DNA of 62,436 nucleotides, filler included, from Rhabdomonas costata (Eukaryota), in NCBI GenBank assembly GCA_019059605.1. It is 34 parts of 34 records of this genome, joined end to end, with 100 filler letters (N's around TTAATTAATTAA, not from the genome) between each part and the next. Parts side by side here need not be neighbours in the genome. Positions count along the whole stretch, not along the records: positions 36,797 to 38,536 come from JAHMHO010009810.1; 33 more parts are not named here. One strand, 5' to 3'. The position numbers were made by a program, and so were the translations under genes. Below the pieces are notes generated by a model that was given only the letters and a program-made list of their open reading frames with translations, was not told the origin of the DNA and did not search any database. Shown piece by piece: positions 1 to 62,436 of the stretch (its first letter is position 1; the number at the start of each line of letters is the position of its first letter).

Positions 1-877
1 GGTGGGGGGTAAGCGTCTGTGGTACTTCAGCCCACAGCAGTTTTTCTGCTTTTTCTTGGGTGGTGTGAAATCCTTCTAAGAAAAAGGAAACCTGTTTCAC
101 AATTCTTCAACACAAGAAAATGCCATGCGAAGAATGATATTTATATCCCATCCGTACCATGGGCTTGGCGACGTTTTTATCAAAAATAAAATTGTGCGAA
201 ATTCATTTCTTGCAACGTTCGATTGAGGCAAATTGCTTCATTCGCACAATTTCTACACAGACGCAAACATGACAAACAAGAATGTTCATGGCAATGCATT
301 GTATCAATGCAGACAAGGACACAGTGCTGGAACACACATGAACACAGGGGGAAGCAAAAGGGAAAAGAAAAAGGAGGAAACGAGACGGGGAGACAAGGAA
401 CTGGGAAGCGGGCTAAATCACACAAACAATGAGACAAAGGGTGACCAGTCGGGAACAGAACCAGAAAGAGAATGTGGTCTAGTATAGAGAGGTGGTGGGC
501 GTGACGAGGGAGAGACCTCGGAGTGGATTAGAAAAACAGAGGGAGAAGCAGCGGAAGAGCATGATAATTTTTGGTGCAAAACGTGTACGTGCGTCGGTGG
601 AGCATCGGAAGAGGAACGTAGAGAAACGGAGAAAATACAAAAACGGAGGGAGAGGGACGGTTGCACTGCTAATTACCAGAATTTTGCATGCAAAAAAACG
701 ACGGCAAAAACGCAGGGGCGTTTCGCGTTTCGTTTGGAAGAAGTCGAGTCCTTCCGCATCCACTTTGGCTCGGCTTATTTAGTGGAGAGCCTGCAGAGCT
801 GTTCACCCCCAACGCACTTTGGGCTTGGAGTGGAGGACACCCCACCTACGGGACCCTTCCCCGAGGCTCTTCTCCAG

Positions 878-1674
878 GATGGGGCCTTGGTTCGCGCCTC
901 AGCCTTCGAGGGCAACACTCCTTTGCATGACGCCGCTATGGCTGGAAATGTGATGCTGTGCGGGTGTGTGGTCGTCTGTTTTTTCGCCCTTCGTGTTCTC
1001 AGATGTGTCCAGTCATTTTTGATTTTTGGGCCTTTCACTCGCTCACGCACACCTACACATGACCACCTTTGGAATTGTCTCGGACTGAAGACGCTCACTT
1101 GTGGTCTGGGTAATGATTATGCGGTGTTGTGTGTGGTGATAGAACTTTGTCCCCGTGGGCTGCTCTCTTTTCAGTATCGGATCCTTCTGCTGCCCTCCAG
1201 GTGGCCCAGCTAGGGAATCCACAGGGCACTTGGGGGGTGGGAGGTCGGTAAATGGCGGTGCAGCTGAATAAATGAAAATTCGGATTTGCGTGGTCGGTCG
1301 AGGTGTGCAGTGCGTTACGTTTCTGATTGCCTGCAGAGGCCTTCGGGCATTGGAGCCGATGCAGATAACGTGCTGCGGAGAGAAAGGCGATGACACCCAA
1401 AACAGTCAGCCCGAGATTAGTCGAAAAGTGATTTCCACTCCAAAATCCACTCCAAACCTGCTGGGAGTTCCTTCCCCTTCCCCATATATTGCGGAATGAT
1501 AATCTTATGGAGTATACAATGCATTTTTTTGCCAACTTGGGTTCTCGGTAGAGACTTGGGCATATGGTGTGTCCCAGGCGGCTGTGCAACTCCAAGAAGG
1601 GGTTGCTTCTGCAGCGGAATCACAGCGGGGGCACGCCTCTCCACGTCGCAGTGCAGGCCGACAAGCCCTTAGCA
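878..1674 (+). CDS. Ankyrin-repeat protein, internal fragment (exons 878-949, 1175-1200, 1578-1674)
   Basis: GT-AG splicing keeps the frame: DGALVRASAFEGNTPLHDAAMAGN/YRILLLPSR/RLCNSKKGLLLQRNHSGGTPLHVAVQADKPLA. Two GxTPLHxA ankyrin motifs. Confidence 0.8.
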
Positions 1675-1740
1675 GTGCGGTGCGGATCATGCGCATCCTC
1701 CAACTCCCTCCCCTTTCCTTTGCATTGCTCAGCAAACAAC

Positions 1741-1840
1741 NNNNNNNNNNNNNNNNNNNNNNNNNNNNNNNNNNNNNNNNNNNNTTAATTAATTAANNNN
1801 NNNNNNNNNNNNNNNNNNNNNNNNNNNNNNNNNNNNNNNN
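1741..1840. other. Artificial contig-joining spacer, N44-TTAATTAATTAA-N44; first of 33, last at 60593-60692
   Basis: Identical 100-nt spacer about every 1.84 kb. The central 12-mer gives stop codons in all six frames, and the flanking sequences are unrelated. Confidence 0.98.
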
Positions 1841-2577
1841 TTGTTGGGTATCTCGTTGTTGCGCATTGGGACACGAGTGGAACCGTGAGGGCAAGAGCAA
1901 CCTCAGCTTTGCGGTCTTGAGGGGCTCTCGTAACCAAAAGCTTCGGCGGGATTCCTCTTACTCCCCTTCAAGCCGCTCCAAATCCCAATTCGAGTAGGGC
2001 ACGCTGGCGCTGCGCTGACTAAGCAGGATGCTGGCCTTACCACCCATGGCCTCCTCCTTCCGCTCTCTTGCAGGCCGGTAGGCCTCCTAAATTCGTGGCC
2101 GGGTACTGCATAAGCTTCGACGCAAGCCCTGCCAGAAGCCCGCTCAGCAGCAGAGCCGGAACCCCAAGGATCTCTCCCATCTCCTCTCGTGGTGGCTCGC
2201 AGCGTCCCCGACCCAATCCATAGGCTTCGGCCCCTAAATCCTTCGCCTGCTGAAATACATCTTCCCGCTCGCGAAATTTCCCTGGTTTAAGGTAAAGGAG
2301 GAGAACGTTCCCGCAGCGCGGCCTGTGTGGGCGGCTAAGTTGTGTCGTCCCGTCGTGGCGGCTTTTCCGTGTTCAGCATCGCTCAGCGTCTACGGGAAGG
2401 GGGGATTTGTGTTTGGATGGGTAAGTTGTGCCAACTACCTCGGAATGCATTTCAGATTATTGTTGTTCTACCCCCCGGATCGACAGAAATATAAAACAAA
2501 ATGACCGTTTTGGCACTGCTGAGCGCTTAGCCCCCCCTCCCCTCCCCAAAAAAGTGCAATATAGCAGCCTTTGTTGG

Positions 2578-2675
2578 CGGGGGATGGGGGGGGGGCTTGG
2601 TTAGCTTTGCAGGGGCGTGTGTAACTTGTTAACCTTAACCAGTGATAACTGCTAACGCCCCCCCCCTCCATCCTC
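2578..2675. repeat. Imperfect inverted repeat of about 100 bp with G-run/C-run arms; putative small MITE
   Basis: GGGGATGGGGGGGGGGCTTGGTTAGC pairs with GCTAACGCCCCCCCCTCCATCCTCC. The core resembles 42452-42563. Confidence 0.4.
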
Positions 2676-2820
2676 CAAGATCCATTGGTCCACAGTGAGC
2701 TGTGTTGGTTTACACATGGTTTACACATGGTTTGCACATCTGGTGTGAGAGCAGCACTTTCTCGTCTGGTTCATTGTCACGTCTCACGAAAACTTCTGGG
2801 GGGGGGGGCGCATGGTTTAG

Positions 2821-3577
2821 GCCCCTGTGGTGCTGGAGTGGCCCATCGCAGAGCAGAGCCCGGGCTCTTTCCTGATGTGTGTGGGCACTGAGGGCAACCC
2901 CGGTCGCAGTGCCCTCACCGAGGCCACTGTGCTGGCTCAGGGCTACTACCATGGCGCCCCAGTCGCCAAGGTGTCTTTCCCTTGTGCCTTGTTTTAGAAA
3001 TGGGTTGATGGTGTCGCTCGTTCCACCTCTTCCTCTCCATTTCTGCTTCTGCGGATACCACAAGCGCTGTGTGGAATCTGACGATAACAGCTCGCAGATG
3101 ATTCCCTTGTTTTATCTATTTCTAAGGGTCATGACACCGGGGCTGCTGTTTTTTGTATGTTGGTGAGGGGGCGTGAACAATTACCACCAGCTAAATTGTA
3201 TTAGTTTTTTTAAACTTTAAAAGTTGGCATCTAGGGGCAGTAGAGCAGATTTGAGTGTTTGCGCTTTGCATCAAGAATTCTTGCTTTTGAAATGAAACCA
3301 CATTATTTGAGTGAATGTGTATGTGTGGTGATTTCATTGTGGGTTGGCATGATGACTGTGATTTGTGGAATGCTAAGTGATGCACATGCTATTTACTTGT
3401 AGTCAGTTCACAATCGACCCAAAACCTTTTACTGCAGCCTAAAAGAAAGTCCTCCTTCATTCCTCCTTCCGTGTCCCTGTTGGATCAGGTTCTGCTGAAC
3501 CCCAAGTCAGGCCGGCGCCATCAGCTCCGTGTGCATTGCTTGCACTGGGGTCACCCCATTGTCGGAGATTACACACC
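2821..3577 (+). CDS. RluA-family pseudouridine synthase (RPUSD1-like), fragment (exons 2821-2970, 3489-contig end)
   Basis: Spliced translation ...GRSALTEATVLAQGYYHGAPVAK/VLLNPKSGRRHQLRVHCLHWGHPIVGDYT matches the RluA motif TGRxHQxRVH...GHPxVGD. GT-AG intron 2971-3488. Confidence 0.88.
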
Positions 3578-3771
3578 ACCNNNNNNNNNNNNNNNNNNNN
3601 NNNNNNNNNNNNNNNNNNNNNNNNTTAATTAATTAANNNNNNNNNNNNNNNNNNNNNNNNNNNNNNNNNNNNNNNNNNNNGTGTTTTGTTTTCCCGCATT
3701 GGACTGTCCTTGAGAGCTGGCATAAGGAGGGAGGCTGGCTGTTTTCTTGTTCTTTTCTGTTTTTGTTTCAG

Positions 3772-4245
3772 TGAGCGTGTTCATTCCAAAAGACCGGGTC
3801 ACGAAGGTTCATGAGGGCTTCGCGTTTGTCGAGTTCAAAGGAGAGGAGGACGCAGACTACGCGATGAAAATCATGAACATGATTAAGCTTTACGGTTTCG
3901 CCCCACAACACACACAGAGCGGTTTCCCCACAACAGAGCGTTTCGGTTTTGGCCTTGCCCCGCTTGCCCCGCTTGGATGGAGTCAATTTGCAAATGTCGT
4001 TCAATAGCTGTGTTCAGCAGATTTGAGCTTTCAGTTTTTATTGGTCCTTCATTTGTCGTCGTCATTGAATGGGAACGTCGTTTCTTTCTAAAGGAAAACC
4101 CATTCGTGTGAACAAGGCCAACCAGGACAGACGGGTCATGGATGTTGGAGCTAACTTGTTTATTGGGAACTTGGACCCTGACTGCGACGAAAAGGTCATT
4201 TACGACACCTTTTCCGCGTTCGGCACCATAATCAACACCCCAAAG
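3772..4245 (+). CDS. SF3B4: Splicing factor 3B subunit 4 (SAP49), RRM1-RRM2 fragment (exons 3772-3894, 4094-4245)
   Basis: PKDRVT...[35 protein letters not shown]...[28 protein letters not shown] is diagnostic. Phase-1 GT-AG intron. Confidence 0.95.
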
Positions 4246-7200
4246 GTGACCCTATGCTTCCTTTTCTTCCAACTGCTTGTGGAAAGACACGCATTACCGC
4301 TTGTTTTTCGGGGTTCTGTTGACTTGCATTTGCTACTGTTGGCATTAACAAGGGGCTTGCACTATGAAAAGGCTCCATGTGCATTTTTTTTTGGGGGGGG
4401 GGCGCCAAAGCCCTTTCGCAATATTGCGTCCCTACCTCATCCGCTCCACACTGCGACCTTGCCTTCGTTCAAAACCAAACCTGTTGCCTAAGCTTCATAT
4501 GGTTCACTCCAGCTCCCGCAGCAACGAAACCCGGGACAGGGGTCGACAGGAGAGGGCAGCTGCCGTTTGATGCCTGAGCGAGATCGCTCTCCTTCCCTCC
4601 CTCCCTTTTCCCGTGTTTGCTGGCGCACCAGGTTTGGACGAGGAACACCGGCCCGCCCACAAATCACCCCATGGGGTTATGGGCAGGGCTGCAAAAAAAA
4701 CAGTTTTTATTGTAACCAAAGATCTGTTTTTTATCATATCCTATTTTCCTTTGAAGATGCTCTCCAGGGATAAGAGGGACAAGAGGTTAACGATGTGCGG
4801 TCACCCCTCGCAAACAAGCCTCGCTGAGACGTTGCAGGACGCTTGCACACATGTGCCGCCCCGACCCCTTCACAGGACCCATTGTAGCCGCACGCCCACA
4901 CGCTGCAGCAATCCAACCCCTTCCGTTTTATATCTCAGCATGACCTTGGCTTTCTCAAACAACACACGCATGTACCCATGCTGCCCTCCCCATGTAATGT
5001 ACCTCATATAAACCCTTGAACACTTTCGGCTGTGCGCTGCACATTCACACCCGTGGTTGCTTCTTTCTTGCTGGGCAAAACGGGAGTTCTCGGACAAAAA
5101 CATAAAAATTAATGACCATGATTACAACCATGTTGTCTGATTACAACCATGTCTTCATTTTACAAGGCCTTTGAAACCGGAAGTGAAACCGGTTGTAAAA
5201 AATCTCCACAAAAATATCCATCACAAAGAGCGGTCTCCGAGATTTCGTTGCCGAGATTCACTATATTTGCTCCCTGTTGCTCCATTTAACTCCAGTTAAC
5301 TCCATTTGGGGTGGGTCTAAAACGCCCTGCGTGCCGTCACGTCATCGTTTTCGGCACAGCCATTCTTTCATTCTTTAATCCTTTCAGTTCCGTATAACCA
5401 CAAAACCCACCCACCACANNNNNNNNNNNNNNNNNNNNNNNNNNNNNNNNNNNNNNNNNNNNTTAATTAATTAANNNNNNNNNNNNNNNNNNNNNNNNNN
5501 NNNNNNNNNNNNNNNNNNGTTTGGGACAGGTGAACCGCAACAGCTCCCACCTGGTGAAACCTAAGTCGGGACACATGCTGTAAGATGCTGATACCAGAGC
5601 AGAGACTACTATCAAGAGGTAGGAGGAGCGTAAGAAGCTCGGCAGATAGTCTGCATGTGAAAGCAGGTTCTAAATAGCTTAAAACAAATGTCCATCGTCA
5701 GGCTCGCGTCTGTAAGAGGAATCGGAAGCACTTGTTCACAGTTACCTCCAGCAAAATTTCAAGTGTGAAAGGTCGGATCCACCATCTCAACAATGCGAAT
5801 TCAAGGAATATATAACAGACATATTACAACGTGTTTTTGAGCCACACCGCCAACATCGTTTGCAAATGTACTTTGAAGTATTTTGAAGGTTCCACTGATG
5901 CAATACGGCTGAGGTGCACCAGTTTTTTTCTGCTGCGTGTTCATCTGTCAAAGGCGGTTTTCTTGCGATAGCTTGATTTTGTAACTATGTGCGGCATTCT
6001 TGGCGTTTGATTTCTTTCGAGCTTTTGTGTTTCTCTAGTTCGCGCGCATTGTCTCACACGCTTGCATCCATTTTTGTTTTTTCTATTTATTCTAATTCTT
6101 TTGCAAGACGTTTTTTCTTCCTATAGCACGCTACACCGTAAACTCGGAACATATTCTTTTTAGCATCAGCATCACGAAAACGTTTAAAACATATCGAATG
6201 CACCGAAACAAGCCTAGCAAAATTTTAAATCGTGAAATTCTGAGCTTCTGGATGTAATTACATTAGCGCGTTTTAATAATTACCAGAGACATTAGATAGC
6301 AAGCTTATCCTGCCTTCTTTATTGTCAAAAATATCCATGCTCGTTTCCCAAGATAGGAGCTTTTGCTCCAGCCACTGTGATTTTTGTGATTTATGCGTGA
6401 TTTATGAGTGTATGCTTAAGGACAAAAATTGCTGATAGTACCGCAATTTTCCTTGAAAAAGAAGGACAAATGGAGATAGAATGTTGGCAAAAGTTGGAGG
6501 TTGGTTTAATTGCTTAATTTGCGCTTTTTGATCTTTGTGTGCGAGCGTTAATGTAGCATCGAACGTAACACACACAAATCCACGTAGACGTTAGGACAAA
6601 GCTGAAGATGACTCCACAAACACTTCCCCCTCACAGCCTTAATCACCTATGTATCTTCCGCATTTTCTCTACACTACCTGGTTTCGCTACATTTACTTCC
6701 GCACTCGAATACCGAATTTGGTTACCTTTTTTCTCATGGTAGTTCTACATTTTGCAAGTATCGCAGTTAGATGTCTCGTGTATCATTTTCTATTTTCTAT
6801 TTGCATAATCACGTTTCTGCGTATCTTTGCAGACACTAATCACATGAATTGCTTCCTTCAGAACTTTAATGGCCATAATATCATAAAATCAATGAAATAA
6901 GCAGGTTACAAAAGTGTGGCACAGAAAGACACAAATTTATAAAGAAAGTGAATCAAATACATGAAAATGGACAGTAAAAATGCAAATATTTTCAACGCAA
7001 GGCATCAGTGTGTGTCGAATGTGTACATGTTATGTCTTACTGTTTTTTATGATTCACTTGCTGTACTACTATTCTGAGGCTATGCTTTAAAAAAACGTTC
7101 TTAACGGCCTTTCAACTCGCACTTTTCAGCTGTGTGAACAATAGGACAGGTTTTGAGACTAAATTTACCAGTAACGTCTTGCACTAGCAGTTGTTTACGC

Positions 7201-8041
7201 AAGAAAATTTCACATTAAATTGATAACACCAAGATTCAAAAATATCCCCCAACCCAACNNNNNNNNNNNNNNNNNNNNNNNNNNNNNNNNNNNNNNNNNN
7301 NNTTAATTAATTAANNNNNNNNNNNNNNNNNNNNNNNNNNNNNNNNNNNNNNNNNNNNTTTTGTTTTTTTAGAACTGGTGCTGTGTTTCCGCGGATGTGT
7401 ATGTTCTGGAGTGGTTTGTTTTGTATCCGCGGCAAGGGATGTGTTTTGTTGGCTCTTTGTTCCCTCCATTTGGATGGGCAAATCACTGTACCTCATTGTG
7501 TTTTCCTCTGAGAGTTTCGGTGGTGAAGGCAGATGGCTTTCCCTGTCGATTGCACTATTCTTGTGATGCTTAATATCAGCGAAAGTCGAGAACTCGTGAA
7601 AACGTGTAAGCCACAACGCCAATGTTTTTGCCACTTTTTTTCTCGCAACTGATTTTTTTCTGTGGATCCTTATTTTCCTCCTTACGAGATTGCTAACCCG
7701 AGGAGAACGTCCCAGCAAACCGTCGTCAGCCACTTTGTCATGTTCTGTTCTGTTTTCTTAGGAAGTTTCTTTTGTGACATCGAGGCTGTTATTTTCCCGT
7801 GCTTCTCTGCTGGAATTCGCTGTTCTCCGGCGCAATTGGCTCCCCCACCCCCTTGAACACATCCTCCCCAACCTCGCCCAAACAGCAGCCACTGATAACC
7901 CTCCGCGGCCGCTGCAACAGAGGAAATTGGAGTGATAATAATTTTGCACCTTTGCATTAATATTTTTTTTTGGACAAGCGGTAGCCAAACTCTTGCGACA
8001 ATACTCACAAACCTTCACCTCTTCGGTACATCTCAACAAAG

Positions 8042-9097
8042 ATGCCCCACAGCCCGTCGTCCAAGCTCCGCTGCTCCCCACTGCGCCGCACGGACTGTAG
8101 CCGCTGCCCTTCCCTCTTCCGCCGCCTCAGGCGGTGCCAGCTCCCCATTTGGGTGCTTCTGGTGAGCCTGTCCACGTTCTCCCTCGTCGTGGTTGGGGCG
8201 CTGTCGTTTGGACTGTCCCAGCTGTGGGGTGGGCAGGCCATCGACTTTGTCGCGGTGAAGTACCGGGAGCTCGCGTGCACCACAGTGCAGGGCCGGGTTG
8301 TGGACTTCCTGTCCGAGGTCAAGGCCACGGCGAGGCAGCTGGCGGTGTACGCCGCACTATCCCCAGTGGGCCCAGGTATTTCTCCTCGTCTCCTGTCCAA
8401 ATCTCCCCAGAGCTGTCTTAAGATTTTCTTTTGCATTGCATCATCCCTCTGTCGTATCAAAAGCCAGTGAGTAGGAAAAAGTACGAAAGGCGGTCTCGTA
8501 AGAAGCAAAAGTGTATCTACGATTCAGTTCAAATCAGAACTCACGGGGTACGGTTGAGTAAGGTAAGCTCGCGTAGTGCTGCTGAGTTTTTTTATTCTAT
8601 TGGTCTGTGGGTGCACTTCAATCGATTCGGGTTCGTGGCACGGGTCACGGCTTTGGCGATGGGCTATACAGCACCACCAGGCGGTCCCCGAACGGGCTCA
8701 AGAGAGTTCTTCCCCGAGGCACAAGTGGGCCGCCGGCACCCCTTTGTTCTCTTGGGTGCAGGCAACTGTTCCCATGGACCCAAGCGAGAATGAAAGCAAG
8801 GGTCGCTTCGGGACTTGGCAAGTCAGCTGGCAGCAATCCGCACGGGAACACAGTTCCTACTGAAGCAAAAATCATTTGGATACGTGAAGAAAGTGAAAAC
8901 ATTCCCTCCTGAAAAAGCTCTCGAAAAAAACGAAGTACCTTGTTGTGCCATCAATGCTTCCGTGCCCTTGTTCACGATACTTCATTGCTCCTTTTCGTTT
9001 TTCATAGAGATATCACGCTCATCGGAGCTCCGCAAGCTAATCCTCACCCGGATGATCTCCATTCAACACCTTTGCCCGCAGTGCAGTGGGGCCACGG
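8042..9097 (+). CDS. Membrane-anchored receptor-like protein, N-terminal part (exons 8042-8375, 9008-contig end)
   Basis: ATG downstream of a T-rich tract, then a hydrophobic helix IWVLLVSLSTFSLVVVGALSFGL and a long amphipathic helix typical of Cache sensor starts. Phase-1 GT-AG intron keeps the frame. Confidence 0.55.
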
Positions 9098-9197
9098 NNN
9101 NNNNNNNNNNNNNNNNNNNNNNNNNNNNNNNNNNNNNNNNNTTAATTAATTAANNNNNNNNNNNNNNNNNNNNNNNNNNNNNNNNNNNNNNNNNNNN

Positions 9198-9800
9198 GGT
9201 GGTGTTTTTAGTTGCGTGTCAAGATGGTGCGGTTGTGTCAGCGTCTCCTGTTGTTGTATCTACGGTGGTGTCAGCGTCTGGTGTGGTTCCTGCTGTCGGT
9301 GTTGCTTCCTCTGTTCTGTGTACTAATGTGGTAATTCCTGCTGTGTATACTGCGTGTTTCCAGATATTAATGGGTGGTGTTGGTGCCGTGGGTGTGGATG
9401 CTGTTTCCCTTGATGGTATTCGTGCGCGGTGTTGCCTCTACCGTGTGCCTTTGTTCTCCTTCTGAATCTGTGTGTGGTTCCTGTTGACGTCTATGGCTAC
9501 GTTGTGTCTTCGTGTTGCCATGCTGTGTATGCTGCTTCTGATGGTGATGCTTGCTATTTGTTGCGATCTCTGCAGATGTGTGGCGGTGACTCTGGCTCTC
9601 GTGTGACTCTCGACATCTATGCTGTACCCACTCCTCATGCTGACTCTATGCGTATTCCTGCTGCTTTTGTGGTTCTTCTTGCTGCCTTTTTTCGTGTTGG
9701 TGGCATTGTTCTCTGTGTGGGTTCTGCGCTTCAGTTACCAGACCCTGTTGTTACTGTGTTGGTTCCTTCTCTGGCGTTGATGCTGCGTGTGTTCTGACTC
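9198..9800 (-). mobile_element. Possible decayed non-LTR retrotransposon (AP-endonuclease-like) remnant
   Basis: Strong A/C skew on the minus strand. Broken frames with weak resemblance to APE motifs (SINARE, GVGTA, VAIDVN). Confidence 0.25.
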
Positions 9801-10752
9801 TGACGCCACTGCCAGGTTCCTGCTTCCATGATGTGGACCTCTGATACCTCTGATGCGTTATCATCATGCCGATAGGCGCAACCATACAGAGTCAGAGCGT
9901 AACCAGATGACAAAGATGCGATCCATTCCATTGACGTGATTCTGTGTGGTGATGTGGAAGTGGCGACGATGGTGACTCCTACTCCTACCGCTTCTTCGAC
10001 ACTGATTCCTACGCTGGTATCTACACCTGATGCTACAACAGAGGCCCCCTACCAGCACCGCTGTTCCTGCCATCATTCATATCCTTGCTGCCATTTCTTC
10101 TTCTTATGCAACGATGATGGTTGAATTCCTTTCTTCAATGTTGGCGTTTCTGAAGGCCGGCGCGTCGTGATGATGGAACGGTATTGAGGCCCGGAGTTTA
10201 AAAAGGGAACCCATTGGCATGACCAACGTGAAAGTGGAGAGTGACAGGACAGTGCTTTGGCAAGACTCTTGCGTTCCTACTTCGCTTTCGTCGCTACCTC
10301 CATTCTGTTACGGGCATGCCGCCTTTACATCCGTTACGGTGCCGGGCCCGACGACGATGGTAGAAATCCGCCTTTGGAGGCAAAGAGGTTGAAATCGGGA
10401 TTCCGGACGTGATCGGCATAAAAAGTGTTTAACTTACGCTTCGTGCCTCCTTCTATGCCGCGTGCCTCGACCAATGCTCCGATTCCAAACCGGAAGCAAA
10501 GGCAAGACCGAGGGTGTATTGATGACCTTCTATCGCTGATTTTATCTACTGCGGCATGTCTTCGTGACCTTTGGGCGGTTCAGGCGGGCCGGTTTGACGG
10601 CGGAAGCGTTGGTGGGGGAGGGATTGTCGTGAAAATGATACCCCTTGGTCCCAACGTCCCGTTGGGTTTTCCTGTTGAAACTATGTGGTCAATCACGAAT
10701 ATGAGGTAATTTGGTGGCAATAGCGTGGGCACACAGGACAAGTTGGTGCGGT

Positions 10753-10781
10753 GCTTTGCTTTGCTTTGCTTTGCTTTGCTT
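10753..10781 (+). repeat. (GCTTT)n pentanucleotide microsatellite
   Basis: About 6 near-perfect units read directly. Confidence 0.85.
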
Positions 10782-11778
10782 TCCCAGTTTGCGGATCTTT
10801 TTCGGGAAGCGACAGCCAAACTGATTGGGTCCAAGTTAAAGTATCGCTCGGAATAAGCCTGTCTGTGCCACATTTTTTCGAAGAAAGCCACGACCGATGG
10901 CCGGCATGGTCTCCAGGGGCCAAAACTGAAGGAATTNNNNNNNNNNNNNNNNNNNNNNNNNNNNNNNNNNNNNNNNNNNNTTAATTAATTAANNNNNNNN
11001 NNNNNNNNNNNNNNNNNNNNNNNNNNNNNNNNNNNNGTTTGTGTGGAATGAGCGAAATGAAAAAACTTGATGGTTGCCCGTTTCGGTGGTGTGAGGGACG
11101 GGCCACAAAACGGGGCTTGAAAAAGTGAACGAAGTAACCTGGTGAGGACGGAAGAAGACGATGAAGCGAAGAGTCGAAGAATTGAATATGACCTCCAGTG
11201 GTGGTTGGGTTTTATGGCAAATAAGTGAGGTTTGCCCCAGGACTTGACAGTTTCAGGGCTCGTGGCGGACAGATGGCGCACATGTTGCTTAGGACGCGAA
11301 GCATCTGATGCACGGTGCTTTTAAGGTTGTGGGGGGAGGGCTGACGGTCACCACCGGCAACCGTTACCAGTGGTAAACACTTTTTATTTGGGAAAATACT
11401 AGAAAATCGTGAATGGCCCCAGGTCACGTTCTCGCCCGGGCCGCCCACTCCGGCCGAGTCACGGACTGCCCTGCGTTGCTGCTACGCGGTCTTCACCTCA
11501 ACTAATGCTGTCCTACTCATCTGTTCGAATCTCAGAGCAGGCTGTAGATGACAGCTGCTGAGCAAAAGAACTCATCTAGAGAGCACTGGTTCCATTAACT
11601 TAACCCCCTTGCGCTGAAATGAAGTCGTTTCGAGGGTGCTGGCATGTTTTCTGTTAACCTTTTTTTTCTTCGCTTTACAGCTTTTAAAAGCAGTTTTCTG
11701 TCACCACTAGAATAGGTGACCCCCTCCCAAACCTTTATTGAGCCTTTTGGACACTCTTGGCATTGCCTTTTGTCACAG

Positions 11779-12060
11779 TACCCCGTGTCGATGGCCTTAA
11801 CCACCCTGCCTGTGCAAGGCACTCTTCTCCTCGACGGGGTGCCCGTGACCAGCCTGGTACCTGCGCTGCACCAAGTCGTGCAGTGGGTTTCTGGGGTGCT
11901 GGAGGTGAGCTCACAGTTCCCCGGGAGGAATGGGAGGTACGCCGGGCAGAACGTGGTGGGACCCCAGACGGACACCTCGTACGGCGACCACACCGATTCG
12001 TGGTGCGCAGCAACCCCGAACAACTACTGCGTCAGCCGAGGCACCGACATCTTCTTCACG
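11779..12060 (+). CDS. Exon of an extracellular-type protein with an F5/8-type-C/pappalysin-SD-like motif
   Basis: AG/GT-bounded 282-nt exon. QWVSGVLEVSSQF...YAGQNVVGPQTDTSYGDHTDSW resembles the QWxxxVxxxSSQ...YGD...W motif. Confidence 0.6.
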
Positions 12061-15000
12061 GTGTGAGCCTTTGGGATAGCGGGTGGGGTTGTGAGGCGGC
12101 CATGTTCTTGGTAATGTGCCGGCTGCGCTGTTTTTCTCCCCATGGCTATCGCCCTTCTTCGTCAGTGTTTGCAGCGTAAGCTAAAAAATGTCCCTAATAA
12201 AAACGGCCCTGACTCACATTGCAGGATACCACTTTCAATTTTTTAGCAAAGATCCTATATTGGTCTTGGGTGTTTTGCATGTGGGGGGGGGGGGCGACGA
12301 AAGATACAGAGGCACAGGGAGACCCCCTTGTAGAAAGCTCATGGCAGCCTGAGGGTCTGAGGGTGGCGAAACCCTGCTGTTTAAAATACGAGCATGGAAC
12401 TATATTTTTTGTTAGCACGAAATTAATACAGCCATTTTGGAACACACACACGCGCTCACAAACTGACGAAGGATGAAACTCCTTGGATTGATCTGTAGCG
12501 CTCAGAGTGACAAGAAGGAGATCAGTAGATGACTGTGACAAGAAAATACGTAGCGTGTTATGCGACGCCGAGCGATCTTTTTTGATAGCTGCACTGTGCT
12601 GAATTTGTTTTGGCGTTCAATGTGAGCACAGTGCACGTGGTATTTCCTAGGTTGTGCCCATACGTCTTGTTTATGGGAGTCGATTTTGAAACACGAGTTT
12701 TGAAGCACAGACGCATGCTCCATTTACTGTTTTCTTGTCCCATCCATTCCTCACCCCACCCCCAACACACCCACANNNNNNNNNNNNNNNNNNNNNNNNN
12801 NNNNNNNNNNNNNNNNNNNTTAATTAATTAANNNNNNNNNNNNNNNNNNNNNNNNNNNNNNNNNNNNNNNNNNNNGGTTGGTGGGGCGGGGCATGCAAAA
12901 TTTTGACATTAGCTGTTCAACGGAGTTAAAAGTGCAAAAAAAATTTCTTATTCAAAATAGTTTTCCGAACACGGGGGTTAGGTGCCTGTACTCATTAGAT
13001 GATGTTAATTTCCCAGTAGATACCGATTTTTTTTAATTCAATTCGCCCGTTTACCGGTGTTAGACCATTAAAAATTGAAAAGCCCCGAGGAAGCCAGCAT
13101 TTGAAAAAGGGTGTTGGGTCCGATGCATTTTTTTTGGGGGGGGGGTGTCAAACGGCTAGGTACAACGTACAACACTGCTGGTAGGCTCGGCACCCGAACA
13201 CCCGGGCAGCTGAGCATAAATGGTCTATAAATCGTTGTTGGGACGCTGAACATTGCCTTGGTGGGTAATGTCGTGGGCAACCTTTCTTCTTAGTTGTTTG
13301 CTGTGGTCTCGTAGTCAGCTTTGAAGTTGGTAGTGGTCGTCGTCGAGTATTTCCTTCGGGTCACTATTGGCCGTTTAACACCCCACACACTAAAAAATCA
13401 TTGGACCGAAGGGTTAAGAAAAAGTACCACAATGACAGAGATAACCACAGTGTCCAGTGTTCAAGGACAACCACCACCCACCCTCGCGCCAGTTGTGTGT
13501 GTGTTTTGCGCGCGGGTCGCGCACTTTTCTTCTTCTTGCGCTCGGGGGGTGGTATATTATTTGATTATTTTAACCGCTCCGTGTGATGTGTGCACAGGCA
13601 CTCGTGCGCCGCGAGTTTCTTAGGTGCGACGGGTTTCCCGTTCACACACGCATTCACCCTTCACCAGTGCAACCACACTACACAATTTTCCTTGCCTGGC
13701 CCAGGATCCAGGCTCATGTGTGTGCGCACATGGCACCTGGCACCTGCCACATGTCATCATCATGACCATCTCCCCGCATCGAACCACACACACTGATTTG
13801 TGCGCGCGGGCTGACACACACACACACACATACTCACATACCGACATACACACACGATATCATATTATTATTTTCTCAAACGTTCATTATCCAATATTGA
13901 GGCAATGGGCCGGGGATCTACCCATTCGCTCGTTCAGCGGTGAACTCCTTATCCGTTATCTGGGGAAGTGGGGTCGGACTGTGACTCTAACGCTCATCAG
14001 GCGCGTGCTGACCCGCGTTGTGTGTGGGGGGGGGACACTCGCTTGAGTTCGCTCCGTCGGATTGACTGGCGTGTGTGTGTGTGTGCATGTCCGAGTGTGT
14101 GCATGTCATGTGCACACTGTGTTGCTGTGTATCATAGGAGCTTCTGAGAAGAAGGGTGCGCGAAAAAAAAAAGGAAAAAAGGAAAAAAAAGTGTCACTCT
14201 GTTTTCTGATCTCAGTCCCTATTTTTCATCCTTTATAACACACCTTTTACATACTGAGCATTTAAACAAAACAAACCAGCCCTTGCATTTCCCGTCGGTC
14301 GACGGAGGAGATTTCAAGGATGCGCAATGGTTAAGGTAGGTTTCAACCACCGGGAGAGTGAGTTCTGCGTTTCCGGGAGAGGGGGCACCAGTTCAGCAAC
14401 ATCTGTGCGAAGGAGTAGCGTCCCCCTTCACATTTCCGAACGTCAGGGGAACATCCATACCCACCTGGCCCCATCCAATCCCAATCCCGGTGAAGGGCGG
14501 ATCACCAACAATCCACCCACCAATAAAAACGCCATTTCACAAGAGTCCAGAGAGAGAGAGAGAGAGAAGCGCGCCACCCGCGAAAGGCTAGAGTTCAGCT
14601 CGTCAGGGGACATANNNNNNNNNNNNNNNNNNNNNNNNNNNNNNNNNNNNNNNNNNNNTTAATTAATTAANNNNNNNNNNNNNNNNNNNNNNNNNNNNNN
14701 NNNNNNNNNNNNNNGCCGGGCGTAAGCTGTGGCTATCGTGCATGTCCCAGCACCGTTTTGCATCCCAAAGTCAGGTCCTCTAATGAGATCTTGCTGGATG
14801 GTGACAACGGGTTTTCTTTTCGCGGGTCACGAACTGTTGTTACAGCACGCTAAAAAAGGCACCCAGGACAAAGAGCAGATGCTGTTAGGGTCGCTCAACT
14901 TGTTCGTGGTGGTTCCTAATGCAACGAGAATGCAGGATTTCGTTTACTCTGGCATTTGCAGGAACGGTGCGCTGTCACCTCTTGCTCAATCGGGAGGGGG

Positions 15001-15190
15001 GAGTCGAGCAGCCCTTCCTGCGCTGAAAACTGCCGAAGTCGATTATCCCACCATTTTCTAAAAACCCCAAAAAACATTTTCACATGCTATAACCACTTAT
15101 TCAGCAGAATCGCCTGCTAAAGCCAAAAGCTGGCAAGGGACAGAAAATCACCAGATTCGAGATTCGGGAAGTCCTCACACATATTCTTAC

Positions 15191-15949
15191 GGTCCTCGGA
15201 ATGGAGCCATGCGGGAGCGCGAGGAAATTGAGCAGACGTGAGAGAGACCTCGACCATGAAGCGGAGGTAGAGGGCGATGAACGAGGCATCGTACTGCTCC
15301 AGCCGAGTGGTGACCGACGTGAACAGGAAAGCAGGACGTCGGAACACTAGCGTGAGATATTCCCGGTAGTACTGCATTAAGCCCTCGTAAGCGTGGTTGA
15401 AGGTCCCGGGACGGCTCCCAGTACCAGTCCTGGACAATCACCCCTCACTCCCCCAGAACCCAAACCCGCCTTGCCAACTTTCTTTCCAACAACCTTAAGA
15501 GCAGAGGCCAAACCAAAATCATGGCGCCATCGAGATACTAACTACAATACACGGCAGTGAATGCAGCAAACATGTGTGGATTCTGCCCACTTCAGCAAAC
15601 ACACGGGCATGCAAGTCTGTTGCTTGAGGACCAGAAACCACCACAACTTGAGCACACGCGACCCAAAGGGAGTAAAGGGGTGAGAATGCCTGTCACCATT
15701 CTCATTTCTCATTTCTCATGACAAATCAGCAAAACAATGAGATAAGGAGATGGACGTGGGCGGAGAGTCCCCCTCGTACTTAGTCGGAGGGTGCATCTCC
15801 CACAGCACTTGGGGGTGGACGAGCTTCGACGCCAGCGCGAGCACCGCGTTGTCAGGAGTGAACTCCGTTTCGACCACCGCGGAGTCGAGTTTCCAGGCCC
15901 CTTCCATGTCAGGGCGACCCTCCTGCTGCCCTACCCCAGAACCCAATCC
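15191..15949 (-). CDS. Hypothetical protein fragment (exons 15949-15756, 15429-15191)
   Basis: GC3-rich frames joined in phase 2 by a GT-AG intron: ...KYEGDSPPT/TGTGSRPGTFNHAYEGLMQYYREYLTLVF... Confidence 0.55.
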
Positions 15950-16574
15950 CTACACAAGCAGCATCCGGGGCATTCGAAACTAAAACATAAGCACAGGTTC
16001 CAATGCAGTGGTGAATTCAAGAAATGAACAACACAGTGACGAGAACACAATGAGAGATGATGATCTAAAAAAAGATGGGACAAAACAGCAGTTGGCAATT
16101 GGCGCTGAAAGGCAGGAGCGCGTTTGCAACAATGGTTATAATCCGGCTATTCCCTCCCTCCCCCCGCATGAAGACATCACTTATCCAAAAAAAACGTTTG
16201 CAATGGAGTGGGGTGTATCTGTGCGGATAGCTGGAGTCCTCATGCGGGGGGGGGGGGTAGCTGGAGAATTGTCACAAAAATGGAGCAGATCGGTAGAAAA
16301 AAACAGGAAAGCAGGAGAAGACCACCTCAGGAAGCGAGAAAACAAAAATACCCGAAATAAAAAGCTCCAGGTATGAACACAGCCAGCTGTTCGCGTTTCC
16401 CTGCCCTGCCCTGCCCTGATGCCACCATACACCCAACACCCCAACCACACCCACCACNNNNNNNNNNNNNNNNNNNNNNNNNNNNNNNNNNNNNNNNNNN
16501 NTTAATTAATTAANNNNNNNNNNNNNNNNNNNNNNNNNNNNNNNNNNNNNNNNNNNNGGGTGGGGTGGAGAAAA

Positions 16575-16761
16575 TGTTGAAATCCCTCTCGGAGCCGGTG
16601 TTGGGATCCTTGACCCAGGTCTTCGAGCCTTTCACGTGGTTCTCCATTCTCACAACCCGCTCGGCATGGGCGTCCAGCTCTCGCTGGTTGAAGCACCGAA
16701 CCCGAACGGCGATCTTAACATTTTCTCCTCCACCTCCATTCCCTCCGGTTGCAGCGCTCAT
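16575..16761 (-). CDS. Kinesin motor N-terminus (kinesin-3-like), truncated by the contig end
   Basis: MSAATGGNGGGGENVKIAVRVRCFNQRE matches the NVKVAVRVRPFNxRE kinesin start. Confidence 0.85.
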
Positions 16762-17777
16762 TTGCTAAACCCTTTACCAAACGATTTACAGAAAGCTAGC
16801 AGTCGGCCAGTTTAGAATGAGAGTTCCAAGAAGCTCTCATTCCACGAAGTACCAAACAAAAACGTAACAAACAAAACAAATGGCAAAAGAAGATGAATGA
16901 ATGACAACAGGTGAATACTAACGGAAAAAAAATAAAAACCTCGATTGGAAAAGAAATTTTTGGCCTTTCACTAGTGATGGGAACGTGAACATATGGAACC
17001 GCAAAAGAAAGGGACGAAAGAATGCGCTCTCCTTCTCGTTGATCTTACTCAGCACCGGCCTGCATTCACTTCATCTTACACCCCAACCCCCGACTTGTGT
17101 CCCCCAAGAAACCAGCTCAATCAGGTTTCTTGGGGGATGTAAGTATCATGTCACAACCTATTTCTGGTGGCGTTTCTTCAACCACATGCACTCGGGCGCA
17201 TCGCCCGCCTTGTCTTCAATATTACATTTCTTTCCATATCGGATTGGTACGCTTTTCCAAGCCTAACAGCCCAACATCACACAAAACCACGGCCACCATT
17301 CCTTTCTGCGCAATAGGCAAAACACAAGACCAAAATACTGAGGTGACACCACAAGGCTGCAGACCACATACAAATACAAGATAACACATCCAGTGACGAA
17401 ATGTACAACCGACACAGCCGATCATCAACCCCGGAGGCCCACTGCCTCCACAAAAACCGTCCCATTTCGAGACACTTGCGTGCAAGGTTTCTTTGATGTT
17501 GTTTTCGCTCCTCTCCCTTTCTCTCTGAGTCAAGGTTGAGCACTTTCCCAACAGATCGTCTCTCCCTGAAATGGTGCACTGGAAAGGGACAATATCATGA
17601 TGCTGAATCAGCACCCTTCCCGGCGAGTGAAAACCAAGATAAAAGGAGAATGGGAAACCTCATGGAATCGCACCACTGAAGACGAACTTAAACCATACCC
17701 GGAAAAAAAGCAGGACACGGGTCGTGACACCAGGGCAAAGGCGCAAAACACAGCGCAGGCAAGCACGCAAAGCCACC

Positions 17778-18084
17778 CTATGTTATTCGGACGAAGACTT
17801 CCACGACTCCATCCTGGGCGACTACGGAAAGCTCACTCACGGGGCACATCTTTCCGATTCCACGGTGGTGCCCCTTCTTCCCCTGACTGGGTCGAGAGCG
17901 AGACTCGCTGGAGACTTGCACCGTGTAGCGGTGCGTGCCCACTCGAAGCTCCACTTGTTGGAAGATGCAGGGCCAGGTCAGGTTGCAGTCATTGGCTCCA
18001 GGGATCAAACCCCAGAACAGCGCAAAGTGACCACCATTCTCCCGACTGTTTCCGTTGGGATACAGCAACAGCTCGAAGCAATAG
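17778..18084 (-). CDS. MATH/TRAF-domain protein, last exon
   Basis: Follows a polypyrimidine-CAG acceptor. YCFELLLYPNG...HFALFWGLIPGANDCNLTWP...VEVFVRIT* fits the TRAF-type MATH pattern LYPNG...GxxDxxLxWP. Confidence 0.7.
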
Positions 18085-18519
18085 CTGCGCAAGAAAAAGA
18101 GAAGGAACAGAACGCGGCTTATTAATTCTTGACAAACTGCAAGCACTAATTCTCAGCATAGAAACGTATAACTTTGGCGAGCAACCTGAATGGAAATTCC
18201 ATGAGTCTCTGCTAAAGGCAAAACCCACACAATACTTTTCGGAAACCTGATACGGGTAATATCAGTTCATCGGAAAGGCCTTAATAGCTTAATAGCNNNN
18301 NNNNNNNNNNNNNNNNNNNNNNNNNNNNNNNNNNNNNNNNTTAATTAATTAANNNNNNNNNNNNNNNNNNNNNNNNNNNNNNNNNNNNNNNNNNNNGTTG
18401 GTGGGGTGCAGCCGCGGGCGACCTGACGATTGTCGAAGCGGTGACACCGAAAACCGTCGCCGCCGCCATCTCTGCAGCCCCGGCTCCATCCGCCGTTGTG
18501 GGGGGCGATGCCAGCGAGG

Positions 18520-18665
18520 ACCCCGGAGCTGCGCGGACTGCAGCAGGCTATCCAGAAGTATCCTTTGGGGCTGGAGATCCTGTGGAGCTTCTAGTTTCCA
18601 CAGATCAATGATGCACATACGGAGCATATCTTCCTTGTCATTCTCCTTCTTGACTATTTTACAAA
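18520..18665 (-). CDS. Possible exon of a hypothetical protein
   Basis: Open frame VCKIVKKENDKEDMLRMCIIDLWKLEAPQDLQPQRILLDSLLQSAQ after a TAG acceptor. No recognisable family. Confidence 0.3.
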
Positions 18666-20249
18666 CCTACGGATCGTTTGCCGGGATAATCTGTAGAGTG
18701 GTGTTTCTTGTCCCAGCACCGCCGCACGTCGTGTGTTGAAGTAAAGTGCTTGCTTTTTTTGGAGACATTCCCTCGCCTGACAGATTGTAACTTGTCATCT
18801 GTGTGTGAGGGACCCTTCGATTTGCCCCCTCTTTTGTGATGCCGCGCACCTCCGCCCCCCCTCTCCCCGCTCACAGTTGAAGTGCATTAGGCTTGCTTGA
18901 GCGACCTTTGGAGCGAAAAGATTTCTGTGTACGATCGCTTTCACTGATATGTTCTCCCCCCTTTGCTTGGACTGGTTGTGACGGTGTTGTCTGCGTATCC
19001 GAAGAAATGTCCCGTTGTGGGGCGTGGCAAAGATGAAGCGGCAGAACACCGGAATCGGCTCACGATGCAGCAGTGCCAGCGCCAGACACACACACACACA
19101 CACACACACACTGTACGCAAACTCAAGATGAACAAAGGTTTTTTCCGAGTGTTTCTGTTTCTTGTTTAGATGTGCCCCCACACTTGCACTCATGCACAGC
19201 TGCCACACCGTGTGTGCACTGTGGTTACTTTTTTGTTGTTGTTCCTCTTTGTTTACGATGATCACTTTGAGAATGTGGAGGATTTTGCTGATACTGAGTT
19301 TAGCATGCTGGGGTTGTCTGTCGTCGCTCCACAATGAAGTTGGTATGTCCCCTGTCCGCCCTTCTGTCCACGCACATCTGTTCACGAAAGTGCAAGACCC
19401 CGTCCTGTTGCACTGCTTTGGTGTAGAGCATTTCCACCCCACCCTCCCACCTGCTTCTTTGGCTTCTTCGGTGCAGCTCATGCCCCCGTTCCCCATGTCC
19501 CCCTCCACAAGTCGGAACGGCTTCTTCTTCATCCTCATCCTCATCCTCATCCCTATTTTATTTGTATTCCCTGTTCTGTCCACGTCTCTGGGTAGCTTTG
19601 ATTTCTGGTTTACTGGGTTTTCTTTTGCTTGCCACCCAGAGCCCGTGCACATGCGTTTTCCCTCCTTACCCTTTCTGTAGTGTGTGCAGGATGTGCTCTA
19701 CCGTTTATATGGGAAAGGACTACTACGCACTTCTCTCTCTCTCTCTTTGCTTGGAAAGATGTTGCCCCATTTTGGGTTAACGAAAAGCCTCCTTCCAGGT
19801 ATTTTTTGCGTGTGCAGGTTTGAGACCTTCCATTTGAATTTGAAAGCAAAGAAAGTTCTTGCTGGGAGAGGCAATTGTAAGGCTGTTCAGCGGAAAGGTG
19901 ATGTTGTTGATGTTGCGTGGCTGTCCCCCCTCCCTTTACTTCGGAAAGCGCTTGCATTGTTGGACGACCGAAACACCAGTCGCGGAAAAGAAAATCGCAA
20001 AAGGTCATGGGATGACTGTGTACAGTTTTCCTGTTTGGCACTGTAACAAGCAGTCAACGGCGACACTTGCGGCAAAAGAATGCAGGGCGAATCTCCTGCA
20101 GCCTCCTCGGTGAACCGTTGTCTGTCCCTGATGCTNNNNNNNNNNNNNNNNNNNNNNNNNNNNNNNNNNNNNNNNNNNNTTAATTAATTAANNNNNNNNN
20201 NNNNNNNNNNNNNNNNNNNNNNNNNNNNNNNNNNNGGGTGTGGTGGCGG

Positions 20250-21920
20250 GCACTGCGATCCTGCTCGAGGCGATTCATGCGGGAATGATCTCTCCTCTGC
20301 TCGCGCAGGGGTCTCGGGCTGGGTTTGTTGGGCAGCTGCGGTCTGATCTTCGTCGACTTCTATGTGTGGAGGGTGTGTGTGTGCGTGTGTGTAGAGGTTT
20401 GTTTCCTTGTAACCTGTCTGTGTTTTCATGACTTGACACAAGGGGGTGGGTTTTTTCCGAGGCTTCTGTCAGGGGTTCGGCACCACGCACCGGTGGATGT
20501 GTGTGCAAGTGCACTGGGGTGGGAGTGCTGGGAGCGACACCATCTCGGCGATGCCAGAGTCTTTGTCTTCGGCGCTGACCTGAAAGAAGCCACTCTCGTG
20601 GATCTCCAAGGTCACCTCAACTTTGGGCTTCCCTCGGGGCTGCGGGGGAATCCCCTTCAGCTCAAGCTTGCCCAGCAGTCTGAGAAACCAACCACAAAAA
20701 ATGCAAAACGGTTGCCCCCCTCCCCGCCGACTAAGTGCCAGCTGTCTCTGTTACTGTGAGAATCGTGAAGTGCACTGTGTCTGTTTGCCAACGCTGCGTT
20801 GGGAATCGAGGGGACATACACTTTATTTGCTTGACATCAGAATAGCACACGCTCGCTCACACACCAAGAACACCGAAACGTCATCCCCGTGTAAAGCAAG
20901 ACCAGGTACGGGCGAAGAAACCAAATGGCTGACCATAGCTCTGCGCGTCCGCTTGGCATGCAGACGGACCTCTAACCGGCAGAAGTCACTTCCAACCGTC
21001 AGAGCTTTTGGGGAAACAACATAAGTAATGGCTGTGTGCACGATGTGTGCAACCATGTCTGCAAACAACCGAACCCGCAAATACTGCCGCAAAAGAAAAC
21101 GTCCCAAAGAGGTGCACGGTGAACAGAAGGCCGCCCGTCGCCTTGCACCGACCTGTTGTCCTTGGTCTTCGCCCGCTCTCCTTCGTACACCTGGATCAGC
21201 AGCGCTGCGGGCGGAAAAAGAAAAGAAATCCGCCTTCGCACAGCCGCAAAAACCACCACCATCTGAGCCCAAGCTGCACTTCTCATTGCATTCGACCCAT
21301 CAAATGACCTGAATGTTATGACCGTCAGTCCACACAGTAGAATACCAATGCACAACAAAAACGTGGGTGTGAGGCCGAAGCCCGGCTTAGGTGAGCACAT
21401 GACCAACCCATTCCCTCCCTTTGGGTAGGAACGTGAAAAGAAAAGCCGAGGTCGAGCACAGGGCAATTGCACACACACACACACACATTGCTGGTTGTCT
21501 GCGTTGGTGGACATTATCATCGACTTCTTTGCCGGGATCGGAGTGTTGCGCTCGATGAGGCGACTCATGATCCCACCCGCAGTCTCAACGCCCAGCGACA
21601 GAGAAAGGGGGTCCATCAAAACCGACCGAGGCACCTTGGGCCACTGAAACTGAGACACACACCCGAGCGTATATGCGCGAGCGAGCATGTGTGTATTTTT
21701 GACCATGGGCGGCCAACCCGATCACACCGATCGAGAACTCAGTCCATTGAACTCTTTTTGAAAAGCCCTCTCGAGGAAAGTATGCTGTGCGCAAACAGCT
21801 TATGAGCAAGACTCCACAGGAAAGCACTGGAGCAAACCACAGTCTCCGGGTAGGGTAATCCAGTCAAGAGGCAAGCCTGCTCGATGGCACCCTGCGCAAT
21901 CGCCTCGTCCGGGTTGACGC
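20250..21920 (-). CDS. Divergent Hsp70-family protein, end of NBD, linker and SBD (exons 21920-~21840, ~21635-21487, 21204-21153, 20679-20541, 20359-contig end)
   Basis: [75 protein letters not shown]. The junctions are GT-AG and in frame. Confidence 0.9.
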
Positions 21921-22196
21921 CTACGAGCACCCGAGCAGTGGCAAGCAACCCGACCCCTCTCGCCACAACCCCACNNNNNNNNNNNNNNNNNNNNNNNNNN
22001 NNNNNNNNNNNNNNNNNNTTAATTAATTAANNNNNNNNNNNNNNNNNNNNNNNNNNNNNNNNNNNNNNNNNNNNGGGGGGGCATACCTGGTCCTGAGTTC
22101 TCAGTCTGTGTGTGCTGGCAGTTTCCTAGTCCCTTTCTGGCTCATCTCCACGGGTGGCTTCATGAAGGACCTATTTTTTTTATCCACGGGCATCCG

Positions 22197-22324
22197 AAAA
22201 GAGAGCGCTAAGCCGAAGCAGGCCTGGGATCTTTTGTACATATAGGAGGCCTCCCGAAACGCTGCGTGGTCGGTCCTTGGGGTCATTGTTTCCTGACCTT
22301 TCACCCTCGGCCGGTGGTGGTGCC
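22197..22324 (+). repeat. Dispersed structured repeat, copy 1
   Basis: Colinear similarity to 26812-26933: GCTAAGCCGAAGCAGGCCTG...GGTCCTTG(A/G)GGTCA...GACCTTT...GTGGTGGTGC. Confidence 0.8.
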
Positions 22325-23057
22325 CCTTGGCGGGTCTTTAGTAACCTTTTGTGCCTTTTTTTTTGCCCTACGCAGCGGAGGGTTTAACGACGGCATCCAC
22401 TGCGTATGTGCGGTATCCACGGAAGTTTTGACATCTTTAGGCCTATTTACTTAGCTTAGCGTGTGGCCCTGCACGGTCGACTTGGGGATAGAGAGCCCAG
22501 CGCTTTATTTAGGTAAGGGACTTGTCCATCGGGTCTGGTCTGAGGGGTCTGAGGGGGGGGGTTATTCCCTATAAGCCCCTCCCCCTGCCGGTGGTCTTTC
22601 ACGTTGGTCACCATAGGTGATGGGAACTCATTTTTTTTGCTGGGCTTTAGCCAACAAGAATGACAGCTTATTATGGGGTGGATTTTTAGGGACCCTTTCC
22701 GCGGCCAGCCGGACCGGGTGGCTGATGTGGGGACATAGCTTGGGGGTAGATTTAGTAGATTTATCACACCGTCAAACTGAGGCATGTGCAATGTGGCGTA
22801 GGTGGGCCGGGCCCCCTTATAGATTCGTCAGTCGTCGTTTGACGCCTTATATCGTACAAAGGCGTTATACCGTTTAATGCTCCACCCCATCTCCTTCAAA
22901 CATAGACCGGACCGCAATGCTGCAGCCGAACCTGATTATAAGAGGTCATTTTCTAGGGTTTCGTCCCATGCGGCCTTTTGGGTGTTGTTTGCATTGCAAT
23001 AAAGAGGTCATGTTAATTGGCACACCGGCTGTGACCCCTCACTGTGCTTTTTATGCG

Positions 23058-23059
<2 letters not shown>

Positions 23060-23097
<38 letters not shown>
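23060..23097 (+). repeat. (GT)n microsatellite; similar dinucleotide tracts near 13813, 19086, 28967, 58693 and 62230
   Basis: Read directly. Confidence 0.95.
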
Positions 23098-23100
<3 letters not shown>

Positions 23101-23126
23101 TCTTCGGTAATTAATGGGTTTTTCAG

Positions 23127-23402
23127 GCTCAGCAGCGCCGTCTGGAGACCTGCCACTCGTACCTCAGCCGCCCCTACGGAGATGGGAGCTTCTTTTACCT
23201 GGCGTCCTTCCCTTCTTCCAACAACACCCACCCGCCCTCATTCCCGTCGACTGAGGGGCTGCAGGAAGGCCCTGGCCCTTTTGCAATGGACTTGGCCGAG
23301 GGGGGCTCCCATGCCTCTGTGGGGGCACTTGCTCTTGAGCCAAGCTCGGGTTCGACGCGGTGCGAACATGTCGCGTGGTGGAAGGTGCTGCGGTCCAAGA
23401 AG
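23127..23402 (+). CDS. Exon of a hypothetical protein
   Basis: 276-nt open phase-0 exon between TTTCAG and GTATGG: AQQRRLETCHSYLSRPYGDGSFFYL...WWKVLRSKK. Confidence 0.5.
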
Positions 23403-23928
23403 GTATGGTCCCCAGAAGCTTCCCTGAATTGGGTAACTTTCAGGCTTTGAAGAACTCCTCGGTTCGAAGCTGTACGTATAAAAAACGACTGAGTCGGGGT
23501 CAACTGCATTTGGTGAGCTCCGGAGAGGACTGGAGATTGTGTGTGTGGGGACTTTCGAATGCTTTCATGGTCCTTTCGTGGTATTTCTCAATGGGATCGA
23601 GGCAATTATACTTCTAGCTTTCTCTGTTTTGAAATTTGGAATCGTCTCCAATGCCTGCGCAGGCGCTAGAAAGCCGCTGTAACCCATCAAAGAGCCATAG
23701 TGGCCAGGTTTGACAAGGTCAGTCCAATGGAAGTTGGGTGCGCGTTGGTGGAGCCGCTGATAACGACTTTTTAAAATATTTTCCCATAGAAAGAATTGTT
23801 ACCACTCCACCCCACCCCACCACCCNNNNNNNNNNNNNNNNNNNNNNNNNNNNNNNNNNNNNNNNNNNNTTAATTAATTAANNNNNNNNNNNNNNNNNNN
23901 NNNNNNNNNNNNNNNNNNNNNNNNNGGT

Positions 23929-25364
23929 GTGGGGGGAGAGCTTGTCATGGAGCTGAGGTACTCCCGCTCTGCGGCAGCCCCGCTGCGGCTCGCGACCTCT
24001 CCCGCAGGGGGCCCGTGCATGGGGTCCCCGGTGCAGCTGTCGCGGGCGCCCGACCTCCAGCCATCTCTTCCCCGGGTCTATATACACGCGCGGCTTGTGA
24101 AGGATGGGATTTGGGGACTGACGTGTACGTGTCGAGAAGTCGTCCACTTGTGCCCCATAGACGCAGAAGGCGAGTTTCATGGGAAGAAGCGGGACGCCCT
24201 CGCACACACAGTGTGTGACGTGTGACGTCCGGTGCAGCGCTGCGAAATGTGGGACCTGTGGCGGTTACAGTCTGAACAGTTGCTCGTTTCGCACGCTTGC
24301 ACACCAGAATTCTTTCCAGAAAACATCATGTGGTTGGATTTTTATTTTATTAATCAAGGGCTGCTTGTCCGAATCAGTGCAAAAAGCCAACCCACCATTT
24401 ACCGTTTACGAAAAGTCCAGAAGAATAATACCCTTCCGACTTAGCAGACATCGGCTATGCGAGAGAAGAGAAGATGGGGTTGCGTCTTTCCTGGGCAGGA
24501 TAGTGACCCCCGGGTAGGGTGGGTGGCCGTCCCAGTGAATCTGCTGCGGGTATGGCCGCGGGACTTTCGGGTATCGCTCCGCGCTCCTCGCAGCGTGCTC
24601 AACCTCTCGGGCCCCGGTGCCACGTCCTCCTGTGGGCCCAACCAACTTTGGCTCAGGCATCTGCTCTCTTCCTTCCTTCCTTCCCATTTACATATTTCAT
24701 AGCCCAATTCTGGGGGCCAGGCGCACACTCGCATTAGCGTTTCTCCGAGGAAAGACACTATTCGGTGGTCCCAGTGTAGGGTAGTTCCCACACAATGCCG
24801 TGAAACCGGTAGAGGGCTACAACGACGCTGCCCTGAGGAGGGGAATCGTTTGTAGCTAATGCAGTAGGCCTCCCTAAATGCTGTTTTTGGTCAATCTTTG
24901 GGAAGCCAGGTTTCCAGAACTTTCCACCTCTGCCCACTCTGGTGTCCTTTGTCTTTGGTCTTCTTTTTGCACCGCCTGTTGACCCACGCATTGGAGGAAG
25001 GAATGGCGACACCCACAACATATATGCATCCCGCCCCTGTCCACTGCCCTCTTGCAAAAATCCGAAAATGGGGGCCCAGCCAACTGGATTGAGGCTGTCC
25101 AGTTTTTTTGAGTGAACACGTAGCGCCCTTTACCCTTTACCCAACAGTCGGGAAAAGTTTTCTCATGTCAGTACCAATACCAGAATCCTTCTCGGAACCA
25201 TATCCCTCTGGCCATTGCTCCCCCATCCGTCGGTGTGCTTCTCAAAGGTTTGGCTTCTCCAATGCTGTGCGCTGTAGCCTGTACGGCGCCTCGGGGTGGC
25301 CTGCACACCCCTTCCGGCAACGCCGTGTCTCCTGCACTTCGCAGTGCACTGCACAAGCTGCTTC
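23929..25364 (+). CDS. Hypothetical multi-exon protein fragment (approximate exons 23929-24210, 24499-24656, 25278-25364)
   Basis: GC-rich open frames with AG acceptors and GT or GC donors. No family recognised and the joins are uncertain. Confidence 0.4.
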
Positions 25365-26329
25365 GTAAGTGGCGGTCTCGCTTGTCTTGCGGCAGATTCG
25401 CACACACGCAGACCCCCGAGGCCCTCCGCGGGTGGGATCTTTGACACAGATGCGCTGTACTTCGCATTGCTATGGTCGCGATTGGACGGTATTGAAAAAA
25501 ATCTTATCGCTGGAGCCTGCACCCTGCAGACAGACGGATCAGTGGGCGTTGTGTCCGCTTTTGCTTTTTCTTGAACTCCTGTTCGGATGTGTTTCAACAT
25601 GACCTTTTCACCTTTTTGGTTAGTGATTGGGTCATTTGGTCAGTGGGTCAAAAAGACACAAAANNNNNNNNNNNNNNNNNNNNNNNNNNNNNNNNNNNNN
25701 NNNNNNNTTAATTAATTAANNNNNNNNNNNNNNNNNNNNNNNNNNNNNNNNNNNNNNNNNNNNGGGGTTGGTTACTAGTGGTAAAAGAATGTATCAATAA
25801 TGGTTTTATTTTAGCTCACAAAAGATTACGTAGCTGATGCAAGCACATCGAAATGAGTTCATTTTGGTGTAAGGGGGGAAGGTGACCAGTGTTCCCTAGA
25901 GTATTCTTGGTTTGCACGTCAAATCTGGTGCTTGCAAATGACTGACCTGTGGCTAGGATGTAGGAGAGAATTATTTTAGGGCCAAAAACCAGTCCGCGTC
26001 GCGGCCGGAGTGGGCGCGTGGGCCGAGAGCATGACCTAGGGGGACCTTAGTCCACTTTTAAAATAAAGCAGGTTACACCGCAACGTAAGAACTTACGGTT
26101 TGGCGGTAAAAACAGAATATCCAACGCCGAAAAAGGCCAGCGTTTAAAAGTCACCGTGAAAACTGCACATTGGAATTCGTTGCGAACTATTCTCTTACTT
26201 TTGGGGCTTTATAATGTTCAGGTGGAAACCGACACAATTGGTAACGGTTACTAACCCCTCCATGAACCGCGGGCCATCTCCTCAAAAGGAGATGATTAGG
26301 ACCAGGTGGAGCGGCGCCGCCAACTTGTT

Positions 26330-27495
26330 TAACGCTGGTTGGACCTCAACAAAAGAAGTGTCATGAAGGAGGGGGTCTGACCAGAGGCAGCGGGTGCAGT
26401 GGGGGCTTCCCGCTGTGTTCCCAACGGGGTGCCCACGTCGACTAACAGCCGGAGTTCTCTCTGCTTGGAGGAGGCCAGCTCCCCGCCGCCATCCCCGGAG
26501 CCTACCGCGTTGTGAAGGTCCTGCAGAAGAAGAAGCAGGGCGTGCGCCCTGCTGCGGGTTGCGGGGGCTGCTTGGCCACCGAGGAGGTTCCTCGGTAGGC
26601 TTCCAGGAAGCAGAGGCAGAAGCCCAGAGATCACTGAGGGTGTCAGCTGCAGAAGGACACACCAAGCGATGGTGGCAGCGAGACATACATAAAACCCTCC
26701 TGCGCTATGCAAAAGATTCCAGCAAACAATCGGGCAAGGGTTACCACAAGAGAAGATGGGGATTGAGGATGGGGACCTTGTTGACATGAGATATTAGTAA
26801 CCTAAAAAGCTAAAAAGGAGAGTGCTAAGCCGAAGCAGGCCTGTTTTTTTTTGCATATACAGCAGGTCTCCCAAAGCGCTTCGTGGCCGGTCCTTGAGGT
26901 CAGAGTTTCAGACCTTTAATCCCGTGGTGGTGCTTTTAATATCCCGCAGGCAGAAATAAGGCGTTCAATGCTCGTCTGGCATCTGGTTGATTAACACCGT
27001 TCCATGACGGATAATTTTTGTGAGTGGCGTAAACCGGAGCGAGGTGCAAATGAACTTTCAATTAATTAAAGCCTTGCGTCAGATTATGCCGCGTCGGGCG
27101 TCGGGCTTTGATTGTTGGTGAGAGAGAGGGACAGAAACAGATTATCGCTACAATACACAACTCAACAAAAAGACATCAACTTCGAAGGACACCTTCGGGA
27201 GGCAGTTAGGAGCTTCCGAGGCAAGAACGGCGAGGACCTCCACGAGCAGACTCAGGACTTGCGGTTCCATATCGGGAAGACCACCCTTTCCAGATTCACT
27301 AGTGGCGCTTAAGGTGGCGAGAACAGTGGAGAACCACTCCACACAACCGGAGAAGCCGCCCAAGGCTCCCATGCATCGGGCTGCATAAACAGCTCTGTGC
27401 AGCACAGTAGCAGCCTGCTCACGCATGGAGTAACACGGGTCGGCCGCCACAACCCGGCAAACCGGGGCCCAAAGGACAGAAAGACCAGCTTGCAC
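26330..27495 (-). CDS. Helical HEAT/ARM-like protein fragment, possibly a large Sec7-GEF/Mon2-type C-terminal region
   Basis: LWAPVCRVVAADPCYSMREQAATVLHRAV is HEAT-like. The exon ends near 27196 at a GT donor, and a second GC-rich exon lies at about 26645-26330. Confidence 0.4.
26812..26933 (+). repeat. Dispersed structured repeat, copy 2 (intronic)
   Basis: Homologous to 22197-22324. Confidence 0.8.
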
Positions 27496-29463
27496 AAACC
27501 CCNNNNNNNNNNNNNNNNNNNNNNNNNNNNNNNNNNNNNNNNNNNNTTAATTAATTAANNNNNNNNNNNNNNNNNNNNNNNNNNNNNNNNNNNNNNNNNN
27601 NNGTGTTGTGTGTTTGGTGTTTTGGGGGAAGGGAAAGCTGGGATACGCTAATAGCAACGCCGTTCTGCCTATGAACGCCGTCATATGGTCACGTTGGGTA
27701 ATGGCTAATGGAAACTTGCTTCTGGCCGATTCTCCCCCATTCTGGAAATTCGGCAGGTAATCAGGGTGGCCGGGACGCAGCACAGTAGCTGTGCACACCA
27801 CTGCCGTCTGCGCAGCGCGAGACGATAGACACCAAGCCAACGACACAGAACACAACGCAAGACTCACTCAGTTAACAGTAAAAAATTGTTTTCGCCAAGG
27901 TTAGCGATCCACATCCAGGACGGACGGGAACTAAAAGCAACCAGCCGACACACAAAATAAGAGGAAAAATATGCAAATAAAAAAAATGGAAAAAAGCGAG
28001 GAGGAAGCTCGCGCGGCGCACAGAACGTTCTCTATTTCCGCACGCAATTGACGGGCGGCGGAAAGGAGCGGAGACCACAGTTCACAGAACCTCAGAGTGA
28101 GAGACTTAAGCTGTCCGTTTGGCAGTTTAGATGGAGCAGGAGCAGGAGTTCAATGGAGCAAGCACATGTTTCTGAACCAACCATTTTTTTGAACCTACAC
28201 TGTTGTGCTACCTCACGGAGACTCACTGCAAACGGCAAGTAACAAACAGCAAACAAAACACATAACAAGAAACACGAAAGGGATGAAAAGCTGAAAGGTG
28301 GTACAGGAGACTTGTGCAGCTCGCTCACTGTTTAGCTAGGCTGTTCATTAGGCCCGGTTCCCCTTTGGTTTCAAATTTCTTAGTATTCATGAAATGCCAT
28401 TTTATTGCAGCCCTCGCGGAAGAGAGAATCTAAAATTAGAACAACCAAAAGGCAAAAGGCAAGTTCAAGAGTATTTTAAATTTTTGGCAGGATATCCTGA
28501 AGCTTTGCGGCTTTGCGGGCGGATGTTGGAGTGCGTCATAAGGATGTTTTAAAAGTCTTTTCCAGGTGTCAAAAACACCTCAGGAACTGAGGAACAAACC
28601 CAGAGCAAAAAATCAACACTCCAGCCGTAATAATTGCAATCTGTCATGATTCCGCCAAATTTCCGATGCTTCCCGAATGTTCCTCACCAAACTGCCCCCC
28701 TGCTCCCGCGGCGCCGCGGGCTCGCCCACTAGGCCTCCCCGGACTCGCCTCCGGTTTCAAAAATTTCTATCACATTGTCTGTGAAAGCCCCAAGGGGCAA
28801 GTCCTCAGTCAGCGTTCCCATAGATGACAACAGTTGGACCATTCAGCTCCAAGTCACAACCTTTTCTTGAGAACCTCCCCACATTGAAGTCGTGACGGCC
28901 ATCCCCCTCCCTGTGAGCCGCTGGGATTGTGCTGGATTTGTTTTGGCTCTTGGCGCTAAGCAGGTTTCTCTCTCTCTCTCTCTCTCTTTCTAACTCACTC
29001 CCTTTGTTTTTCGGTCGTCCATCAAGGTAAGCGGCGGAAAAAAAAACAGCCCCAGAACGTTAAGGGCCGCGGGTGTGACGATGGGTGTGACGAAAGAAAA
29101 GCGGTGTTGTCAAAAGAAAAGAAAAAGCTCCATTGAATGAATCTGTTTTCGTTAATTTACCCCGATGACCCATGCCCCTTGGGAAGGTGAATGGAACAAA
29201 CCTGACACTATACTAAAGGTGCCAGTGATTCAAAAGTCTTGGGACCGAAGGTGTCATGGCCTGAGATCGCGTCCTCTAATCCTCTAATCCCTGATAGACG
29301 ACGAGGACCAGACAGAAGATCGACCACATGGCCACCCAAAANNNNNNNNNNNNNNNNNNNNNNNNNNNNNNNNNNNNNNNNNNNNTTAATTAATTAANNN
29401 NNNNNNNNNNNNNNNNNNNNNNNNNNNNNNNNNNNNNNNNNTTGGTGTGTTTGGGTTGGGGTG

Positions 29464-29761
29464 GTGGCCGTGCGGAGGTGTGTGTGTGTGTGGTGGTTTT
29501 TTTACTTGGGACGATGTCCTTCACGGTTTTTGTGTGATGAGCAGCATCATGCGATTCACTTTTTTGACACAGCGAGGGAGTATTGGACCGTCTATTTGTA
29601 TGTTGTTACCCCGGTATACTGCTTGAGCTTTGTCACCTGTTGTAATTGTTTTATGGGAAGCGCTGTCCGATTGTACTGCTGAGCTCAGTTGGGTGGCAAA
29701 TTTCGAGCCTTTTGAGTGCAAGTAAAAAAACCACCACACACACACACCTCCGCACGGCCAC
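29464..29761. repeat. Contig-terminal inverted repeat (29464-29508 vs 29719-29761); likely fold-back chimera
   Basis: The arms are reverse complements except for one GT unit, and they include exon and donor sequence of the adjacent gene. Confidence 0.85.
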
Positions 29762-30950
29762 GCTCCCACGTCTCCTCAATCGTGTTGATCATGTGCCGGG
29801 AGGCAAGCCCAAGCCCAAGCACCCCAAAAAGCGTGATGCCGAAGGCCGCGCCAAGAAGGATCAGCAGGTTCACAATCAACGGCCACTCTACCTCACTGAC
29901 GTCGATTTTAAGCATAAAAGCAATGCCCAGCTCAGGCATCGTATCAACCGCAGCCATGGTCTCCTTTCCACGATAGTCTATGCCCCAGAGCAATTTCCCA
30001 ACTGTAATTGTCGACGAGGACAATATCTGGGCGCCTTGACGGGCAATGCCACTGTTGCTGACGCACAAAGTCTTGCTGCAGTCCAAGTTGCGATACTTGA
30101 GATTGGAGAGCACCTGTAAAACATCATTGCGGCCCTTGTACGACTTACCCACCAGCAGCTCGAGTGAACCGGTCTGCTTAACGTTCTGATCATTGCTGTA
30201 CTGCACAGCCTGAGCGATGCCGTCATCGATAACCTCTTGGTCATCCATCTTCAGCACAATCCCTACCTTCAGGTCAGGCACGCAGCCATACGAAACCAGA
30301 ACCTTCACTCCACGGTAGTCGACATCCTCCGTAGACCCTGCGGCACACTGCACGGTAGCTAGACTGATGATGGCAGTGCTCGATTGATTGACGGGACAGG
30401 GACCTCCCGAGCAGTTGAACTTCGGTACAGTGAGCACCAACGCCCCAGTCGTGCCATTGGTCGTCACCTGCCTCGCTATCCTGATCTCAGAGGTGCCATT
30501 GAGCTGCGCGTTGATGGCATCCCCCGCGATGCCCAGATTTTCGATCACGTCGTCCCGAAGCTCAGCCATCTCAACCTCCATCACAAGCGTGGTGTTCAGC
30601 GGCGGCAGCAGGGCCGCCACCGCAAGCACCTCCTTGCCCTGATAGCTGTTGGCGATGACTATTTTGCTAGCTGAGACACCCCGAGGCCGCAGAAATCGCC
30701 TGCGCCGAGGCCTGGTCGTATACACAGGTTCCTCCGCTGCACAAGCTGGAGTTCATCGACGTCACCGGGGTCCCAGGAGAGGCCTGAGAAACCACCAGAA
30801 GCTCCATCGAGGTCTGACCTCGGGCTCGGGTGTCGGCATTCGCTGCGTTGGCGGAGGCGAGGATGAGGGGCATGAACTTCTTCTGCATTGCTGCGCTGGT
30901 GACAGTGAATATCAGCACCGTGTCATTCAGGCATTCCACCGGCATGTAAG
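29748..30950 (-). CDS. Receptor with tandem Cache-like extracellular modules and a TM helix; single 1.2-kb exon with one frameshift
   Basis: Three repeats: SYQGKEVLAV...LVMEVEMAEL, DYRGVKVLVSY...IVLKMDDQEV, DYRGKETMAAV...FMLKIDVSEV, then a TM segment. Frame changes at the G4 run 30679-30682. Confidence 0.8.
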
Positions 30951-31288
30951 CTGCAAGCAAAGTGCGAACAACTGATAAAGTAAACGGTCAAATTGGCTGA
31001 CGGGAAAAAAGTAACAAAAGCGGTAAGACGGGACCAGCCGAAAGCGTGGATGCCTGCAGTTTTTTTTCACATTGCGCAATGCGCAATGCGCAAAAAAAAG
31101 GGGGGGGGGCACAAAAGGTCCTCTTTTTCCGGCTCCAAGCAAAACAGCAATTGACACAACCAACCAAACTCACCCAACTCANNNNNNNNNNNNNNNNNNN
31201 NNNNNNNNNNNNNNNNNNNNNNNNNTTAATTAATTAANNNNNNNNNNNNNNNNNNNNNNNNNNNNNNNNNNNNNNNNNNNNGATCCCG

Positions 31289-32798
31289 GGTTTGCCTGGC
31301 GACGACTTCAGCACGGAGAACGGGGTGTTGGTCACGCGCGGTAACCGCTGGCCACTGATGATCGACCCCCAGGGCCAGGCCCTGAAGTGGATCAAGATGA
31401 TGGAGAAACCCCGTGGGCTCAAGGTCATTGTCCTTCCCCCCGTCGCACGATGCATTTCGTTTGGGAATGAATGCGCCAACAAACGTTAGCTCTTCCGGAA
31501 GAACTCGCTCGGTCACAGGTGATTCGGGGTTTGGGTCTGCCCCTGGCGGTCGTTTCCGAGACGGGCAATCAGATGCCACCAGAAGAGTTTCAGAGTCAAA
31601 ACCCAACAGTAGGACCTTGGCAGTGCATTTACAATGAACACATTTCACAAGGCGGTGAACCTGCAAGTATGTTAAACGGAGGTGCAAGTATGTGAAACGG
31701 AGGTCCCCGCACCCACCCTCAGGTCTTGGACATGAAGATGCCGGACTTCCTGCGGACCATCGAGCATGCCGTGCAGCTGGGGCAGCCCGTGTTGATGCAG
31801 GACGTGCTGGAGGAGCTGGACCCCAGCTTGGAGCCCATCCTCAGCCGTGCGGTGATTCGACAGGGCAGCCGCTTCGTGATCAAGATTGGCGATAACACCG
31901 TGGACTACCACGAGCAGTTCAAGTTCTACATCACCACCAAGCTGGTCTGCGTGTGTTTGTCCTTCAGCTTCAATCTTGAGGCCAGTGTTTTGGGGACGCG
32001 CTGCTCTTTGGGGTTATACGCATTTCCAAAGGAGAAAATTTCCTTTGTGGAACGTACGACATAACGTGTCATCACAACCCCCGCAGGCCCAGCGTTTCTG
32101 CCTCGTAGCCTGCTTTGGTCCAAAACTTCTCCCTCCCGTCCGCCCCGCGACAGCCCAGTCCTCAACAAGTTCTATATTCTGTGGTAATGGCCTCGCCCAA
32201 ACCCCTTGTACCAAAGGAATACTCTTCTAAGATGACCTCTTATATGTAAAGAAAGAAACATTAGAACAGCTTTTATTACCCTTGGCAACTGTCTCCCATC
32301 GATGGTGTCATCTCTTTTCAACAACGCCAACTCACCAAATCGCTCCCCCATTCTTACTCGCTCATACTTGGCCACTCCCTCGCTCGCCTACTGGTGCAAA
32401 GTTCTCGCGGCACACCCAGCACTGACTGCTGTACTCACAGTTGTTTCTGGTTTTGTGTCTTTCCTGAGGCTTTTCTTCTTCACCTGTCAAGTGTGCTTCC
32501 TCCCCTTTTTGCCCTCTCGTAGGCCAACCCATACTACAGCCCAGAGATCTGCACAAAGACCATCCTGGTGAACTTTGCGGTGAAGGAGCAGGGGCTGGAG
32601 GACCAGCTGCTGAAGACCGTGGTACGCCGCGAGAAGGCCGACCTGGAGGAACAGAAGGACGAGCTCGTGCTCAACGTCGCGGCGGCCAAGAAGCGCACCA
32701 AGGAGCTCGAGGATAAGATCCTCAGGCTGCTCGCGAACAGCGATGAGAGTCTTCTGGAAGATGTTAACCTGGTCAATACTCTGCAGACCTCGAAGCAG
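31289..32798 (+). CDS. Axonemal dynein heavy chain, AAA5 region, DNAH2/DHC1-beta-like (exons to 31423, 31723-31944, 32523-32798)
   Basis: [11 protein letters not shown]...[45 protein letters not shown]...[15 protein letters not shown]. Phase-0 GT-AG introns. Confidence 0.95.
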
Positions 32799-32861
32799 GT
32801 TTGGGTCGTCCACCAGTTGTCTAGCAAGACTCTGCTCGTTTTGCTGGAGTGGAATGTGGTC

Positions 32862-33017
32862 TTGTGGTCTTGGCCTTTGTGTTTGCTGGAGAAAGTGTCA
32901 TTTATACCGTGGTGAACACTTTTATTTGGCAACTCATGAATCCACGTGTAAAAAAAAAAGTGTTCACCACGGTATAAATGACACTTTCTCCAGCAAACAC
33001 AAAGGCCAAGACCACAA
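32862..33017. repeat. Perfect 62-bp contig-terminal inverted repeat (32862-32923 vs 32956-33017)
   Basis: Exact reverse complement with a 32-nt loop, ending at the contig end. Confidence 0.9.
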
Positions 33018-33120
33018 CACNNNNNNNNNNNNNNNNNNNNNNNNNNNNNNNNNNNNNNNNNNNNTTAATTAATTAANNNNNNNNNNNNNNNNNNNNNNNN
33101 NNNNNNNNNNNNNNNNNNNN

Positions 33121-33582
33121 GAGAAGAAGTCCAAGAAGGAAAAGGACGATAATAAGAAGGACAAGGAGAAACACAAGGATAAGGACAGGGCAGAAAAGCA
33201 CAAGGACAAGCACAAGGACAAGGGCAGCAAGGAGCACCCCAAGGAGAAGAAGCACTCGCAGGAGCCCTCGGCGGAGAGAGGCCCTCCCGAGGACAAGGCA
33301 TGCCCGTGTGCATTTGATGGGATCCCTGCAAGAAGAACTGCAAGGGATCCATGAGTTTGGTTCTTTGGTTGGTTTTGTGTTGTTTGCTTTAGTGCACGAG
33401 GGCATTGTTATTTTGGTTCTGCGCTGTCGAGTGGGCTGGAATGCCAGAGGACCCATGTGAGGGAGGGGGGAGGATTTGGGTCAGGGAAATGGATTGCTTT
33501 GTCTCAGGAGGAAGAGCTGAAGGGCTCCTCACAGCCCAAGGAGCCGAAGCGGCAGAAGATCGTGCTTGACGACGACCACTGA
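33121..33582 (+). CDS. Lys/Asp/His-rich low-complexity protein C-terminus (exons to 33297, 33508-33582)
   Basis: EKKSKKEKDDNKKDKEKHKDKD...PPEDK/EEELKGSSQPKEPKRQKIVLDDDH*, joined by a GC-AG intron. Confidence 0.7.
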
Positions 33583-35277
33583 GCCTCTCCCTGCACTCAC
33601 ATAAGGACTGTCTCGACGTAACCTATTGTCCAGTTTTCTCATGAGTGGTCTTCCCCACACTGACTTCATCGGCCTTGTGATTTCATCGCTGCCGGTGGTT
33701 TTTACCTTCAGAGGGGGCACATATGTGGATGCAGTGTGTCGGTCGCTCTCTCTTTCGAGAGTACTTTTTTCTCCCTTTCTCGCTACCGCTGCCGTCAGCC
33801 GCTTGCCTGTCTTTTCTGTACAGCTCCTGGACGCATTTCTCTTCCCTCATGCTTTCATTCGTCCGTTCTTTGCCCATCTCTTGTGCTCTTTGTGATGCTC
33901 TCGTTTTGCTGGCGTTTCCTGCGTCTCGCAACCCCCGGACTACGTCAGTTGCGTTTTTGCTGCGCTTCAGAGGGTGAAGTGGGATTCCCTTCTTCGCCTT
34001 TTTGGAGCCGAGGACCTTGGAACTGTGATGGGACCTGGAGCAGCGCCACCTTGGATGACTGAGGGGGCTTGAGCTCTCGATAGAGGACTGCTGCACAGTA
34101 CCTCTTCCTTTCGGCAACAGGATGGGAGGGCAAGGAGAAGAAACGGGGGTTCCTTATGAGTATAAGGAGAACAACGTAGTAGTGGGCATTGAAAATAATG
34201 GGCGGTTGCTGACGCGGTCAATGTGAATTCTGTGCATTTTTATTGGCACCTCAGCTTTCGTTTCTTGGGAAATTTTTGCTATGTAACACTGCGTATTCTC
34301 CGCTCACAACCGTGCCACAAACGGGGGACGTATTATTTGAGGTTTTCAAACCGATTGGTCTCCCACCACTTGCTGTTTTTCAATTCCAATGTTATAATTT
34401 TTGCAGGGCGTCAAAGAACAGGCGCACACACATGCACATATGCACATGTACAGGAGGCAGACGCTGAAGGAAGAGCCAGCGAGGTACTTTGCAAATTGAA
34501 GCACGGCAGCGAAAAGCGATACGAGAACGGCAGCAATGGACGGAGGAAAAATGAGCCCGAAGGAGCAGGCGGTGGCCAGTGTCAGTAAAACATCACAAGA
34601 CAATGCGGGTTGAAAAGCAGAACGGTCTGCGCTTATGTTCTTTTCTCGTTTTGCTCTCCCGTCTCTTTTGGGTTCTTTTTTGCCCCTGTTGCTTTTGGAG
34701 GCTTGGCCCTAATGCAAGCGCTGCCCCAGGCGGCGGCGACCCTGCCCCCGCAGCCGCGGTGCAGAACCAACCACAATTTTGGGGTCCCCCTGCTACCCGC
34801 CCTAATCGCACCACCCCCGGCCACTGGGCCGGGAGCGCGTATATTATTATATTATTAANNNNNNNNNNNNNNNNNNNNNNNNNNNNNNNNNNNNNNNNNN
34901 NNTTAATTAATTAANNNNNNNNNNNNNNNNNNNNNNNNNNNNNNNNNNNNNNNNNNNNGGGGTTGTGGACCCGTTTTCCTAGAAAAAATATAGGGAAGCA
35001 TCCATTAGCTGGTGGCAAGGTTTCCGTTCTGTCGCGCATCGACCTTCTGTTGGTGATGGCGATAGTTCGTGTGACGCCCCATCGGCGGCGATGAAATGGC
35101 CTACCCTGCCAAATCTTTTCACAACGCGGCACATACTCCAGGTCCACCGCGCGAGCACCCATAAGCAGTTTCCAGTTTTTATACCTGAGGACGTCCGCTT
35201 GTGGTTTTGCTTTTGATTCCTTGGAACCAAAACCAAAAGAACCACTGCTGCATTTCATTTCCCTGCCATCACCACAG

Positions 35278-36696
35278 CTGCTCAGCGGGTCGGGCCAAGC
35301 GGACCCTTCACTGGTGCAAATGATCCTCTCCGGCGGAGAGGCGATGACCGCGACAGTGTCCGACTGGGTGGACCTGTGTGCCTGCCAGGCTGGGACTCTG
35401 CCGCTGCGCTGCCACCCGTACAGCGTGGAGGGGCTTCTAGGCCAGCTCCGAGGTACTTGCATGGAGAGTGAGTGAGGTCTTTTGTATCGCTGCAGTTGGC
35501 GTTCTTCTGCTTGGGGCCTTCATCGGTTTGTGTGTAATAATAATACGAATGTCGTTCTCTTGAAACCGGGTGGAACATAGGAGAAGAAACTCCCGTCAAG
35601 TCATCAAAACGGATTTTTGTTACGTTTCGTTATAAGTCTCTCACCAACTTTTTGAAAGTTTTGGGTTTATCGATTTTGCCCATCGGGTCGGCTCGTAAAC
35701 CCCCGCTGAGCCCCCCGTGGCGTGGCAGCTGATGGTTTTGCACAGGGGAGCATGAAGACAGAGGCTTTGATATGACACTGCGTACGCGGTCACAATGAAC
35801 GGTTAACCGCCCAGCAGCGGTCAGCGGCCGTCAGATTTTAGGACGACCGCAAATTTGCACTAAGCATTGTACGTTGCACGAGAGCCCCCCCCCCTCAACA
35901 GTTTATGTTATATGTTAAATGCTATGCTTTTTGAGAATTTCGGGATTTGGCATCTTAGAAAAAGGCTGCGCACAATATCTCCTCCCATCGCTTTGGCTTG
36001 AGTTGCTGGGGCAGAGGTTTTCCCAATCTCTGTTATACCTGTGTATCTTTGTCCCTATACTGCTGTAACAATAGTGCAAACCTTTGCTGCAAAAGAAAAC
36101 TCATGGGTGCATTCACTCTCGGTGTACTCAACTCTTAATCGATTGGGGGTGGGGGTGTTTGTTCGTCACTGGAACCTCACTCTTTCAGACTCCCTTGGGG
36201 TGGAGGCGGCACGGCTTCAAGTTGGGCTGCAGCTGGAGATCTGTCCCGCCACGCCATTTGAGATAGTCGGAGACGACTACCGCGTCCAACAGGTTTGCCG
36301 TGCTTGCTTTGGTGAGCAGGCTCATGCGCGCTCACCAGGCATGAGCGGATCGACTCCGGTGGGTTGGTACCACAGAGCTGGCAAGCATTTCCGAGAAAAT
36401 AATCCGTGGTGTGATAGTCCCCACGTGTGGATCTAATGATCCTGAGATGACGAGCCGATCCACGCAAAGGGCGGCCGTAACTTCAGAACCCGGATTTTGG
36501 CACCGCAGGTTTTGATCCACCTCCTTCTCAACGCACTGGATGCCACGCACCGCCTCCCGCGCGCCGAGGGGCGGCCCGACGTCCTGCTTCGGGTCTTCGC
36601 CCGCCCCCACCCCGCCCTGGGCGAGTCTGTGGAGTTTCTGGTGGTAGACAAGGGCTGCGGGATTCCCGCGGCTTGCCACCCCAGGCTCTTCGAGGC
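35278..36696 (+). CDS. Sensor histidine kinase-like protein, end of HisKA and HATPase_c (exons 35278-35452, 36189-36292, 36509-contig end)
   Basis: ILSGGEAMTATVSDWVDL...AGTL (HisKA second helix); IVGDDYRVQQ/VLIHLLLNAL (N box); VVDKGCGIP (G1 box); RLFE (F box). In-frame GT-AG introns. Confidence 0.85.
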
Positions 36697-36877
36697 NNNN
36701 NNNNNNNNNNNNNNNNNNNNNNNNNNNNNNNNNNNNNNNNTTAATTAATTAANNNNNNNNNNNNNNNNNNNNNNNNNNNNNNNNNNNNNNNNNNNNTTTG
36801 TGGGGTCCATAGGCACGACCACCCAAAGAGGTAGGAGCCACGTAAGAGTTCCCGCAGCATAGTTGGAGTGTGACACT

Positions 36878-36889
36878 TGGTAGCAGCGG
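36878..36889 (+). promoter_or_regulatory. Primer-binding site (tRNA-iMet type); degenerate copies at 36948, 37036, 37098, 37135 and 37495
   Basis: Resembles TGGTAGCAGAG, the complement of the 3' end of eukaryotic initiator tRNA. Preceded by CA plus 2 nt. Confidence 0.65.
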
Positions 36890-37519
36890 ATTGTTTACGA
36901 CCAGCGTTTAGCGGAACGTGCGAGAAAAAGTCTACCAGGTTGGCACCTGGTGGCAGAGGAGTAAGTCGAGAAAGCCCCGTGCGGATCGAGGAGTGCAGCT
37001 CTGCGTTGGAGTACCACTTACCACTTTGTGAGACCTGATAGCAGAGTATAGTTGAAAGTCCAAGCCCCTAAAGAGTGCAGCGTGCATCGTTGGCACGTGT
37101 TAGCAGAGTTTGCGTTGGACCAAATTGAGCGCATTGGGAGCAGAGTCCGCGGAGAAATCAAGCGAGGGGTGTTCCACATTTACTAGTGGTTGCAGGGGTT
37201 CAGAGCGCAAAAGACTCCCACCTCCTAGAGAGGAAGGCCGCGAAAACAAGAAAAGATATGCGAGCAATCCATCCACATAGTGCGGGTAGATATTTACTGT
37301 TGGTAAATCCACACAGGGGATTAGTAGGGGAAAGGAAAAGTGCGGCCGCAGGCTCAATGGCAGCGCAGAGGACGCGAGGAGACCCAAGCGACCTAATAGT
37401 GAATCCTGAGCACAGAGGCACAGAATTCCCCCTCCCCCCGAGTGGAGGTCTTCCAGAGGCAGCGCAATACCGAGGGGAGCTAAGTACCATCAATTGGTAA
37501 TCAGAGGGGGAGACGAGTC

Positions 37520-38536
37520 ATGTCAGGAAATCCCCCGCCCCCTAACCCAAGCGCAGCACCAACACCAGCGATGGAGCAAACTTTTCTTACTCAAATGGTT
37601 TCATTCTTTCAGAGCATGGAGCAGCAACAGAGGGCAAATCACGATCTTACTCAGGAGTTGCTGCGCAGAGTGGTTGCTGTGCCCCCAGCAGAAGGTTCGC
37701 AGAGTGGAGGATGCGCCCGCATACACAGTCCCAGAAGTAGCCGGAGCGTTGCGAAAGTTGCAAGAGAAATATCCAGAGTTCCCGAAGTACGACTGGTATC
37801 CAGGAAATTTATTGCCATTGTTGGTTTCTGTAGAGGAACTGAAGGATTTCCGGAGACTTCCAGATCAGGTGGCAATCATCGACGCCACAGGAGCTTTGGG
37901 ATCATACGCTAGAGGGATCGTAGCGCCAGGCCAGACGTTTGCCAACTGGAAAGATTTTGTTGAAACGCTCAAGAGGCGGCTGTGCTCCCAGACCTGGGAC
38001 TATAATGTGGTTTGGAGGTTGGAGAAGCTGAAGATTTCAGAAGGAAACTTTCAGTTTTACCATAAGCAGTTTGTGACTGGGATGAATTTGCTGAAGGGAA
38101 CGATGTTTGAGAGCGAGACCTTATTGCAGTACCTGTTCGTAAGATTGGAAGGGGACATCCAGGCGAAGGTGATGGCGAAGAATCCGAGGAGCCTGAACGA
38201 GGCCATGAAAAAGGCCTGGAGTATTTCCGCAAGCCGAGACCCCATCCACAGGTAATCGTTGCTGCTCCAGAGGGTGCAGTTCAGAGAAGCATAGCGACGG
38301 GGGGCACGTCAATGGATTTAGACGCCATACGATACGGGTACACCCCGTTTTCGTGGAGTAAGGCATTTCTGACGTCGGGAGAGCGGAGTGCAGCCGGTGC
38401 CACATTCACAACTTCAAGAGGGGTGTCATATGTGAGCATGTTGCGGAGGAATTCGAATCTTTTTGAGATGTCGGCGTCTCCGACACTAGCCGCAACAGTG
38501 CCAGCTAGTTCAGTGATGTTTTCCACCAAACCCCAC
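37520..38536 (+). pseudogene. gag: Retrotransposon Gag, interrupted by three +1 homopolymer frameshifts
   Basis: WKDFVETLKRRL...LEKLK...YHKQF...LEGDIQAKV...PRSLNEAMKKA is capsid-like, and the downstream SMDLDAI matches the gypsy PMDLD motif. Confidence 0.8.
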
Positions 38537-38773
38537 NNNNNNNNNNNNNNNNNNNNNNNNNNNNNNNNNNNNNNNNNNNNTTAATTAATTAANNNNNNNN
38601 NNNNNNNNNNNNNNNNNNNNNNNNNNNNNNNNNNNNTGTTTAACGTAACGTGGACCGCGCATCTGTCCGAGCGGAGCCGATGGGATGGGGTCTGAATGCT
38701 TCCTTTTCCTGCTCAAGGGCGGTTTATAAGCATAGGCACACCCCTTGTTCTCTCTCTCTCTCTCTCTGGGCAG

Positions 38774-40280
38774 GTGCTGTCGGAGGTCTTTAGCGTGATG
38801 ATGCTCCTGAAGCTTGAGGTTTTGAGCACCCTCCCACCCATCTGGCATTTCTTTTTGTTGAACCCTTTACCTTTACCTTGGCCTTGCTGTTTGCCAATAC
38901 GTCACGGTGGCCTTGATGTGGGCTCCCCGTTCACGGGTTTCTCTCTCTACCCTTGTGACTACGCAGGCTGCCGTGCTGGAGGATGCACCTTATTGGAACT
39001 TAGCGAACGGTGAGCAAAGCAGAAAACCGAATCCACCAACGATTCCTGGTTTTCTTCTCTGCATGTTTGACGATGTTTGCTGTTGTTCTGCTTTTTGGGT
39101 GGTGTGAAAAATCCTCTGAAAAAAGGCTTGACTCTCCATTCAACCTTCAACCTTCATCACAACAGTCACAACACCGGCATGTCCCCTTTCTCCCCGCAAG
39201 TCCCCTTCCTCTCTGCTCCACACAGGTTTTGAAAATGTACGTGCATCCCAGCCACGGCATTGACCAGTTTCAGGTGCGCCAGTTTTTCGGAATACGCGTG
39301 AAAATACACAATAGTACAGCTTTGTGACTTGGTGCCAATGTCGCTGTCACAATCGTTCAAAGCTGTGCTTGTGCTGCCGCGGCGTGCACTTTTCGGGCCA
39401 AAGGGCTATTTAAAAACGCATAAGTAGCTCCTGCAGGTCTGCAGGTTAGTATACTTGCTAACTTATAACAGCGTGGTCCTGTTTTTCCTGTGTGATGGTG
39501 CGTAAGTGTATGCGCTGCTTGTGTTGCTCTCACCCTCGGCAGTACTTTTTGACAATAATTGCTGGAAGCGGATGAGATGGGTGAGGGTTCGAACGGCTGA
39601 AGCGTCCGAGTAAGGCAAATTTTGATAATGGATTTCTTTGGGTTGCGGGTGAATCACACTGCTTCAGTCGCCCCCAAAACTGTGGTTACTCTTGCAAAAG
39701 TGATGACTCTCCTGTGCCGTTGGTTATCGGTTTTTTGGGAGCGACTTGCCATCATCTGTGTATGCCGGAAAATGTCCATGCACTTTGGCAGGTCACGTCG
39801 CCCGCACTGATATGGGTGCCAATGAGAGGGGAGGGGGGAGGCCGGAATTCAGGAATTAACTGTGGCCGATTGGGATGGCCATGTGGTGTATGGTTTGTTA
39901 TTTTCCGCGTTCCGCTTGTTCCCTTGAATCACAGTTTTTCCACAGTGCCCCCCCCCTCTGTTCCGATCAAAAGCGAGAGTGCCTGCTTCTCGCGGCTTGG
40001 GTTGGCTCTCTGAACTATCTCAGCAAAGCACAAAGGACCGTTATCACTGCATCCATGTGGTGTGGCTTTGATCATCTTTTGGTCGTGTGCTGGTGCGTGC
40101 CGCCCACAGCTGTACGCGCAGGACAAGCAGGAGGCCAATCCCACGCCCTTCCGCCTCTCCCACATCCGGGACCGCCTGCGGGCAGAGCTCACAGTGTGCG
40201 GCATCGGGGGCCACCCCTTTGTCAGCACCCTGAGGGCAGAGCGCCTGCCGCCGATCTTCGCGCCCCTTCCCGGGAACGAG
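38774..40280 (+). CDS. Hypothetical multi-exon protein fragment (approximate exons 38774-38818, 38967-39009, 39225-39272, 40110-40280)
   Basis: Short AG/GT-bounded GC3-rich exons. One phase mismatch is unresolved. Confidence 0.45.
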
Positions 40281-40620
40281 GTCGTTGCCCACCCCTTTCT
40301 GTCCTTTTGGGCCAGGGTGGATTTCTGTTTTTTTTTTTTTTTTTGCGTTTCTGCAAGGCGCAAATCAAAAATGANNNNNNNNNNNNNNNNNNNNNNNNNN
40401 NNNNNNNNNNNNNNNNNNTTAATTAATTAANNNNNNNNNNNNNNNNNNNNNNNNNNNNNNNNNNNNNNNNNNNNGCTGGGTGGACAGTACCGGTTCTGCT
40501 ACAAGGTGTTTGCTTGGGAGTGCGTGTGGTTGAGTGCTACGTTTGTTTTCGGTCAGGAAAGATGAGTTCGTAGGTGTGGCCGTATGTGTTTGTGGCGTAT
40601 CGCCTTCACTGGTGTCTCAG

Positions 40621-42195
40621 GTGACTGGAGGAGGATACGTGGAGCTGTCTCCGCCGGTGAACGTCCCTGGGCCCACCACTACCACTGTGCAGGTAGACGT
40701 GCGCACTGGGGTTGTGACAGACATGCGCGAAGAGGTGGGGGATTCCGTGAGCAGTCGCATACCATGGGACACTGGCCAAGTACCGCGAACTGCGTGGGAA
40801 TGGGAAGACGTCTTGATTTGAGAGCGGGCCGATGGTGGGTCGCAGTGGCTTCCCAACTAACGAGCACCTTATTTTTTTTGGCTTTGGCCACTGTTCCAGG
40901 GAAGCAGCTTTTTGAGCCTCCCAGCCAAAGGCTAGGGTCACAATATTTTGTGGTGGTGTGTTGCGGACCACGAATCACAAATGTAATGGGCCCGAAACAG
41001 TGAAGGCAAGGGCATGCGTGCCGGAGAGAGAGAGAAATAGAGAGGGAGGAAGTACATTGCCGTGGAATTCAGCCGCCGCCTCATCGCTTTCCACATTGTC
41101 GTGGCAGTACGAGCTTCGGACATCCTCCTCTGCATATCCAGTAAGCGTCACCGGAGCAGGGAACCAAAGGAAGGAAGCATTTTGCAGCTACGTGGAGCGC
41201 AGCTGGGGTTGCTGAGAACGGGCGCTTTGGGGGGACACCGCTGGTGTGGAAATCGGGGTTCCGTAAAACTTCGTCCGTCGGGTAAAAGGCTTCGGCGAAT
41301 TTTCTGTTGACCTTTGTACCTATGGAGATAACGGTAGCCCATCTGCGAATACATGCTTGCGAAGCGAGTTTGGCTTGCACGAGGGAAACTTCTTTTCACG
41401 TGATGCGAGGGGAGGACGTGGAGCGGCCGGGACCAAACAAAAACTCTGAAGCCCACTCCTGAACCCAACCCGTTGATGTTTATTTTCGTTAAATGGGTAA
41501 AGCGGAGCTCGGCGAGCGGCTTTTCTTGCCAGGCCTGCATCCAGTTGAGGGACTCGCAGAGGAAGCTTTGTGCGGACAGCCTCCGCAGGTTTTCTGTGAG
41601 GTGGTGGTAGCGTAGCACCGGATGCACCAAGCGATCAGATTTGCATATGCGCAACGTCTGGCTGAGAGGCTCCGGATAGGCAGGTTTTCACACCGAAGAA
41701 TGAGCTGCTGCTGACCACGCTGGGCTTGGGCTAGTCCGGATATACCTCTTTTTGCAGTGCAGGCATTGTTTGTGGGATGTTTTTTTTTGGGGTGGGGGAC
41801 AGGATGTAGCGGAGTGGATTGTATCCGGGATCAGATTGAGTTTCGGCTCGATTGTGTGTTCCAGGAAACACCACCCTGTTCATAGCATTTTCGATGATCC
41901 TATTCATTGTGGTATCTGATATGTTCCTCAGTGGGCGCTGCATGTCTTAGTCGGAATGCAGATCGTTTCGGTTGTTGCCTACTTTTTCTTATTACCACAA
42001 GCAAGCACTCTCTTTGGGATGACTGCAGTCATTGTTCGTCCTTTGTGGCGATGCCACACGCGGTCTGGCACATGGCTTTCTCATTTGGTTCTCAGCTGTT
42101 CCCACCGTGGGGAGTCACTGGAATACCGATGATGCACCAAGTGAGTGGGATGGGGCTGAACTACGCCACGGACTCAGTGGGTCTGTGCGACGGCT
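40621..42195 (+). CDS. Hypothetical protein exons (40621-40734; about 42096-42195)
   Basis: CTCAG acceptors with open frames VTGGGYVELSPPVNVPGP... and LFPPWGVTGIPMMHQ... Confidence 0.4.
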
Positions 42196-42800
42196 CCGGT
42201 CTCCCCCACCACANNNNNNNNNNNNNNNNNNNNNNNNNNNNNNNNNNNNNNNNNNNNTTAATTAATTAANNNNNNNNNNNNNNNNNNNNNNNNNNNNNNN
42301 NNNNNNNNNNNNNTGTGTTGGGTGTGCGTGGTGTGTGTGTGTCCTGAGTCTTTTGCTGTGAGGTGGAAGTGGGTGAGCAAACGTGCTCTGGTGGTGATGG
42401 AACCAACGAGCCTGCAAAGCGATCAGCCGAAATTGGGAGTGTGTGGGTGTGTGAGGGGGTTAGCGTAACGGGAAACCTTTACTAATGATAACCATCGTAT
42501 ACGATTATACTTTTTTCCATTGGGGTCATACGATCACAACAAGTTGTCATGTGCCCCCCCTCCTTCCCATGACCCGAGCACCGCTCCGGCTGGGTCGCGG
42601 CCGTTGTCTCCGCTCGTCCTTGACCTCTCAGCGAAACTGGGTGATTCCGGTTGTGGTGGGAGATGGGATATGGGAGTTTGGCAAACTTGTTACCAGCGGC
42701 AGCGATTACAATCGAATTGCCGCGGTTACCATCGGCGGTTACCGTCGGTTACCATCCGTTTCGGTATCGCCAGCCTCGCGGTTCCTTCACTGTCTCCCAG

Positions 42801-43028
42801 GCGTTTAAAGATATCGGGACGGACGTCCTGAATTACACACTCTCCTTCTCTTTGAGCAAAGACAGGCAGTGGACTTATGTGGTGTTCTGGACGTGTGGTG
42901 GACTGTTCCCTGCCCCAAAAGGTACTTTCCAGTGGCCGCGGAGGCCGCTGGGGTTGCGCGGAACTTGGACTACCACGCGGAGCGGCAGTGCGGGGCCTCG
43001 CTGGCCCAGGTCAATGTCTCCATGAAAG
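42801..43028 (+). CDS. Hypothetical protein exons separated by a very short intron or a frameshift
   Basis: AFKDIGTDVLNYTLSFSLSKDRQWTY... then VAAEAAGVARNLDYHAERQCGASLAQVNVSMK in another frame. Confidence 0.4.
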
Positions 43029-44582
43029 GTGCACCCCCCCCTCTGCTGTTCTTCTTTTTGCGGCATTTTGCAATAGGCCTTCTACCGTCAAACAAAACTC
43101 CCAGACGCCTACTCTCTGCGACTTTCACTACTATTCCAACTCAGCAATCCCGAAACGTCAGCGCAGCTCCCACGCTGTCGGAAGGTTGACGGCTCGCCGC
43201 TAATTATGTCTAAGTGACAGTCAAAGGCGAAACCAAGTGCGCGTGTGGACTGCGGCCTTGCGGCTGCACAGGGGATGGTGCAGAGCTGGCGTCTCTCCTG
43301 TGCACTATCGTACGTATGAATGAACCGTTGCAGTTGGTGCACGTCGCAGGAAGACGGTTCTTGGCGAGAAAGCTGTTCATGACGTTAAGAACTGACTTCG
43401 CTCACCAGCGGAAATTCGTCCCCATCACTTCTTCTTCACCCGCAAGGATGGGACGCATATCCGATCGACCGTGAGGATGGATTCTTGCTGCAACCTTGTC
43501 TGTTGCCACGCCAGCTGGTGCGACCTTGGAGCGACGTCAGGATAGCAGGATAGGGGTCTGATTGATTTGCAGACACAGTGGTCAGGTCAAAGTTGCGCTC
43601 AGGCCCTGAAAAGTCCCGCAACCTCTTCTCAACAATATATCCTTACAATGATTCAGCGGGGCCAGGCAAGCACCGGTGTCTTTGGGCCATTGCCGACTGG
43701 CTGTTCTATTGTTCACGTTGCGGCATCATTCATCGTTGCTGATGAATCGTTCGCCACGTAATGCTCGTGAGAACCACTGGTAGAACGAACCCGAAAGAAC
43801 CTGCCCGGACTGCAAACATTGGAAAGTTGCTGACGATCTCAACAATGATTTTTTGAAAAGGAAAGAAAACATTCAGGAATTTTGGGTGTTTTTTGCCGCG
43901 CAATAAAACGAATTCAAGAACAAATCCCTTGAATGATGTTTGGTGACATCCAATTCTCAAGTACATCCTGAAAACGTCTGTGCAGAGCTGCTCATTCCGG
44001 AAGTGAATTTTCAAGAATTTAGAGACAAAAACACCCAAACACACCCACCACNNNNNNNNNNNNNNNNNNNNNNNNNNNNNNNNNNNNNNNNNNNNTTAAT
44101 TAATTAANNNNNNNNNNNNNNNNNNNNNNNNNNNNNNNNNNNNNNNNNNNNGTGTTGGGTGTGTGTGGTGGGGGGGGTCGGCCCGCCAAGGGCCTCCGCA
44201 CGGGAGGCATCCAGCCGCTGCTTGGCCGCCGTTGCCTGCCACCCGCACAGCGACGCATCGTTTCAAAGGCCGCAATAAGACAGGTCAGGCCGTTACCAAC
44301 AACGAGGGGACCAAAATGAGATACCAGAAGGACTACGCATTTCCATGAGGAAGACTTCAGTACTTCAGATTCCCCTCCCCCTCTTACTCTCCCAAGCCCC
44401 GTCCTGGACCGGTCTCCTCCGCACTGGTGGTGCACCGGAAGTGGGGAGGATACTCGGTGCAACGGAAGTTGTTGGATGCTCTTTTAGCGAGAGCCCAACT
44501 TCACGCAAGCATGCAGCATGCGTGATCGCTGGGGCTCCCTGACTCTTCTGCATGAAATTAGCATGTTGGGGTGGACACATAC

Positions 44583-45600
44583 CTCTGCCGCGGCCTTCTT
44601 GCAGTTCCTCAGCTTCGTTAGGGCGGCCTGGTACTGCAGCTGCTGTGCCACCGTCCACTGGTCGTACTCGTCCTCCGGCACCTCCTGCACGGCAGCCTCC
44701 GCGAGACGAGCCAGAGCCTCCTGCTCGGCCAGGGCGGCCCTGCGGCACTCTACCAGCAGCCCGTCCACATTGAGCTCCACGTGGAACAGTCCTGCACAAC
44801 CGCAACCAGACACACGTACATCACATACATTTTAGGCTGTAGGAGCACACGCTGGGTTGCGCAGGAAGCTTTTTGGGGATATTCCATCTTATGCAACACG
44901 GTCCGACGCACTGGGATGTTAAACGCTTTAGTAACGTTAAACAGTGAGTTACTATACTGAAAATTTTGTATTGGGTTCCCTTGCCCTTCCTCAATGTTTA
45001 TGAAGTGATAGAGGGTGGGCTTCGGTGACTTTACCGGGGAAGAATGATGAACGGTTCACAGGAGACGGCACACTATAGGGACGGACAGAGCTATTTTGGT
45101 GACGAAGGCGGGCGGAGTGGGCGGCTGAGGCGATAGTTTTCGTAGTCATTGGCACCATAATCGACACATAAAGGGGGTTTTCTGGCAGCGGCAGCATAGA
45201 TTTGTACCTTATCGTTTAACGTCAATAAACCATTTACTCCTCCCCCCCCCCCAAAAAAAAAAGAAAAAGGCAACGGACCCCATGCCACATGACAGCAAGC
45301 CCATGGTAGGGAAGCGGAGGAGTGGGGAAGAAGGTTGAGGGCCGGCACACCCTGGCGTCCCGCACTGGCTCGGAAAAGCACCCGGGCAACCAGCTCCTGG
45401 TCTGGCGTGATCTTGCTGGCCACGCCGTCCACGACAACGCCGCGGTGGGCCCACTGCGGGTCCTTCACCAGAACGGCCTCCAGGGCCCGGCTCATATCCT
45501 CCTCGGACAGCAGCAGAGGAGCAGGGGAGTCCGAGGGCTGCGCGGCCGCCGCCGCCGCAGCGGTAGGGCTGGTGGCGTGCGGGGTAGCCCTGGATGACAT
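44583..45600 (-). CDS. Hypothetical protein fragment (exons ~45600-45351, 44791-44583)
   Basis: Phase-1 GT-AG join ...RASAGRQ/GLFHVELNVDGLLVECRRAALAEQEAL...; high GC3. Confidence 0.6.
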
Positions 45601-47115
45601 CCTCCCCGTGGAGGGCTCAGTCGGAGAAAGTGCAGCTGACGAAAGGCAACAAAACGGCCATTAACCCCCAAGCAAACTGAACCATAGACCAGAGACATCA
45701 CCCCCATTCCCCAAGCCACGCGGATTGGTTCTGTCGGGGGCGGGATAACGGTCGTCAGACATATTAGCGGAAGGAGCTGCAGAGGGGAGGAACACAAGAA
45801 CCCTTCGAAACTTTAACTGAAAGCACAGATTCCACAGATTTAATAGCAAACACTACGCAAAAAATGGACTGGCGCTTGCCACACCCAACNNNNNNNNNNN
45901 NNNNNNNNNNNNNNNNNNNNNNNNNNNNNNNNNTTAATTAATTAANNNNNNNNNNNNNNNNNNNNNNNNNNNNNNNNNNNNNNNNNNNNGTGTTTGGGGG
46001 TGTGGGTGAGCTGTGCTCGACAGGTTCGCTATTCAGTGATAAAGTGGTATCGCTCGAGACGAGGTGGCTTCCCATGCCCCAACGCCTTTCTTTGGCATCT
46101 TAATGCAATGACAGCGGGGGGCTCCACTCCGTTTGGATGCGGCTTCCTTCAGTGAGCGCAAAGGGAGCTTTGTGCCGACTGCTGCAAAAGAGTGGCTTTT
46201 GGGCATAGTTTCTGTTAGTGAGCAGAGTTGGGATTGCACGGAAGCTGAGAATACCTGAAGAGTGCACAGGTGGTCGAGGGCATGGGTCAGAAACGTACGC
46301 CAATAAATCCGAACATCGGCACTGTGTGCCTTATTTAAAAGAAGCACTGGCGCCCGGGCAGTTGTGGTCCAGTTCAACAGCTTCCTAACCGCATTTTGAC
46401 CGCCAATATGATCAGTGCGGGACTTCCACCAGGAGTACCGCCCTAGCTCCATCCGTCCAAGGAGGTCCCAACCCCATTGAAAAAAGGCACAGGCAAACTC
46501 ACTATGAACAAAGGGCAGCTGTAAGCCACCCCTCGCTTCAGAGGAAGGGCCCAAAAGCCCCCCCTGCCCTCCCCACGTAAGGGGAGCACAAAACAACGAC
46601 ACAGCGTCAACACTCAAAGCGATGGCAGGCGGCAGATGGTGGGCAGCAAAAGCAGCTGCGGTGCTGCCGAGGCTTCTGGTAGAAGACCCAAAACCTCAAA
46701 CACGACAAGGAGAGTGATGCCATGAAACAGAGCTCACAAAAGGCGCAGGCGAGAAAAGTAACGCTCGGCACAAGTAGGGCGATCATTGGCCTGACGCATC
46801 CTTAGTCAGAGGGTACGAGTAGGTGGCCGACTGGGCTTCAGTGAACCATCCCGGGGGAAATGGAAGGTAACCACCGGTTCAGAAGCTTGTCAAGCGTGTC
46901 ACGAAAGGCACGGGAACGGCACGAAATGAGAGGGAGACCTGGGAATAGGCTCGGGCAAAGCGCCCCAGAGCAGCTCTACACACACAGGGGCATGCTGAAA
47001 AAAGCAAATGAGGAGCAAGACGTGCCGCCCACCCATCTGGCCGCGCCGCGCGGGTGGCGCGCCGCGCCGGTGGTCCATCTCAAGTGCCAGGGGGTTGGCG
47101 CATCCCTCCCCATTT

Positions 47116-47715
47116 CTACATCCGGTGGCAGTGCCGAAGATCGCTGGGAATCTCGTCCTCCCGAGGGGAGACATTGGAAGAGCGTGTGATGCTGGGAGTT
47201 TCGGATAAGTCCACCATCGTGTCTTTGGACAGGTATTTTCCCAGCATTCGGATCATCTGATGAAAGGGGAAGTGGGAAAGTGACAGGAAAAAACACAAAA
47301 ACCCACATTGCGGAACTACTTAGCATCAGTGTACTGCGCACACGTAAAGCGCAGAAGAGCCCGGCAGGAAGTCTCCAGGGTCTGTGGAGAGTTTCGGATT
47401 GGAAGGAGTGGCAGACACCGCACAGGGCAATAAAAGATTTCAGAGAGAACAAGAGCCAGCGTAGGAAACACACGCATATTGATGCGGCTAAAATCAATAA
47501 TCGAGGGCACGAGTGGCATACGGGAAGGATCTATGGCTGTGGGCCTGAATCTTCCTCCCACTCGATGCCACCGGCGCTTCCCTACAAAACTGTTGGAGGG
47601 AGCAGAGCGAAGCCTGCCATGAGGCACACTCTCTCCGGAAAAGGCTTCGGGCTTCGGCCAACATAGCCTCGTGTAAAGCCCGCACCGTGTCCAGGAGGTG
47701 ACCGGATGAGCGATC
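47116..47715 (-). CDS. Hypothetical protein C-terminus (exons ~47715-47614, 47256-47116)
   Basis: LLDTVRALHEAMLAEARSLFRRECASWQ/MIRMLGKYLSKD...*. This join needs a GC donor, and other frames are possible. Confidence 0.4.
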
Positions 47716-48380
47716 ACCACCCCCCCCNNNNNNNNNNNNNNNNNNNNNNNNNNNNNNNNNNNNNNNNNNNNTTAATTAATTAANNNNNNNNNNNNNNNNN
47801 NNNNNNNNNNNNNNNNNNNNNNNNNNNGTGGGGGGTGGTGCGAAAGGTTGGAGAGAGCTGCTGTATCCTGAACGGTTGTTCCAGTCTCTGGCCCAGCGTC
47901 GTTGGATGAAGAATGGTTTTTCATTCGGCTAGCATTGTAACATTGGAGTCGCGGTGCTGCAGAAGAAAAAAATGGAGCGGAGAAGGGTAGAGCGGGTAGG
48001 CACCAGACGGGGAAAATCGAAATACAGAGAAGTCAGGGAACGTGGCTTCCTTAATGGAAGAGACATTGATACTTAATGAGCAAAGTGAGTCGAAGCTCAG
48101 TTCAAGATTGACCCTTCACACAAATTGGAAGACTGCCCAGTTTCCTTCCCGGTGCAGCGCGTCGTTCTGCATTTCTTGTGCCCAAAAGCTCTGCGCATCC
48201 GTCCGTCTTCGCAGAGGTCTATTCGTTTGTCATCTGTACTTCTACCCCTCCATCTTTGTTGTGTGTCTCCGTTGCCGTTGAGTTTACATGGAAATCACGG
48301 CCTAAGCAGTGCCTGTTCACTGCGTGGGGATATCCCATTCTCCCTTTGCCCTTGGGGCGGTGAGTGTGGGCCCAATGCAG

Positions 48381-49472
48381 GAGTGGCTGCAGGAGAGGGA
48401 GCTGGAGGGCTTGTACGAGGTCCTCCTCGAGAATGACTTCACCTCGGTGCTCGGCATTTTCACACCCACAACCAGCAACACAACCCTATACCGATGTGCT
48501 GGCTCGCTGACGCCTGTGGATACCGTTGCTTGCCGATAGGAAAAGCCCAAATGTGCTTTGGAGAAGAAAAGGCCTCCGCCACCAGGAAGGAGCCTAACAG
48601 AGCGAATCAGCAATGCAGCAGCGCCCATGATTGGAAAGCAGGTGCGCGATAAAGGCCGGGGACCCGAGGGGCAGAAGGGAGGTCACCGTGTGTGGAACGG
48701 TTGGCGGTGGCCACCAGCGCATGTACCCCTCTGAGTTGATATGAGTCGGCCACAGCGAGTCAGACAGCAACAAGGCGAATGCTCCCAAATCACCGCACAA
48801 CAATCTTTGTCGAACCTGTCGCGTCAGCGCCTGATGCGCGAAAAGGCGTCTTAAGCATATGCATAAACGGCGTTCCGGCATGTAAAGACTTTAAGGATCA
48901 GAGAATGCGGTATCCGTGCTTGTGTCGAAGTTTGTCAAAGTCGACTTTCTGAGTGCATACCTCCCTGATGAGTCAACCTTTGAAGCACGTGCCCCGCCTT
49001 TTTGATTACAGTTGTCGGCATTGGCTCAGCTTGAGGAGGATGATCTTGTTGCCATGAACATCAGGTGTTTGCCTTTTTGGATTACGCCTAGAGTGTTTTT
49101 GTACATATTTTGCGGTTTTTCTGTTTTCCCGGTGAGTGGCTATCGCGGTTGCCCTTTGCTGAACCGTTTTGTTTTGCCAGTTGACGCGCTAAGCACACAG
49201 TGCATTTGAGAAATGCAATAGTCTTGAATAGTCTTTCACACACTGGCCTGTTCGTTGGTATCGTCTTGGGAAGCAGGACCCAAAGGGACATACTCCGACG
49301 GAGTGGTGTTCCAGCAGAGAAAACTACATGCTATTTCCGATTTTGTCCCGGTCAGTGTATTTTGGGGACATGGATCTCAGGAAGGTGGGGACCCGCCGCA
49401 AGCTCCTCAACGCGGTGCAGGGCCTGCGCATCCAGGCCGTGGACAGTGCCAGGGCTCTGCCTGCCCTCGGAG
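48381..49472 (+). CDS. SAM-domain protein (exons 48381-48446, 49012-49064, 49381-49472)
   Basis: EWLQERELEGLYEVLLENDFTS/LSALAQLEEDDLVAMNIR/KVGTRRKLLNAVQGL is a complete SAM pattern across in-frame GT-AG introns. Confidence 0.88.
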
Positions 49473-49942
49473 GTGTGACCACTCACCCCTATCTCTCCCA
49501 CCACCCCACCGCCACCACACACACACACATCAACAAGTTTGCTCGTTTGCTCGTCCCCCTCCGCANNNNNNNNNNNNNNNNNNNNNNNNNNNNNNNNNNN
49601 NNNNNNNNNTTAATTAATTAANNNNNNNNNNNNNNNNNNNNNNNNNNNNNNNNNNNNNNNNNNNNGTTGGGTGGGTAGCATCAACACACCACCAAATATG
49701 AAACCCAACCTGGCAATCTAGATTAAGTTCTGAGGTCAAGCCAGGTCTCCGATCTGGTCCGGTCCGTGAGTGACCTTTTCTCATCAATCAAATTGTGAAG
49801 TGAGAAGAGGTGTAAGGGAAAGGTTTGACAGAGGAGGGAGGAGAGTGAGAGAACGAGAACAGTGGACGAGTGAACGAGAGAGAAAGCGTACGGAAACGGA
49901 AGGGCAACGGGTAACGGGGGATGGGTCGAACAAGAAGACAAC

Positions 49943-51303
49943 CTGCAGCCTCAGGGCTCGGTCTTCCTTTAGAAGAAATTCAAAAGCTCTGTGAAAAACA
50001 GAAACCGGTATGCATTCGTACAAAAAGTGGTGATGCAATGTTTTTATCAATGCGCTGTGTGCACATTTGCATCAAGAGACGCAAGCCTTCACCACAGCGC
50101 CAGAGCCAAAAATAAATACCAACAACAAACCTACCACAGAGTACATCCAAATCCTATTTGCAGGCAAGTCGAAGGCATTGGTTCCGGTCCATTGCTTGTC
50201 CCTTTTGCAAACGGGGGAAAGCTCACACAATCCCAATCCAACAGTATCTACCCCCGAAAAAAAAGCTCTGCAACGTGCTTTCCAATCAGTGCTTTGGCCA
50301 ACAAGCGCGGCCCCCGCCCCCTTTGGCCACACCGTTGCGGGTCTCCCATGGTGGTGAAGAACCTTCCACAGGCCCGGTACACGTCGGAATTGTCCGTGTA
50401 GGTGCCGTGCACACGGCCCACGAATTGCTCCACTCTGGCCCGCAGTGCGACGGCGGCGGGTCTGGGGAGTGCAGAGCTGGGCGGCCCCTCGGGCGAGGGC
50501 TCACCCGTCGCCGGAGCCTCCTGAGAAAAATCGACTTCGCCCGGTGCTCAAAGTGCAGACCTCCAACATCCAACATACCCACACTCGCACTCAAAGGCAC
50601 CATCTGAAAGTTCACAAACCGCAAACTTCATGAAAACAAATGATGCCTAAATCCAAAGTCCAGTGAACAGAACACGAGAAATATAAACAGCACATAAGAA
50701 AAATGAAGTAAACAGCCACCTGGTGGTCACGAAGCCTTCCAACAGCACCGTTAATGTGTATCTGTTTGGTATCCCAGATTGATGGCAGGGAAGCAAAGCG
50801 TTGCAACGTCCGAAACAGCCAATAGGAGAGAAGGAAGGGGAACGGAAGCCTCGTTCACACCCCTTGAGCACTGCTCGCGGGTGCTGCGGAAGAAGACTCA
50901 GCTTCGGCTTTGAGCACACGGTCGGCCAGGCCTTGCAGCAGAAAGTCCAGCTCATCGAACTGAACCTTATATCGGTGCCCTGAGAAAAGAGTAATTTGGC
51001 TTGGTTGGTTTGCGCTGTCTGTGCGTGGGCCTGTTTCCCTATTGTATGCCCATCAGCAAGCGTGGAAAATCGCAGAAAAGAGTTGCTTGGTATTGCTAAA
51101 CCCACTCGGCGCCCCAGTTGGCATTGCCGCGCGTCGCAATGGTGCTGCCCAGCCTCGCACCTGACAGGGAGAGCAGCTCCTGAAAGTCAGACATCCCAAT
51201 GTCAAACTCTTTCAGCTCCAGGGCGATCCTGAAGTGGTTCTCGCGAACTCTCCACGAGCCCTCGACGAACTTCAGGCACATCCCCACGGCGTGAAGCGCC
51301 TCT
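49943..51303 (-). CDS. TPR protein, TTC27/Emw1-like C-terminal region (exons 51303-51161, 50979-~50861, 50520-50333, 49988-49943)
   Basis: EALHAVGMCLKF...WRVRENHFRIALELKEFDIGMSDFQELL resembles the TTC27 TPR motif WxIWEN. GT-AG junctions keep the frame. Confidence 0.65.
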
Positions 51304-52564
51304 CTGCGCAGACATAGGGCCCCAGATGGGACAACAACCAGCCTCACTTCACGAGCAACTACCAACCAGAATACTTTCAGCTCAAGCTCTTGCACAACAA
51401 CAANNNNNNNNNNNNNNNNNNNNNNNNNNNNNNNNNNNNNNNNNNNNTTAATTAATTAANNNNNNNNNNNNNNNNNNNNNNNNNNNNNNNNNNNNNNNNN
51501 NNNAGCTTTCCACCAGCACATCACAAAGGTGTTTTATAAATCTTGGCTGTGCTTCTCCGTCACCTCCGACCTCTGTTTTTCCTCTTTTCACGCACTTGCA
51601 CCATATTTTTTGGAGCTGTGAAATTGTATTGGCATTGGCATTATATGCCCCCAGCTGTGCTTGGATTTGTCGGATACTTCGCTTTCAATGGCGCGCAGTG
51701 AAGCTTTTTTTCAGTTTACTGTGGTCGCCTTATCTTTGCTGTTTTTCTTGTTTTGCTATGTTTTAGGTATTCGCAGAAAACTTCATCCACAGAGGACCGG
51801 GATCTCATCCGTAAGCAGGTTTATTTGTATTATGATGATATTTCTTTTTTCCGGGTGAATAAGGGATCTGATTTCAAAAATGTGTGTTCCTTTCTCAGAT
51901 CTTTGAGCTTCGGCGGTGCAATCTGCAGTTACTAGCAAGGAATGGGGCGCTTGTCGAGGAAAGGCTTCTGAGTGGCAAGCGGTAGAGCCGGTTTACACAT
52001 ATGGCCGTTTTGATTACGTGTGTCTGTTTTTCTTTGTGGTGCTGATGGGTTTTTATCGGCGTGTTCTTGCCTTGTAAAACGTGCCTTTTTGTAAAATGAT
52101 GTGAAAATCTTTGGGGTGCTACAGGTGTGTTCGTTCTGTCATCCGGTTTGCAATGTATCTGTTTTCGCATCATCTTATACATGAGAATGGACACTTCTTG
52201 TGGTACCTGTTGCCCTGTGGCTGCAGCTGCAGCTCGCCCGAGAAAGATGCTGTCGCCGTCGGATGTTTTGAGGAGGCTCTCTGTCGTATTTGGAAAGTCA
52301 GGAAGTGATGCATGAGACGCATCCGCAAAACTCTCCTGTTCTAACAGTTTTTCAATCGATGACTATAACATTTCGTCAACTTCTTTGCATCTCACGTTGA
52401 ACTATTGCTTGCTAGCATTCCTATCATGCCCATTTTTGAGACGCTCATTTTGTGGGGATCGTTCTTTTGTTGGGGTCCTTTTTCGATCTGTACTCGCGCA
52501 AACTGTTTCCCGGTTTCCTATCTGCTGTATTGCTATATTGCAGCAATTTCTTTATTTCGTGGCA

Positions 52565-52925
52565 ATGGACGGCAACATTCGCCCGTCCGAGTTGGAGCGC
52601 AGTGGGGTGCTTACCATGGCTCTTTGCATGCAGCGTTCCAGGGCTGGCCATCACCGTATCCCACCAGAGCTGCAAGTTCTGGTGCAGCAATACTTTCGAT
52701 ATTTTAACGGAAAACTAATTGCCGTAATGTCCCAAGTGCACTCCAAGGAGATTTTGTGCATGACAATTGCCCCGGGAGATGAGAACCATCCTGAGCTGCT
52801 GTTTACTGCTTCAGCGGACCACTCCATTTCTAAGTGGTCTGCTGACGGAGTGTTCCTGCAGCGCCTGACAGCGCATCGAGACCCTGTCAAAAGCTTGTCT
52901 GCCTCCGCCACTCACCTCATTAGCG
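52565..52925 (+). CDS. WD40-repeat protein with an F-box-like N-terminal motif, first exon
   Basis: RIPPELQVLVQQYF is F-box-like. HSKEILCM...LFTASADHSISKW and AHRDPVKSL are WD40 repeats. Confidence 0.75.
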
Positions 52926-53533
52926 GTTTCTGTTAACGCCAACCCCCACCCCGTGCTTTCCGCTCGTGTGGTATCCTATACCAGTGTTTCCGACCTTTTG
53001 AAGAACTTTTGATTCTATTGGCCATGCTCATGGTGGCAAAGGCCCGGGATCACATACTGCTAGACGTGCTCAGGAGTTATTTCTTAAATTATCGGCGATC
53101 TTCGAAGGTTTTGTGGAACCTAGTGATTACTCACTCATTAAGGAATACGGTGGTGCTTTTTTTCCTCTGTCGATCAAATGTATGGCGGCGAGGCGCGTTT
53201 TTCAAAAGGTCGGAAACACTGGTATAGGATACCACACAACANNNNNNNNNNNNNNNNNNNNNNNNNNNNNNNNNNNNNNNNNNNNTTAATTAATTAANNN
53301 NNNNNNNNNNNNNNNNNNNNNNNNNNNNNNNNNNNNNNNNNGGTGGTTGTGGAATTTTCATTGAAAAGTGTGCGCCGGACTTGAACACTGGACTTGTGTG
53401 TGGAACGATAAATCTAAATCAGTATTTTCTTTGTGATATCAGACCGCTCGTAGTTGGAACATGGAGTGGACCAGCATAGGGTTCTCAAGGTGGCTGCTAG
53501 TTGAATAGCGATTGTACTAAACAGGTTCAATAG

Positions 53534-53668
53534 GCAACCAGAGACTTGCCGGAGTTTTTGGGTGGGGATGCGCAGGAGGCTGAAGAGCGTGTGGAGAAAC
53601 TCGCTCAGGATGGTGACTTCCGGGCCGTCTATGGCCACACCCCGGCCCAGCTGAAGGAGATGTTCGGG
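53534..53668 (+). CDS. Exon of a hypothetical protein
   Basis: Open frame between a TAG acceptor and GTATCC: ATRDLPEFLGGDAQEAEERVEKLAQDGDFRAVYGHTPAQLKEMFG. Confidence 0.5.
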
Positions 53669-55299
53669 GTATCCCTGAAAAACCGCTATCTCTTTGCCCT
53701 GGATACGGACTTGTGAACCAGCGGTGCGGGTGGGGGGCAAGGCGAGAGCCACCCCCCGCTTGTGTCCTCTGACGTGTTGGATGGATGCTGCACATTTCTG
53801 TGTGTTCCTGTGTTTGCGTGTGTGTGGCTGAGACGGATTCCATCGTTTGCCTCTTCCTCTTTCACTGTACTGGCGGTTTTCCAGGCTCGTTCTCGATGTG
53901 AAGATAAATATAACCGGATTAATATAATGTATAACCGGTTTATAGGGTCTCGCCATGGAGTATGTATAAGTACAAGTTTGCTGGGTTGAGCTGAGCAAAT
54001 AGTATTGCAGGTCGCTGCTCACCTCTGCATGTTAAGGCTTACTGATTTTATGGTTCATATGCCAGAGTTCTGACATGATCCTTCCATTGCCACTGAAGCC
54101 CGTTCTGTACGTAAAAAGTTGTCACCGTGATGTCGGTTTAAAAACAACAGCAAGGCAGACCTGAAGCTGGTCTCCACTGGTCTACTCTCCGCAAGGCTGG
54201 ATCAGAGCACGTGTCTCTGGTTACAGATGAAGTTGCATACCAGTGCGAGGATGCGTATTTTTTAGGGATAGCTCACGTGCTCGCGTAAAGTACTCTTGTT
54301 TGTGCAGCACCCAAGCGCCCAGGGTTGACTTATTTAAAGAAAAATGAAAATAATTTATCCGGGCCTTGGTGCCGGTGACGCGCTCGTTTGCGTTTGAAAA
54401 ATGCAATACCCGCTATCGGATAAATTACTTGATTTGCAGCGCCACCCTGGATGAGCAAGGGAGATATTATAAAGAGTTGTGGGTAGTAGCATCAGTCCAT
54501 GAGTCCAGTAGAAAAACAGAGGTTTTCAGTGCAAATGAAGTTGCAGGTTTTCACATTTTTCTCCGTTTTGAAACCTCGGGAACAGCACTTCTCCGGCCGC
54601 ATGCCACACAACGGAACCATCAATTGGGCACCTTCCCCCCCCCCCCGCCCACTCCCCGCGTTTGCGAGCCCGTCTGCTCCCGCTATTTCCTGTGCCTCCC
54701 ACTTGTGAGGACTTTGGACATCACCGAGGTCACAAAGCCTGCATTTGGTCCCGTTTTGAGTTTATGCGCGTCTTGAGGAAGTGATGGGTTGGACGACGAG
54801 TACCATAGCTGGCAGAACTCAGAACGCAATGTGCATGTGTATGGTCATTCGGCTTTGCTTAGTACTTTGTGCGAACAGTATTCCGTTTGATCAAAGTGGG
54901 GGCTATTCAACGAACGTACACGAACATAACTGCCCTGAGTCAAACAAGGTCGCGTGATCAACAGCAGACAGCGGAAAATACAAAACACAGAAACGGAGCC
55001 CGCGGCCATGAAAGCGAAAAGTGTGCCAAAAGGAAACAATACATTATAGAGGCACGAGGCAAAGAGAAAACAAACAACANNNNNNNNNNNNNNNNNNNNN
55101 NNNNNNNNNNNNNNNNNNNNNNNTTAATTAATTAANNNNNNNNNNNNNNNNNNNNNNNNNNNNNNNNNNNNNNNNNNNNGTTGGTTGGGGCGAACTAAAA
55201 GCTGGCTCCGCATTATTTCTGCTTATTCGAGGGACTGGGGTGAGGTAAGGTAAGGTATGGCTGAGGTTTGTGTGTGTGTGTGGGGGGGGGCAGGCCCAC

Positions 55300-56763
55300 C
55301 TGAATGACGCTGGAAGGTAGGGCAGCAAGCTTCCGCAATCCGCCAGCAACACCAATCAGCTGCGAGGCGATGGCCGTGCCCACAATCACACTGAGAAGTG
55401 CGATCAAAAAGCTAACCTCCATCCAATGAAGGGGCAGGTCAGGTACGAGTTCCGTCGGGCACCTCCCCCGCAACGCATACTAGGTATGACAGACGTCAAA
55501 CGAATAATACCAGACATTTTTTTTTCACCGCGACTACGCAGATCAACTCAAATACGCAAAAACAGGGAATCCTTGCGTGTTGCATTTCCTGTAAAGCGAA
55601 AAAAGACTTGCCGATGCACCACATCAACGACGTTGGAAAGTAAAAAAAACCCAAAAAAAAGTATGAAAACCGCTATCGGTGGCTCCGTCAGCCGCTTCAT
55701 CTGGCTTAGGTGATTCTTATTGAGTGAATATTACTCAAGCAAATGGGAAATCTCCACCCCCAGTAATTATGCAGAGACCTTGAACCCACGCGGAGGAGTG
55801 GGGAGCAGCAGCAAGCCTGAGGTTGGGTGCGACCACGGCCATCCTGCTCTGAACGTACTCCAGAATGATCTGCTTGGCCTCGTCGAGCTGCAGCATCTCG
55901 TCGCAGCCCTCAATCACGCGGTCCAGCTCGTCCTTCTCCAGGGGTTTGCCCACAGTGGTCGAGCCCGTGACGTTCACCACCATGATGGTGTGCGGGGGGA
56001 TGAATGGGGTCAGGTCCACATTGGTCGTGTCCTGATTTCCAGGCAGGGCACATTACCACAAGATTCGGCTTAATGCCGAGAAAACGCGGGCGTGGTCCCC
56101 CACAGGACGGGAATATGATAAACAGAGATGAGGGGAACCCTTCCTTCTCTTCATCGGTTCCTGCCCAACTCGCCACAACATCGCCTCGAAGAATTAAATT
56201 ATTACCTCAGGCAACGCCCCGCTCAGCCACTCGCACCGGCCGCGTCGCGGGCAGGCCTCCACTCCTCAACTGACACTGATACTGTCCTTTTCATTGGAAA
56301 AGACCAACGGAATGGCAAAGCCTCTTGCAGTTCTTGCAAGCGGAGATTGAGACCGCCCTGGATCCCCCCATATTTGTTTGTGCTTATTAATACCATGGTT
56401 CATCCGCTTCGCGAGCTTGGCAAAGAATCGTTTTCTTCATGGACTGTGGTGGTATCGTATAACGCCGGTATGCCGCTCCTCCCAATAGACCACCCCTTGA
56501 ACTAAAACTGGCGAATCGCTTGTGCACGGAGAGTAAAGGCTCAACGCCGCCAATGGTTTATTTTAACCTCATTCTACGCGGGCGATTGAAAAACGGGAGG
56601 TGCAGTGAGAGGGGGGAGGATGAGGAGGAACCATCTCGTTGCCCAGCGCCTTCACCACCTTGGCATACTCAATCGGGTTCAGCACGAGAGATTCCAGCTC
56701 AGGGAACTTCAGATTGTAGTGGTCCTTCAGAAACTTGTGCACCCGGCGAATCTCTGTTTCAAT
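55300..56763 (-). CDS. PRP31: U4/U6 snRNP protein Prp31 fragment (exons 56763-56632, 56031-55817, 55390-55300)
   Basis: HKFLKDHYNLKFPELESLVLNPIEYAKVVKALGNEM/D...IMVVNVTGSTTVGKPL...YVQSRMAVVAPNLS/VIVGTAIASQLIGVAGGL...LPSSVIQ. Confidence 0.95.
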
Positions 56764-58377
56764 CTACAACCCCGCAAAGGGACACCCCTCCTCTCATGAA
56801 AAGCAACCACACAAACTAACAAACTATTCCGCACTGGCACCCTCCAACACACCTATCAAAAAGCAAAGTTAGACGCAGCAGGAAAACAGGCAACACAGGG
56901 CGTCCATCAAAAACCACNNNNNNNNNNNNNNNNNNNNNNNNNNNNNNNNNNNNNNNNNNNNTTAATTAATTAANNNNNNNNNNNNNNNNNNNNNNNNNNN
57001 NNNNNNNNNNNNNNNNNTCGTGTGATTTCGGGTTGATATTTCAGTGTGTGGGTTTGTGTGTGGTATGGTGTGTGTGAGTATAGGGGACAACCACCAAAAC
57101 TCACTCAAAACCGAACGCTACGAATTCTGACACCCAACCACCCATGCACCATGACACACACACACAACATCCACACACAAAGAAGCAAAGAACATTCAGA
57201 AACCAAAACGAATACCACGCCCACCTGCACATACTACATGCACTAAGGCAACCCAGTAACAACATACGCTCAAACCACCATATACCGGCACCAACAACTC
57301 CCACGCCTGACACCCAATGCACTTACAACGCCCAATTGTACCACCTATTTCAAAACCAATTCCAACGCCAAGATTGCGAACCTCACAACCCAGGACTCAG
57401 AATTCCGCCACCATGCAACGAAGCCAAGACAAAGGCCACGATACCTAGAGAGACCGAAACACGTCCCCAGAGTCAATGTTGGATGTTGCCCCCGCCTCCC
57501 AACATACCCGGGGAAAGAGGGGGGGGGGGGTCAACAGATGGGGGAGGCCCACAGTTTTGATAAATGTTGTAGATAAACACCATTGGGAGCATTTTCTCCA
57601 GGTACTGTATTTGGTAGCGCATGACACGGGACTCGTGGAGGTGACGGACATGACCTCATTTTCATGTCCGTTGTCCCGACAATCCGAATGTTTAGGATGT
57701 CTATGCACCCCCCCCCAAGTGTGGAGAAAACACTTTCAAACGACTTTCCTGAGCTTTCGACCTTGTTTACCCCCAGTATTTTAAATTTTGCGCAAAAAGT
57801 GTTCAAGGTCAAAGCTTTCTCTGCTCAGTAGGAAGGTTGCACCGCTATGTTCGAGTGGGAACTCTACCGCAATCAGACTGCCGCTGTCCTGTCTTAGCCG
57901 CGGGTTCCACTGGGAAGAGCCCTTTCGTGAAACCCTTCCCTCATCACCAACAGCACACGCACACATTTGAAAAAATTGGAATATTCGCCGAAGCGGAAAA
58001 CCAACGACAAGCAGTGGGCCACCGGAGCCACCTTTGGTGTCCACCGGGTGCAGTTGACGGAGAGGTGCAAACCGCGGACTGCAGAGCTTGTCCGTATTTT
58101 CGAGTGACCTCAGAACTCCTTTCGTACGGGGCTGCGCAGCCATTACATTCCGCAGTCCTGAGCGTCGTATTCAGTGCCAGGGTGTTCATTGCTGAAGTGG
58201 CAGCACGAAGTTGCTCCGAGGCACCGATGCGGTAGATAGGCGGAACGCCTTAGCACAAAAAAAGACCACAGCTCTTCGTGAAACCTGATAAAAACGAATG
58301 AAAACGATTGAAAACGATTGAGTGACGGAGCAAGCCTCAACTGTCGCATGAAAATCCGACACATCTCACCGCCTTAG

Positions 58378-58569
58378 GTATCCCTATGATGGTTCTTGAG
58401 TGCATCGTGCCCATGACCGACCTTCAGTATGCGGTAACAGCCGACGTCTACGCGAGCACATATGAGGTTAGTGCAATACTGCTCTCGCTGATTGCCAACC
58501 CCGCGGACCGCCTGTTCTTGGTCTTCGCTTTGCCCTCGGGGTACCTCATTGGGGCGAGCCATGGAAAGG
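58378..58569 (+). CDS. Exon, possibly from a Cache-like sensor domain
   Basis: AG/GT-bounded frame ...VTADVYASTYEVSAILLSLIANPADRLFLVFALPSGYLIGASHGK. Confidence 0.45.
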
Positions 58570-61492
58570 TACAGCCTTTGAACTGGAGAGATTTTCCCAA
58601 TTTCTCGTAGATGCTCATTCGCTTCCCCAGCTACCTGGGATTCCGTCCGTCAATTTGTTGTGGCGCGTATCTTCAGAAAAAGAGCGAGTGATAGAGAGAG
58701 AGAGAGAGAGAGAGAGATTACCTTTGTCTGGCTGATCCTCAACCCCCCCCACAACACCNNNNNNNNNNNNNNNNNNNNNNNNNNNNNNNNNNNNNNNNNN
58801 NNTTAATTAATTAANNNNNNNNNNNNNNNNNNNNNNNNNNNNNNNNNNNNNNNNNNNNGGTTGTGGGTCCAGAGTTGAGATGTAACAGACTCCCAATACC
58901 ACTGCCGAGAAGCGTTACTTGGCAGGTGTAAACGCGTCTGTGGTGGCCAATTTACAGAATAGGTATGAGACTTCTTTGTGTGCTATGATAAGTATTCCAC
59001 ATATTTAGAGAAGGCGCGAAAAGATACTGCAGAGCTACTTATTAGTAGATGTTATGGAGTGGTGGTAAGTACAACAATGTTAATGAATACACCGAAGTAG
59101 ATTTTAGATTAGTATGATAACATAAATAAAATACGGAGATCACGAGTCTAGTTGGTATTCTGTAGAAGAAAAGAGTTTAGATGGCTAATGGTGATGGTTT
59201 CACAATGATATACACAGTTCTAGACCATGAGTACAATTTAACCAGTGTTGGGTGATTATGCCATTGTGATGTATGTGATGGAGGTGGTTGAACAGATAGA
59301 GTGGTAGGTTCTGATTTAAGACCGGGAGAATATAGAGGGGTTTCTTAATGATGTTTTAGAGGAAAAATTCTTCCAGAGAATTGTTGTCACAGATTCCAGG
59401 TACAGCGAAGCTGGTGACGTATATACCTCTAGCCACGAATCTCCGTTCACAGCCCACAGTTACATATATGTTTGTAGATATTTCGTGACAGATAAAATTG
59501 GTATGCGACCGTGGATTGAAATCACCAGGTGAGGTATTTCACTTGAGCCGCAGTGACAGGTGCGTCCATATCCACGCCATTGTTCTCCACGTGCAGTTAC
59601 CAAGGCGGATCCAGAAACTGTTACAAATGTACAACATTCGGTTGCATAAACTAAAAGGGAGCTTAGCAAAGCCCCTGATAAGTTGGCAGTTCCATACCGG
59701 AGGCTAAGTTTCACAATCCCAATGCAAGTCAAAAGATCACGATTGAAGTGATTTTCACAGAAAACATAACGTAATCATCCATTCTTACACATGCGGAAGC
59801 GCTCAAGAAAGTTGGTTAGAAGACTCTTAATGTGGTTGTTGGTGACCACGCGAAGGTAAGTCTGTGTTGAGGAAGTTTTGGAAATTAATGGATGCAGGCG
59901 GATGTTCCAGGTGTGGATCCACACCACCAGCCACTTTTTCCACCGTTACACAGAAAGGACAATCGGGGTCATCAATGACAGTACCATGTGAAGCAGTTGC
60001 AAAGACCAAACCATCAACAGTTCCATAGTCATACGCATGATGAAGGAGAAATACGGAAACCACAATATGGAGCGTTGCCAAAAAAAACTGATGCAGAGTA
60101 TTGAAAAATTTGCAGTAATTGGTTCCAGGTGATATCTTTGCAAGGAGATAACATGTTAACATGTGTCACAAGTATATTTTCTTGCTGCAAGCTTTGGTTT
60201 CAAGTGTTAGAAGCAATGGTGATTCGCCCATGAGGTATTTATGTTTGACTATAGAGACAAGAGAAAAATGACGGAGATGCCTAGCTTTGTAGCTTTTACC
60301 TGTAAAATAGGTAAACAGCTTTCTAATTACAAGCAACAAGCACCACAAAAATCAAAATACACACAAATGGAGCTCAACAAAAAAGCATCTCTAAAGCATT
60401 TTCAAATATATTTTTTGTGATTTCTCTGCTGTTCTCTTCAACTCGGCGTTGAAGAACACCGAGTTTTCCTCCTTTAATTCTTCATCTTCTCGCTGTAAAA
60501 TTTTCCACTCTGCAGGATCTTTATCTCGTCAATCCTCGCTTAGCAGAAACACAACAAAAGCAACTGCACATTTGCATAGATGATTGCATTTANNNNNNNN
60601 NNNNNNNNNNNNNNNNNNNNNNNNNNNNNNNNNNNNTTAATTAATTAANNNNNNNNNNNNNNNNNNNNNNNNNNNNNNNNNNNNNNNNNNNNTCACGATC
60701 ACCAAAGCATAATACATTGCGTTTGGAAGGAATGGAGGACGGTTTCCCATCATCCCCTGTTAACGATGGTGATGGTGTCTTTCTGAACTCACGCCCTTGG
60801 GACTTTCTGCATTGTCTGTCTGCTGCTTTCTCTGAGCCAGGAGAAAGTAGGCATTGTTTCCGATCGCTAGAATTTTTAAGCTTGTGAAGTTTTGCCCCAG
60901 AAGCAGGCTGTCAAGCAGGGTTCCTGTGGGGGTTTCGTGTTGCTCACAGGTTCAGGAGGCTTGCGGAAGCCCCGGCTGTCGTCTTCTCGCGATGGGCAAC
61001 CATTTCGGGTGCACGCACTGCGCACTGCCTGTGACTTTGCCCACTTGGTGGGTGCATTCTCAGCATGATTGCATCGAAACATTCAAACACTGAACTGTGT
61101 TGTCAGATTTCCCACGTTGAACTTTGAGGATTTGAGGGTGGGGCTCTTCGCTGACATGAACTTTTCTTTGGACTTTCAAGTGTCCCACGTTGAACTAAAG
61201 GCCTGCTTTGGGGCGGGGGTTCGAAACTCTTGACAATGATTGACTGAATTGAAATTTGAGAATTGTTAACTTCACACCTCTCATCACCTATGAAGTGAAG
61301 TTGAAGTTGAAGTTTGTATAACTATGACCTCAGTTTTTTGACATGCGTGTTTATAATGAAAGCAAAATTGATTCCCCACGAAACTGACACCTGCTTTAGA
61401 ACTTGCAGACAGGCTTCGCACCACCGTTGTTTTTGGGTGTGGTGGGTGCAAGGTCGTCCCACAGCCCGCTCTGGAGTTCGACCCCACCCCAG

Positions 61493-61616
61493 GGCTGCAA
61501 GCTCTGAGCCAGATGCAGAGCCAGCTGCAGCGGCTGTCGATGGCCGTGCGCCGCGAGAAGGCCCAAGGCCACGAGGGCCCCACCCCGCCGGAGCCTCGCC
61601 CCAGCGCCGGAAAGGG
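61493..61616 (+). CDS. Exon of a hypothetical protein
   Basis: GC-rich frame LQALSQMQSQLQRLSMAVRREKAQGHEGP... between CCCAG and GTAC. Confidence 0.45.
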
Positions 61617-62436
61617 GTACGAACTCCCCTCCTCCTCTTCCTAACCAGCATTGGAATCTCATAAGAACACTGCGCTCATTCAAAAAAAAAGATTCAAAAG
61701 CGATGAAGCCGGAGCGTTGCGAAGCGATTTTTCGCCTCTTTTTTTTTTGCGCTGGTGCTCTGCCCTGCTACTGGTTGAGAAGCACTTGCCCGCCCACCCA
61801 TTCAGACTCACGATCCCTTTCACCGTCCTTCTTTGCATCTTTTTCGGCAAGCGTTCTGGCTGAGCGTTTTCTTGATGGGGTTGATGAGGTGTAGGGGTGA
61901 GGTGCTCACATTTGGAGTCCTTGTTCCAATTGAGTGGCAGAAACCTCACCCACATTGCTCTGGCGTGCGTTATGGAGCCCGCACTCGATGTGGAATGTCG
62001 CCCTGTGCGAGATTTTTCTTGGGGAAAGTGGCTGCTTATGATTACGATTGCCCTTCTCTTTGCGCAGGACGGTGGAGTTGGTCGACCCGAGAAACCCGTG
62101 GTGTGTCCGTGTTTCCCTATGATTTGTGGGCCAAACGGTGAGTGGCGATGGGATGTGCTTTGATTTGGTCAGCTCCCAGGCTGCGCGCGGTTAGGGGCAG
62201 CTTTTTTTTCTATCGTCGCTCTCGTTCACGTGTGTGTGTGTGTGTGTGTGTGTGTGAGCGGGAGACCAGAGAGGGAGTGAGGAAGCAATACGGAGGGCCC
62301 ACAAAGGGATGCCCGGGCAAGTGGAGAGTGGAGAGAAGCGAGGTCCAGATGGTAGCAGGGACAGAGCGGGTCCAAGCCCGGAGTGGGATGGAGGACCCAA
62401 ACCCAGAAGGGCAATAGCGCCCAAAAAGAAGTGTAC

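Follow-up and report, generated by a model that had tools for sequence, protein, structure and literature searches.

Introduction

In retroviruses and LTR retrotransposons the primer-binding site (PBS) is the point at which replication starts. Under the conventional tRNA numbering, A76, C75 and C74 are the partners of PBS positions 1-3; the discriminator base is opposite position 4, and the acceptor stem is opposite positions 5-11. The end of U5, a spacer and up to 18 nt of PBS make up the 3' end of plus-strand strong-stop DNA. To our knowledge, a single PBS is usual in published accounts of LTR elements and retroviruses. The yeast elements Ty1 and Ty3 are primed by initiator tRNA, and extra segments of their RNA contact the same tRNA beyond the short PBS, at its T and D arms. 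The Drosophila gypsy 5' leader contains repeated Su(Hw) binding sites between the PBS and gag, and short repeats are common in LTRs. Engineered retroviral vectors with two primer-binding sites have reportedly been made by Voronin and Pathak, in J Virol 2004, under a title that is said to report frequent dual initiation. In the available parts of two reports, TGGTAGCAGAGC is the strictly conserved PBS of the metazoan GalEa (copia) elements, in which it lies directly after the 5' LTR and is complementary to the 3' end of Drosophila tRNA-Met (PMC5445492, PMC3587641). An 18-nt PBS complementary to human initiator tRNA-Met appears as a printed primer (PMC1797187). In mammals the PBS is a target of host silencing by tRNA fragments, and PBS-derived target sites for 3' tRNA fragments are found in mouse 5' UTRs (PMC12853362, in its available part).

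Here we describe a leader from Rhabdomonas costata (GenBank assembly GCA_019059605.1) in which one initiator-type PBS is followed by four firm echoes and possibly by up to two weak ones. The feature is real and statistically solid. In our preferred reading, to which we give a probability of about 55%, the echoes are disarmed duplicates that were made at the PBS during reverse transcription and have been carried by the lineage. No description of a natural array of multiple, duplicated or tandem PBSs was found in the literature searched, which lay mostly outside the subscription journals.

Results

The contig and its leader

The window, i.e., the whole stretch of DNA analysed (62,436 nt), consists of 34 contigs, each 1734-1751 nt long and apparently in size order, strung together by linkers of the form N44-TTAATTAATTAA-N44 that carry stops in all six frames. 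Because the contigs are chained by linkers, neighbouring stretches are not physically linked. The array and gag lie together on one unplaced contig of 1740 nt (36797-38536; JAHMHO010009810.1), which ends within gag. The element is known from a single copy on a 1.74-kb contig, with 79 nt before the first CA, and the LTR end was inferred from that CA. A blastn comparison of the array contig with all 34 contigs returned itself and one 17-nt chance match only, and no LTR pair, sister copy or host tRNA was found within the 62,436-nt window. The parts of the contig are as follows.

36697 to 36796, no strand: assembly linker (N44-TTAATTAATTAA-N44) between an unrelated contig and the contig of the element, which begins at 36797
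36797 to 36875, plus strand: presumed U5 tail, the final 79 nt of the 5' LTR, with GTGTGACA at its end; placed by the CA two bases before the 18-nt PBS
36878 to 36895, plus strand: unit 1, 18-nt initiator-tRNA-Met-type primer-binding site TGGTAGCAGCGGATTGTT, 2 nt past the CA at 36874-36875; 16/18 against the human tRNAiMet PBS
36939 to 36958, plus strand: unit 2, 20-nt junction copy GTTGGCACC+TGGTGGCAGAG; mismatch at position 5 (A to G, G-U pair possible)
37027 to 37053, plus strand: unit 3, unit 1 junction copied over 27 nt, TGTGAGACC+TGATAGCAGAGTATAGTT; CA changed to GA; mismatch at position 3; 78% family; 15/18 against the human tRNAiMet PBS
37089 to 37108, plus strand: unit 4, 20-nt junction copy GTTGGCACG+TGTTAGCAGAG; mismatch at position 3; 85% to unit 2
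37127 to 37145, plus strand: unit 5, shortest copy, GAGCGCAT+TGGGAGCAGAG; one-base spacer; mismatch at position 4
37187 to 37197, plus strand: possible sixth, weaker copy TGGTTGCAGGG; 2 mismatches; marginal
37495 to 37506, plus strand: motif TGGTAATCAGAG, 25 nt ahead of the gag ATG; one mismatch and one inserted base; marginal; an upstream TACCA can pair with its TGGTA
37520 to 38536, plus strand: 5' part of gag, cut off by the end of the contig; open segments 37520-37699, 37701-38219 and 38222-38536; two frame changes

Several features of leader composition were also observed. The leader (36797-37519) is purine-rich on the plus strand, with G or A at 428 of 723 bases, and against the background of the window it is enriched for CAGAG (9 vs 1.07), AGGGG (6 vs 0.84) and GTTGG (6 vs 1.12). 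A palindrome, GCGGCCGC, lies at about 37344. The pentamer TACCA, which is the reverse complement of TGGTA and resembles a tRNA 3' end, occurs four times, at 36933, 37012, 37019 and 37485, compared with 0.57 expected (1 of 2000 leader shuffles reaches four). Two of the four form a 7-nt tandem, TACCACT, and three are just upstream of PBS-like motifs, with which they can pair.

Elsewhere in the window are host gene fragments, i.e., dynein heavy-chain AAA_9 (two exon-like pieces), a piece of HSP70 and a MATH domain, located at 31696-32912 (+), 21002-21721 (-), 17781-18152 (-) and 29688-30752 (-, listed with a 355-aa ORF). The sole relative of the 355-aa ORF was a EukProt entry, at 70% identity over 34% of the query. 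Pfam assigned a family to 8 of the 147 ORFs of the window, dynein, HSP70, MATH, RRM and WD40 being among the families. Such fragments point to a eukaryote that has a flagellum and introns.

Statistics of the array

A sequence-only reading of this leader had reported six motif strings built on a PBS-like core, and every one was found where it had been placed. Copies of TGGTAGCAGAG start at 36878, 36948, 37036, 37098 and 37135, so that the array spans 36878-37145; each copy has one mismatch (10/11), and the start-to-start distances of 70, 88, 62 and 37 nt agree with the reported spacing of 37-88 nt. When TGGTAGCAGAG was sought throughout the window at no more than one mismatch, 6 matches were obtained vs 0.88 expected; none of 100 shuffles reached 6, and 5 of the 6 matches fell within 36878-37145. 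The sixth, TGGTAGCAGGG at 62350-62360, is on an unrelated contig, has no CA junction or gag nearby, and was taken as chance. A (GT)n microsatellite was seen at 62230-62257. For the 723-nt leader alone, the 5 matches compare with an average of 0.03 over 2000 dinucleotide-preserving shuffles, no one of which gave more than 1. Shuffled leader had been put forward in the sequence-only reading as a check, and none of the 2000 reached 2 matches vs the 5 observed.

The motifs at 37187 and 37495 are a different matter: taken jointly they gave 2 matches vs 0.35 expected (p about 0.04), which is marginal. The reported recurrence of the motif at least six times therefore stands for five copies, which are far above chance, but the motif at 37495 is only marginally so. 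A spacer block said to be shared, AAGCCCC / GAGTGCAGC / GTTGG, is indeed common to units 3 and 4 (p = 0.006).

The array was not called by Tandem Repeats Finder, whose sole row was a 7-nt repeat at 37012-37026; for that program the units differ too much in sequence and in length. Unit lengths range from 37 to 92 nt, and the units lack the similar length and full-length, head-to-tail homology of a tandem repeat or satellite. In a repeat search, four units shared a core of 20 nt, and units 1 and 3 a longer one of 27 nt (78%).

Chance, low complexity or an assembly artefact might be suspected, given a short unplaced contig, two frame changes in gag and a leader in which 428 of 723 bases are G or A. 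That explanation is effectively refuted, since none of 2000 composition-matched shuffles reached even 2 matches, and since assembly errors yield identical copies, not diverged copies with unique spacers.

Identity of the primer-binding site

The 18-nt site complementary to human initiator tRNA-Met was sought throughout the window at up to 3 mismatches, and only two matches were found, at 36878-36895 (2 mismatches) and 37036-37053 (3 mismatches), vs 0.04 expected. These are proxy matches, with other species standing in for the host tRNA: 16/18 and 15/18 to the human site, and 10/11 to the Drosophila-type GalEa PBS. The earlier proposal of an initiator-Met type of primer site was borne out by units 1 and 3, at 16/18 and 15/18 vs the human PBS, together with the likeness to the GalEa 11-mer as given in the available parts of the GalEa reports. 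Unit 1 alone has an intact CA and, counted from the primer end, nine bases without a mismatch. The 16/18 match, the CA 2 nt before it and the nine perfect primer-end bases make unit 1, by the human proxy, a full-length initiator-type PBS. The site at 36878-36895 is located 2 nt past a CA, i.e., within a few bases of what would be the terminal CA of the 5' LTR, the LTR end itself being inferred. On this sequence evidence we take unit 1 (36878-36895) to be the putative working PBS and 36875 to be the probable LTR end.

A different placement of the LTR would put all of 36797-37494 in the LTR and make the motif at 37495 the true PBS, the five-motif array then being a repeat inside the LTR. The 37495 motif follows CA-AT and is near the ATG, as in some compact elements, and the array could be a short LTR repeat of the common kind. 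We consider this placement very unlikely. The 37495 motif needs an inserted base, is only marginally above chance, and does not match the 18-nt initiator PBS within 3 mismatches; further, two tRNA complements of 15-16/18 behind CA-like junctions would be left unexplained inside an LTR.

A tRNA-derived element, such as a tRNA pseudogene or a SINE head, was also considered and rejected, there being no tRNA fold or tRNA sequence past the acceptor end by ARAGORN or Rfam. ARAGORN found 0 tRNA genes in the whole window, and an Rfam scan of 36797-37560 with E values up to 10 gave only a chance match to a CRISPR repeat and no tRNA-like match.

The gag segment and the age of the copy

As the sequence-only reading had it, the ATG at 37520 opens gag, 25 nt past the 37495 motif. 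The three gag segments total 1014 nt and contain 0 stop codons; relatives align to them in two reading frames, with two frame changes. The frame shifts, at 37690-37740 and 38207-38222, the second back to the original frame, may be real indels or sequencing errors in a low-grade contig. In Pfam the segment matched Ty3_capsid at E = 4.2e-05 and 23.5 bits, under the cut-off of 29.1, and by feature similarity its atlas neighbours are Retrotrans_gag clusters. Among the 147 ORFs scanned in the window, the weak gag match was the sole retroelement domain, and no pol was found on the array contig. The description of the element as gypsy-like is thus plausible, given the sub-threshold Ty3_capsid match and the likeness to gag clusters, but with no pol on the contig it is not established.

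A full-library protein search gave 53 gag relatives at E values up to 0.001, the best at 69-73% identity. Ten of the relatives were looked up, and these were metagenome or uninformatively named records; 2 of the 10 clusters had names, also uninformative. The longer relatives P0002, P0011 and P0013 have a CCHC knuckle in a region corresponding to sequence beyond the array contig. A protein search for longer gag relatives found none, and a protein search for near ones found 4 short ENA fragments.

About 4.9% of the possible substitutions in gag would create a stop, and the lack of any stop in 1014 nt indicates that this copy of the element is little decayed and young. The joint probability of no stop in gag and at least 5 changes in the 55 motif bases was about 0.012 or less at every divergence tried. 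We therefore rejected as unlikely a history in which all five 11-mers were perfect at insertion and mutated later. The nearly intact gag and the joint probability indicate that imperfect copies were probably already present in the active progenitor, before this insertion, assuming roughly even mutation.

Anatomy and origin of the copies

The copies are not limited to the PBS. The 9 bases before the PBS, CA included, were copied too, with 7/9 the same in units 1 and 3 and 8/9 in units 2 and 4. The pre-PBS bases read TGTGA(C/G)AC(T/C) in units 1 and 3 and GTTGGCAC(C/G) in units 2 and 4, and unit 5 is shorter. Because the echoes include pre-PBS bases, their source is the element's own U5/PBS junction, not a tRNA or a tRNA gene. 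Serial duplication of U5-PBS, one of the origins suggested in the sequence-only reading, fits with copies that hold the 9 pre-PBS bases at these levels of identity (7/9 for units 1-3, 8/9 for units 2-4).

The 20-nt cores are 70-85% alike between units, and the spacers look random. With the 20-nt core removed, 2 of the 10 spacer pairs were significant (units 3 and 4, p = 0.006; units 3 and 5, p = 0.005), and the summed score gave p = 0.024; a stricter scoring likewise showed the spacers to be almost unrelated. The two parts of the unit group differently: by core, unit 1 goes with unit 3 and unit 2 with unit 4; by spacer, unit 3 goes with unit 4 and with unit 5. Tandem duplication of an A-B dimer was rejected, the spacers of units 1 and 3 (p = 0.56) and of units 2 and 4 (p = 0.58) not being similar. 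Since the core and spacer groupings disagree, patch-wise copying or conversion fits better than tandem duplication of whole units.

We propose the following course of events. The contig would open within the 5' LTR, 79 nt short of its end at the CA of 36874-36875, and the first site, 36878-36895, would prime minus-strand DNA synthesis. The next 270 nt of leader would contain four older, diverged echoes of a patch from the U5 end and PBS, each patch presumably consisting of the last 9-17 nt of U5, a spacer of 1-2 nt and 11-18 nt of PBS; such a patch would correspond to the 3' end of plus-strand strong-stop DNA. The echoes would be by-products of reverse transcription, in which strand transfer was misaligned or the template was switched at the PBS, and the active lineage would have carried them along as a degenerate array. 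They are most likely disarmed and no longer prime, the CCA and discriminator pairing having been lost and the acceptor-stem complement (A/G)GCAGAG kept. What the sequence shows is the anatomy, the statistics and, by proxy, what the PBS is; the origin in reverse-transcription errors, the age of the echoes and the loss of priming are the proposed parts of this account, and the mechanism of strand transfer is taken from general retrovirology. A neutral relic alone leaves the likeness of cores vs spacers unexplained; some constraint, or repeated re-copying, is needed.

Priming by the copies and possible functions

The sequence-only reading had suggested that the copies might act as alternative priming sites. 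In units 2-5 the mismatches in the 11-mer are at positions 5, 3, 3 and 4, a clustering that involves four sites and was noticed after the fact, and GCAG.G is invariant in all five units. Mismatches at positions 3-5 are opposite the tRNA 3' end, and unit 2 would in addition be held in a predicted hairpin of 9 bp, so the suggestion is a weak one. Given those mismatches, we regard alternative priming by the downstream copies as unlikely, with moderate confidence. Priming at a downstream site would leave part of the leader beyond the right-hand LTR, at the end of the DNA, and integrase presumably could not use such an end. The echoes could perhaps anneal to tRNAiMet through its acceptor strand, or to 3' fragments of that tRNA, judging from the bases retained.

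Predicted RNA structure was examined for the leader. The partner of unit 2 in the 9-bp hairpin is the upstream CUACCAGGU; for unit 3 the predicted partner is a segment with CUCUGC, also upstream. The fold of a 404-nt leader segment was no more stable than those of shuffles (z = +0.59), and none of six local folds was significant (z from -1.44 to +1.13). Because the folds are no more stable than those of shuffles, the hairpins that would sequester units 2 and 3 are weak evidence.

The conservation of the core raised the question of function. The array might dock initiator tRNA-Met, by its 3' acceptor strand, at sites that do not prime, or it might shield the true PBS by absorbing 3' tRNA fragments directed at the PBS; in the docking version, several tRNAs would be loaded into particles, or two genomes would be bridged. 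Consistent with such a function, the core has diverged far less than the spacers, units 2-5 keep the acceptor-stem complement (A/G)GCAGAG and lose the bases that allow primer extension, and the imperfect copies probably predate the insertion. Further, repression of LTR elements via the PBS, and action at sites in 5' UTRs, have been reported for 3' tRNA fragments (available part of PMC12853362). On the other hand, seven to eight base pairs make for weak binding, and repeated re-copying without selection could give the same pattern. We judge a functional array unlikely, but a credible alternative. The stronger proposal is that the lineage deliberately keeps a battery of disarmed PBS copies, which would each hold the acceptor end of initiator tRNA, or 3' fragments of it, yet could not be extended; they would serve either as a sponge shielding the single working PBS from tRNA-fragment silencing or as a rack loading several initiator tRNAs and, by way of these, a second genome. 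This proposal is speculative, and we consider it unlikely.

The core might instead be an array of protein-binding sites, either a packaging signal for the element's own nucleocapsid or sites for a host factor, as in the Drosophila gypsy leader, with the likeness to the PBS being historical or incidental. A short conserved core with variable, unrelated spacers is what such an array would look like. Also in its favour, the leader has 9 plus-strand copies of CAGAG, some of them past the end of the array (shuffle mean 3.1; 4 of 2000 shuffles reach 9), and CTCTG occurs just once. But units 1 and 3 match the 18-nt tRNA complement, and all units have a junction of CA or a CA-like dinucleotide, a spacer and TG, which a protein site would have no reason to mimic. 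Protein binding as the basis of the core is accordingly a quite unlikely explanation. Duplication at the PBS during reverse transcription remains our preferred origin of the echoes.

Search for related leaders

Relatives of the gag were sought in other collections. Metagenome contigs searched by gag gave 1 locus (L001), at 51% identity, which starts inside gag and so is without leader; two scans each of viral contigs and of prokaryote genome contigs by gag gave 0 relatives. Viral contigs were also scanned for a pattern of two perfect 11-mers 26-87 nt apart, which yielded 6 loci from 5 contigs. All 6 were rejected, being repeats in apparent phage or giant-virus coding sequence rather than retroelement leaders; two of them, L003 and L007, are the same region. 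That region, at about 1990-2611 of a 68-kb IMG/VR contig, is a 30-nt tandem repeat of at least 21 units with TGGTAGCAGAGGATGA in each. It looks intragenic in a phage and is unrelated to retroelements.

Discussion

The R. costata leader is a single damaged copy without relatives, and as such it is a lead, not a result. A natural leader with a working PBS and conserved, non-extendable copies of it could be a fossil record of strand-transfer failure at the PBS. Alternatively, if a function were true, the array would be a counter-measure, or a packaging device, built from the PBS itself.

Each of the known systems shares some part of this arrangement. The mouse 5' UTR sites resemble it in having a PBS-type sequence in a leader that can be bound by 3' tRNA fragments; those sites are single, with no arrays described in the available part of the report, and here the sequence is repeated (PMC12853362). 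The Su(Hw) array of gypsy has a short conserved core, variable spacers and a location in the interval from PBS to gag, as here, but the gypsy core consists of protein sites, whereas here the core was copied from the U5/PBS junction of the element itself. In Ty1 and Ty3 the extra boxes pair with other parts of the tRNA; in R. costata it is the complement of the acceptor end that is repeated, so that each copy would need its own tRNA. The two-PBS vectors also have more than one PBS per genomic RNA; they are artificial and their second site is intact, whereas this array is natural and its downstream sites are mismatched at the primer end. In GalEa-type elements, as far as the available parts of the reports describe them, the initiator PBS is the same 11-mer, placed 2 nt after the terminal CA of the LTR and followed by gag; but those elements have one PBS after the LTR, and the R. 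costata leader has four to six further copies of the junction within 270-620 nt.
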